Below are positions 1-60,282 of a stretch of 60,282 bases of DNA, in pieces. Each line of letters begins with the position of its first letter. The first letter of the stretch is position 1. The notes beneath the pieces are model-generated. The model saw only the letters and a list, made by a program, of their open reading frames with translations, was not told the DNA's origin and did not search any database. Both the position numbers and the translations under genes were made by a program. Origin of the DNA: Burkholderiales bacterium (GTDB lineage: Bacteria; Pseudomonadota; Gammaproteobacteria; Burkholderiales; Usitatibacteraceae); the NCBI GenBank assembly GCA_031375445.1, contig JANMHV010000458.1, positions 1 to 60,282 on the forward strand, given 5' to 3'.

Positions 1-169
1 GCCGCTGCGCGAGCACGCGGCCGATCACGTCGGTGGCACCACCCGGCGGGTACGGCACGATCATCTTGATGGGCTTGGTCGGGTACTGGCCGAGCGCCGG
101 GATGGCGCCTCAGGCGAATGCGAGGAGGAATGCGCCGGCGAGGCGGCGCGACTGCAGGAACGAAATCAT
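1..169 (-). pseudogene. 5' part of a tripartite tricarboxylate transporter substrate-binding protein (Bug/TctC family) with an in-frame TGA at codon 20; runs off the window edge
   Basis: Manual translation from ATG 169: [55 protein letters not shown]. YPx[13 protein letters not shown] is the Bug N-terminal motif. TGA at 110-112 may be a sequencing error. Confidence 0.75.
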
Positions 170-200
170 GGTGTCTCCGGGGTTGTGAAGCGGTGTCTTG

Positions 201-1805
201 TTATTTCCTGGCCGGGCCATACAGGACCCGGCCGGGGCGCGCTGCCGTCATCTTGCCAGCCTCGTAGACGAGCTGGCCGTTGACGATCACGTGGGAAAAC
301 CCCACGGCGTACTGGTGGGGCTGGTCATAGGTCGCGGGATCGCGCACCTCGGCCGGGTCGAACACGGCGATGTCGGCCTTCATGCCAGGGCGCAACACGC
401 CGCGGTCGGTGATGCCGATGCGCTGAGCGGGGTACGAGCTCATCTTGCGCACGGCATCCTCGAGCGAGATCGCCTTCTTCTCGCGAACGTACACGTTGAG
501 CACGCGCGCGAAGGTGCCGTAGCTGCGCGGGTGGGGCGAGCCGCGCTCGAAGATCGGGACCTCGCCGTCGGAAGCGATCATCGCCGCCGGGTGGGCCACG
601 ATGCGCGCCACGTCGGCCTCGTCCATCGTGTGGTAGATCGCCCTGCACATGCCCTTTGCATTCAAGTCCACCACGGTCTCGGCTGCGCTTTCGAGCGTCA
701 CCTCCACGCCGCGCTCGCGCGTGATCTGCGCGATGTTCCTGCCCGCCAGCGCGGCATCGAACGAGCAGCTGGAGATGCGCACGTTGCGCGGGTCTCCGCC
801 ACCGCGCTCGTCGCGCATCGCGCGCGCGATCTCGTCGATGATGCGCGGGCGCAGCGCGGGATCCAGCAGCCGCTCGCGCATCTTCGAGCGCCCGCCCTCG
901 CGCACCCAGGCCGGCACCAGGCCGCCGTCGAGCGAGGTGGCCGAGGCATCGTAAGGATAGACATCCAGCGTCACGTCGACGCCGCGCGCGCGGGCCGCGT
1001 CGATCATTGCCAGCGTCTCGACGCTGCGGCCCCAGTTGGGCCTGCCCGCCGCCTTGTGGTGCGACACGTGGGTCGGCAGGCCCGCCTGCTCGCCCACGGC
1101 GATGGTCTCGGCGACACTCTTCACCACTCCCGCGCCCTCGTCGCGCATGTGGGAGTTGTGCATGCCGCCATGGCGGGCCACGACTTTCGCCAGCGCCACC
1201 ACTTCCGGCAGCGTGGACCACACCGCCGGCGTGTAGAAAAGGCCGGTGCTCATGCCGAAGGCGCCGTCGCGCATGCCTTCCTCCACCAGTACCCGCATGC
1301 GCTCGACCTCCTCGTCCGTGGCGGCACGATCGACGTAGCCCATCGCCTTCACGCGCACCGAGCCGTGCCCCACGAAGCTGCCGATGTTGATCGAGCGGGG
1401 CGTCGCCTCCAGCTTGTCGAGGAAGGGCTTCAGCGGCACCGGCGAGAACCCGTCGGGGCCCTCGAGGATCGTGGTCACGCCCTGGCGGATGTAGTTGTCC
1501 GCGGTCGGCACTTCGTGGATGCCGCGGATGGCGTGGGTGTGGAGGTCCACGAAGCCCGGGGCGATCACCTGGTCCTTCACGTCGATCACCCGCGCGGCGC
1601 TGCCCTCGATGCGCGGCGCGATGCGCTCGATGGTGTCGCCGCGGATGGCGACGTCGGCGCGGAACCAGGCGCTGCCGGTGCCGTCGACGATGCGGCCGTT
1701 GCGCAGGATGAGGTCGTAGGGAGCGGCGCTCTCCCGGGGCGGGAGAGGAGCCTGCGCCGCGGCAAGCGTGCACGCGAACGCCGCGACCGCAAGCGCGAGC
1801 CTCAC
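201..1805 (-). CDS. N-acyl-D-amino-acid deacylase (D-aminoacylase) family amidohydrolase with signal peptide
   Basis: YDLILRNGRIVDGTG, APGFVDLHTH, HPRSYGTFARVL and G.KADIAVFDP motifs. GTG start at 1805 overlaps the upstream TGA and precedes a hydrophobic signal peptide. Confidence 0.88.
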   Translation of the reverse strand: MRLALAVAAFACTLAAAQAPLPPRESAAPYDLILRNGRIVDGTGSAWFRADVAIRGDTIERIAPRIEGSAARVIDVKDQVIAPGFVDLHTHAIRGIHEVPTADNYIRQGVTTILEGPDGFSPVPLKPFLDKLEATPRSINIGSFVGHGSVRVKAMGYVDRAATDEEVERMRVLVEEGMRDGAFGMSTGLFYTPAVWSTLPEVVALAKVVARHGGMHNSHMRDEGAGVVKSVAETIAVGEQAGLPTHVSHHKAAGRPNWGRSVETLAMIDAARARGVDVTLDVYPYDASATSLDGGLVPAWVREGGRSKMRERLLDPALRPRIIDEIARAMRDERGGGDPRNVRISSCSFDAALAGRNIAQITRERGVEVTLESAAETVVDLNAKGMCRAIYHTMDEADVARIVAHPAAMIASDGEVPIFERGSPHPRSYGTFARVLNVYVREKKAISLEDAVRKMSSYPAQRIGITDRGVLRPGMKADIAVFDPAEVRDPATYDQPHQYAVGFSHVIVNGQLVYEAGKMTAARPGRVLYGPARK

Positions 1806-1939
1806 AGCCCCAGCTCGGAGAGCCCCGGGTGATCGTCGGGGCGCCGCCCCAACGGCCAGTCCTCCGCCGCGCGCGCCTTCTGCGCGGCCGTCTCGCGTGT
1901 GAAGGGTGGCAGCGGCGGGCGCGGCGACTCCGCGCTCAA
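1802..1939 (-). pseudogene. Internally deleted DUF1348 (NTF2-like) gene remnant, 45-aa open frame
   Basis: (L/M)SAESPRPPLPPFTRETAAQKARAAED|WPLGRRPDDHPGLSELGL joins the family's characteristic N- and C-termini. TTGA and GTGA overlaps with both neighbours. Confidence 0.8.
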
Positions 1940-2781
1940 GCCTCGGCCATTTCGGTCTGCATCGCGGAAGCGGGTGTTCCATCCTTCCACGGCAGCTCGA
2001 CGGGGTATGGCTTCAGCAGGCAGTCGTCCGGGAGGGTCGCGATCGGCGTGAAGACGCGGTGCGCGATGTATTCCGGGCGCTTGAAGCGACGGATATGGTT
2101 CGAAACCGCGCATAGCGACAGGTACACAGCGACGCGATTCCAAGGCGACAGGTTCGAGGTCGACGCGTGCACGAGGCAGCCGTGGAAGAGGATCATCGAG
2201 CCCGCCGGACCCTTGGGTGCCACGATGCCGCCCTTGTCGACCAGCTGGCGGATCGCATCGTTGTCGATGGTCCACAACGGATAGCTCGTCGTGCTCGTGT
2301 CATGGCCCGCGGGCAGCGCGCCCTGCTTGTGGCTGCCCGGGATGAACATCAGCGGCCCGTTGAACTCGTTCACCTCGTCCAGGAAGATCGCGATGTTCAT
2401 CGCGCGCGCCGCGGGCATGAGGTCGTCGTTCATCCAGGTGCCGTAGTCCTGGTGCCACTGCCAGACGTCGCCGCTGAAGGCCGCCTTGCCGTTGAGCTTG
2501 AACTGGTGCATGTACACGTCCTCGCCGAACATCTGCACCACCGGATCGATCATGCGCGGGTGGCGGGCGAGGCGCGCGAACGGCTCGCTGTACATGTGGG
2601 CGGCGAAATTGGTCCGGACCGCGTCGCGGCCCTTCTCGCGCACGTTCTCGGGCCGCTGCATCGCGTAGAGGCGCGGCACCTCGTCGGTGAGGGTGCGGAT
2701 CTCTTCCGGGGTGAAATGGCTGGGGAAAAAGAGGTAGCCGTCACGGTCGAATTGCGCGATCTGCTCGGGGGAGAGCTTCAT
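1936..2781 (-). CDS. Fe(II)/2-oxoglutarate dioxygenase, PhyH family (proline 4-hydroxylase/EctD-like)
   Basis: HQFKLNGK, WQWHQDY (HxD), NGPLMFIPGSH, distal His in LVHAS..N.SPWNR. Confidence 0.88.
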   Translation of the reverse strand: MKLSPEQIAQFDRDGYLFFPSHFTPEEIRTLTDEVPRLYAMQRPENVREKGRDAVRTNFAAHMYSEPFARLARHPRMIDPVVQMFGEDVYMHQFKLNGKAAFSGDVWQWHQDYGTWMNDDLMPAARAMNIAIFLDEVNEFNGPLMFIPGSHKQGALPAGHDTSTTSYPLWTIDNDAIRQLVDKGGIVAPKGPAGSMILFHGCLVHASTSNLSPWNRVAVYLSLCAVSNHIRRFKRPEYIAHRVFTPIATLPDDCLLKPYPVELPWKDGTPASAMQTEMAEA

Positions 2782-2827
2782 GGGGATTCCTCCTCGGGGG
2801 AACCTGCCTATTCTGAACCGAATCGGC

Positions 2828-3286
2828 TCAGTCCAGCATCTCCGGGTTCATCACCGCCTTCAATACCGTTTCGGCCTTGCCCTCGCGCAGTCGCGTCGCG
2901 AACCACCACGCCGCTCCCTTGCGGACGGCCACATCCCCCACCCCCCCGCCCATCAGCCGCGCCGCCACCCGGCCCAGGGTGGGTTGGTGTCCGACCACCA
3001 GCACGCGCTCGGCGTCGGGCCAGCCCGCAGCGTGCAGCAGTCGCCCCTCGTCGGAGCCGGTGCCCACCTCCGGCGTGACCTGCCCCTCGAGGCCCAGGGC
3101 TTCGAGGGTCTGGCGCGCGCGCACCGCCGGGGAGACCAGCACGCGCCAGTCGCCTTCGAGGCGCGGGAGGAGCCACGCCGACATGCGCTCGGCCTGACGC
3201 AGGCCCTTGCGGGTCAGGGTTCGCTGGGCGTCGTCGATGCCGATGCCGTCTTCAGCATCGGCGTGGCGCCAGAGGATGAGGTCCAT
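2828..3286 (-). CDS. sixA: SixA-like phosphohistidine phosphatase
   Basis: MDLILWRHADAED, SPAVRARQT, VVGHQP; last 152 aa of the long ORF 2828..6271. Confidence 0.85.
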   Translation of the reverse strand: MDLILWRHADAEDGIGIDDAQRTLTRKGLRQAERMSAWLLPRLEGDWRVLVSPAVRARQTLEALGLEGQVTPEVGTGSDEGRLLHAAGWPDAERVLVVGHQPTLGRVAARLMGGGVGDVAVRKGAAWWFATRLREGKAETVLKAVMNPEMLD

Positions 3287-3347
3287 GGCGGAATCGGGGG
3301 GCATGACGGTTGGACCGTAGTTTGCGCCGTCGGTGCCCTGGAAGGCC

Positions 3348-3487
3348 TTGCGCCCGGGCGAGGGCCGCGGTCCTTGATCGAGCCGGCCGTGCTCACCAGC
3401 GGAGGGCGGGATGAGGTAGCTATTCGGGCGGCGATCCCGCGGGCATCTGTCGACGGCCTCTCGATCAAGGACCGCAAGGCCCTTCCC
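3348..3487 (+). repeat. Structured ~140-nt element, copy 1 (candidate ncRNA or ssDNA hairpin)
   Basis: Perfect 16-bp stem 3367-3382/3460-3475 plus flanking and inner helices; alignable end to end with the reverse complement of 3529-3671. Confidence 0.75.
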
Positions 3488-3528
3488 GAGCTTCCTCCGC
3501 CCATGTCGACCGTCACTGCTTCGTAAAG

Positions 3529-3671
3529 GGGAGTGGCCTTGGCGGACCTGATCGAAAGGCCGCTGACGGTCGCTCGCAGGATCGATAGCCAAATGACCTG
3601 ATCCTTTCCCGCCCACCGCTGGTTCGTAGCGGCCGACTCGATCAGGTCCGCCGGCCTCCGCCCGGGCGCAA
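3529..3671 (-). repeat. Structured ~140-nt element, copy 2 (inverted relative to copy 1)
   Basis: Perfect 15-bp stem 3541-3555/3638-3652; shares TTGCGCCCGGGCG, TGATCGAG, ACCAGCGGnGGGCGGGA and AAGGCC with copy 1. Confidence 0.75.
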
Positions 3672-3684
3672 AACAAACGGGTTA

Positions 3685-4611
3685 CTACTCCGGCCCCGCC
3701 TCCGGGAGCGACCGCGGGTTCCGCGCCGTGAGCGCAATCCCCGCCAGGATCAACCCGATCCCCACCAGGTGATACGCGTAGATCCGCTCGTCGAGGAACA
3801 GCCACGCGAGCAGGCTCCCGAACGCGGGCATGAGGTGCACGAAGATCCCGGCGCGGTTGGAACCCACCTCCGCCACCCCGCGATTCCAGAAGATGTAGCC
3901 CACGAACGAGGGAAAGATCCCGACGTAGAGCATCGCGCCGATCGTGGCCGGCGTGATCGCGACGCGCCCCTCGAAGAACAGCATCTCGATCACGAAGAGC
4001 GGCAGCAGCAGGCAGAGCCCGACGACGCCGCAGCAGGTGAGCATCGCGAGGCCGGGTATCCCGGCGGGCTTCAAACGCAGGAACACCGTATAGGCGGCCC
4101 AGAAGATCATCCCCACCAGCAGGATGAGATCCCCGCGGTTGAGCGAAAGGGTCGCCAGCACCGCCGGGTCGCCGCGCAACAGGATCGTGAACACTCCCGC
4201 CACGGAGATCGCGACTCCCACCGCCTGCAGCCGCGTGATGGTGTCGCGGTAGATGGCCCACCCCAGCAAGATGATGAGCACCGGGATGGCGCTGTTCAGC
4301 ATCACGCCGTTGGTCGCGGTGGTGTACTGCAACCCCACGTACGAGAAGGCGTTGTGGAGCCCCGTGCCCCAGAAACCCAGCCACGCGATGCGTTTCGCAT
4401 TGGCGCGGATCGCAGCGCGGTGCGCGCGGATCTGCGGCCATGCGAAGGGCAGCATCACGGCCACCGCCACCAACCAGCGGAAGAAGGTGAGCGCCAGGGG
4501 AGAGACGATCCCGACCAGCGCTTTTCCGATCACCCAGTTGATCGACCAGAAGAGCGAGGTGAGCGTGAGGAGCAGGTACGGCGAGGGGTGGAACGGGACG
4601 CGGCTCGTCAT
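3685..4611 (-). CDS. DMT/EamA family transporter
   Basis: About 10 TM segments in two EamA repeats; GLQYTTATN and GVAEVGSNRAG motifs. Confidence 0.9.
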   Translation of the reverse strand: MTSRVPFHPSPYLLLTLTSLFWSINWVIGKALVGIVSPLALTFFRWLVAVAVMLPFAWPQIRAHRAAIRANAKRIAWLGFWGTGLHNAFSYVGLQYTTATNGVMLNSAIPVLIILLGWAIYRDTITRLQAVGVAISVAGVFTILLRGDPAVLATLSLNRGDLILLVGMIFWAAYTVFLRLKPAGIPGLAMLTCCGVVGLCLLLPLFVIEMLFFEGRVAITPATIGAMLYVGIFPSFVGYIFWNRGVAEVGSNRAGIFVHLMPAFGSLLAWLFLDERIYAYHLVGIGLILAGIALTARNPRSLPEAGPE

Positions 4612-4648
4612 CGGGTGATACTCTCATATCCGAAAAATCGGCCTGTCG

Positions 4649-6289
4649 ATGAGCGGCGAGAACCTCGGAATCCCGGAAGAAGCGAAAGCGCCCCGCGCCT
4701 CGGCCTGGGAGCCGCTTCGCGATCCCACGTTCCGGATGCTCTGGTTCGTCTGGGTCGCCGCCAACATCTCGATGTGGATGAACGACGTGGCCGCCGCCTG
4801 GCGCATGACGTCCCTCACCACCTCCCCCACGCTGATCGCGATGGTGCAGACGGCCTCCGCGCTGCCGGTGTTCCTGCTGGGGCTGCCGAGCGGCGCGTTG
4901 GCGGACATCGTCGACCGGCGCCGCTACTTCATCATCACGCAGGTGTGGCTCGCAGCCAACGCGGCGCTGCTGTACGTGGCCTCGCTCATGGGCTGGCTGA
5001 CCGCCTCCATCCTGCTGCTGCTGGTGGGGCTGAACGGCGTAGGGCTCGCGATGCGCTGGCCGGTGTTCGCCGCGATCATCCCGGAAGTGGTGCCGCGCGC
5101 GCAGCTGCCCACGGCCCTCGCATTGAACGGCGTGGCGATGAACATCTCCCGCGTCGTGGGGCCGCTGCTGGCCGGCGTCATCATCTCCACCGCCGGCAGC
5201 GAATGGGTGTTCGCGCTCAACTTTGTACTCTCGGTGATGGCGGCCGGGGTGCTGTTGCGCTGGAAGCGCGAGAGCAAGCCCTCGGTGCTGCCGGGCGAGC
5301 GCTTCATCGGCGCGATGCGCCTGGGGTGGCAGTACGTGCGCGAGTCGCAGCGGATGCGGCACGCGATCACCCGTACCACCGCGTTCTTCTTCCACTCCAC
5401 GGCCCTGATCGCGCTGCTTCCCCTGGTGGCGAAATCGATGCACGGCACCGGCGACGTCGATGGCGCCCGGACCTACACGATCCTCCTGGCCGCTCTCGGC
5501 GCCGGCGCGGTCTTCGGCGTGACGCAACTCCCGCGCCTGCGACCGCGTTGGAACCGCAGCCGCCTCGCCGCCGGCGGCACCGTCGTGCAGGCGTTGACCA
5601 CCATCGCGGTGGTGTTCTCGCCGAACGTCCTGGTGGCGGCACCCGCGATGTTCGTGGGCGGCATCGCCTGGATCTTCGTCGCCAACTCGGTCACCACGGC
5701 GGCGCAACTGGCACTGCCGAACTGGGTGCGGGCGCGCGGGATGTCGATCTACCAGATGGCGATCATGGGCAGCACGGCACTCGGCGCCTTCGCCTGGGGG
5801 AAGCTCGCCGCGACCATCGGGGTGCCGTTGAGCATCACCATCTCCGCGGCGAGCACGCTGGTGGCGCTCGCCCTCACCTATCGCCTGCCGCTCGAAGGTC
5901 CGGGCGACGAGGACCTCACGCCCACGCACCCGTGGCAGGAGCCGGTGCCCGCCATCCCGCTGCAGCCCGAGGAAGGCCCGGTGATGTGCACCATCGAGTA
6001 CCTGATCGACCCGGCGCGCGGCAAGGAATTCGAGGCGATGATGTCCGCTAGCCGCGGCATTCGACTCCGCCACGGCGCCGTTTCCTGGGGACTCTTCGAG
6101 GACGTGCAGACGCCGGGGCGCTTCGTCGAGTATTTCGCCTGCGACACCTGGGCCGATTATCTTCGGCGCTTCGACCGCTTCACCGTCTCCGACGAGGCGA
6201 ACCAGGCGGCGCGATACGCGTTCCACGTCGGGACCGAGCCGCCTCGAATCGCGCGCTTCATAGCGCGCCATCCGGGGGCGTTGGGCTAA
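4649..6289 (+). CDS. MFS transporter (MFS_3/DUF894 type) with C-terminal soluble domain
   Basis: GALADIVDRRR motif A, 12 TM segments, C-terminal EGPV..TIEY.ID...RLRHGA.SW domain. Confidence 0.88.
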   Translation: MSGENLGIPEEAKAPRASAWEPLRDPTFRMLWFVWVAANISMWMNDVAAAWRMTSLTTSPTLIAMVQTASALPVFLLGLPSGALADIVDRRRYFIITQVWLAANAALLYVASLMGWLTASILLLLVGLNGVGLAMRWPVFAAIIPEVVPRAQLPTALALNGVAMNISRVVGPLLAGVIISTAGSEWVFALNFVLSVMAAGVLLRWKRESKPSVLPGERFIGAMRLGWQYVRESQRMRHAITRTTAFFFHSTALIALLPLVAKSMHGTGDVDGARTYTILLAALGAGAVFGVTQLPRLRPRWNRSRLAAGGTVVQALTTIAVVFSPNVLVAAPAMFVGGIAWIFVANSVTTAAQLALPNWVRARGMSIYQMAIMGSTALGAFAWGKLAATIGVPLSITISAASTLVALALTYRLPLEGPGDEDLTPTHPWQEPVPAIPLQPEEGPVMCTIEYLIDPARGKEFEAMMSASRGIRLRHGAVSWGLFEDVQTPGRFVEYFACDTWADYLRRFDRFTVSDEANQAARYAFHVGTEPPRIARFIARHPGALG

Positions 6290-6295
6290 GGCCCC

Positions 6296-8785
6296 CTAGC
6301 CGAGCGCGCGGATCGTCGCGAGCGGCGGGGAATTCACCGCCTTGCGCGTGCCGATGAGCCCCGCCACCGCGACCCCCAGGCCACCGATGGCGAGCCCGAG
6401 GGTCGGCAGCAGCCAGTGGAACTCGTAGGGAATGCCGAGCACGCGGTCGGAGAGCACCATCGCGAGCCCCACGGCGCCCGCCGCGGCGACGGTGCCCGAA
6501 AGCAGTCCGATCGCGAGGAACTCCGCCAACTGCAAGGTGGCGAGCTGGCGGCGGCTGGCACCCAGCGTGCGCAGGATGGCCCCTTCGAAGACGCGCTCGT
6601 CCTGGGTGGAGCTGATCGCGGCGAACAGCACCACCAGCCCCGCGGCGATGGCGAACAGGAATACGAACTCCACCGCCCGCGACACCTGGTCGGTGATGCG
6701 CTGGAACTGCGCGATGATGGCCGAGAGGTCGATCACGCTCACGTTCGGGAATTTCCGCACCAGGTTCGCCACCACGTCCTCGCGCCCCGAGGGCAGGCGG
6801 AAGCTCGTGATCCAGCTTGCCGGATAGTCCTTCAGCACCGCCGGGGTCGAGATCACGAAGAAGTTGGGCTTGAACGAATCCCAGTCCACCTTGCGCAGGC
6901 TGGTCACCTTTGCCGGGAAGGGCGTGCCGCCGACTTCGAAGGTGATGGTGTCGCCGACCACGATGCCGAGCGCCTTGGCGATGCCCTCCTCCACCGAGTA
7001 TTGGCCGTCGGCGACCCCCGGCTCCCAGAACTTGCCGGCCACGACCACGTTGTCGGGCCGCACGCGCTCGCTCCACGACAGGTTGAACTCACGCTCGGCG
7101 AGCCGCCGTGCGCGCTGATCCTCGTAGGCGGCGGGGGCGACCGCCTTGTCGTTGATCTTCGTGAGGCGGCCGCGAATCATCGGGTAGAGGTCCGGCGTGG
7201 TGAGCCCGATGGCGCCGAAATGCGATTTCACCTCGGCCAGCTGGTCGTCCTGGATATTGATCGCGAAGCGGTTCGGCATGTCCGCCGGCAGCGACTGTTG
7301 CCACTTGGCGATCAGGTCGGTGCGCACCAGGGTCAACATCAGCATCGCCATCAACCCGAGGCCCAGCGCCATGATCTGCACCAGGCTCGCCCAGGTGCGG
7401 CGGCGCAGGTTGGCAAGGCCATAGCGCCACGGGCCGGAAGCTACGCCGCGCAGGCGCGACACGATGCGGATCAGCGCGTAACCCGCAACCGCCGCCACGG
7501 CGAGCGCCGCGGCGAAGCCGCCGACGGCGATGGCGCCCATCTTGAGGTCGCCCGCCTGCCAGACGATGAGGCTCGCGAGCGCCGCCATGCCAAGCACGAA
7601 GGCAGCGGTGCTGACCGGCTCCGCGGCCGCCATGTCCCGGCGCAACACCCGCAGCGTCGATACCTGGCGCAGCCTGAGCAGCGGGGGCAGCGTGAATCCC
7701 AGCAGCAGCACGAAGCCGATCACGGCGCCCCGCAGGGCCGGCAGCGGCCCCGGCAACGGCAGCTCGACGGTGAAGAACGCGGTGAGCCAGCGCGCCAGGA
7801 TCGCCTGGGCGCCGTAGCCCACGAGGCTTCCCGCCACGCATGCCACCATCCCGAGGACGATGAACTGCCACGCGTGCAGCGCGAAGATGCTCTGTTGGGA
7901 GGCGCCGAGGCAGCGCATCATCGCCGCCGCATCCACCTGGCGCTGGGAGAAGCGGCGCGCGGCGAGCGCCACCGCCACCGAGGCCAGGACCACGGACAGG
8001 AGCGAGGCAAGGCCCAGGAAGCGCTGGGCGCGGTCGAGCGCCGTGCGCACCTCGCTCCTCGCATCCCGCACGCCTTCGAGGCGCTGGCCGCGCTTCAGCA
8101 GCGGCTGGGATTCGGTGCGGAATCGCTGCACCGCCGCCTCCTCGCCGCTCACCAGGAGGCGGTGGGTGACGCGGCTGCCCAACTGGATCAAGCCGGTCGC
8201 GGCGAGGTCGGCCTCGTTCATCAGCACCCGCGGCGCGATGCCGAAGTAGTCGAGGACGCTGTCGGGCTCGCGGGTGATGATCTCGGCGACCACGAGCTTG
8301 GCGCGCCCCACCTGCAGCGTGTCGCCGACCTTCAGCGCGAGGCGCGCGGCGAGCGCCAGCGCGATCCACGTGGTGCCGGGCTTCGGGGCACCCGCCACCT
8401 CGCGCTCGGGGGCGCCGATGGCGTCGGCCACGCGCAGCTTGCCGCGCAGCGGGAAACCTTCGGAGACCGCCTTGATCTCGGCCAGGTTCACGCCCCCTTC
8501 GGCCGACACCATGCTCGGGAAGGTGCGCGTGCGCGCAAGGGTCAGGCCCGCGCCGCGCGCGGAGGCCTCGAAGGCAGGCGGGACCGGTTGGTCGGCAACA
8601 AGAACCAAATCGCCGCCGAGGAGCTCGTTGGCCTGCCGGTCGAGGGCCCCCTGCACGCGATCGGCGAAGAAGCCCACGGTGGTGACGCTCGCGACGGCGA
8701 TGAGGAGCCCCACCAGCAGCACGCGCAGCTCGCCCGCGGCCCAGTTGCGGCGCAGCATGCGCATCGCGAGCCTGAAGTTTTTCAT
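6296..8785 (-). CDS. ybbP: ABC transporter permease, YbbP-like (duplicated FtsX/MacB domains)
   Basis: 829 aa, GELRVL, LLGGDLVL, LRKVDWDSFKPNFF; co-oriented with the ybbA-like ATPase. Confidence 0.85.
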   Translation of the reverse strand: MKNFRLAMRMLRRNWAAGELRVLLVGLLIAVASVTTVGFFADRVQGALDRQANELLGGDLVLVADQPVPPAFEASARGAGLTLARTRTFPSMVSAEGGVNLAEIKAVSEGFPLRGKLRVADAIGAPEREVAGAPKPGTTWIALALAARLALKVGDTLQVGRAKLVVAEIITREPDSVLDYFGIAPRVLMNEADLAATGLIQLGSRVTHRLLVSGEEAAVQRFRTESQPLLKRGQRLEGVRDARSEVRTALDRAQRFLGLASLLSVVLASVAVALAARRFSQRQVDAAAMMRCLGASQQSIFALHAWQFIVLGMVACVAGSLVGYGAQAILARWLTAFFTVELPLPGPLPALRGAVIGFVLLLGFTLPPLLRLRQVSTLRVLRRDMAAAEPVSTAAFVLGMAALASLIVWQAGDLKMGAIAVGGFAAALAVAAVAGYALIRIVSRLRGVASGPWRYGLANLRRRTWASLVQIMALGLGLMAMLMLTLVRTDLIAKWQQSLPADMPNRFAINIQDDQLAEVKSHFGAIGLTTPDLYPMIRGRLTKINDKAVAPAAYEDQRARRLAEREFNLSWSERVRPDNVVVAGKFWEPGVADGQYSVEEGIAKALGIVVGDTITFEVGGTPFPAKVTSLRKVDWDSFKPNFFVISTPAVLKDYPASWITSFRLPSGREDVVANLVRKFPNVSVIDLSAIIAQFQRITDQVSRAVEFVFLFAIAAGLVVLFAAISSTQDERVFEGAILRTLGASRRQLATLQLAEFLAIGLLSGTVAAAGAVGLAMVLSDRVLGIPYEFHWLLPTLGLAIGGLGVAVAGLIGTRKAVNSPPLATIRALG

Positions 8786-8810
8786 GAGGTCACACTACGT
8801 CAACAGCTTC

Positions 8811-8968
8811 AACACGAAGGACACGAAGGTACACAAAGGTCCACAAAGGAAAACGGAACCGGTCGAGAGTACTGCTGCCACCATCGCGAACTCCCGGCAG
8901 TCTCACGAACCTCAAGCCGTCATTGCTTTCCTTTGTGGACCTTTGTGTACCTTCGTGTCCTTCGTGTT
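8811..8968. repeat. Long palindromic element A (42-bp perfect inverted arms, 74-nt spacer)
   Basis: 8811-8852 AACACGAAGGACACGAAGGTACACAAAGGTCCACAAAGGAAA is the exact reverse complement of 8927-8968. Confidence 0.95.
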
Positions 8969-8994
8969 TAACCCCACAGCCCGTACCCACGCGC

Positions 8995-9681
8995 TCAGTC
9001 CTCATGCGTGATCGCCCCGGCGGAAATGTGGATCCGCCGGTCGCAACGCTTCGCCAGGTCCACATCGTGCGTCACCAGCACCAGCGTCGTCCCGCTCTCT
9101 CGGTTCATCTTGAACAGCAACTCGATGATGTGCTCTCCGGTGACCGAATCGAGGTTGCCCGTGGGCTCGTCGGCGAAGAGCAGCCGCGGCTCGGTCACGA
9201 AAGCCCGCGCCACCGCCACGCGCTGCTGCTCGCCCCCGGAGAGCTGGCGCGGGTAGTGGCCGAGGCGCTCGCCCAGGCCCACGCGCTCGAGCACCGCGCG
9301 GGCACGGCCCGACGCGTCGCCCCCGCCGTTCAATTCCAGGGGCAGCATCACGTTCTCCAGCGCGGTGAGCGCCGGCAAAAGCTGGAACGACTGGAACACG
9401 AAGCCCACCATCTGCCCGCGCAGGCGCGCCCGGCCATCCTCGTTCAGCGCGAACAGGTCCTCGCCCGCGATCGCCACCGTACCCGAAGACGGAACGTCGA
9501 GCCCGGCCAGCAATCCCAGCAGGGTGGACTTGCCCGAACCGGAGGCGCCAAGGATCGCCACCGACTCGCCGGCGCGCACCTCGAAGGCCGCGTCCCGTAC
9601 GATCGTCAGCACGTGGTCCGGAGTCTCGACTTGTTTGGTGAGGCCCTGAGCCTTCACAATCACCTGTTCCACCGCGCCCAT
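8995..9681 (-). CDS. ybbA: ABC transporter ATP-binding protein, YbbA-like
   Basis: GASGSGKST, LSGGEQQRVA, FADEPTGNLD; divergent from tesA as in the conserved tesA-ybbA-ybbP locus. Confidence 0.9.
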   Translation of the reverse strand: MGAVEQVIVKAQGLTKQVETPDHVLTIVRDAAFEVRAGESVAILGASGSGKSTLLGLLAGLDVPSSGTVAIAGEDLFALNEDGRARLRGQMVGFVFQSFQLLPALTALENVMLPLELNGGGDASGRARAVLERVGLGERLGHYPRQLSGGEQQRVAVARAFVTEPRLLFADEPTGNLDSVTGEHIIELLFKMNRESGTTLVLVTHDVDLAKRCDRRIHISAGAITHED

Positions 9682-9693
9682 CCCGCTCCCTTC

Positions 9694-10317
9694 GTGATCC
9701 GCAGAACCTTCCTCGCACTGATCCTGGCACTGGGCGCCGCCCATGCCCAGGCCGCGCCGCGCACGCTGCTCGTCTTCGGCGACAGCCTGTCCGCCGCCTA
9801 CGGCCTGCAGGCCAGCCAGGGGTGGGTCCACCTGCTCGGCGAGCGCATCGCGCGCTCGAAGCTTGCCTGGCACGTGGTGAACGGCAGCATCTCCGGCGAG
9901 ACCACCGCCGGGGGGCTACGCCGCCTGCCGGGCGACCTGAAGCGGCACAAGCCCGCCGTGGTGGTGATCGCACTTGGCGCCAACGACGCGCTGCGCGGGC
10001 AACCGATCGCGGCGATCCGCTCCAACCTGGAGCAGATGATCCGGCTGGCCCGCGCAGCGCGCGCGGAGCCGGTGCTCGTGGGCCTCATGATTCCTCCGAA
10101 TTATGGCATCGATTACGCGCGCGAGTTTCACGAGGCCTACGTGGAATTGGCGAAGGCCAACCGCGTGGCGCTGGTGCCGTTCCTCCTCGACGGCATCGGC
10201 GACAAGCCGGAGCTGTTCCAGGCCGACCAGCTGCACCCGGTGGCGAGCACCCAGCCGCGGGTGCTGGACAACGTATGGACCGTGCTGGAGCCCGTCCTGC
10301 GCAAGGCGCCGAAGTGA
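9694..10317 (+). CDS. tesA: Arylesterase/acyl-CoA thioesterase I (GDSL/SGNH family)
   Basis: GDSLSAAYG, SISGETT, LGANDALRG, QADQLHP; signal peptide after GTG 9694. Confidence 0.9.
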   Translation: MIRRTFLALILALGAAHAQAAPRTLLVFGDSLSAAYGLQASQGWVHLLGERIARSKLAWHVVNGSISGETTAGGLRRLPGDLKRHKPAVVVIALGANDALRGQPIAAIRSNLEQMIRLARAARAEPVLVGLMIPPNYGIDYAREFHEAYVELAKANRVALVPFLLDGIGDKPELFQADQLHPVASTQPRVLDNVWTVLEPVLRKAPK

Positions 10318-11402
10318 CCGAGCTGCCGCTGCACCGCGACCGCGCCGAGGCCTGGGTGGAGACGCCGTCCTCCCTGCAGGAGCTCCAGGCCTTCGACGCC
10401 ATCATCGATGCCCGCAGCCCCGCGGAGTTCGCCGAGGACCACCTGCCCGGAGCGATCAACGCGTCGGTGCTGGATGACGCGGAGCGCACCCTCATCGGTA
10501 CCGTGTACAAGCAGGAATCGGCCTTCGACGCGAAGCGGCTCGGCGCCCCGATCGCGGCCCGCAACGTGGCGCGCCACATCGAGGAGCTGTTCGCGGACCA
10601 GCCGCGCAACTGGCGGCCCCTGATCTACTGCTGGCGCGGAGGCGGCCGCTCCGGCGCCATGGCGCACATCCTGCGGCAGGTAGGCTGGAACGCCCATCGC
10701 CTCCGCGGCGGCTACAAGGCGTTCCGGCAGCAAGTGGTGAAGGACCTGGAGACGCTGCCCGAGCGGGTGCGCTTCCACGTGGTGTGCGGCGCTACCGGCA
10801 CCGGGAAGAGCCGCCTGCTGGAGTCGCTGGCCGGTGTGGGCGCCCAGGTCCTCGACCTCGAGGTGCTCGCCGCCCATCGGGGCTCGGTCCTGGGCGATCT
10901 TCCCGACGCGCCGCAGCCGAGCCAGAAATCCTTCGAGACCGGGATCTGGACCGCGCTCTCGGGTTTCGACCGCGCGCGCCCGGTGTACGTGGAGTCGGAG
11001 AGCCGCAAGGTGGGCAACCTGCGCGTTCCCGAAGCGCTCATCGCCTACATGCGCGCCGCGCGCTGCTTCCGCATCGAGGCCGATGCCGCCACGCGCGTGC
11101 GGCTGCTGATCGAGGATTACGAGCACTTCGTGAAGGACCCGGCAGCGCTCGCCGCCAAGCTGGACCATTTGAAAGACCTGCACGGCAAGGAGCGCATCGT
11201 CGCCTGGAAGGAGCACATGGCCGCGGGACGCTGGGAGGCGCTGGTGGCCGACTTGCTCGACAACCATTACGACCCGGCCTACCGGCGCTCGCTCTACCGC
11301 AATTACCGCGACGCGCAGGGCGCGGCGATCCTGCCCGTGGCCTCGGGCACCCGGGAGGAGTTCGGGGACCTCGCGCGCGCGCTGCTGCGCGAGCATGGAT
11401 AG
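10314..11402 (+). CDS. mnmH: tRNA 2-selenouridine synthase
   Basis: Rhodanese domain (DARSPAEF..DHLPGAIN, YCWRGGGRS) plus P-loop GATGTGKS, LA.HRGS, ESESRKVG; GTGA overlap with tesA. Confidence 0.92.
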   Translation: MTELPLHRDRAEAWVETPSSLQELQAFDAIIDARSPAEFAEDHLPGAINASVLDDAERTLIGTVYKQESAFDAKRLGAPIAARNVARHIEELFADQPRNWRPLIYCWRGGGRSGAMAHILRQVGWNAHRLRGGYKAFRQQVVKDLETLPERVRFHVVCGATGTGKSRLLESLAGVGAQVLDLEVLAAHRGSVLGDLPDAPQPSQKSFETGIWTALSGFDRARPVYVESESRKVGNLRVPEALIAYMRAARCFRIEADAATRVRLLIEDYEHFVKDPAALAAKLDHLKDLHGKERIVAWKEHMAAGRWEALVADLLDNHYDPAYRRSLYRNYRDAQGAAILPVASGTREEFGDLARALLREHG

Positions 11403-11449
11403 GGACGATCGGTTAAACTCCGGAAAACAAAAGAGAATCGCGCAACGAC

Positions 11450-12736
11450 GTGCAACGCCCCTCGAAAATCGGCAAATACAACATCCTCTCGGACCTCGGG
11501 CAGGGTGCCTCTGCCGACGTCTACCTCGCTGAAGACCCGTTCAACGACCGCCAGGTCGCGGTCAAGGTCCACAAGACCGATGCCGACATGGGCGAGGAGG
11601 AAGCCAAGCGCTTCGAGAAGCTCTTCCTCAACGAAGCCTCGCTCGCCGGGAAGCTCAACCACCCCAACATCGTCGGCGTGTACGACGCGGTCTTCGACGG
11701 CGACCTGCGCTACATCGTGATGGAGTACGTGCCGGGGGGTTCGCTCAAGAAGTTCTGCACCGAGACCAACCTGCTGCCGGTGCGCCAGGCGGTGCTGGTG
11801 ATCTTCAAGATGTGCCGGGCGCTCGACTACGCGTTCCAGAACGGCGTGATCCATCGCGACATCAAGCCCGCCAACATCCTGTTGAGCGAGCGCGACGACA
11901 TCAAGATCAGCGACTTCGGCACCGCCAAGATCTCCCACGCCACCCACACCCAGATCGACGGCTTCCTCGGCTCCCCGGCGTACATGTCGCCCGAGCAGAT
12001 CAACGAGGAAGGCCCTAGCGTGCAGTCGGACATCTGGTCGCTGGGTGTCGTGATGTACGAGCTGCTCGTCGGCAAGCTGCCGTTCCGCGCCGAGAACTCG
12101 GTGCAGATGATCAACAAGATCCTGAACGAGGACCCGTTGCCCATCGAGCAGCTGCGCCCCGACCTCCCCGAGAAGCTGGTGGAGATCGTGAAGCGCGCGA
12201 TGCACAAGGATCCCAAGATCCGCTACGCCTCGTGGTTCGAGATGGCGAGCGAGCTCGCCAACACCTTCCCGCAGCTCGAGCGCTACTCCCACGAGATCAG
12301 CTCGACCGAGAAATTCAACAAGCTGCGCTCGCTGCCGTTCTTCCGCGAGTTCCGCGACGCGGAGCTGTGGGAGGTGCTGCGCGGCGCCGTGTGGGAGCAG
12401 CACGCCCGCGACGAGAACCTGCTGCTGGAAGGCGAGGTCGGCCAGGCCTTCTTCATCATCGTGGGCGGGCAGGTGAAGGTCGTGAAGGACGGCAAGCTGC
12501 TGAACGTGCTGAAAGAGGGCGACTGCTTCGGCGAGATGGCTTACCTCTCGGGCGACCGCGCCCGGCGCTCGGCCTCGATCATCTCGGTCTCTGAAGTGTC
12601 GCTGCTCAAGATCCAGGCCACACACCTCGAGGGGCTTTCCGAGGGCTGCCAGCTGCGCTTCAACCGCGAGTTCCTGCGCACGTTGATCGAGCGGCTCACG
12701 TGGACTTCTTCGGTGCTGGCGCAGTTCCGGCGGTGA
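11450..12736 (+). CDS. Hanks-type Ser/Thr protein kinase with C-terminal cyclic-nucleotide-binding domain
   Basis: VAVK, HRDIKPANIL, DFG, YMSPEQ, SDIWSLG; C-terminal GDCFGEMAYL..RRSAS cassette; no TM segment. Confidence 0.9.
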   Translation: MQRPSKIGKYNILSDLGQGASADVYLAEDPFNDRQVAVKVHKTDADMGEEEAKRFEKLFLNEASLAGKLNHPNIVGVYDAVFDGDLRYIVMEYVPGGSLKKFCTETNLLPVRQAVLVIFKMCRALDYAFQNGVIHRDIKPANILLSERDDIKISDFGTAKISHATHTQIDGFLGSPAYMSPEQINEEGPSVQSDIWSLGVVMYELLVGKLPFRAENSVQMINKILNEDPLPIEQLRPDLPEKLVEIVKRAMHKDPKIRYASWFEMASELANTFPQLERYSHEISSTEKFNKLRSLPFFREFRDAELWEVLRGAVWEQHARDENLLLEGEVGQAFFIIVGGQVKVVKDGKLLNVLKEGDCFGEMAYLSGDRARRSASIISVSEVSLLKIQATHLEGLSEGCQLRFNREFLRTLIERLTWTSSVLAQFRR

Positions 12737-12748
12737 TACCCCAAAAGC

Positions 12749-12909
12749 CACCACAAAGGACACCAAGGAGCACAAAGGTCCACAAAGGAAAACAAGGGCA
12801 GGTCGAACGCCATGTCCTGCGTCGGTGATTCGCGATCAACTCGCTGATCCTGAACCCTTCGTTTGCTTTCCTTTGTGGACCTTTGTGCTCCTTCGTGTCC
12901 TTCGTGTTG
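12749..12909. repeat. Long palindromic element B (43-bp arms, 3 mismatches)
   Basis: Arms 12749-12791 and 12867-12909; same family as element A; between convergent genes. Confidence 0.93.
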
Positions 12910-12921
12910 AAGCTTTAGTTC

Positions 12922-13974
12922 CTAAAACAAAGTCACGTCGCGGCTGGGCACCACCCCCGCGGTGAGTTCACCCTCCTCCACCAGCTGCTCCCAGAAGCAC
13001 ACGCGATTGCGCCCGTGCTCCTTGGCGAAATACACGGCGCTGTCGGCCCGGTCGATCAGCATCGCGGTGGGATCCAGCGGCTCGGTGATGCGCGTGTAGC
13101 CGATGCTCACCGTGACGCGTCCCACGCCGGGGAAGTTGTAGTTCTCCACCGCCGCGCGAAAGCGCTCGAGGGTGCTGCCGCCGCCGTACACCGGGTCCAC
13201 GCCGTAGATCAGCACGAACTCCTCGCCGCCGAAGCGGTACAGCAGGTCGCCCGCGCGGAAGGTCTTGCGCAGCAAATTAGCGAAGTGCACCAGGATCTCG
13301 TCGCCGTAGAGGTGGCCGAAGGTGTCGTTCACCCGCTTGAAGTTGTCGATGTCGAGCATCGCGAAGTAGTACTGGCGGTCCGACGCCGTCCAGCGCCGGA
13401 TCCCGGCATCCACGTGGGAATGGAATACGCCCCGGTTGGCGAGCCGGGTGAGCGGATCCGTCTCCGCGTCCACCAGGCGCTCGTAGTATTTGGCCGCGAT
13501 GGCCAGCAGCGAAGCCAGGCGCGTGTCGTGCGCCGCCTCGCGCACGTCGCCGAAAAGCTCGATGAGGTAGCGCGCCTCGCCGAGCGTCTCGAAGACCGCC
13601 AGCAGGCGCGCGCCGCCGTCCCAGGGCGCCACCGTCAACGGCCGGCGCGAGCGGATCGCCTCGGCAAGCGCCGTGTCCACGCCGATCGGCACCGGCGCCT
13701 CCACCTTTTGGGGGTCGGCGATCGAGTAGGCGTCGTAGGCGAGCTCCTTGATGCGTGCCGCCTTGGCCGGGTACACGCGCAGCACCCGCCGGCGGGCACC
13801 GGGGTACCAGCCGCCGATACGCTCGGCGACCCAGGAGGGAAGCCGGTCGCTGGCGCGCACCTGGAGCATCTCGAGGACGTCGGTGGTCACGCCCTCCTTG
13901 CCCAATGCAGGCTCCTCGTTCGCGAATTCGTCGATTGCCATGGCCGGCTCCGGCATTCTCCCCTCCCCGCTCAT
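12922..13974 (-). CDS. Diguanylate cyclase (GGDEF domain)
   Basis: [28 protein letters not shown]-site, RFGGEEF; ATGA overlap with ispF. Confidence 0.9.
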
Positions 13975-14438
13975 TCGACCAGGCAGATCGCCTGGGCGGC
14001 GATGCCCTCGCCGCGGCCGGTGAATCCCAGCCCCTCGGTGGTGGTCGCCTTCACGTTGACGCTGTCCGGGTCGAGCCCCAGGTCCGAGGCGATGTGCGCA
14101 ACCATGGCCGGGATGTGGGGCGCCATGCGGGGCGCCTGGGCGATGATAGTGGCATCGACGTTGACGACGCGATACCCCCGCCCGGTTAACAAATGCGCGA
14201 CGTGGCGCAGGAGCTGGCGGCTGTCGATGCCCTGGTAGCGTGCGTCGGTATCCGGAAAATGCTTGCCGATATCGCCGAGGGCCGCCGCGCCCAGCAGCGC
14301 ATCGCAGATGGCGTGCAGCAGGACATCGGCATCGCTATGGCCCAGCAACCCCTTGTCGTGGGCGATCTCGACGCCGCCGATCACCAGCTTGCGGCCGGCG
14401 ACCAACGCGTGCACGTCGAAGCCCTGGCCGACCCTCAC
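13971..14438 (-). CDS. ispF: 2-C-methyl-D-erythritol 2,4-cyclodiphosphate synthase
   Basis: [32 protein letters not shown]. Confidence 0.96.
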
Positions 14439-14439
14439 T

Positions 14440-15141
14440 TCAGGTGTCCGCCTTGTCGCCGAGCTTGAGGATCATCTCGGCCAGCTGCAGGTCCTCCGCG
14501 AAGGTGACCTTGATGTTGAGGTTCTCGCCCTGCACCAGGCGCGGGGCGCTGTAGCCGATGGCTTCCACCGCCTGGGACTCGTCGGTGGAGTCGGGCTTCT
14601 TCGCGAGGCCGCGGCGCAGCAGCTGGTAGCGGAACATCTGCGGGGTCTGCGCGCGCCACAGGTTCAGCCGCGGGATGGTGGCGGCGACGCGCAGGTTCTC
14701 GTCGCTGCTCTTCAGTGTGTCGGCGAGCGGCATGGAGAGGAGCCCGCCCACGGGATCGTCGCCGATCTCGTCGAGGAACTGCTCCACCAGCTCCTTCTGG
14801 ATGCAGGGGCGCGCGGCGTCGTGCACCATCACCCAATCGTCCGCGGCGATGCGGCTTTCCAGGTGCGCGAGGGATTTGCTCACCGTTTCCGCGCGCGCGG
14901 CGCCGCCGCAGAAGATCGCCTCGATCTTGTCGGGCAGCGAGCTCCAGTCGTAGGCGCCCCAGTGGCGGTCCATCGGAGAGAGCACCACGAACACGCGCTC
15001 CACCCGCGGCACCGAGGCCAGCGCCTCGATGGAGTGGAACATCATCGGCTTGCCCGCCACGGGAATGTACTGTTTCGGGAGCGCGTCCCCGATGCGCGTG
15101 CCCTGTCCGGCGGCGAGCACGAAGGCGAAGACTTTTGGCAT
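14440..15141 (-). CDS. ispD: 2-C-methyl-D-erythritol 4-phosphate cytidylyltransferase
   Basis: [30 protein letters not shown]. Confidence 0.95.
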
Positions 15142-15167
15142 GCGCGATTATCACCGATAATGACTCC

Positions 15168-16574
15168 ATGACGGCGCGGCGAATCCTGAGTTTGCTGTTC
15201 GCTTGCCTCGCCGCCGGTTGCGCGGAGCCGCCGCGGCCGGTGCCCCCGATCGCGCAGTCCGGCGAGGTGGTAATCCTTACGGTCAACGGGCCCGCCACCT
15301 ACTTCGAGGACGCGCAGGGCCAGGCCTCGGGATTCGAGTTCGACCTTGGCACGCTCTTCGCCCGCGAGCTGGGCGTGAGGGCGCGCTTCGTCATGGCGGA
15401 GAGCCCTGCGCGCATCGATCGCATGCTGCGGGATGGTCAGGCCCACCTCGCCGCCGCCGCCCTGGTGCGCCACTTCGATTTCCCCGGCGGCCTCGCCTGG
15501 GGCCCTTCCTACTTCGCCATCCAGCACCAGGTGGTGTTCCGCGCCAGCGAACCCAAGCCACGGTCGCTCGCCGAGATCGCCGGGCGCCGCGTCGGGGTCA
15601 TCGAGGAGACGGTCGCCGAATACCTGCTCTCGGTGCCCTCGAAGCTCCCGGTGGCGCTGGAGAGCCTGCCGCCCGCCACCTCCACCGCCGACCTGCTGGA
15701 AAAGGTGGCCCACGGCAAGCTGGATTACGCGATGGTGGAGTCGAACCGCTTCACGCTCGCGCGGCGCCATTTTCCCGAGCTCGATGTCGCATTCAACGTG
15801 GGCAAGCCCATCGAGTACGCGTGGCTCGTCTCGGCGATCGAGAAGCGGCGCATCCTCGCCGCGGCCGGTCCTTTCTTCGCGCGCATCGCGAAGGACGGGA
15901 CGCTCAAGCGCCTGGTCGACCGCTATTACGGGCACGCCGCGCGCATGACGGCAATCGATTCCGTCACGCTGCTGGAACGCACGGTCACGGTGCTGCCGGC
16001 GCTAAAGCCCCACTTCCAGGAAGCCGAGCGCGTCTCCGGCATCGATTGGCGGCTCATCGCGGCCATCGGCTACCAGGAGTCGCACTGGGACGCGACCGCC
16101 ACCTCGCCCACCGGAGTCCGCGGGCTGATGATGCTCACCGACGAGACCGCCGCGCGCCTCGAGGTGAAGAACCGGCTCGATGCGCGCGAGAGCATCATCG
16201 GCGGCGCCCGCTACTTCGCCCTCCTCAAGGAAGCGCTGTCGCCGAAGATCGAGGAGCCCGACCGCAGCTTCCTGGGGCTCGCCGCCTACAACCTGGGGCT
16301 GGGGCACCTCGAGGACGCGCGCATCCTCACGCAGCGCGCCGGCCTCGACCCGAACAAGTGGCAGGACGTGCGCCAGGTGATCGGGAAGCTCGCCGACCCG
16401 GATGTTTTCCAGACGCTCAAGCACGGCTACGCGCGCGGATTCGAGGCGATGCAGCTGGTGGACAACGTGCGCAATTACTACGAGATCCTGGAGCGCAACG
16501 CCCCGCGGGAGCTGGCGCTACCGTCTCCCGGCAGCCCTCAGAGCGCCTCGAAGGACGCGCCCGCGGGCAAGTGA
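15168..16574 (+). CDS. mltF: Membrane-bound lytic murein transglycosylase F
   Basis: Lipobox LAAGC, PBP domain, SLT motifs YQESHW, GVRGLMML, AAYNLG, YARG.EA. Confidence 0.92.
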   Translation: MTARRILSLLFACLAAGCAEPPRPVPPIAQSGEVVILTVNGPATYFEDAQGQASGFEFDLGTLFARELGVRARFVMAESPARIDRMLRDGQAHLAAAALVRHFDFPGGLAWGPSYFAIQHQVVFRASEPKPRSLAEIAGRRVGVIEETVAEYLLSVPSKLPVALESLPPATSTADLLEKVAHGKLDYAMVESNRFTLARRHFPELDVAFNVGKPIEYAWLVSAIEKRRILAAAGPFFARIAKDGTLKRLVDRYYGHAARMTAIDSVTLLERTVTVLPALKPHFQEAERVSGIDWRLIAAIGYQESHWDATATSPTGVRGLMMLTDETAARLEVKNRLDARESIIGGARYFALLKEALSPKIEEPDRSFLGLAAYNLGLGHLEDARILTQRAGLDPNKWQDVRQVIGKLADPDVFQTLKHGYARGFEAMQLVDNVRNYYEILERNAPRELALPSPGSPQSASKDAPAGK

Positions 16575-17170
16575 GACACGTCGCTCCAGGCCTCGACCGT
16601 CCAAGCGCCGCGGTCGAAGGCGAGCGCGTTGTACGAGGCATTCTTGATCGGGATCGGCCGCGGCAGCGCGATCGGGATGCCGTGGATCACGCGGTAGAGC
16701 ATCGCGAGCACCCCGCCGTGGCTCACCACCGCGAGGCGCTTGCCGGGGTTCTCCGCCGCGAGCGCCTCGAAGGCGCCCTTCACCCGGCCGTGGAACTCGC
16801 GCCGCGTCTCGCCGCCGGGCACCTGGAAATCGGGATCGACCTCGCGCACGCTGGAGAAGACGTCCGGATACTGGTGGTCGAGCTCGCCATAGGTGAGGCC
16901 CTGGCACTCGCCGAAGCAACGCTCGCGGATGCGCGCATCGCGCTCCACCTCGTGGCCGGTGGCTTCCGCGATATGGCGAGCGGTCTCGAGCGCGCGGCCC
17001 AGGTCGCTCGCGATCAGGCGGTCGAACCTCTCGCCTCGCATCCGTTCGGCGAGCGCGCGCGCCTGCGCGATGCCGGCGGGGGTGAGGTCGCTGTCCTCGT
17101 GGCCCTGGATGCGGGCCTCGAGGTTCCAGAAGGTCTCGCCGTGGCGCAGCACCACGAAGCGCGTGGTCAC
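16538..17170 (-). CDS. Histidine phosphatase family protein (GpmB-like)
   Basis: LRHGET.WN, SDLGRA.ETA, PGGET, VSHGG. Confidence 0.9.
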
Positions 17171-18444
17171 GCGCTGTCGAGGCGCTCGACACCCCCCATG
17201 AAGGCAACGAGCGCCTTCGGCACCGTGACGGAACCGTCGGCCTGCTGGTAGTTCTCGAGCACGGCCACGAGGGTGCGACCCACGGCAAGGCCCGAGCCGT
17301 TCACCGTGTGCAGCGCCTGCACCTTCCCCTTGTCGTCACGGTATCTCGCCTGCATGCGGCGCGCCTGGAAGGCCTCGAAGTTGGAGCACGACGAGATCTC
17401 GCGGTAGGCGTCCTGCGCCGGCAGCCACACCTCGAGGTCGTAGGTGCGCGCGCTGGCGAACCCGATGTCGCCGGTGCAGAGCGCCATGGTGCGATACGGC
17501 AGCTCCAGCCGCTTGAGGATCTCCTCGGCGTGGAGCGTGAGCTGCTCGTGGGCCGCGGCCGAGTCCTCGGGCTTCATGATCTGCACCAGCTCGACCTTGT
17601 CGAACTGGTGGTTGCGGATCATGCCGCGCGTGTCCTTGCCGTAGCTGCCCGCCTCCGAGCGGAAGCACGGGCTATGGGCGGTGAAGCGCATCGGCAGGTC
17701 CTTCGCGTCGACGATCGAGTCGCGCACGAAGTTGGTTACCGGGTATTCCGCGGTCGGGATCAGGTACAGGTCGCGCCCCTCGAGCTTGAAGAGGTCGTCC
17801 TTGAACTTGGCGAGGCTGGAGACACCGTCCGCGCACTCCCCGCTCACCATGTAGGGCACGTAGACCTCGGTGTAGCCGTGCTCGCCGGTATGCACCGAGA
17901 GCATGAACTGGGAAAGCGCCCGGTGCAGGCGCGCGACCCCGCCCTTCAGCACCACGAAGCGCGCGCCGGCGAGCTTGGACGCCGTGTCGAAATCGATGCC
18001 GCCGCCCAGGCCCGCACCCACGTCCACATGGTCCCTGGGAGCGAAATCGAACTTGCGCGGCGTGCCCCAGCGGCGCACCTCGACGTTGTCGTCGGCGGAC
18101 TTGCCGTCCGGCACGTCGGCGCGCGGGATGTTGGGGATGACTCGCAGGAATGCGGTGAGCTTCTCCTGGAGTGCGGCCAGCGCGGTCTCGTTGGTTTTCA
18201 GCTCCTCGCCAATGCCCCCCACCTCCGCCAGCACCGCGGAGGCATCCTCGCCCTTGCCCTTCAGCATGCCCACCTGCCTGGAGAGCGTGTTGCGCTTGCC
18301 CTGCAATTCCTCGGTGCGGGACTGGAGCTTCTTCCGCTCGTCCTCGAGTGCGCGAAACGTGGCCTCGTCGAAGTCGAACTTGCGACGTTTCAGGCCCGCG
18401 ATGGCGGCGGGAAGGTCTTTTCTCAGGAGTTGGATATCGAGCAT
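17167..18444 (-). CDS. serS: Seryl-tRNA synthetase
   Basis: [40 protein letters not shown]. Confidence 0.97.
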
Positions 18445-18448
18445 GGCG

Positions 18449-19762
18449 TCATTTTATCTTCTTCGAACCGGAGTCCAGCGAGCGCAGGTGCTCGAGCTTC
18501 TCGCGGATCTTGCCCTCGAGCCCGCGGCCGGTGGGCTGGTACCAGTTCGGCCGCTCCATGCCGTCGGGGAAATAGTTCTCGCCGGCGGCGTAACCCTCGT
18601 CCTCGTCGTGGGCGTAGCGGTAGTCCTTTCCGTAGCCCAGGTTCTTCATGAGCTTCGTGGGCGCGTTGCGGATGTGCAGCGGCACCGGGCGCGTTCCATC
18701 CTGGGCCACGAAGGCGCGTGCTGCGTTGTACGCGGTGTAGACCGCGTTCGATTTCGCGGCAACCGCGAGGTAGATCACCGCCTCGGCCAGCGCCAGCTCG
18801 CCTTCGGGGGAACCCAGGCGCTCGTAGACGGCGGCCGCGTTCATGCAGATCTCCAGCGCGCGCGGATCGGCGAGCCCGATGTCCTCGCTCGCCATGCGGA
18901 TGATGCGGCGGGCGAGATAGCGCGGATCCATGCCGCCATCGAGCATGCGCACGAACCAGTAGAGCGCGGCGTCCGGGTCGCTGCCGCGGACACTCTTGTG
19001 CAGCGCCGAGATCTGGTCGTAGAAATTCTCGCCGCCCTTGTCGAAGCGCCGCCCGGCGCGCTGCGACACGGCGTTCACGAAGTCGACGTCCACGCCCCTC
19101 TTGCCCTCGACGCGGGCGGCCTGGATCACCTGCTCGGCGAGGTTCAGCGCCCGGCGCCCGTCGCCGTCGGCGAATTCCGCGATGCGCGCGCGGGCATCCG
19201 AAGTGGAATCGACCATCTCGCTCTCGAAGCCGCGCTCGATCAGCGTGTCGAGGTCGGCGGGCTTCAAGCTCTCGAGTACGTACACCTGGGCGCGCGAGAG
19301 CAAGGCGCCATTCACCTCGAAGGACGGATTCTCGGTGGTGGCGCCGATGAAGGTCAGCAGACCCGACTCCACGTGGGGCAGGAAGGCATCCTGCTGCGAC
19401 TTGTTGAAGCGGTGCACCTCGTCCACGAACATGATGGTGGAGCGGCTGTACTGGTCGCGGGTGAGGCGTGCGCGCTCCACGGCCTCGCGGATTTCCTTCA
19501 CCCCGGCCAGCACCGCCGAGATGGCGATGAACTCCGCGTTGAAGGCGCTCGCCATGAGGCGCGCCAGTGTCGTCTTGCCCACGCCCGGCGGGCCCCAAAG
19601 GATCATCGAGTGCGGCCGTCCCGAGCGCAGCGCGATGTCGAGCGGCTTGCCCTCCCCCAGCAAATGGCGCTGCCCCACGACTTCGGCGACGGTCTTGGGG
19701 CGCAGGCGCTCGGCGAGGGGGACGTGCGCCTCGCCGGCGGCGTTGAAGAGATCCCGTTCCAT
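18449..19762 (-). CDS. rarA: Replication-associated recombination protein A (MgsA)
   Basis: [43 protein letters not shown]; alternative start 19771. Confidence 0.95.
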
Positions 19763-19791
19763 GGGCTCCATTCTAGGGCCCGGCCCGACGC

Positions 19792-20448
19792 CTAGCGTTT
19801 GGGCGGCGCGTCTTCCATCACGTCGGCGCCCTTGGGCGGCGTGAAGGTGAAGGTCTCGGGCGCAACGGTGGCATTGGCCTTGAGGTCGGTGAAGCGCAGC
19901 ACCGTGCGCCCGCCCAGCTGGTCGTGCAGCTCCATGGCGGCGAGCGTGCGGTTGGCGAGGCCCAGGCGCACGCGCTCGAAGCCGGTGTCCTTCGCCTTCG
20001 GCGTTGCCTCCACCCACTCGAGGCCGTCGGCGCTCCCGGCATCTCGCAGGGTGAAAAGTCGCGTGATGTCGTCCCGGCCCGCCAGCAGCGCGGCCGGAGT
20101 CGATGAGATCGCGGCATCCATGCGCTTGATGGTCACCTGGTTCAGGTCCGGGTCGTGGATCCAGAGCTTCTGGCCGTCGCCCACCAGCACCTGTTTCGGC
20201 TTGTCGTAGGTCCACCGGAACTTGCCGGGGCGCGCGAAGGCGAACTGGCCCGAGCCGCGCTCCACGACTTTTCCAGACCGGTCGAGCACCTGCTGCTCGA
20301 AGCGCGCGGTGGCGGACCTGGTCGCGGTGTTGAAGGCGAGGAAATCGTCGAGGCCGTTGGCGAGGGCGGGCAGCGGCGAAAGGATGAGGGCAAGGGAAAG
20401 GACGACCCTCTCCCCGGCCCTCCCCCAAGGGGGAGGGAGATTGCGCAT
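19792..20448 (-). CDS. lolA: Outer-membrane lipoprotein chaperone LolA
   Basis: RPGKFRW, DG.KLW..DPDLNQVT, TPAALL, FTPPKGADV; ftsK-lolA-rarA-serS order. Confidence 0.93.
   Translation of the reverse strand: MRNLPPPWGRAGERVVLSLALILSPLPALANGLDDFLAFNTATRSATARFEQQVLDRSGKVVERGSGQFAFARPGKFRWTYDKPKQVLVGDGQKLWIHDPDLNQVTIKRMDAAISSTPAALLAGRDDITRLFTLRDAGSADGLEWVEATPKAKDTGFERVRLGLANRTLAAMELHDQLGGRTVLRFTDLKANATVAPETFTFTPPKGADVMEDAPPKR
20405..20439. repeat. Short palindromic repeat inside the 5' end of lolA
   Basis: ACCCTCTCCCCGGCCCTCCCCCAAGGGGGAGGGAG with a 9-bp inverted repeat at 20418-20437; resembles a dispersed proteobacterial CCCTCTCCC..GGGAGAGGG repeat (from recall). Confidence 0.7.
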
Positions 20449-20450
20449 GG

Positions 20451-22727
20451 TTACTTCTCTCTGTTGGGGGCGATGATCTCGCGGTTGCCGTTCGACGCCA
20501 TCGAGGACACCAGGCCCGCCTTCTCCATGTCCTCGATGAGGCGCGCCGCGCGGTTGTAGCCGATGCGCAGGTGCCGTTGCACGAGGGAGATGGAGGCGCG
20601 CTTGTTCTGGAGCACGATCTGCACGGCCTGGTCGTAGAGCGGGTCCGCTTCTCCTGAGACACCGCCCTCGCCGGAGGTTCCCTCGAGCTCGCCCTCACCG
20701 GGCTCGTCGAGGATGCCGTCGATGTACTGCGCTTCGCCCTGCTTCTTCAGCGCCTCGACCACGCGATGCACTTCCGCGTCGGCCACGTAGGCGCCGTGGG
20801 CGCGTACCGGGATACCGCCGCCGGGCTGGAGGTACAGCATGTCGCCCTGGCCCAGCAGGCTCTCGGCGCCCTGCTGGTCGAGGATGGTGCGGGAGTCGAC
20901 CTTGGCCGAAACCTGGAACGCGATCCGGGTGGGGACGTTGGCCTTGATGAGGCCGGTGATCACGTCCACCGACGGGCGTTGCGTCGCGAGGATCAAATGG
21001 ATGCCGCAGGCGCGCGACTTCTGCGCCAGGCGGCAGATCAGCTCCTCGACCTTCTTGCCCGAGACCATCATCAGGTCCGCGAGCTCGTCGATCACCACCA
21101 CCAGCAGCGGCAGGACCTCGAGGTCCTCGGGGCTGTCGGGCGTGAGCGTGAACGGGTGCTTCACCGGCTGCTTCTTCTCGATCCCGTCGCGCACCTTCTG
21201 GTTGAAGCCGGCGAGGTTCCTCACCGACAGGGCACTCATCAGCTTGTAGCGCCGGTCCATCTCGGCCACACACCAGTTGAGCGCGGCTCCCGCCTGGCGC
21301 ATGTCGGTCACCACGGGGGCCAGCAGGTGCGGGATGCCCTCGTAGACCGAGAGCTCGAGCATCTTGGGGTCCACCAGCAGCAGGCGCACCTCGGCGGCGG
21401 TGGCCTTGTAGAGGAGCGAGAGGATCATCGCGTTGATGGCGACCGACTTCCCGGAGCCGGTGGTACCGGCCACCAGCAGGTGCGGCATCCGTGCGAGGTC
21501 CGCCACCATGGGCTTGCCGGTGATGTCCTTGCCGAGGGCGATGGTGATCTTCGAATTCATGTCGGCGTAGGCCTGGGAACCCACGATCTCCGACAGGCGC
21601 ACGATCTCGCGCTTCGGGTTGGGGATCTCGAGGCCCATGCACGAGGTGCCGGGAATGGTCTCGACCACGCGGATCGCCGTGACCGAAAGCGCCCGGGCAA
21701 GGTCGCGCGCGAGGTTCACGATCTGCGCGCCCTTCACGCCCACGGCGGGCTCGATCTCGTAGCGGGTGATCACCGGTCCGGGATAGGCCGCGACCACCTT
21801 CACCTGCACGTTGAAGTCGAGGAGCTTCCTCTCGATCAGCCGCGAGGTGTACTCGAGCGTCTCCGCGGTGGGACGCTCGACGTGCGTATCCGGGGCGTCG
21901 AGCAGGCTCACGGCGGGCAAGGGGGAATCGGGCATGTCGGAGAAGAGCGGCACCTGCTTCTCGCGCACCACGCGCTCGCTCTTCGCGATCGCCACCGGCG
22001 GCATCTCGATCCGGATCGGCTCGTGCTCCTCGAAGATCTTCTTCGCCTCCTCGACTTTCTCCTCCCGCTCCTGGGCCTTGACCTTGCCCTGCTCGCGATC
22101 GCGCCGCGCCTCGATGCGGGCCATCACCGCGCCGAACGTCCACTCGAGCCCGGCGCCCACGACCTCCGCCAGGCGGATCCAGGAAAGCCCGGTGAAGATG
22201 CTGAACGAGGCCGCCACCCCGGCGATCAGCATCAGCGTGCCGCCGGTGAAGCCGAGCGCGCGCTCGACGAACTGCGCCAGCACCAGGCCCAGCACGCCGC
22301 CCGGGGCCTCCGGCAGCGTGGCGGCGAGCGAATGCATGCGCATCGCCTCGAGCGTGCTGCTCGCGGCGACCAGGACGGCAAAGCCCGTAAGCGAGACCGC
22401 GAGCGTGCGGCGATTCAGGATTTCCCACGCGTCCACGCGGCGATAGAGCCGCAGGATGCCGTAGGCGGCGAGCGCCACCCACCACCAGGCGGAGAGGCCG
22501 AACACATAGAGCAGCAGTTCGGCGATCCAGGCCCCGGCCACGCCACCGCGGTTGGCCGGGAGGCCCGAGGGGCCGCTGTGGAACGGGCCCGGGTCGTCGC
22601 GATGGTAGGAGGCCAGCACCAGCGCCAGGTACGCGCCCACGGCCGCCAGGACGATCCAGCCGGCTTCCCGCAGCACTCGCCCGAGTCGGGGATGGGTGCC
22701 GGCGCCTTCGAGGGCCGCGGCGCTCAC
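20451..22727 (-). CDS. ftsK: DNA translocase FtsK
   Basis: N-terminal 4TM domain, [29 protein letters not shown], gamma domain IGYNRAAR; GTG overlaps the crp-like stop. Confidence 0.95.
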
Positions 22728-23416
22728 AGCGATGGCGGCAGCTCCCGGTTGATGATGGTGATCGCCTTCGACTCGATCGAGATGAAGCCGCGCTCCGAAA
22801 GGTCCTTCAGGATCCGGTTCACCATCTCGCGCGAGGCGCCCACCATGTTGGCGAGATCCTGCTGCGAGAGCTTCTCGCCCACCATCAGCTTGCCGTCGGT
22901 GTACACCGCGAGCTCGAGCAGCGTGCTCGCCACGCGGCCATAGACGTCCATCAGTGCCAAGGTGCCGATCTTGCGGTCGGCCTCGCGCACGCGCTGGGCC
23001 AGCATCCGCATCACCATGTTGCCGATGCGAGGCGCCTCCTCGACGCATTTCTCGAACGCGGCGTGGGTGAGCACCAGGAACACCGATCCCTCCAGCGTGT
23101 TGACCGAGGCCGAGCGCGGCTGCTTGTCGATCATCGACATCTCGCCGAAGAAGTCGCCCGGGCCCAGGATCTTCAGGATGATCTCGCGGCCTTCCTCGTC
23201 GCCGATGAAGACCTTCACCTTCCCCGACTGGATCATGTAGAGCGAGTCGCCCATCTCACCTTCGGTGAGGACGACAGCGTTCTTGGCGTAGTTCTTCTCG
23301 TTGGCGACGGAGCGCACGACATCGAGCTCGCGGTCGTCCAGCTGGGTGAAGAACGGCACCGCCTTGATGGCCATGGTGCGCTCGCCGATGGCGGCGCGTT
23401 TCGGGGGGGCTTGCAT
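22724..23416 (-). CDS. Crp/Fnr family transcriptional regulator
   Basis: [13 protein letters not shown] cNMP cassette; [21 protein letters not shown]. Confidence 0.93.
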
Positions 23417-23477
23417 GCCGCTTAAATACCGAAAAATCCGTTAATTGTCAAAAGCTTAGGCCCCCTTGCTCATTTAG

Positions 23478-24508
<1,031 letters not shown>

Positions 24509-24512
<4 letters not shown>

Positions 24513-25066
24513 AGAGGAAGGACCCCGGCGGCACCGCCGGGGCGCGCGAGGAGGCCTTCGCCTTTCGCGACGCGGTGCGTGACGTGACGCCGCTGCCGCC
24601 GCCCAACCGCGTCCCGCCCTACCGCCCGCCGCCCTCGACGCGTCCGATGCAGCGGCTGGCCGACGAGCAGGCGGTGCTCGACGAGCTCTCGCGCCTGGCG
24701 CTCGCCGACTCCGACGACATCGAGATCGAGGACGACTCGCTCTACCTCCGGCCGGGGCTGCCGCGCGACATCCTGAGGAAGCTGCGGCGCAGCCACTGGG
24801 TGATCCAGCAGGACCTGGACCTCCACGGCCTCACCAGCGACGAGGCGGCGCTGGAATGCGCGCGCTTCCTCGCCGAGTGCAAGCGCGCGGGAATGCGCTG
24901 CGTGCGTATCGTCCACGGCAAGGGGCTGCGCTCGAAGGGCCGCGAGCCGGTGCTGAAGCGCCGCATCCGCCGTCTCCTCACGCGCCGCGACGAGGTGCTG
25001 GCCTTCGTCGAGCCGCGCGCGATCCACGGCGGCGCAGGCGCGGTGGTAGTGCTGCTCGACGCATGA
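24509..25066 (+). CDS. Smr domain protein
   Basis: LDLHG, IVHGKGLRS, GGAGAVVVLL. Confidence 0.92.
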
Positions 25067-26712
25067 ACCTGCACTCGGGGCTCATCCGCGCGGCGTTGAT
25101 CGTGCTCGCGACGGTCATGGTCGCCATCGGCCTCGACAACCTCGGGCGACCGCTCGCGAACCCCGACGAGGGCCGCTACTCCGAGATCTCGCGCGAGATG
25201 GCGGCGTCCGGCGACTGGATCACGCCGCGGCTCAACGGCATCAAGTACTTCGAGAAGCCGCCGCTGCAGTACTGGGCGAGTGCCGCCGCGCTCGAGGCCT
25301 TCGGCGACAACGAGATCGCGGCACGCCTCTACGTGGCGTTCGCGGGCCTCGCGACCCTCGCGATCACCGCACTCACCGCGGCGCGCCTGGCCTCGCCCGC
25401 CATCGGGGTCGCGACGGCGCTCGCCCTCGTGTCGAGTCCGTACTTCATGGCGCTCGGGGGGATCGTCACGCTCGACATGGGCCTGACGCTATGGACCACG
25501 GCCACGATGTGCGCGTTCCTCCTCGCGCACGCTCCCGGCACCGACGACGGCGCGCGCCGGCGCTGGATGCTCGCGGCCTGGGCGGCGATGGCGCTGGCCG
25601 TGCTCTCCAAGGGGCTGGTGGGCCTCGTGATCCCGGCGGCGGCGCTCGGCCTGCACTGCCTCGTGCGGCGCGACTTCACCGCCCTGGGGCGCATGGAGTG
25701 GGGCTACGGCCTCACGCTCTTCTTCGCCATCGCCGCACCCTGGTTCATCGCGGTCTCCTACGCCAACCCCGAGTTCCCCGAGTTCTTCTTCATCCACGAG
25801 CATTTCACGCGCTTCACCAGCACCGAGCACCGGCGCACCGAGCCCGCGTGGTACTTCGTGCCGATCCTGCTCGCCGGCATCCTCCCGTGGATGGTGGCGC
25901 TCCCGGCCGCGGTCTCGCACGCCTGGCGCGTCGACGGCCTGGGACGCGGCTTCCCGGCGCTGCGTTTCGCGATCCTGTGGGTGGTCTTCGTGGTCGCCTT
26001 CTTCAGCGCCTCGGGCTCCAAGCTCCCCACCTACATCCTGCCGGCTTTCCCGGCGCTGGGACTGGTGCTGGGCCGCTACCTCGCCGAGGCGCCGCCGCGC
26101 CGTCTCGCGGCCTGCCTGGCGCCGCTGCCCTTCATCGCCGCGGCGCTGGGCTGGCTCGCCTGGCGGGCGCCAGGCAACGCGCGCGAGGCGTGGACCCGAG
26201 CGCTCTACGAAGATGCCATGGGCTGGGCCCTGGGGGGCGCAGGGGCGCTCTTCGCCACCGGCATCGTGGGCGTGGTGCTGCTCGCCCGCGGGCGGCGCTG
26301 GCTGGGCCTGTGCGCCGTGGCGCTCGGCGTCACCATCGCGATCGACTGCCTCGAGCATGCCTACGAGCGCTTCGCCCCGCGGCAGTCGGGCGCGATCGTG
26401 GCCGCGGCGATGCGCCCGCTCCTCACGCCCGACACCCGCCTCTACGCGGTCGAGATCTACGACCAGACGCTGCCGTTCTACCTCGGGCGAACCCTGCGGC
26501 TCGTGCGCTACGTGGACGAGTTCGAGACCGGGCTGAAGAGCGAGCCCGCGCGGGCCATCGAATCCCTCGAAGCGTTCGCCGAGGAGTGGGGCCGCCCGGG
26601 GGATGCGATGGCTATAATGCAGCCCGGCCTACTGGAAAACCTCCGGGCGCGGGGCCTCGCGATGCAGGTGCTGCACCAGGACCCCCGCCGCATCCTCGTC
26701 CGCAAGCCTTGA
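25063..26712 (+). CDS. arnT: Ara4N transferase (GT-C, PMT/ArnT family)
   Basis: PDEGRYSEISREM, YFEKPPL, SKG, SKLPTY; many TM segments. Confidence 0.88.
   Translation: MNLHSGLIRAALIVLATVMVAIGLDNLGRPLANPDEGRYSEISREMAASGDWITPRLNGIKYFEKPPLQYWASAAALEAFGDNEIAARLYVAFAGLATLAITALTAARLASPAIGVATALALVSSPYFMALGGIVTLDMGLTLWTTATMCAFLLAHAPGTDDGARRRWMLAAWAAMALAVLSKGLVGLVIPAAALGLHCLVRRDFTALGRMEWGYGLTLFFAIAAPWFIAVSYANPEFPEFFFIHEHFTRFTSTEHRRTEPAWYFVPILLAGILPWMVALPAAVSHAWRVDGLGRGFPALRFAILWVVFVVAFFSASGSKLPTYILPAFPALGLVLGRYLAEAPPRRLAACLAPLPFIAAALGWLAWRAPGNAREAWTRALYEDAMGWALGGAGALFATGIVGVVLLARGRRWLGLCAVALGVTIAIDCLEHAYERFAPRQSGAIVAAAMRPLLTPDTRLYAVEIYDQTLPFYLGRTLRLVRYVDEFETGLKSEPARAIESLEAFAEEWGRPGDAMAIMQPGLLENLRARGLAMQVLHQDPRRILVRKP
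26613..26618 (+). promoter_or_regulatory. Candidate internal sigma70 -10 element in the 3' end of arnT
   Basis: Exact TATAAT formed by GCT ATA ATG codons, atypical for this GC-rich window, about 90 nt before the next gene. Confidence 0.45.
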
Positions 26713-27080
26713 CTCCCCTCACCTTCTCCCTCCTCATGCTGGGCGTGCTGTTGAACGCCGTGGCCCAATTGCTGCTGAAGGCAGGCACGCTCCGCGTGGG
26801 CGAGTTCGCCTTCTCGATGGAGAACCTCCTGCCCGTGGGCACGCGGCTCGCCACCAGTCCCCACATCGTGGGCGGCCTCGCCTGCTACGTGGTGAGCGTG
26901 GTGGTGTGGATCCTGGCGCTCTCGCGCGTGCCGGTGAGTGTCGCCTACCCGATGCTCTCGGTGGGCTACGTGGTCAACGCGCTGGCCGCCTGGTACCTGT
27001 TCGGCGAGTCGATCACGATCCAGAAGCTGGTGGGCATCGCGTTCATCATCGTGGGCGTGTTCCTGGTGGCGCGCTCGTAG
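26709..27080 (+). CDS. SMR/EamA-type Ara4N-phosphoundecaprenol flippase subunit (ArnE/ArnF-like)
   Basis: TTG start; AQLLLKAG, LSRVPVSVAYP; 4 TM segments; within the arn cluster. Confidence 0.85.
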   Translation: MTPLTFSLLMLGVLLNAVAQLLLKAGTLRVGEFAFSMENLLPVGTRLATSPHIVGGLACYVVSVVVWILALSRVPVSVAYPMLSVGYVVNALAAWYLFGESITIQKLVGIAFIIVGVFLVARS

Positions 27081-27085
27081 CCGCC

Positions 27086-28216
27086 ATGGCGAGCGCCTTC
27101 CTTCCCTTCGCGCGGCCGGTGATCGACGAGGCGATGATCGCGGCCGTCGCCGATACGTTGCGCAGCCACTGGGTCGCGAGCGGCCCCCAGGTGGCCTCCT
27201 TCGAGCGCGCGCTTTCCGATTACGTGGGTGGCCGCCCGGTGCGCGTGATGACTTCGGCCACAGGCGCCATGCAGGCGGCCCTCGAGATGCTGCGGGTGGG
27301 GCCAGGCGACGAGGTGATCACCCCGGCCCAGAGCTTCTTCGCCACCGCCAACGTGATCGAGCGCACCGGCGCCACGACGGTTTTCGTCGACGTGGACCTC
27401 GCGACCCGCAACGTGGACCTCGAGGCCGCCGGCAGCGCCGTCACTGCGCGCACCCGGGTGCTGCTGCCCACGCACTACAATGCGCCGCTCGATCCCGTCG
27501 CACTCGCGGCGTTTCGCACCCGCCACGGGGTGAGGATCGTCGAGGACGCGGCCCTCGCCATCGGATCGCGGGTGCTCGGCAAGCCCGTCGGCGCCACGGG
27601 CGACCTGGTGTCGTTCAGCTTCCATCCCAACAAGAACATGACCACCATCGAGGGTGGCGCCCTGGTGGTGAACGACGACAGCGAGGCGGCCGCGATCGAG
27701 CGGCTGCGCTTCCACGGCATCTCGCGCAACGCCGACGGCACCCGCGACGTGGAGTCCCCGGGCGCCAAGCTGAACCTCTCCGACGTTTCCGCCCGCCTGG
27801 GTGTAGCGCAACTGGCGCAGCTCGACGGCTGGTGCGCCGCGCGCACACGGCTCGCGGAGCGCTACTTCCAGTGCCTCGAGGGCGACGATCTGCTCACGCC
27901 GGAGCGCCTGCCGCCCCGGAAGAATCCCGGCCACAGCTGGAACATGTTCACCGTGCTGCTGCCGCTGGATGCGATGCGCACCGCCCGCAAGGGCTTCATC
28001 GACGCGATGCACGCCGCGGGCTTTGGCATCGGCGTCTCCTACGAGGCGATCCACCTCGCCACCCACTTCCGGCGCCAGGGCTGGCGCGAGGGGCAGTTCC
28101 CGGTCTCGGAGCGCATCGCTCGCGAGACCGTATCGCTGCCGCTGCATGCCGGCATGTCCGATTCCGACGTCGAACGCGTCTGCGCGGCCCTGTCCCGCGT
28201 GCTGCGCGCCGCCTGA
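27086..28216 (+). CDS. arnB: DegT/DnrJ aminotransferase (UDP-Ara4O aminotransferase)
   Basis: FLPFARP, VEDAA, SFHPNKNMTTIEGG (PLP lysine), SLPLH. Confidence 0.88.
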   Translation: MASAFLPFARPVIDEAMIAAVADTLRSHWVASGPQVASFERALSDYVGGRPVRVMTSATGAMQAALEMLRVGPGDEVITPAQSFFATANVIERTGATTVFVDVDLATRNVDLEAAGSAVTARTRVLLPTHYNAPLDPVALAAFRTRHGVRIVEDAALAIGSRVLGKPVGATGDLVSFSFHPNKNMTTIEGGALVVNDDSEAAAIERLRFHGISRNADGTRDVESPGAKLNLSDVSARLGVAQLAQLDGWCAARTRLAERYFQCLEGDDLLTPERLPPRKNPGHSWNMFTVLLPLDAMRTARKGFIDAMHAAGFGIGVSYEAIHLATHFRRQGWREGQFPVSERIARETVSLPLHAGMSDSDVERVCAALSRVLRAA

Positions 28217-28222
28217 CCCCCG

Positions 28223-29167
28223 ATGGCCGACCCGCGCCTGTCCGTCGTCATCCCGGTCTACAACGAGGAGGAAGTGCTGCCGGCGCTCTTCGCGCGGCTC
28301 TACCCCGCCCTCGACAAGATCGATACGACCTACGAGATCGTGTTCGTGAACGACGGCAGCCGCGACAGGAGCGGGGCGCTCCTGCGCGAGCAGTTCCAGC
28401 AGCGCCCGGACGTGACGCGGGTGATCTACTTCAACGGCAACTTCGGCCAGCACATGGCGATCATGGCGGGCTTCGAGCATTGCCGCGGCGCGCGCGTGGT
28501 GACGCTCGACGCCGACCTGCAGAACCCGCCCGAGGAGGTCGCCAACCTGCTGGCGAAGATGGACGAGGGCCACGACTACGTGGGCTCGATCCGGAGGAAT
28601 CGCCAGGATGCGGCGTGGCGGCGCTGGGCCTCGCGCGCGATGAACCGCTTCCGCGAGCGCATCACGCGCATCCGCATGACCGACCAGGGATGCATGCTGC
28701 GGGCCTACGACCGCGCCATCGTGGACGCGATCCGCGCCTCGCAGGAGGTGAGCACCTTCATCCCGGCGCTCGCCTATTCCTTCTCGCACAACCCCACCGA
28801 GATCGAGGTCGCCCACGAGGAGCGCCACGCCGGCGACTCGAAGTATTCCCTCTACCAGCTGGTGCGGCTCAACTTCGACCTGGTGACCGGCTTCTCGGTG
28901 CTGCCGCTGCAGGTGTTCTCGCTCTTCGGCATCTTCGTGTCGCTCGTGTCCCTCGGCGTCTACGTCTTCGTGATCGCCCAGCGCCTGATCCTCGGCACCT
29001 TCGATTCCCTGTGGGTGATCTGGGACCGCGACATCCTCCAGTTCTTCCTGACCGGCGTGGTCCTCTTCGGCCTCGGCCTCATCGGCGAGTACGTGGGCCG
29101 CATCTACCAGCAGGTGCGCGAGCGCCCGCGCTTCCTGATCCAGGCGATCCTGGAGCAGCGCGACTGA
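28223..29167 (+). CDS. arnC: Undecaprenyl-phosphate Ara4FN transferase (GT2)
   Basis: VVIPVYNEE, NDGS.D, NFGQH.A, DADLQNPP, two C-terminal TM segments. Confidence 0.9.
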   Translation: MADPRLSVVIPVYNEEEVLPALFARLYPALDKIDTTYEIVFVNDGSRDRSGALLREQFQQRPDVTRVIYFNGNFGQHMAIMAGFEHCRGARVVTLDADLQNPPEEVANLLAKMDEGHDYVGSIRRNRQDAAWRRWASRAMNRFRERITRIRMTDQGCMLRAYDRAIVDAIRASQEVSTFIPALAYSFSHNPTEIEVAHEERHAGDSKYSLYQLVRLNFDLVTGFSVLPLQVFSLFGIFVSLVSLGVYVFVIAQRLILGTFDSLWVIWDRDILQFFLTGVVLFGLGLIGEYVGRIYQQVRERPRFLIQAILEQRD

Positions 29168-30018
29168 TGCAAGCCTCGGCCATCGTGTTCGCCTACCACG
29201 ACGTAGGCGTGCGCTGCCTCTCGGTGCTCCTCGCCCACGGTGTGCGGGTGCCGCTGGTGGTGACCCACCGCGACGATCCCGGGGAAAACGTCTGGTTCGC
29301 GAGCGTCGACCGGCTCGCCCGCGAGCAGGGCCTCGAGGTGGCCTACGACGATGCCGACATCCCGGGGCGCGCCCGCGAGCTCGCGCCCGACTTCCTGTTT
29401 TCCTTCTACTACCGCCACATGCTGCCGGAGGTGGTGCTGGCGACCCCGAAGCGCGGCGCCTACAACATGCACGGATCGCTCCTGCCGCGCTTCCGCGGCC
29501 GGGCCCCGGTCAACTGGGCGATCGTGCGTGGCGCGCGCGAAACCGGCGCCACCGTCCACGAGAGGTTGGCCAAGCCCGTCGCCGGCGCCATCATCGCCCA
29601 GCAGGCGGTGCCGATCCTGCCCGACGACACCGCGATCGAGGTGTTCCGCAAGGTCACCGTCGCCGCCGAGATCGTGATGGACCGCTCGCTTCCGCGGTTG
29701 ATCGACGGCAGCGCCCCGCGCATTCCCCAGGACCTCGCCCGCGGCGAGTACTGCGGCGGCCGCAAACCCGCCGACGGCCGCATCGACTGGTCGCGCCCCG
29801 CGCGCGAGATCCACGACCTGGTGCGCGCCGTGGCGCCGCCCTATCCCGGGGCGTTCTGCGACGTGGACGGGCGACGGCTGCAGGTGAATCGAACGCGCAT
29901 CATGATGGGACCGGGGGCCGGATCCGGCCCCAGCGGCGTCGAACAAACCCAGGGCGGGCTCGTCGCGCATTGCGGCGACGGCGGCCGGCTGGCAATCCTC
30001 GAATGGGAATGGACATGA
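29167..30018 (+). CDS. Stand-alone ArnA-type formyltransferase
   Basis: [44 protein letters not shown]. Confidence 0.88.
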
Positions 30019-31061
30019 AAAAGAAGATCTGCATCCTCGGCGTCAACGGCTTCATCGGCCACCACCTCTCCCAGCGCATCCTCGCCGACAGCGACTGGGA
30101 AGTGTTCGGCATGGACATGGGCTCCGACCGCCTCGCCGACCTGATGCAGGACAAGCGCTTCCACTTCTTCGAGGGCGACATCACCATCAACCGCGAGTGG
30201 ATCGAGTACCACGTGCGCAAGTGCGACGTGATCCTCCCGCTGGTGGCCATCGCCACGCCGGCCACCTACGTGCGCGAGCCGCTCAAGGTGTTCGAGCTCG
30301 ACTTCGAGGCCAACCTGCCGATCGTGAGGAGCTGCGTGAAGTACGGCAAGCGGGTGCTATTCCCCTCCACCTCCGAGGTCTACGGCATGTGCGAGGACGG
30401 CGCGTTCGACCCTTACTCCTCGAACCTGGTGCTGGGGCCGATCGACAAGCAGCGCTGGATCTACTCTTGCTCGAAGCAGCTGATGGACCGCGTGATCTAC
30501 GCCTACGGCTCCATGGGGCAGCTCGACTTCACGCTGTTCCGCCCGTTCAACTGGATCGGCGCGGGACTCGACTCGATCCACACCGCGAAGGAAGGCAGCT
30601 CGCGCGTGATCACCCAGTTCCTGGGGCACATCGTGCGCGGCGAGCCGATCAAGCTGGTCGATGGCGGGGCGCAGAAGCGCGCCTTCACCTACATCGACGA
30701 CGGCATCGCGGCGCTGATGAAGATCATCGAGAACCCGGGAGGTGTGGCCTCCGGGCAGATCTACAATGTGGGCAACCCCGCCAACAACTTCTCGGTGCGG
30801 GAGCTGGCGCAGATGATGCTGGAGCTCGCGAAAAGCTACCCCGAGTACCGCGACAACGCAGCGAAGGTGGAGCTGGTCGAGGTGACTTCCGGCGACTACT
30901 ACGGCCGCGGCTACCAGGACGTCCAGAACCGCGTGCCCGCTATCGAGAACACAAAGAAGGACCTGGGCTGGGCGCCGAAGGTCGACATGCCCACGGCGCT
31001 CGCCAAGATCTTCGACGCCTATCGCGGGCAGCTCGACGACGCGCGCGCGCTCGCCGGCTGA
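30015..31061 (+). CDS. Stand-alone ArnA-type UDP-glucuronate oxidase/decarboxylase
   Basis: [41 protein letters not shown]. Confidence 0.92.
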
Positions 31062-31078
31062 ACGCACGAGGAAACGCA

Positions 31079-31576
31079 ATGGAAGAAAAACCGCTGGTCG
31101 GCGTGGTGATGGGCTCCCAGAGCGACTGGGACGTGATGCAGCACGCAGTGCGCGTGCTGAAGGACTTCGGCGTCGCCTACGAGGCGAAGGTGGTGTCGGC
31201 GCATCGCACGCCCGACACCATGTTCGAGTACGCGGGGGAAGCGCGCGGCCGCGGCCTCCAGGTGATCATCGCCGGGGCGGGAGGTGCTGCGCACCTGCCC
31301 GGGATGGTCGCCTCCAAGACCACGCTTCCGGTGCTGGGCGTGCCGGTGCCCTCGCGCCACCTCGCGGGACAGGATTCGCTTTACTCCATCGTGCAGATGC
31401 CCAAGGGCATTCCCGTGGCCACCTTCGCCATCGGGGAAGCGGGGGCCGCCAACGCGGCGCTCTTCGCCGTGAGCCTGCTGGCGGCGTCGGACCCGGCGCT
31501 GGTGGTGAAGCTCGCCGAGTACCGCGAGCGCCTGCGCGAGCAGGTCGCCGCGATGCAGCTGCCGGACGTGCTTTGA
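31079..31576 (+). CDS. purE: N5-carboxyaminoimidazole ribonucleotide mutase
   Basis: [32 protein letters not shown]. Confidence 0.97.
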
Positions 31577-31613
31577 GGCCGCCTCCCCCGGCAACGCCGG
31601 CCCGCGAGGCCCC

Positions 31614-32759
31614 GTGATCCTGCCCGGGCAGACGCTCGGCCTGCTGGGCGGCGGCCAGCTGGGCCGCATGTTCACCGTCGCGGCACGCACGCTGGGCTAT
31701 CGCGTGACGGTGCTCGACCCCGATCCGCACGCGCCGGCAGCCGAGTTCGCCACGCGCCACCTGGAGCGTCCCTACGCCGACCCGGAAAGCCTGGCGGAGC
31801 TCGCCGCAACTTGCAGCGCGGTGACCACGGAGTTCGAGAACGCGCCGGCCGAGGCGCTGGATGCGATCGCCGAGCGCACGGTGGTGCGCCCCTCGGGCTC
31901 GTCGGTCGCCGTGGCCCAGGACCGGCGCCGCGAGAAGGGCTTCTTCGCCGGGCACGGCTTTCCGCTGGGCGCCTGGACCGCGATCGAATCCGCGGCGGAT
32001 CTCGAGGGCGCGCTGCAACGCGTGCGCCTGCCCGCGCTCCTCAAGACCGCGCGCTTCGGCTACGACGGCAAGGGACAGGCCCGCATCGCCTCCAGCGCGG
32101 ACCTGGAACGCACCTTCGCGGAGTGGAAGGGTGTCCCGTGCGTGCTGGAGCAACTGCTGCCCCTCGAGCTCGAGCTTTCGGTGGTGCTCGCGCGCAGCGA
32201 ATCCGGGCAGGTCGCCGTGTTCCCGGTCGCGGAGAATCGCCACACCGGGGGCATCCTCGACGTGACCATCGCGCCCGCCCGCGTCTCCCCGGAGCTCGCG
32301 AGCCAGGCGGTGGACCTGGCCTCGCGCCTGGCCGCGGCCCTCGATTACATCGGCGTGCTGGCGGTGGAACTCTTCGTGGTCGAAGGGCGCCTGCTGCTCA
32401 ACGAGATCGCGCCCCGCCCCCACAATAGCGCCCACTACACCATCGACGCCTGCCGCACCTCGCAGTTCGAGCAGCAGGTGCGCGTGCTGTGCGGGCTGCC
32501 GCTGGGCGACCCTTCGTCGCACACCCCGGCGGTGATGGTGAACCTGCTGGGCGACATCTGGCACGCCGGGGAGCCGCCCTGGGCCCGGGTGCTCGAGCAT
32601 CCCGGGGCACATCTCCACCTGTACGGCAAGCGCGAGGCGCGACCCGGGCGCAAGATGGGCCACGTGACGGTGTGCGAGGAGCATCCGGATCGAGCGCTCG
32701 AAGTGGCGCTGCGCATCCGGCGCGACCTCGGCATCGACCCGGGCGCCCACCCCGGCTGA
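31614..32759 (+). CDS. purK: N5-carboxyaminoimidazole ribonucleotide synthase
   Basis: GGGQLGRM, GYDGKGQ, NEIAPRPHNS, RKMGH. Confidence 0.96.
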   Translation: MILPGQTLGLLGGGQLGRMFTVAARTLGYRVTVLDPDPHAPAAEFATRHLERPYADPESLAELAATCSAVTTEFENAPAEALDAIAERTVVRPSGSSVAVAQDRRREKGFFAGHGFPLGAWTAIESAADLEGALQRVRLPALLKTARFGYDGKGQARIASSADLERTFAEWKGVPCVLEQLLPLELELSVVLARSESGQVAVFPVAENRHTGGILDVTIAPARVSPELASQAVDLASRLAAALDYIGVLAVELFVVEGRLLLNEIAPRPHNSAHYTIDACRTSQFEQQVRVLCGLPLGDPSSHTPAVMVNLLGDIWHAGEPPWARVLEHPGAHLHLYGKREARPGRKMGHVTVCEEHPDRALEVALRIRRDLGIDPGAHPG

Positions 32760-33583
32760 TGTTCGGCTGGCTTCGCGGGGGCAAGGCCCCGCCGGCGGAG
32801 ATCTCGCCCACGCTCTGGCGGGAGGCCACGCACGACTGGCTCTTCATGCGCGGGCTCACGCCCGCGGAAGGCGAGCGCCTGCGCGCGATTTGCGGCGAGT
32901 TCCTCGCCGGAAAGCACTTCTCCGGCACGCACGAGCTCGAGATCTCCGATCGCATGCAGGTCGAGATCGCGGCGCAGGCCTGCATCCTGGTTCTGGAGAT
33001 CGGCCTCGAGTGGTACGACGGCTGGTCGGAAGTGATCGTCTACCCAAGCCAGTTCGCGCCCGAGCGCGAGGAGGTGGACGAAGCAGGTGTAGTGCACCTC
33101 ACCCGGGACCCGATGGCGGGCGAGGCGTGGCTGGGCGGGCCGGTGATCCTCTCGTACGAAGACGTGGCGTCCGCCGCCGATGAGGCGTCGCGGGTGGACG
33201 GCTTCAACGTGGTGATCCACGAGTTCGCCCACAAGCTGGACATGCGCAGCGGGGATCCCAACGGTTTCCCCCCGCTGCACCGGGACATGGACGCCGCCGA
33301 ATGGAAAGCGGCGTTCCTCGAGGCGTTCGAGCACTTCGGTGGGGCGGTGGACGCGGCCGACTCGCTTCCGGACCACCGGGTCGAGGAGGCGCTCGCGCAA
33401 TTGCCGCTCGACCCGTACGCCGCGGAGAGTGCCTCGGAATTCTTCGCCGTCGCGTCGGAAGCGTTCTTCGAGACGCCGGAGCTGCTGGAGCCTGCATACC
33501 CCCGCGTCTACGACCAGCTGCGGCGGTTCTACCGCCAGGATCCGCTCGCGCGGCTGGCTCGCTGGGAAGCAGCGCACTCGTAG
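32759..33583 (+). CDS. Zinc-dependent peptidase, MtfA/M90 family
   Basis: IAAQAC, GEAW..GPVILS, HEFAHKLD, YAA...EFFAV.SE.FFE. Confidence 0.88.
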   Translation: MFGWLRGGKAPPAEISPTLWREATHDWLFMRGLTPAEGERLRAICGEFLAGKHFSGTHELEISDRMQVEIAAQACILVLEIGLEWYDGWSEVIVYPSQFAPEREEVDEAGVVHLTRDPMAGEAWLGGPVILSYEDVASAADEASRVDGFNVVIHEFAHKLDMRSGDPNGFPPLHRDMDAAEWKAAFLEAFEHFGGAVDAADSLPDHRVEEALAQLPLDPYAAESASEFFAVASEAFFETPELLEPAYPRVYDQLRRFYRQDPLARLARWEAAHS

Positions 33584-33595
33584 CGTCGCTTGCAC

Positions 33596-33623
33596 CAACA
33601 AGAACGGGCCCCGCGGGGCCCGT
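33596..33623 (-). terminator. Intrinsic terminator between convergent genes
   Basis: Palindrome ACGGGCCCCGCGGGGCCCGT (33604-33623) followed by TCTTGTT on the minus strand. Confidence 0.7.
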
Positions 33624-33645
33624 CGTCTCCTGGCAAAGCGTCGCG

Positions 33646-33960
33646 TTACTTCGAATCGCCCTCCGGCTTGTCCGTGCCGCTGCCCTCGGTCTGCGAAGAA
33701 TCGCCTTTCGCGCGGCTTGCGGCCTGGCGCTCGGCGTCGAGCATCTCCTTCGCCTCCGCCTCATTGCGCGGGGCGGCATCGCGGGCTTCCTTCTCGATGT
33801 CGTGATTCTGGACGTGCTCTTTCAGCCCCTCGTTGTACTTTCGGGAAGCCTCGTAGTTGCCCTCGCCGTACTGCTTGCCTTCACCGGACTGGAGTTGCTG
33901 CTGCCGGCCGGGGCCGGCATCCCTGGAGCCCTGCTGCTTGCCTTCTTCCTTGGGGGTCAT
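33646..33960 (-). CDS. Small hydrophilic hypothetical protein
   Basis: 104 aa, AAAGGA RBS, host-like codon use, GEGNYEASRKYNE segment. Confidence 0.75.
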   Translation of the reverse strand: MTPKEEGKQQGSRDAGPGRQQQLQSGEGKQYGEGNYEASRKYNEGLKEHVQNHDIEKEARDAAPRNEAEAKEMLDAERQAASRAKGDSSQTEGSGTDKPEGDSK

Positions 33961-33971
33961 GGCGCGGTCCT

Positions 33972-34310
33972 TTACTTGTTGCTACCGGTCGTGTTCACGC
34001 CTTCGGCCTTCTGGGGCGTGATCGGGGCGAGCGTGGAGTGGGAGCCCTCGTCACCTTCCAGCGGGCGCTTGGTGCTGTCGGCCACGGCGCTCACGTCGCC
34101 CTGGGCGCTCTTGGGCGGCGTGGTCTGCGGAGTGTCGGGAGTGGTGTTGGGTTCAGCGGGCTTGGTGCCGATCACGACGGCCGAGGGGCTGGCAGCGGCG
34201 GGCTGGCGCACTTCGTTGCGCTCGCCCCGGTCACAGGCGGCGGCACTGGCGACCACGAACAGCAGAGCGACGACGCGCGCGCCGGTGGTTTTCCAGAGTT
34301 CATGGTTCAT
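33972..34310 (-). CDS. Hypothetical lipoprotein
   Basis: GGAGG RBS, signal peptide ending AAAC, Pro/Thr-rich mature part. Confidence 0.7.
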   Translation of the reverse strand: MNHELWKTTGARVVALLFVVASAAACDRGERNEVRQPAAASPSAVVIGTKPAEPNTTPDTPQTTPPKSAQGDVSAVADSTKRPLEGDEGSHSTLAPITPQKAEGVNTTGSNK

Positions 34311-34421
34311 GCGATTCCTCCAACGCCGCCGAATGGCAGCTACCCGGACAGTGTGGGGTGGAAGAAGGCTCTCGATTATCGGACGCGGGCGCGCCCGGGT
34401 GTAGGACGGGAGCTTAGTCGC

Positions 34422-34559
34422 TCAAAGGAACAGGACCGCGGGGAAGACCGCGATGGCGAGGACGATGAGGACCCATTCGCAATTCCAGCGCTTCAGGTGG
34501 CCGGTGTAGTGCAGGATGATCGCGGCGATCGCGAACACGTAGAAAGCGGCAAGCAACAT
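34422..34559 (-). CDS. 45-aa two-TM membrane protein (below the ORF-track cutoff)
   Basis: MLLAAFYVFAIAAIILHYTGHLKRWNCEWVLIVLAIAVFPAVLFL; GGGGG RBS; mostly G/C third positions. Confidence 0.75.
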   Translation of the reverse strand: MLLAAFYVFAIAAIILHYTGHLKRWNCEWVLIVLAIAVFPAVLFL

Positions 34560-34624
34560 CTTGTTTTTCCCCCGGAATCGGTCGCAGCAAGGATACAGGA
34601 AAGGCCTTTCCCGGCCTAGTTTCC

Positions 34625-36612
<1,988 letters not shown>

Positions 36613-36626
36613 GGGTCCCCCACCCC

Positions 36627-37754
36627 GTGCCCCGGACACTTCGAATCCTCGAGTCGCTGGATGCCGTGGACCCGAGCCGATGGGATGCGCTGGCTGGAGG
36701 CAACCCGACGCTCGCCCATGCCTTCCTCGACAGCCTCCATGCCAGTGGCTGCGCCGCGAGCGCGAGCGGCTGGGCGCCGCGCTATCTCACCTCGTGGGAG
36801 GGCAAGCGCCTGGAAGGCGCGGTGCCCCTCTATGCCAAGGCCCACTCCTACGGCGAGTACGTGTTCGACTGGGCGTGGGCCGACGCCCACGAGCGCCACG
36901 GGCTCGAGTACTACCCCAAGCTCCTCGCCGCCGTCCCCTTTACCCCGGCCACGGGCGCCCGCCTCCTCGCCGACAATCCCACGGTGCGCGTCGAGCTCGC
37001 CTCCGCCCTGCTCGAGATGGCGCGCGACTCCGGCGCCTCCTCGCTGCACGTGCTCTTCCCCCGCGAGGAGGATGCGGCGGTGCTGCGCTCGCTCGGAATG
37101 CTGGAGCGCTCGGGCGTGCAGTTCCACTGGCGCAATCCCGGCTATGCGGGCTTCGATGATTTCCTCGCCGCGTTCTCCCACGACAAGAGGAAGAAGGTGC
37201 GGCAGGAGAGGAAGCGCGTCGCCGCGGCGGGCGTCACCGTGCGCCGCGTGACGGGCCACGAGGCCACCACCGCCGATTGGGATTTCTTCACCTCGTGCTA
37301 CCGGCGCACCTACCGCGAGCACCGCTCGACGCCCTACCTCACGCGCGGCTTCTTCGCGATGCTGGCCGCGCGCATGCCCGGCAACGTGCTGCTGGTGATC
37401 GCCGAGCGCGAGGGCAAACCCATCGCCGCGGCGCTCGACCTCTTCGGCCCCCATGCGCTCTACGGGCGCTACTGGGGCTCCACCGAGTACGTGCCGGGGC
37501 TGCACTTCGAGGCTTGCTACTACCAGGCGATCGAGTTCTGCATCGAGCGGAAGATCCCGCTCTTCGAGGGCGGCGCCCAGGGGGAGCACAAGCATGCCCG
37601 CGGGTTCATGCCCGAGGCCACGAAGTCCTTCCACTGGCTGGCGCACCCGGCTTTCGAGCGGGCGATCGACGACTACCTGGAGCGGGAGGGGGCGCAGATT
37701 TCCGCCTACGTTGATGAACTCAACGACCGCTCACCATTCAAGGTCAAGGCGTAA
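36627..37754 (+). CDS. FemAB-like GNAT protein (DUF482)
   Basis: HSYGEYVFDWAWA, VPFTPATG, LYGRYWG, FEGGAQGEHK. Confidence 0.9.
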   Translation: MPRTLRILESLDAVDPSRWDALAGGNPTLAHAFLDSLHASGCAASASGWAPRYLTSWEGKRLEGAVPLYAKAHSYGEYVFDWAWADAHERHGLEYYPKLLAAVPFTPATGARLLADNPTVRVELASALLEMARDSGASSLHVLFPREEDAAVLRSLGMLERSGVQFHWRNPGYAGFDDFLAAFSHDKRKKVRQERKRVAAAGVTVRRVTGHEATTADWDFFTSCYRRTYREHRSTPYLTRGFFAMLAARMPGNVLLVIAEREGKPIAAALDLFGPHALYGRYWGSTEYVPGLHFEACYYQAIEFCIERKIPLFEGGAQGEHKHARGFMPEATKSFHWLAHPAFERAIDDYLEREGAQISAYVDELNDRSPFKVKA

Positions 37755-37756
37755 CG

Positions 37757-37929
37757 GCACCACTAAGGTCACGAAGGTCCACAAAGTTCCACGAAGGAAA
37801 GCAAAAGAAGGTTTCAACGCAACGTGAAGCAGCGACTCGATGAATGGCGTCGTCGCTCGTTTCCACGTTGAATCCTGTCTTGAGGTTTCCTTCGTGGAAC
37901 TTTGTGGACCTTCGTGTCCTTCGTGGTGC
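37757..37929. repeat. Long palindromic element C (44-bp arms, 2 mismatches)
   Basis: Arms 37757-37800 and 37886-37929; same family as A and B; between convergent genes. Confidence 0.93.
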
Positions 37930-37940
37930 AGTTCCGTTGC

Positions 37941-38726
37941 CTAATTTCGAGGTGCTGTCCACGCTTTCGAAAATTGCAGCCAATGCGGTGACTCCTGCTG
38001 CCCGAGCCATTCGCGGAACACCCCCACCTCGCGCTCGTAGGCTTGGGCGTTGAGCGCCCCACGCACCAGCTGGAACCGCAGCCACAGCAGATAGGTGTTT
38101 GCCACATCGGTCTCGCAGTAATCCCGGATCGCCCCGATCTCCCCCCGCTGCCACGCGCCGTACACCTGCGAGCCGTCCATGCCGAGCTTGCCCGGCAGCC
38201 CGCACAGCACCGCGATCTCGGTCAACGGCGCCCAGGCGCGATTCTGGTATCCCGCCAGCACGTCCATGAGGTCCGTGTGGCGCGCGTGGAAGCGCGACAG
38301 GTAGTTGTTGAACTTGAACTCGCGGTCGTTCTCCCCCTGGTCCCAGTAGCAACAGGCGGGAATGCCGTGCAGCAGCGCGCGGTAGTGCAGCACCGGCAGG
38401 TCGAAGCCGCCCCCATTCCAGCTCACCAGCTGCGGCGTGTACTTCTCGATGCCGTCGAAGAAGCGCTTCACCAGCGCGCCCTCGGAATCCTCGGGCGCGC
38501 CCAGGGACCAGACGCGCATGCCGTCGTCGCTGCGAAGCGCGCAGGAGATGGCGACGATTCGCTGCACGTGCGCGGGAAGGAAATCGTTGCCCGTTGCCTG
38601 GCGCCGGCGCTGGGAGACGAGTTCGAAGACGCCCGCGTCGCTCACCTCGGGGGCCAGGTCCCACACGCGCCGCAGCCCCTCGATGTCGGGGATGGTCTCG
38701 ATGTCGAACACGAGGGTCGGGATCAT
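37941..38726 (-). CDS. 3'-5' exonuclease related to the PolB exonuclease domain
   Basis: VFDIETIPD, SWNGGGFDLPVL, YCETDV (DEDDy). Confidence 0.9.
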   Translation of the reverse strand: MIPTLVFDIETIPDIEGLRRVWDLAPEVSDAGVFELVSQRRRQATGNDFLPAHVQRIVAISCALRSDDGMRVWSLGAPEDSEGALVKRFFDGIEKYTPQLVSWNGGGFDLPVLHYRALLHGIPACCYWDQGENDREFKFNNYLSRFHARHTDLMDVLAGYQNRAWAPLTEIAVLCGLPGKLGMDGSQVYGAWQRGEIGAIRDYCETDVANTYLLWLRFQLVRGALNAQAYEREVGVFREWLGQQESPHWLQFSKAWTAPRN

Positions 38727-38728
38727 GG

Positions 38729-39616
38729 CTATGCGGGAAATACGCCCGTGGAAAGGTAGCGGTCGCCGCGGTCGCAGACGATGTGCACGATCACCGCGTC
38801 CTTCACTTCGCCCGAGAGCTTCATCGCGGCGGCGAGCCCCCCGCCCGACGAGATGCCGGCGAAGATGCCTTCCTCGCGGGCGAGGCGGCGGGTCATCTCC
38901 TCGCTCTCGTCCTGGCTCACCTCGATCACGCGGTCGACGCGGGGGCGCTCGAAGATCTTCGGCAGGTAGGCCTCCGGCCACTTGCGGATGCCCGGCACCG
39001 AGGCGCCATCCTTCGGCTGCACGCCCACGATCGTGATCGCGGGGTTCTGCTCCTTCAGGTACCGCGAGCAGCCCATCAGCGTGCCGGTGGTGCCCATGGT
39101 GGCGACGAAATGAGTGACCTTGCCCCCGGTGTCGCGCCAGATCTCGGGGCCGGTGCCGGTGTAGTGCGCGAGCGGATTGTCGGGGTTGGCGAACTGGTCG
39201 AGGATCACGCCCTCCCCCGCCTCGCGCATGCGCTCGGAGGTATCGCGCGCGAGCTCCATGCCGCCCTTCTCGGGCGTCAGCACGAACTGCGCGCCGAAGG
39301 CCGCCATCGTCTGGCGGCGCTCGATGGAGAGGTGCTCGGGCATCACCAGCACCATGCGGTAGCCGCGCATCGCAGCCACCATCGCGAGCGCGATGCCGGT
39401 GTTGCCGCTGGTGGCCTCGATCAGCGTGTCGCCCGGCTTGATGCGCCCGCGGCGCTCGGCGCCCACGACCATCGACAGCGCCGGGCGGTCCTTCACCGAG
39501 CCGGCCGGATTGTTGCCCTCCAGCTTCGCCAGCATCACGTTGGAGCTGTTCCCGGGGATGCGCTGCAGCCGCACCAGGGGCGTATTGCCGACGAAGGTCT
39601 CGAGCGTGTGTTGCAT
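38729..39616 (-). CDS. cysM: Cysteine synthase B
   Basis: NPAGSVKDR, TSGNTG, MGTTGT, CDRGDRYLS. Confidence 0.95.
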   Translation of the reverse strand: MQHTLETFVGNTPLVRLQRIPGNSSNVMLAKLEGNNPAGSVKDRPALSMVVGAERRGRIKPGDTLIEATSGNTGIALAMVAAMRGYRMVLVMPEHLSIERRQTMAAFGAQFVLTPEKGGMELARDTSERMREAGEGVILDQFANPDNPLAHYTGTGPEIWRDTGGKVTHFVATMGTTGTLMGCSRYLKEQNPAITIVGVQPKDGASVPGIRKWPEAYLPKIFERPRVDRVIEVSQDESEEMTRRLAREEGIFAGISSGGGLAAAMKLSGEVKDAVIVHIVCDRGDRYLSTGVFPA

Positions 39617-39630
39617 GTCGCATTCCCCTG

Positions 39631-39657
39631 AAACAAAAGCCCCGCCGGGGCGGGGCT
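39631..39657 (-). terminator. Intrinsic terminator after comEA
   Basis: AGCCCCGC..GCGGGGCT hairpin followed by TTTGTTT on the minus strand. Confidence 0.75.
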
Positions 39658-39678
39658 CGTGCGGCCGGTCCCCGGCCC

Positions 39679-40518
39679 TTACTTCTTCGCTTCGGCGGCT
39701 TTCTTCTCTTCGGCCTTCTTGTCGGCGGCGGCGGCCTTCTTCTCATCTGCCTTCTTGTCCGCAGCGGCTTTCTTCTCGTCCGCGGCCGCCTTCTTGTCAG
39801 CGGCCTTCTTGTCGGCGGCGGCTTTCTTGTCTTCGGCAGCGGCCTTCTTGTCGGCAGCCTTCTTGTCGGCGGCAGCCTTCTTCTCGTCGGCGGCAGGCTT
39901 CTTCTCGTCGGCGACGGACTTCCTGTCCGCAGCCTTCTTGTCGGCGGCGGCGCTGGCGACCGGGGCGGCCTTGGCGTCTGCCTTCGCATCGGCCTTGGCG
40001 TCGGCTTTCAGGTCTGCCTTCTTCGCATCGGCCTTGGCGTCGACCTTCGGCGTGGAAGCAGCAGGAGCGGCGGGCGCCGCAGCCGACTTGGCGTCGGCCT
40101 TCGGTGCCGGGGCAGCGGGTGCCGGGGCGGCGGGCGCGGGGGCGGCCTTGCTCTCGGCCTTGGGCGGAGGCGCGACCGGCGCGGGCGTTGCCTTCGCATC
40201 CGCCTTGGCAGGGGCCGGCTTCGGCGCGGCAGCCGGTGCCTTCGATTCCGCGGGAACCGTAGTGGTCCCGGTGAGGGCCACGTCGGCGCGGATCTTGTCG
40301 AACGTCGCGTCGCCGATGCCGTCGACCTTCTTCAGGTCCTCGAGCGTCTTGAAGCGGCCGTTCTTGGTGCGGTAATCGATGATGGCCTGGGCCTTCACCG
40401 GGCCGATGCCGTTCAGCGCTTCCAACTGCTCCTTCGTCGCGGAATTGATGTTCACCGCCGCGAAGGCCATGCCGGCGTAGGCAAGCAGCGCCGCCAGCAA
40501 TACCATGAGCTTCTTCAT
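39679..40518 (-). CDS. comEA: ComEA helix-hairpin-helix DNA-binding protein with a long Ala/Lys/Asp repeat tail
   Basis: Signal peptide, VNINSA..LEALNGIGPVKAQAI..VDGIG, then ~190 aa of low complexity. Confidence 0.85.
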   Translation of the reverse strand: MKKLMVLLAALLAYAGMAFAAVNINSATKEQLEALNGIGPVKAQAIIDYRTKNGRFKTLEDLKKVDGIGDATFDKIRADVALTGTTTVPAESKAPAAAPKPAPAKADAKATPAPVAPPPKAESKAAPAPAAPAPAAPAPKADAKSAAAPAAPAASTPKVDAKADAKKADLKADAKADAKADAKAAPVASAAADKKAADRKSVADEKKPAADEKKAAADKKAADKKAAAEDKKAAADKKAADKKAAADEKKAAADKKADEKKAAAADKKAEEKKAAEAKK

Positions 40519-40575
40519 CGTGTTCTCCCCTTGTCGCTCCGCCGGAATGGCGAAACGCGCCTATTATACAAGGCC

Positions 40576-41166
40576 TTAGCGAACATCCACGGTTTCCAGG
40601 CGCACGTCGTCGATGCACAGGCGCCCGGGGCCCTCGAGGGTCGCGCCGATCTCCACGATCTCGGTGCCCGCGAGCACCATCACGTCGAGCGAGGCGCGCT
40701 CCCAGCCGAGCGTGCCCTTCAACAGCTTCTGGTCGTGTTTCAGGTTGCGCCCGCCCGGACCGTGCAGCAGCACCCAGGGGCCGGCGCCATCGCCGGTCAC
40801 GCCCTCGAGCCGCACCGCCATCGAGAGCCGCAGCACCTTGCCCGCGAGCCCCGGGTCGCGCACCGCCTGCGTGATGGTGGCCCACGGCTCCTTGCCGACG
40901 CGCTCGACGCACAGGCTTTGCGCCCCCTGCGACGGCCGGGTGTTATCGATGCGGAAAACGTAGGAGCCCGGATCGGCATGGGCGCTGCAGTCCCAGCGAT
41001 CGGCGCAGTGGTTCTGCGCCCGCAGCGGCGCTTCGAAATCGGCATTGCGCAGCGGCAGCGCGCCGAGGGTTTCCTTGAGCTCGGGCGCGGTGGGCGCGAG
41101 CTTGCTCGCGGACGAGGCGCACGCGCACAGGGTCGCGAGCACCAGCGCCATGGCGAGCCGCTTCAT
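40576..41166 (-). CDS. Hypothetical lipoprotein, possible carbohydrate-binding (CBM-like) fold
   Basis: [16 protein letters not shown] lipobox, LRNADFE and IDDVRL segments; ATGA overlap with rfaD. Confidence 0.75.
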
Positions 41167-42158
41167 GGCGCCACCTCCAGGCGCGAGCGCACGTAGCGAT
41201 CGACGCCCTCCTCCACCGACAGGAACGGGTGTTCGTAGCCGGTGGAGCGAAGCGCCGTCACGTCCGCCTGGGTGAAGCTCTGGTACTTGCCCACCAGCTG
41301 CGCGGGGAATGGCACGTAGGCGATGGCGCCCGCCGCGCGCAGCCCCGCGAGGTCGAGCGGCTTCTCGCCGCGCGCGCGCCGGATCGCGTTCACCGTGGCG
41401 CAGGCCACGTCGTTGAAGCTCTGCGCCCGCCCCGTGCCCACGTTGAAGATGCCCGAGAGCTCCGGGTGGTCGAGGAAGTGCAGGTTCACGCGCAGCACGT
41501 CCTCGACCGAGATGAAGTCGCGGATCTGCTCGCCCGGACCGTAGCCGTCGTTGCCTTCGAAAAGTTTCACGCGCCCCTCCGCCAGGTACTGGTTGAAGAA
41601 GTGGAATGCCACCGACGCCATGCGCGCCTGGTGGGCCTCGCGAGGGCCGTAGACGTTGAAGTAGCGGAACCCGGCCACCTGCGCCGTGCGCCGGGCGAGC
41701 CGGCGGCGCACCACCTGGTCGAAGAGGAACTTCGAATAACCGTAGACGTTGAGCGGCGCCTCGTGCTCGCGCGCCTCGCGGAAGGTGCGCCCCGCGCCGT
41801 ACACCGAGGCCGAGGAGGCGTAGATGAACGGCACGCGCCACGCCTGGCACCAGTCGAGGAGCGCGATGGAGTACTGGTAGTTGTTCTCCATCATGTAGCG
41901 CCCGTCGGTCTCCATGGTGTCGGAGCAGGCGCCCTGGTGCAGCACCGCGGACGCGTCCTTCCACGCGCCGGCCTCGAGGCGCGCGAGCAGGTCGCGCTTG
42001 TCGACGAAGTCGGCGATCTCGAGGTCGGCGAGGTTGGCGACCTTGTCGGCGCGCGTGAGGTTGTCCACCGCGACGATGTCCGTGATGCCGCGGGCGTTCA
42101 GCGCGCGCACCAGGTTGGATCCGATGAACCCGGCGGCGCCGGTGACGATCATGGTCAT
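41163..42158 (-). CDS. rfaD: ADP-L-glycero-D-manno-heptose 6-epimerase
   Basis: [32 protein letters not shown]. Confidence 0.96.
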
Positions 42159-42161
42159 GGC

Positions 42162-43105
42162 TCAGGTCTCTGGGGTTGCGGCGAGGCTCGCGGCGAGCTC
42201 TTCCGGATGCACGACCGCGGTGCCGAGCTTGCCGACGACGATGCCGGCGGCATGGTTGGCCACGCGCATGGCGGCGTGCATGTCGGCGCCGGCTGCCACC
42301 ATCAGCGCGAGCGTGCCGATGACGGTGTCGCCCGCGCCGCTCACGTCGAACACCTCGCGCGCACGGGTGTGCTCGTGCCAGCTTTCCTGCGCGGTGAAGA
42401 GCGTCATGCCCTCCTCGCTGCGGGTCACGATCAGGGCGTCCAGCTCCAGCTCCTCGCGCAGGCGCTGGGCGCGGCGCGCGAGGTCTTCCTCGTCCTTCCA
42501 CTGCCCCGCCACCTCGCGGAACTCGGAGCGGTTGGGCGTGAGGAGCGTGGCGCCCCGGTAGCGCGCGTAGTCCGAGCCTTTCGGGTCCACCAGCACGGGC
42601 TTGCCCAGCCGGCGGGCGGCGGCGATCATCCGCTCCACGTGGGTCAAGCCGCCCTTGCCATAGTCGGAGAGCACCACCGCGTCGGCCTCGCTCACCAGCT
42701 TCTCGTATTCGTCGAGCTTCGCCGCCAGCACCTCGTGGCTGGGCACGCGCTCGAAGTCGATGCGCAGCAGCTGCTGCTGCTGGCCGATCACGCGCAGCTT
42801 CACCGTGGTCGACAGTTGCGGGTCGCGATGGAGCGACGTGCGCACGCGCTCGGCGGCGAGCAACTTCTCCAGCGTCGAGGCGGCTTCATCGGCCCCGACC
42901 ACCGAGAGCAGTGTCGCGCCCCCGCCCAGCGCGGTCACGTTGCGCGCCACGTTGGCCGCACCCCCCGGGCGCTCCTCCGCGCGCTTCACCAGCACCACCG
43001 GGACCGGCGCCTCGGGAGAGATGCGGGAGACGTCGCCGAACCAGTAGCGGTCCAGCATCACGTCGCCGGCCACCAGCACCTTCGCGCGCGAGAAGTCGGG
43101 CAGCT

Positions 43106-43109
<4 letters not shown>
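42162..43109 (-). CDS. rfaE1: D-glycero-beta-D-manno-heptose-7-phosphate kinase
   Basis: [27 protein letters not shown]. Confidence 0.95.
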
Positions 43110-44433
<1,324 letters not shown>

Positions 44434-44437
<4 letters not shown>

Positions 44438-45138
44438 GCGTTCTCTTTGTGCAGGGATTCGTTGATGGAGTTGAGAGTCGCCACCGGATCGGCGGCCTGG
44501 GTGATGGGGCGACCGATCACCAGGTAGTCGGCGCCGAGGCGCGCGGCCTCGAGCGGCGTCACCACGCGCGACTGGTCGTCGGCGGGGGCGCCCTCGAGCC
44601 GGATGCCGGGCGTCACGAGCAGGAAACCATCCCCCGTGGCGCGGCGCAGCGCCGGTCCTTCGCGGGCGGAGCACACCACGCCGTCGAGGCCGCAGGCGCG
44701 GGCGAGGCGCGCCAGGCGCTCCACGATCTCGAGCGCGGGGCCGCGGTACCCCACCTCGTGCAGGTCTTCGTCGGAGAGGCTCGTGAGCACCGTCACCGCG
44801 ATCAGCAGCGGCGGGCGCGCCACCGACTCGATCGCCTCGCGCGCGGCACGCAGCATGGCGCCACCCCCGCTCGCGTGGACGTTCATCATCCAGATCCCCA
44901 TCCGGGCGGCGGCCTTGCACGCTCCGGCGACGGTGTTGGGAATGTCGTGGAACTTGAGGTCGAGGAACACTTCGAAGCCGCGCTCCTGGAGCCTGCCCAC
45001 CACCGCGGGGCCCGCCGCCACGAAGAGCTCCTTGCCCACCTTCACGCGGCACCGGCGCGGGTCGAGGCGCGCCGCCAAGGCCAACGCGCTCTCGGCGTCG
45101 GGGAAATCCAGGGGAACGATCACGCGCCTACTGTCCAA
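44434..45138 (-). CDS. pyrF: Orotidine-5'-phosphate decarboxylase
   Basis: [25 protein letters not shown]. Confidence 0.96.
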
Positions 45139-46333
45139 GCTGCATCCTCGCCAGGTGGCGGCCGGAGCTTTCGAGCTCGGCCGTGCGCCGGGGCGGGAAG
45201 GTTTCCCAGCCTCCGCACGCGGGGCACTGCCAGAAGAACTGGCGCGCCTTGAATCCGCAATTGCCGCACAGGTACACGGCGAGCGCCTGGGCGTGCGAAT
45301 GCACCAGGTTCTTCATCAGCTGCAGGTCCTGGCGGCGCTCGGCCGGGGCGCGCACCAGCTCCGCGTCGATCAGGCGGTCCAGGCCCACCAGCGTGGGGTT
45401 GCGCCGCACCTCCTCGCGCACCAGCCGCCACGCGGCCTCGTCGCCCTCGGTCTCGGCGGTGACCTGGTAGACCACGTTCAGCAGGTCCAGGCCCGGATAG
45501 CGGTGCTGCAGGCCGCGCAGCAGCGCCAGGCCCTCCACCACTTGCCCCAGTGCCTTGAAGCTCTCCACCATCCCCTCGGCGGCGAGCCCGATGTAGGCCG
45601 GGTCCTGGGATTCGATCGCCTTCCACGCCTCGATCGCCTCCTGGTGGCGCCCGACGCGCGCGAGCCAGTCGCCGCGCAGCAGGTTGGCGCGCACGCATTT
45701 GCGGTTCACTTCCAGCGCCTTGCCGAGGAAGGCGTCGGCCGCGGCGTCGCGGGCATGCACCTGCTCGGTGATCGCGAGCTCGCAGTAGTAGTTGGCGATC
45801 TCCTTCTGGTAGTTGCGCTTGGCGCTCGCCTCGAGCTTGCGCGCGACGTCGATCGCCTTCTCCCAGTCCTTCTCCTGGATGTAGATGTCGAGGAGGTGGC
45901 GGTGCACGTCGGGCGACGGGTCCACTTCGGCCAGCCGCGTGAGCACTTCCTCGGCGTGGTCGAGGAGCCCGGCCTTGAAGTAGTCCTGGGCCAGCTCGAA
46001 CGAGGCCTCGCGCCGCTGCTCGGCGGGCAGGTCCTCGCGGTTCACCAGGTCCTGGTGCATGCGGATGGCGCGGTCGACCTCGCCGCGCCGGCGGAAGAGG
46101 CTGCCGAGGGCGAACTGCAGCTCCACCGTCTGCGGGTTCTCCTTGGCGACCTGGAGGAACGACTCGATCGCCTTGTCCGGCTGCTCGTTCAGGAGGAAAT
46201 TGAGGCCGCGAAAGTACGAGGACGGCATCGCCCGCGATTCCGACAGCAATGACTTGAGGTCGATTCGCGCGGCGATCCAGCCCATTCCGAAGAAGACCGG
46301 AAGGGCGACGAGCCACCAGAGCTCAAACTCCAT
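45128..46333 (-). CDS. lapB: LPS assembly protein B
   Basis: N-terminal TM, TPR repeats, C-terminal CxxC..CxxC rubredoxin motif. Confidence 0.95.
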
Positions 46334-46646
46334 GGAAATCGGTCCGCGGGGGCTCGCGGTCGTGGGCGGCAGAAGGCGGCGGGGTCGCCGCGGCGAGGGC
46401 CACCTGCGCTTCGGCCGCGCGCTTCAACTTCCCGATCTCGCGGCGCTGGCGCACCACCGTCGGGACCCAGGCGAGGAGCCCGATCACGACGCCACCAATG
46501 AAGACCAGCAGCAGCACGAACACGAGCGGCGCCTGCCACGACTGCTCCGGCAGGCCGTGGATCGTCACGGTCTGGGCATTCTTCACCGCGAACCAGACGA
46601 GGATCACGACGATCGCGAAGCGGACGATCCAGACGAGGGCTTGCAT
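46323..46646 (-). CDS. lapA: LPS assembly protein A
   Basis: FAVKN..V, 2 TM segments, position between ihfB and lapB. Confidence 0.88.
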   Translation of the reverse strand: MQALVWIVRFAIVVILVWFAVKNAQTVTIHGLPEQSWQAPLVFVLLLVFIGGVVIGLLAWVPTVVRQRREIGKLKRAAEAQVALAAATPPPSAAHDREPPRTDFHGV

Positions 46647-46702
46647 TCGATTGGGGTGGTGACGTGTGGAAGTGCGTCATTTTACCCGCACGCCCGAGAG
46701 CA

Positions 46703-46877
46703 GGGACGCAGATGGCCGCAGATCGAAAAGAGATGTTCGCGGATGGGGCAGGAGAATCGTGTGGCCGCGAAAAAATCGGGCAGCCGCGAAGTTGCGGACA
46801 CCGATTCCATTCGCGATGCCGCACTGGGTCCCCTGATCCGCGACTATCGCTCTCTTATCGGGGCCAATCTGCGTCCC
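46703..46877. repeat. Long palindromic element D (degenerate arms of phased CGCAGAT-type units)
   Basis: GGGACGCAGAT at 46703-46713 pairs with ATCTGCGTCCC at 46867-46877; four GAT-ending units per arm; self-complementary spacer. Confidence 0.8.
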
Positions 46878-46892
46878 CCCGTCCTTGCCGTC

Positions 46893-46922
46893 AAAAAAAA
46901 CGGCAGGCCAGAGGCCTGCCGT
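46893..46922 (-). terminator. Intrinsic terminator after rpsA-ihfB
   Basis: ACGGCAGGCC/GGCCTGCCGT stem followed by a T8 run on the minus strand. Confidence 0.9.
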
Positions 46923-46943
46923 CGTGAGCTTGGTACCCGGGGT

Positions 46944-47231
46944 TCAACCCTCGTGGTAATCCACGCGCTCCCGCAGCTCCTTCCCCGCCTTGAAGTGGGG
47001 AACATACTTGCGGGGAACCTGCACCTTCTCGCCGGTCTTGGGGTTTCGCCCCACCCTCGGCGGCCGGTAGTTCAGCCCGAAGCTGCCGAATCCGCGGATC
47101 TCGATGCGATTGCCGGTGGCCAATGTCATCGACATGGCGTCCAGCATCGTCTTAACCGCAAGCTCGGCATCCTTCGGGGCCAGCTGGCTATGGCGCGCGC
47201 TCAGGAGCTCGATGAGCTGCGACTTGGTCAT
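46944..47231 (-). CDS. ihfB: Integration host factor beta subunit
   Basis: [38 protein letters not shown]. Confidence 0.97.
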
Positions 47232-47262
47232 GGCCCGTTTCTCCCCCCGGGTATCGATTTTC

Positions 47263-48981
47263 TTATTCCTTGTCCTTGGAGCCGAGCTTGGCCTTCAGCA
47301 ACGCGCCCAGGTTGGTGGTGCCAGCGCTGCCGCTGGATTCCGAAGCGTGTTTCTGCATGGCGGCGGCTTCTTCGGCCGCATCCTTCTGCTTGATGGACAA
47401 GTTGATGGAACGGCTCTTGCGGTCGATGTTGACGATGACCATCTCCAGCTCCTCGCCTTCGCGAAGGTGCTTGGCCACGTCTTCCACGCGGTCGCGCGAG
47501 ATCTCGGAGGCGCGCAGGTACCCTTCCACGTCCTTCTCCAGCTCGATCACCGCACCCTTGGGCTCGATCGACTTCACCTTGCCGTGCACGATGCTGCCCT
47601 TGTCGTGGACGGTGGTGTAGTTGCCGAACGGGTCGCCCTCCATCTGCTTGATGCCGAGCGAGATGCGCTCGCGCTCGACGTCGATGGAGAGCACCACGGT
47701 CTCGACCTCGTCGCCCTTCTTCAGGTTCTTCACCGCCTCCTCGCCCGTTACCTGCCAGGAGAGGTCTGAGAGGTGCACCAGGCCGTCGATGTTGCCGGGA
47801 AGGCCGATGAACACGCCGAAGTCGGTGATCGACTTGATCACGCCGCGGACCTTGTCGCCCTTCTTGTGGTTCATCGCGAACTCTTCCCACGGGTTCGGCA
47901 TGCACTGCTTCATGCCGAGCGAGATGCGGCGGCGGTCTTCGTCGATCTCGAGGATCATGACTTCGACTTCGTCGCCCAGGCTCACCACCTTGGCGGGATG
48001 CACGTTCTTGTTGGTCCAGTCCATCTCGGAGACGTGCACCAGGCCCTCGATGCCGCTCTCGATCTCGACGAAGGCGCCGTAGTCCGTGATGTTGGTGACC
48101 TTGCCGAAGAGGCGCGTGCCCTGCGGGTAGCGCCGGGAGATGCCCACCCACGGGTCCTCGCCCAGCTGCTTGAGACCCAGCGAGACGCGGTTCTTCTCGG
48201 CGTCGAACTTGAGGATCTTGGCGGTGACTTCGTCGCCGACCGCGAGGACTTCCGTCGGGTGCTTCACGCGGCGCCAGGCGAGGTCGGTGATGTGCAGCAG
48301 GCCATCGATGCCGCCCAGGTCCACGAAGGCGCCGTAGTCGGTGATGTTCTTCACGACGCCCTTCACGACCGCACCTTCCTTCAGCGTCTCGAGGAGCTGC
48401 TGGCGTTCGACGCCGGCGGTCTCTTCCATGACGGCGCGGCGCGACACCACGACGTTGTTCCTCTTGCGGTCGAGCTTGATGACCTTGAACTCGAGCTCCT
48501 TGCCCTCGAAGTGCGAGGTGTCCTTGACAGGACGCAGGTCGACGAGCGAGCCGGGCAGGAAGGCGCGGATGCCGTTCACCATGACGGTGAGGCCGCCCTT
48601 CACCTTGCCGGATACCACACCCTTGATGATGAGGCCGCCGGCGAGCGCGTCATCGAGGCTGGTCCACGCGGCGAGCTTCTTGGCCTTGTCGCGGGAGAGC
48701 TTGGTGGCGCCGAAGCCGTCTTCCAGGGCTTCGATGGCGACCGAGACGAAATCGCCGGGTTTTACCTCGACTTCGCCGCGATCGTTCTTGAATTCTTCGA
48801 CATCGATGGTGCTTTCGGACTTGAGGCCCGCGTTGACGATCACGACGTTGGGGTCGACCGAGATGACCTCAGCGGTGATCACTTCGCCGATGCGCATTTC
48901 CTGGAGCGCGAGGCTCTCTTCGAAAAGGGCGGCGAAGCTGTCGGGTGCGGCGGGGTTGGATTGGGTTGAGGTGGACAACAT
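47263..48981 (-). CDS. rpsA: 30S ribosomal protein S1
   Basis: Six S1 repeats (DYGAFVD, GLVHVSE, GLVHLSD). Confidence 0.97.
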
Positions 48982-49056
48982 GGACCTGGCTTTCGGATGG
49001 GGCGGCCATTTCACCGGCCGCCGTTGATTTCGCCAGGAAGGCGGGCCTTTCGCGGC

Positions 49057-49740
49057 CTAACCCCCTGACACCCTTGGGCTTTCATGCTTCTCCCGCCACC
49101 ACTGCAGCACCTGCTGCACCGCCTCGTCGACGGAAAGCCCCGTGGTATCGAGAAATATCGCGTCGGGATAATGCTTTAGCGGCGCCACGGGCCGGGAGGC
49201 GTCCTTCTCGTCCCGGCGCCGCAGATCCTCCACGACGTCCTGCATTTTGGCATACAGTCCCTTTTCCATCAACTGCTTATGCCTCCGTTCGGCACGGATG
49301 GCGACGTCGCCGGCGAGGAACACCTTGAGCGACGCATCCGGGAACACTACCGAACCCATGTCGCGCCCGTCGGCGACCAGCCCCGGAGGGCGCTGGAACG
49401 CCCTCTGGCGCGCGAGCAGCGCCTCCCGCACCGCGGGGTAGGCGGCGACCCCGGAAGCGGCGGTGCCGACCTCCTCGGATCGGAGAGCGAGGGTGACCTC
49501 CTCCCCCCCGAGCCAGGTGCCGCCGTCCCGGAACTCGACCGGGAGGGCGGCGGCCAGCCGGGCGATGGCCGGTGCGTCGGCCGCATCCACGCCCGAGCGC
49601 AGGGCCGCCAGGGCCGTCAGCCGGTACAGGGCGCCGCTGTCCAGGTAGTGGAACCCCAGCGCCCCGGCCACCCGCGCCGCCACCGTGCCCTTGCCGGAGG
49701 CCGAGGGCCCGTCGATCGCGATCACCGGGACGGCGCTCAC
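49057..49740 (-). CDS. cmk: Cytidylate kinase
   Basis: [28 protein letters not shown]; GTGA overlap with aroA. Confidence 0.95.
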
Positions 49741-51053
49741 GAAACCAGCCGCGCGAAGTCGTCGAAGTAGCGGGGATAGGTCTTGGCCACGCAGCGCGGG
49801 TCGTTGATGCGCACCGGCCGGGGGCCGAATGAGGCGAGGGAGAAGCACATCGCCATGCGGTGGTCGTCGTAGGTATCGATCGCGACCGGCGCCACGGTGG
49901 TGGCCACGCGGCGCGCCATCAGGTCGCGCGGCGGGAAGATGCGCAGGAAATTGCCGCCCTCCTGCACCCGGGCGCCGAACTTGCGCAGCTCCGTCGCCAT
50001 GGCGGCGATGCGGTCGGTCTCCTTCACGCGCCAGCTGGCGATGTTGCGCAGCGTGCACGGGCCGCCCTCGGTGAAGAGCGCGAGCACCGCGGCAGTCATC
50101 GCCGCGTCGGGAATGGGGTTCATGTCGAGGTCGAAGGCGGCGAGCGGCCGGTCGCAGGACGACTCGATCCAGTCTTCTCCCATGCGAATGGTCCCGCCCA
50201 GCGCCTCGAGCACCTCGGTGAAGCGCACGTCGCCCTGGGCGCTCGCCCGCCCCACGCCCTGCACCCGCACCGGTCCCCCGCCCAGGAGGCCCGCGGCGAG
50301 GAAGTACGAGGCCGACGAGGCGTCGCCCTCCACGGCGAAGCGGCCCGGCGAGCGATAACCGCCCGCGGGCACGTCGAACGACTTCCACTCGTCGCGCTCG
50401 ACCGCGACGCCAAAGCGCGCCATGAGGCCCAGGGTGAGCTCGACGTAGGGTTTGGAGATCAGCTCCCCCTGGATCTCGACGCGGGCCGCCTGGCCGCTCC
50501 AGGGCAGCGCCATCAGCACCCCCGAGAGGAACTGGCTGGAGACGTCGCCCCGGATGCGCAGCGTCGGGATCGGCCCCGGCACCCGCGCGGAGATGGCGAG
50601 CGGCGGGAAGCCTTCGTTGCCCGTGTACTCGATGCCGGCGCCCGCCGGGCGGAGTGCCTCGACCAGGTCGCCGATGGGACGCTCGTGCATCCGCGGCACG
50701 CCGGAGAGGCGGTAGGTTCCGTCGGAAAGCGCCAGCACCGCGGCGAGCGAACGCGCCGCGGTGCCCGAATTGCCGAGGAAGACCTGCGCTACCTTGTTCG
50801 GAAATCCGGGGCCCGGACCCACGCCGTTGATTCGGAGGTGTTCGGGGCCGTCGACTTCCTTCACCTGCACGCCCAGGGCCCAGAGCGCCTCGCGCATCAC
50901 GCGCGTGTCGTCCGCGTCGAGGAGCCCGGTGAGCTCCGTCGTGCCGCGCGACAGGGCCGCCAGGAGCAGCGCGCGATTGGAAACACTTTTCGAGCCGGGG
51001 AGCTGGAGCAAGCCCCGGGCGCGCGTGACCGGGTTCAAGAAGAGGAAGTCCAT
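49737..51053 (-). CDS. aroA: EPSP synthase
   Basis: [34 protein letters not shown]. Confidence 0.96.
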
Positions 51054-51055
51054 GG

Positions 51056-51943
51056 CTACTCGCTCGCCGGCGGTCGCCGCCCGGGACCCAGCGCCTGGCG
51101 GCTCGCACGCGCCTCGGCCATCAGCCGCTGCAGGCCGGGACCGTCGCCGCGCTCGACCAGGTCGCGGAACACCGCCACCCGGGCCGCGTAGCGGTCCAGC
51201 TCCTCGAGGAGGGCCGCGCGGTTCTGCAGCGCGATGTCGCGCCACATCTCCGGGGAGCTCGCGGCGATGCGCGTGAAGTCGCGGAAGCCCCCGCCGGTAA
51301 AGCCGAAGAGCTCGGCGGAGTTCTCGCGTGCCGTGATCTCCGAGACCAGCGCGAAGGCGAGCAGGTGCGGCAGGTGGCTCACCGCGGCGAAGATGCGGTC
51401 GTGGTCGGCATCGGCGAGCAGCGCCACGCGACCTCCCGCGGCCTCCCAGCAGGCACGCACCACCTCGACCGCGTCGGGAGCGGTGTCGGCGGCCGGGGTG
51501 AGGACCACGCGCGCGCCCTTGAAGAGATCCGCCGTCGCGGCATCCACGCCGCTCGACTCGCGCCCGGCGATGGGGTGGCCGGGCACGAAGCGAGGGAAGC
51601 GCTCGCGCAACTCGTGGCGCGCGATGGCGACCACGTCGGCCTTGGTGCTGCCTACGTCGGTCACCACCGCCTGGGGACCCAGCGCGGGTCCCACGTCATG
51701 GAGCACGGCACCGATGGCGCGCACCGGAACGGCCACCACCACCAGGTCGGCGCCGTCGGCGGCCTCGCGGGCCGAGTCGGCGGCGGTATCGATCACGCCC
51801 AGCGAGGTGCCGCGCTCCAGGGCCGCGGGGTCGCGATCGTAGCCCACGACATTCGTCGCCACGCCCGCGCGGCGCAGCGCGAGGGCGAGCGAGCCGCCCA
51901 CGAGTCCCACCCCGACGAGTGCCAGGCGGCGGATGCGTCGCAC
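51056..51943 (-). CDS. tyrA: Prephenate/arogenate dehydrogenase
   Basis: [32 protein letters not shown]. Confidence 0.92.
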
Positions 51944-51949
51944 GCGCGC

Positions 51950-53053
51950 TCAGCCCTTCTTCAGCGCGCGCCCGAGGGCGGCCAGGAAGCGCTCGTTGTG
52001 CTCCGGCAACCCGACGGTCACGCGCAGGTGCGCGGGCATGCCGTAGCCCGCGATCGGGCGCACGATAACCCCTTCGGCCAACATCGCGCGATAGATGCGG
52101 TCGGCCTCGCCCACGCGCACGGTGATGAAGTTGCCGTAGGAGGGAATGTATTCGAGGCCGAGGCGCTCGAAGCCCGCGGCGAGCTGCTTCAACCCCTGCG
52201 CGTTGACCGCGCGGCTCTTCGCGATGAACTCGTGGTCCTCCAGGGCGGCCAGCGCCGCCACCATCGCCAGGTGGTTCACGTTGAACGGCTGGCGCACGCG
52301 GTTCATCACCTCGGCCACCTGCGGGTCGGCGACCCCGTAGCCCATCCTCAAGCCCGCGAGGCCGAACGCCTTCGAGAGCGTGCGCGAGACGACAAGGTTC
52401 GGGTGGCGCGCGAGCCACCCGGGCGTGGGCGAACGCAGCTCGTCCGGGAGGTATTCCCCGTAGGCCTCGTCGAACACCACCAGCAGGTGGCGCGGCAGCC
52501 TTGCCACGAAGCGCTCGAGCTCTTCCCAGGGCGTGAAGGTGCCGGTGGGATTGTTGGGGTTGGCTACGAACACGAGCTTCGTGTCGGGACGCACGGCCGC
52601 GGCCATCGCGTCGAGGTCGGTGGCGTAGTCGCGCGCCGGCACCTCGATGCCGGTGGCGCCGATGGCCTGCACCACCAGCGGATACACCATGAAGGCGTGC
52701 TTCGAATAGATGGCGGAATCGTCGCGCGTGAGGAAGGCGCGGGCCACCAGCTCCAGCACGTCGTTGGAGCCGTTGCCGAGCACGAGGTGCTCGGGTGTCA
52801 CGCCCAGTTGGCGTGCGATCAGCGCCTTCAGGTCGTAGCCGCCGCCATCCGGGTAGTAATGGAGCACTTCAAGCGCGCCGCGGATTGCCGCGAGCGCCTT
52901 GGGGGAAGCGCCGAGCGGGCTCTCGTTGGAGGCCATCTTGAGGATGCTCGCCTCCTGCATTCCGAGCTCGCGCGCCGTCTCGGCGATGGGCTTGCCGGGC
53001 ACGTAGGGCGCGATGCCGCGCACGTTGGCCGGGGCCAGGTCCTTCGGTTCCAT
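51950..53053 (-). CDS. hisC: Histidinol-phosphate aminotransferase
   Basis: YVPGKP, ASNE, NPNNPTG, RTLSKAFGLAGLR. Confidence 0.94.
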   Translation of the reverse strand: MEPKDLAPANVRGIAPYVPGKPIAETARELGMQEASILKMASNESPLGASPKALAAIRGALEVLHYYPDGGGYDLKALIARQLGVTPEHLVLGNGSNDVLELVARAFLTRDDSAIYSKHAFMVYPLVVQAIGATGIEVPARDYATDLDAMAAAVRPDTKLVFVANPNNPTGTFTPWEELERFVARLPRHLLVVFDEAYGEYLPDELRSPTPGWLARHPNLVVSRTLSKAFGLAGLRMGYGVADPQVAEVMNRVRQPFNVNHLAMVAALAALEDHEFIAKSRAVNAQGLKQLAAGFERLGLEYIPSYGNFITVRVGEADRIYRAMLAEGVIVRPIAGYGMPAHLRVTVGLPEHNERFLAALGRALKKG

Positions 53054-53094
53054 GGCACTCCTCGTTGGGTTCGCCTCGCGCCGCGCGCCTTCCA

Positions 53095-54192
53095 TCACAG
53101 CACCGCCACCGGGTAGGAGCCCAGCACCTTGATGTACCCGGCGATGCGGCCCACTTCCTCCAGCGCCTCGGCCACCTGCGGGTCGTCGCGATGGCCCTCG
53201 ATGTCGACGAAGAAGAGGTAGTCCCACAGCGCCACCCGCGACGGCCGCGACTCGAACTTGGTCATCGACACGCCGCGCTTGGCGAAGGGCGTCAGCATCT
53301 CGTAGACCGCGCCCGCGCGGTTGCGCGCCGAGAGCACGAGGGAAGTCTTGTCTCGTGCCGAGGGCTTGGGCTGATAGTCGCCCAGGATCAGGAAACGCGT
53401 GGTGTTGTTGGGCTCGTCCTCGATGTTGGCGTGGAGGATCGCGAGCCCGTAGTGCGCCGCGGCCATCTCGCCCGCGACCGCCGCCGAGTTCGCCTCCTGC
53501 GAAGCACGCCGCGCGGCCTCCGCATTGCTCGCCACCGCCACGCGCTCGGCGTGCGGCAGGTTGCTGTTGAGCCACTCGTGGCACTGGCCCAGCGACTGGC
53601 CGTGGGAGAACACGCGCCGGATCGCGGAGAGCTCTTCGGGGACCGCCTTCGCCATGAGGTTGTGGTGGATGCGCACGATCACCTCGCCGCAGACCCTCAT
53701 CGGCGTGTTGGGCATGAGGTCGAGCGAGCGGCCGACGGCGCCCTCGGTCGAGTTCTCCACCGGCACCACGCCGAAATCCGCCGCTCCCGATTCGACCGAG
53801 CGGAACACCTCGTCGATCGAGGCGGTGGGAAGCGCCTCGGCCGCGAGGCCGAAATGCTTGGTGGCCGCGCGCTCGCTGAAGGTGCCGCGGGGCCCGAGGT
53901 AGGCGACGGTGATCGGACGCTCGAGCGCCAGGCACGCCGACATGATCTCGCGGAAGAAAAGTGCCACGGTTTCCCCGGAGAGGGGCCCGGGATTGTGTTC
54001 CTTCATGCGCAACAGCACCTGGGCCTCGCGCTCGGGACGGTAGGCCTGGCCCACCTTGAGCGAGCCCACGGCGCGCGCGAGCCGCGCGCGTTCGCTCAGC
54101 GCCTCGAGGATGCGGTCGTCGACGCGGTCGATGGCGTCGCGCAACCGCGCGAGCTCGCCATCGGGGGGAGCGGGCTTCGGCGCCTCGCTCAT
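53095..54192 (-). CDS. pheA: Chorismate mutase/prephenate dehydratase
   Basis: LRDAID, PVENSTEG, NTTRF, ESRPS. Confidence 0.95.
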   Translation of the reverse strand: MSEAPKPAPPDGELARLRDAIDRVDDRILEALSERARLARAVGSLKVGQAYRPEREAQVLLRMKEHNPGPLSGETVALFFREIMSACLALERPITVAYLGPRGTFSERAATKHFGLAAEALPTASIDEVFRSVESGAADFGVVPVENSTEGAVGRSLDLMPNTPMRVCGEVIVRIHHNLMAKAVPEELSAIRRVFSHGQSLGQCHEWLNSNLPHAERVAVASNAEAARRASQEANSAAVAGEMAAAHYGLAILHANIEDEPNNTTRFLILGDYQPKPSARDKTSLVLSARNRAGAVYEMLTPFAKRGVSMTKFESRPSRVALWDYLFFVDIEGHRDDPQVAEALEEVGRIAGYIKVLGSYPVAVL

Positions 54193-55382
54193 GACGACGC
54201 CTCCACGGGCTGCGGGAGCGAGCGGACGGAAAGCACTCCGGGGATGCGCGCGATGCGCTCGACCACTTCAGGGGCGGCGGCGCTGTCGAGGTCGACGAGC
54301 GTGTACGCCATCTGCCCTCGCGACTTGTTGACCATGTTGTGGATGTTGAGGCCGGCGTGGGCCATCGTAGTGGAAATCTGTCCGAGCATGTTGGGCACGT
54401 TGGCGTTGGCGATGGCGATGCGGTGCGGGGATTCGCGCGCCATCTCCACCGCGGGAAAATTCACCGCGTTGCGGATGGCACCCTCCTCGAGGAAGGCGCG
54501 CAGCTGGTCCACCACCATGAGGGCGCAGTTCTCCTCCGCCTCCTCGGTGGAGGCGCCCAGGTGCGGCAGCGACAGCACCTGCGGGTGGCCCTGCAGCCGC
54601 GGGCTGGGGAAGTCGGTCACGTAGCGGCCCAGGCGCTTGTCGGCGAGAGAAGCGAGCACCGCCTCCTCGTCGACGATCGCGTCGCGCGCGAAGTTGAGCA
54701 GCGTGAGGCCGCGCCTGGCGTGGGCGAGGCGCTTCGCGTCGATGAGGTTGCGCGTGGAATCGACGAGCGGCACGTGGAGCGTCACGAAGTCCGAGGCCCT
54801 CAGCACCTCGTCGATGGACTCGGCGCGGCGCACCGCGGCGGGCAGGCGCCAGGCGTTGTCCACGGTGATGTCGGGGTCGTAGCCCACCACCTTCATGCCG
54901 AGCTTGATCGCGGTGTCGGCCACCAGCCCGCCGATGGCGCCCAGGCCCACGACGCCGAGGGTGCGGCCCGGCAGCTCGAAGCCCGCGAACTGGCGCTTGC
55001 CCTCCTCCACGCGCGCCTCGAAATCGGCGCCGGGGGCGAGCGACTGCACGTAGGCCGCGGCGGGCGTGAGGTTGCGCGCGGAGGCGAGGATGGCGGCGAG
55101 CACCAGCTCCTTCACCGCGTTGGCGTTGGCGCCCGGCGCGTTGAACACCGGCACGCCGCGGCGCGTGAGGACCTCGACGGGGATGTTGTTCACGCCCGAG
55201 CCGCAACGGCCCACGGCCTTCACCGTCGGCCCGATTTCGGACTCGGCGAGCACATGGGAGCGCAGCAGGATCGCATCGGGCTCGGCGAGCGCCTTGCCCA
55301 CGGTGAACACCGCGGCGGGCAGGCGCTGCAGCCCGCGCGGGGACACCGAGTTGTAGACCGCGACGCGGTATCGCTGCGCCAT
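54189..55382 (-). CDS. serA: D-3-phosphoglycerate dehydrogenase with ACT domain
   Basis: GANANAVKEL, GLGAIG, PHLGAST.EAEENCA, NVPNML. Confidence 0.9.
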   Translation of the reverse strand: MAQRYRVAVYNSVSPRGLQRLPAAVFTVGKALAEPDAILLRSHVLAESEIGPTVKAVGRCGSGVNNIPVEVLTRRGVPVFNAPGANANAVKELVLAAILASARNLTPAAAYVQSLAPGADFEARVEEGKRQFAGFELPGRTLGVVGLGAIGGLVADTAIKLGMKVVGYDPDITVDNAWRLPAAVRRAESIDEVLRASDFVTLHVPLVDSTRNLIDAKRLAHARRGLTLLNFARDAIVDEEAVLASLADKRLGRYVTDFPSPRLQGHPQVLSLPHLGASTEEAEENCALMVVDQLRAFLEEGAIRNAVNFPAVEMARESPHRIAIANANVPNMLGQISTTMAHAGLNIHNMVNKSRGQMAYTLVDLDSAAAPEVVERIARIPGVLSVRSLPQPVEASS

Positions 55383-56475
55383 GGCCTACCCGTGCTGCCG
55401 GCGGAATTCTTCCAGGTATTCGACCAGCGCCTCGACGCCTTCCAGCGGCATGGCGTTGTAGATCGAGGCGCGCATGCCGCCGACGGAACGGTGCCCCTTC
55501 AGCGCCGAGAGGCCGCGGGCCTCCGCGCCCTCGAGGAATTTCGCGTCGAGCCCCGGGTCGCGCAGCGTGAACGGCACGTTCATGCGCGAGCGGTCTTCCT
55601 TCGCCACCGGGTTGGAATAGAAGTCCTGGCCGTCGATGTAGCCGTAGAGGAGCCCGGCCTTCTTCACGTTCACCACCTCCATGCCCGCCAGCCCCCCGCG
55701 CTCGAGGATCCACTGGAAGGTGAGGCCCGCCAGGTACACCGAGAAGGTGGGCGGCGTGTTGATCATGGAGTCGGCGTCGGCCATCTGCTTGTAGTCGAGC
55801 ACCGTGGGCGTGCCGGGAAGCGGCTCGCCGATGAGGTCCTCGCGAACGATCACGACCACGAGCCCCGCGGGGCCGATGTTCTTCTGCGCCCCGGCGTAGA
55901 TGAGCCCGTACTTCGAGACGTCGAGCGGGCGCGACAGGATGTGCGACGACATGTCGGAGACGAGGGGGACGCCGCCGGTATCGGGCACCCACTGGTATTC
56001 GACGCCGCCGATGGTCTCGTTGGTGCAGACGTGGACATAGGCCGCGTCCTTCGAGAGCTGCCACGTGGACTGCTTGGGCACGTAGGTGAACTTGCGGTCC
56101 TGGGAGCTCGCCGCCACGTGCGGCTCGCCGAACTTGCGCATCTCCTCGACCGCCTTGCGCGACCATTCGCCGGTGACGACGAAATCGGCCTTTCTCTTCC
56201 CGGCGCGCAGCAGGTTCATCGGCACGGCGGAAAAGTGCAGCGTGGCCCCGCCCTGCAGGAACAGCACCTTGTAATTGTCCGGGATGGCCGCGAGGGTGCG
56301 CAGGTTCGCCTCGGCCTCGGCCGCGATGGCGGTGAACTCCTTGCCGCGATGGCTCATCTCCATCACCGACATGCCGGCCTCGTGCCAGTTGACCAGCTCC
56401 CACTTGGCGCGCTCGAGCACCTCCACCGGCATCGCGGCGGGGCCGGAGCCGAAGTTGAAGACCCGCGCCCCGGGC

Positions 56476-59103
<2,628 letters not shown>

Positions 59104-59398
59104 TTGACCTTGTCGGACGAGCCCGGGTAGCCCGTCTAAGTTATTGTTTTAACGACTTGTTTTGCAGCCGTCGAAAGGTAAATTCTAGCACATCGGCCGG
59201 CCTCTTTCCAACGCTCCCGGCGGCCGGCGGGTTGTCGCGAAAACGCAACCCCCGGGGTTCAAGTGTTGCGAAAAGGCCCACTTTCGGTTGTGGACCATGA
59301 GACCCTTTGTGTATGATGTTGCGAGCATTTGTGGCGCGAGCCTCAGAGAAAAAAGTAAGCAGCAAACAATCATCCAAATCCTCTTGGGAGTTCCGAAT

Positions 59399-60040
59399 AT
59401 GAAGATTTCCTCGCTTGGGATGCTGACGCTGGGCGCCACGCTTGCACTGTCCGCAGGCACCGCGTTCGCCAACGTCACACCCAACCTGACCGACTCGCAG
59501 GGCAACCCCGTCAAGGACGGCTCCGGCGCCTGCGTCGTCACCTCCGGTATCGTGCACCCCGAGTGCGCGGGTACGAAGGCTCCGGAACCGGCGAGGCCCG
59601 CCGCGCCCGCTGCCCCCGCCGCTCCTGCAGCTCCGACGGCTCCCACCGCGCCGGCCGCTCCCGCCGCGCCCGCACCGGTCTCGGTGCGCCAGGCCGTGGT
59701 GATCCAGGCCGATGCGCTGTTCGACTTCGACAAGTCGGTCCTGCGTCCGGATGGCCGCAAGAGCATCGACGACGCCGTCGCGAAGCTGAAGGGCGTCGAC
59801 CTCGAGATGGTGATCGCCACCGGCCACACCGACTCGATCGGCAGCGACGCCTACAACCAGCGCCTGTCCGAGCGCCGCGCAGCCGCGGTGAAGGACTACC
59901 TGGTGAGCAAGGGCATCGCGTCTTCGAAGATCACGACCATCGGCAAGGGCGAATCCCAGCCGGTCGCGACCAACAAGACCGCCGAGGGCCGCCAGAAGAA
60001 CCGCCGCGTGGACATCGAGTTCAAGGGTGTCCGCCAGTAA
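59399..60040 (+). CDS. ompA: OmpA family protein
   Basis: Signal peptide, Pro/Ala linker, LFDFDKS, GHTD..GS..YN..LS.RRA, NRRV. Confidence 0.93.
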   Translation: MKISSLGMLTLGATLALSAGTAFANVTPNLTDSQGNPVKDGSGACVVTSGIVHPECAGTKAPEPARPAAPAAPAAPAAPTAPTAPAAPAAPAPVSVRQAVVIQADALFDFDKSVLRPDGRKSIDDAVAKLKGVDLEMVIATGHTDSIGSDAYNQRLSERRAAAVKDYLVSKGIASSKITTIGKGESQPVATNKTAEGRQKNRRVDIEFKGVRQ

Positions 60041-60059
60041 GTCTCCAAAGCTCCGGCAG

Positions 60060-60085
60060 AAAACCCCGCTCCGGCGGGGTTTTTT
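60060..60085 (+). terminator. Intrinsic terminator after ompA
   Basis: AAAACCCCGC-TCCG-GCGGGGTTTTTT. Confidence 0.92.
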
Positions 60086-60102
60086 GTTCCAACCCCCCGA
60101 AC

Positions 60103-60282
60103 ATGCAATCCGTTGACACCCTGATCATCGCGGCCCACATGGCCACGGTCGTGCCGCGCCAAGTGCTTGCCGACCACGCGGTCGCCATCACCGCCGGGCG
60201 CATCGTGGCGGTCCTGCCCCAGGCAGATGCGCTCGCCCGCTTCGAAGCGAAGCAGGTCGTCCGGTTGGGGGAGCACCTGCTG
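60103..60282 (+). CDS. 5' part of a TRZ/ATZ family amidohydrolase (MtaD-like), cut by the window edge
   Basis: Manual translation MQSVDTLIIAAHMATVVPRQVLADHAVAITAGRIVAVLP...LGEHLL; typical position near ompA/gyrA. Confidence 0.75.
   Translation, partial: MQSVDTLIIAAHMATVVPRQVLADHAVAITAGRIVAVLPQADALARFEAKQVVRLGEHLL

Follow-up and report, generated by a model that had tools for sequence, protein, structure and literature searches.

The pair of inverted rod-like sequences between the sixA-like and DMT genes of the window, the 60,282-nucleotide stretch analyzed here, is one shortened copy of a dispersed, gene-less intergenic repeat and not a unique ncRNA pair. The repeat is best taken as mobile DNA of a palindromic, non-autonomous kind, and not as a newly found ncRNA of the host. 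Its copies have spread, inserted between genes, changed in ways that keep their structure, and exchanged arms. In the fuller reading that we prefer and consider reasonably likely, the window holds a deleted copy of a two-armed element that is likely mobile as single-stranded DNA, and its long hairpins (rods) would be the sites recognized by a nicking enzyme that acts in trans and is perhaps of the HUH type.

The original prediction placed two inverted copies of about 140 nt at 3348-3487 (+) and 3529-3671 (-), and both sit there, 75% identical over 145 alignment columns, in the gap between the stop of the DMT gene (3685) and the start of the SixA-like gene (3286). The flanking genes encode EamA/DMT and histidine-phosphatase (SixA-like) domains. 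The features of the region are as follows.

3345-3674, no strand assigned: whole element, an internally deleted copy with two inverted arms, G-Y-T end bases included
3348-3491, + strand: rod hairpin of the left arm, with a foot stem (3352-3358/3485-3491), a basal stem (3367-3382/3460-3475), an AA bulge at 3476-3477 and a variable interior
3492-3537, + strand: linker of the left arm, followed by the opening bases of its inner unit; this copy has lost the GCGNAGC unit and the centre
3535-3671, - strand: rod hairpin of the right arm, with a basal stem (3541-3555/3638-3652) and an AA bulge at 3539-3540 (TT on the + strand); its 3' foot is lost
3535-3537, no strand assigned: GGC overlap where the deletion has joined the two arms, seen in the sequence
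3685-4611, - strand: EamA/DMT transporter gene of the host, its stop 13 nt from the right end of the element
2828-3286, - strand: SixA-like histidine phosphatase gene of the host, 4-171 nt after DMT in most congeners

The main stems, said to differ in sequence and still pair perfectly, do so over 16 bp (3367-3382/3460-3475) and 15 bp (3541-3555/3638-3652). Outer inverted ends of 13 nt are present as well. Of the right copy as first bounded, positions 3529-3537 belong to the left arm, whose inner unit begins there, and do not form a 3' foot for the right rod. Element ends reach three bases further out, as G-Y-T (24, 32 and 26 of 32 ends). The claimed conservation of the AA bulge held in 80 of 96 rows gathered without requiring it, some of these rows being reverse readings; the ACCAGCGGnGGGCGGGA internal motif, also claimed as conserved, instead ranks among the more variable parts across 23 arms. 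On folding, all four strands beat 200 of 200 shuffles (z -3.6 to -4.5). The window copy measures 324 bp between its TTGCG ends, against 574 bp for the copy in contig C272 of the same draft genome (G000). About 250 bp were deleted from it, joining the right arm to the left arm's inner unit at the GGC overlap. A public DNA contig, from a run that may have the same source as the window, spans 3361-4000 with one difference; it bridges this joint, indicating that the joint is not an assembly error. Among the sequencing runs listed as holding the sequence, none was an RNA run.

G000 contains 36 matching regions, 23 of which lie at contig ends, so that some are halves of one locus. The window arms themselves match about a dozen more loci in G000 and about as many in a congener, G006. 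Intact copies are imperfect palindromes of 480-630 bp, built as rod, linker, one or two short inner units and centre, followed by the same parts in reverse order. Sizes range from 125 to 630 bp overall, and internal deletion is frequent. Rods fall into length classes of 106-108, 117-122, 140-142 and about 175 nt. Their feet and terminal bases differ between subfamilies; the internal bulges, TCGA and CAAG are kept. The inner unit of these copies also occurs in G000 joined to three or more other outer rods, one of which has the TCGA/CCGA and CAAG features and another of which is tied in through the inner unit only. Five loci (L283, L281, L295, L284 and L199) have longer rods of about 175-205 nt, in which an interior module with CAACCACC at its end is present as two tandem copies; the AA bulge is missing from most of these rods, and some of them are single arms. 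At G000:C341:2250-2535 and at L289, IS-like sequence, its family assigned by eye, takes the place of one element half.

A covariance-model search, proposed as a check of the original prediction, was run with 23 arms and found divergent rods in six more congeners. A second model built from 53 rods (R2) had matches in 19 of 46 genus genomes, with 1-22 matches each (18 of 45 without the unpublished G001). R2 found nothing in 140 other genomes of the order or in three complete genomes of the genus, and a single weak match among 78 genomes from other genera of the family. Copy number ran from 0 to over 20 per genome, as counted with strict filters in genomes of which many are incomplete. BLAST-type searches recovered G000 and G006 only, and covariance models were needed for the remaining genomes. 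A scan of metagenomes with a pattern derived from the divergent rods gave 51 matches, 29 of which pair at 13-15 of the 15 positions left free by the pattern. The exact inner motif was absent from 400 other genomes of the order, from metagenomes and from viral contigs; in the species collection it occurred at 55 loci, where the true elements repeat the G006 sequence and the others read as chance coding matches. Plasmid and phage collections had no match to one full-length element. The original prediction could not assign the pair to SRP, 6S, tRNA, Y RNA, attC or a riboswitch, and neither the window nor 26 related loci matched Rfam, apart from sub-threshold miRNA-hairpin matches. The repeat family is apparently undescribed so far; we found no description of it in the freely available literature searched.

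The DMT-sixA gap is 401 nt in G000 and 474 nt in G006, but only 4-171 nt in 23 of 27 other congeners (G001 left out), the other four being three loci without DMT and one with a 1.3-kb gap. This is the empty site for which a search had been suggested, and it indicates that the element is inserted into a formerly tight junction. Genes next to other copies, likewise proposed for inspection, are varied housekeeping genes and not cassettes. Copies are almost only extragenic. Crude gene calls gave a neighbour for 47 element sides, and in 24 of these a stop codon was no more than 35 nt away. Target duplication was not detected (mean 2.1 nt versus 1.8 nt permuted, p 0.11, 16 elements, two of them with a mis-set boundary); old copies lose target-site direct repeats. 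The longest guide-like match between rod interior and outer flank was no better than permuted (6.27 versus 6.25, p 0.46, 71 rods). Tandem scars of the rod foot, at least 9 nt long, precede 8 of 71 rods. The element adjoins the same kinase gene in distant congeners (G000:C71 and G034:C13, locus L198), and different Y1 genes occupy one common site in G000:C474 and G006:C571/C565; together these two sites suggest insertion hot spots. A CCCTCTCCC-type palindrome abuts several rod ends, at the outer flanks of G000:C56, C142, C349, C467 and G006:C583.

G006 is the closest relative of G000 (SixA 93%, flanks 86-90% alike) and allowed us to follow individual sites. At 18 G006 loci, the corresponding G000 site had an element or remnant in 12 cases and none in two, and four gave no call. 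Among six same-side arm pairs from these sites, two look orthologous (89% over only 66 nt; 87%), whereas the other four are 64-72% alike, no closer than random pairs (74%). At the DMT-sixA site, the SixA-side arm was kept between the two genomes and the DMT-side arm was replaced by another subtype. One further site carries different rod families in G000 and G006, and G006 also has a hybrid of two families. The 10-30 nt beyond the element ends differ wholly between G000 and G006, and in contigs from another study 8 of the 11 bases at 3674-3684 differ. Two arms from the same genome are, on average, only about 75% alike, and the arm tree clusters by species (6 label changes versus 9.5 shuffled). 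The repeat offers a case of arm-by-arm turnover at fixed chromosomal sites that can be traced in sister genomes. In G006:C1, two arms lie 8.4 kb apart, and no transposase-like ORF was recognized by eye between them.

The original prediction also claimed selection on a folded single strand, and covariation with kept bulges supports it. In 53 rods, 94.9% of cells were paired, compared with 38-54% in slid controls; 25 of 29 pairs show both-side changes, and both-side changes outnumber one-side G-U changes by 343 to 3, although the copies are related and these counts are not independent events. In the basal 18 bp of 72 rods, 1264 of 1296 cells were Watson-Crick, with 4 G-T, 11 A-C and 17 other; this pairing rate is inflated, since the rods had been picked for an AA bulge and for pairing at 16 or more of 18 positions. 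The filter ranked G-T higher than A-C, however, and so did not create the scarcity of G-T. Host tRNA stems, for comparison, had 38 G-T and 8 A-C among 470 pairs. Neighbouring bases change around the AA bulge, CAAG and TCGA, which themselves are kept. The pattern looks like a protein-read DNA hairpin rather than a typical RNA helix, and the rod hairpin is probably read as DNA. Template-switch repair of quasi-palindromes can give exact pairing without selection, according to PMC3820800. Such repair should erase the bulges too; since they are kept, we infer selection by a factor that reads the DNA hairpin. In the inner GCGNAGC of G000 and G006, all five changes across 49 element copies fall at N (6 of 55 rows were non-element and were dropped); PMC13037366 describes GCGNAGC as a stable DNA mini-hairpin motif. 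As a family-wide signal it was rejected (11 of 70 other arms versus 9.9 expected).

No candidate enzyme gene stood beside any copy inspected, and neither excised nor circular forms of the element were seen. Among 35 loci of Y1/RAYT-like genes, none was flanked by a full rod, and one weak partial match was seen (E 0.0013). Y1 genes are present in 40 of the 46 genus genomes, both where the element occurs and where it does not, and so do not track it. Three Y1/RAYT-like genes in G000 (C313:16452-17264, C169:5899-6225 and C474:22827-23525) have their own GGGG(A/T)CAG-type terminal repeats; the terminal repeats of the Y1 genes seen match the TIRYT pattern given in PMC6006769. A doublet of this repeat is inserted inside a rod in L099. 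No rod adjoins any IS110, DUF559, GIY-YIG, HNH, TnpB, integrase or reverse-transcriptase gene. A search for Y2 transposases, as expected for an IS91/ISCR derivative, gave nothing in 46 genus genomes, and the control genomes were equally silent. The HUH motif scan and the low-GC3 list of G000 ORFs showed no link to rods, and no autonomous IS with the same ends was found among the searched families (Y1, Y2, IS110, DUF559 and TnpB). An autonomous copy may be missing from the draft assemblies, which break at the repeat and, in the case of G000, lack contigs shorter than 1.5 kb. At L127:1-180 (G000:C412), a DUF559 gene end is followed by CCCTCTCCC-type palindromes.

The earlier proposal of a mobile unit with sites for a trans-acting enzyme accordingly fared in two ways. 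Its first part is borne out by the dispersed copies, the empty site and the covariation with kept bulges, and we regard the status of mobile, non-autonomous repeat as close to certain; "HUH or recombinase" stays conjectural, the enzyme not having been found. HUH enzymes read DNA hairpins and leave no target duplication (PMC6006769). HUH chemistry is the best fit for these reasons, and involvement of such an enzyme is a possibility that we rate at somewhat below even. Each arm would fold once its strand is exposed by replication or transcription. A trans-acting enzyme may then read the basal stem, through the C-AA-G bulge and the TCGA next to a small pyrimidine loop, cut near the rod foot and rejoin the strand elsewhere, the transfer leaving short tandem scars of the rod foot. 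Older copies may be preferred landing sites, and we propose that one arm is for this reason replaced while the other stays. It is conceivable, if doubtful, that the family forms a separate class among gene-less mobile DNAs, in which the moving unit would be a single 200-300-nt arm with a ruler-length rod, homing into older copies and replacing one arm at a time by means of an enzyme outside the RAYT, IS200/605, IS91, IS110 and integron families. The covariance model and the kept bulges provide a defined substrate for finding the enzyme; if it is no known HUH protein, it would represent a new strand-transfer activity.

Several other readings were weighed against this one. A pair of host ncRNA genes, one of the readings offered in the original prediction, is not supported as the main reading, given a copy number of 0 to over 20, the lack of any match in three complete genus genomes, the replacement of arms at one site and the near absence of G-U in basal stems. 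The rods could still act as RNA, read-through transcripts from either side entering an arm in its better-folding orientation, so that a structured RNA would be the means by which the element spreads or the form in which it is selected. Rod interiors do fold better on one strand, from the outside inward (59 of 73 as RNA, 51 of 73 as DNA), and carry G-T pairs, the inner stem has G-U/G-C switches, copies sit just behind stop codons, and rod lengths fall in classes. We nevertheless consider this reading unlikely, given the 343 both-side versus 3 G-U changes in basal helices, the lack of any promoter-like or terminator-like site or any Rfam match, and the finding of reverse transcriptase in only one of five high-copy genomes, as a group II intron without a rod. 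Strong covariation with almost no G-U can stem from mobile DNA hairpins, which calls for caution in ncRNA discovery. Group II intron pieces with reverse transcriptase (L344-L346; G000:C364, C306 and C287) lie directly behind terminator-like hairpins, and one of them has an internal deletion.

Movement as double-stranded DNA, in the manner of an ordinary MITE whose terminal inverted repeats are read by a DDE transposase, with rods kept perfect by neutral quasi-palindrome repair, would account for the 13-16-nt inverted ends, the 125-630-bp sizes, the frequent internal deletion, the intergenic sites and, through repair, the missing G-T and A-C pairs. It is quite unlikely, because target duplication is absent, terminal bases vary from one subfamily to another whereas TCGA, CAAG and the internal bulges are retained, and repair would be expected to erase the bulges as well. 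attC sites are long imperfect hairpins with extrahelical bases, read on one strand and marked by RYYYAAC and GTTRRRY boxes. The rods resemble them in hairpin form, and if they were attC-like folded sites for a tyrosine recombinase, arm exchange would be site-specific recombination between copies; such chemistry would go well with arm exchange and with a long hairpin that has extrahelical bases, and integron integrase exceeded the curated cut-off in three of five high-copy genomes. Yet none of 73 rods has the boxes, no rod lies in the integrase loci, and copies flank housekeeping genes, not cassettes, which makes this reading very unlikely; attC itself was rejected for the missing R boxes, the lack of cassette context and the inverted pairing. 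The integron integrase genes L348 (G000:C133), L349 and L347 occupy the same site in G000 and G006. Finally, the element might no longer move, old insertions being kept for a host role (mRNA 3' structure or chromosome folding) and arms being exchanged only by RecA gene conversion. The 12 of 18 sites common to the sister species, the failure to find an enzyme and the roughly 75% likeness of arms within a genome would fit, but a copy number that varies across the genus from none detected (as in three complete genomes) to over 20, the clustering of arms by species and the G006 sites that are empty in G000 leave it barely plausible.

In the reading that we favor, the repeat is REPIN-like. As in the REPINs and REP doublets described in 10.1101/2021.07.10.451892, PMC3116915 and PMC3733652, it consists of two inverted palindromic units around a variable spacer, extragenic, in many copies, non-autonomous and kept within a lineage. 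REPIN arms are 20-60-nt REPs and the whole is about 100 bp, whereas the arms here are 140-200-nt rods plus linker in an element of 480-630 bp. The GT(A/G)G foot of REPINs is missing at rods, a GTAG-containing short unit occurring only inside the G000/G006 subfamilies, and the cognate RAYT flanked by its own repeat has no counterpart among the 35 Y1 loci. Unlike in REPINs, single arms are exchanged. The REPIN idea would extend to repeats that fold more elaborately and whose arms are several times as long. Short inverted ends, lack of a gene, intergenic sites and many deleted copies recall prokaryotic MITEs of the ERIC, Correia, RUP and QMITE type (PMC10969869). Terminal inverted repeats of MITEs are about 4-30 bp, a range into which this gene-less element falls. 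It differs from MITEs in showing no target duplication, in being GC-rich and often above 500 bp when intact, in conserving internal structure and in having no related IS found. TnpA-Y1 class 3 and subclass 2.6 repeats and IS200/IS605 ends are also atypical DNA secondary structures dispersed over the genome, and a Y1 HUH enzyme reads them (PMC6006769); those repeats flank their gene, whereas the only Y1 genes seen here carry other terminal repeats. 6S RNA (RF00013), a rod of similar length with a central bubble, was rejected: the single host 6S gene lies at G000:C347:3384-3558, and its similarity to either arm is not beyond shuffles.

Elsewhere in the window, at 8790-9000, short CACGAAGG-type repeats lie between genes, and similar ones flank small low-GC3 genes elsewhere in G000. 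These CACGAAGG-type repeats are presumably linked to GxxExxY proteins.
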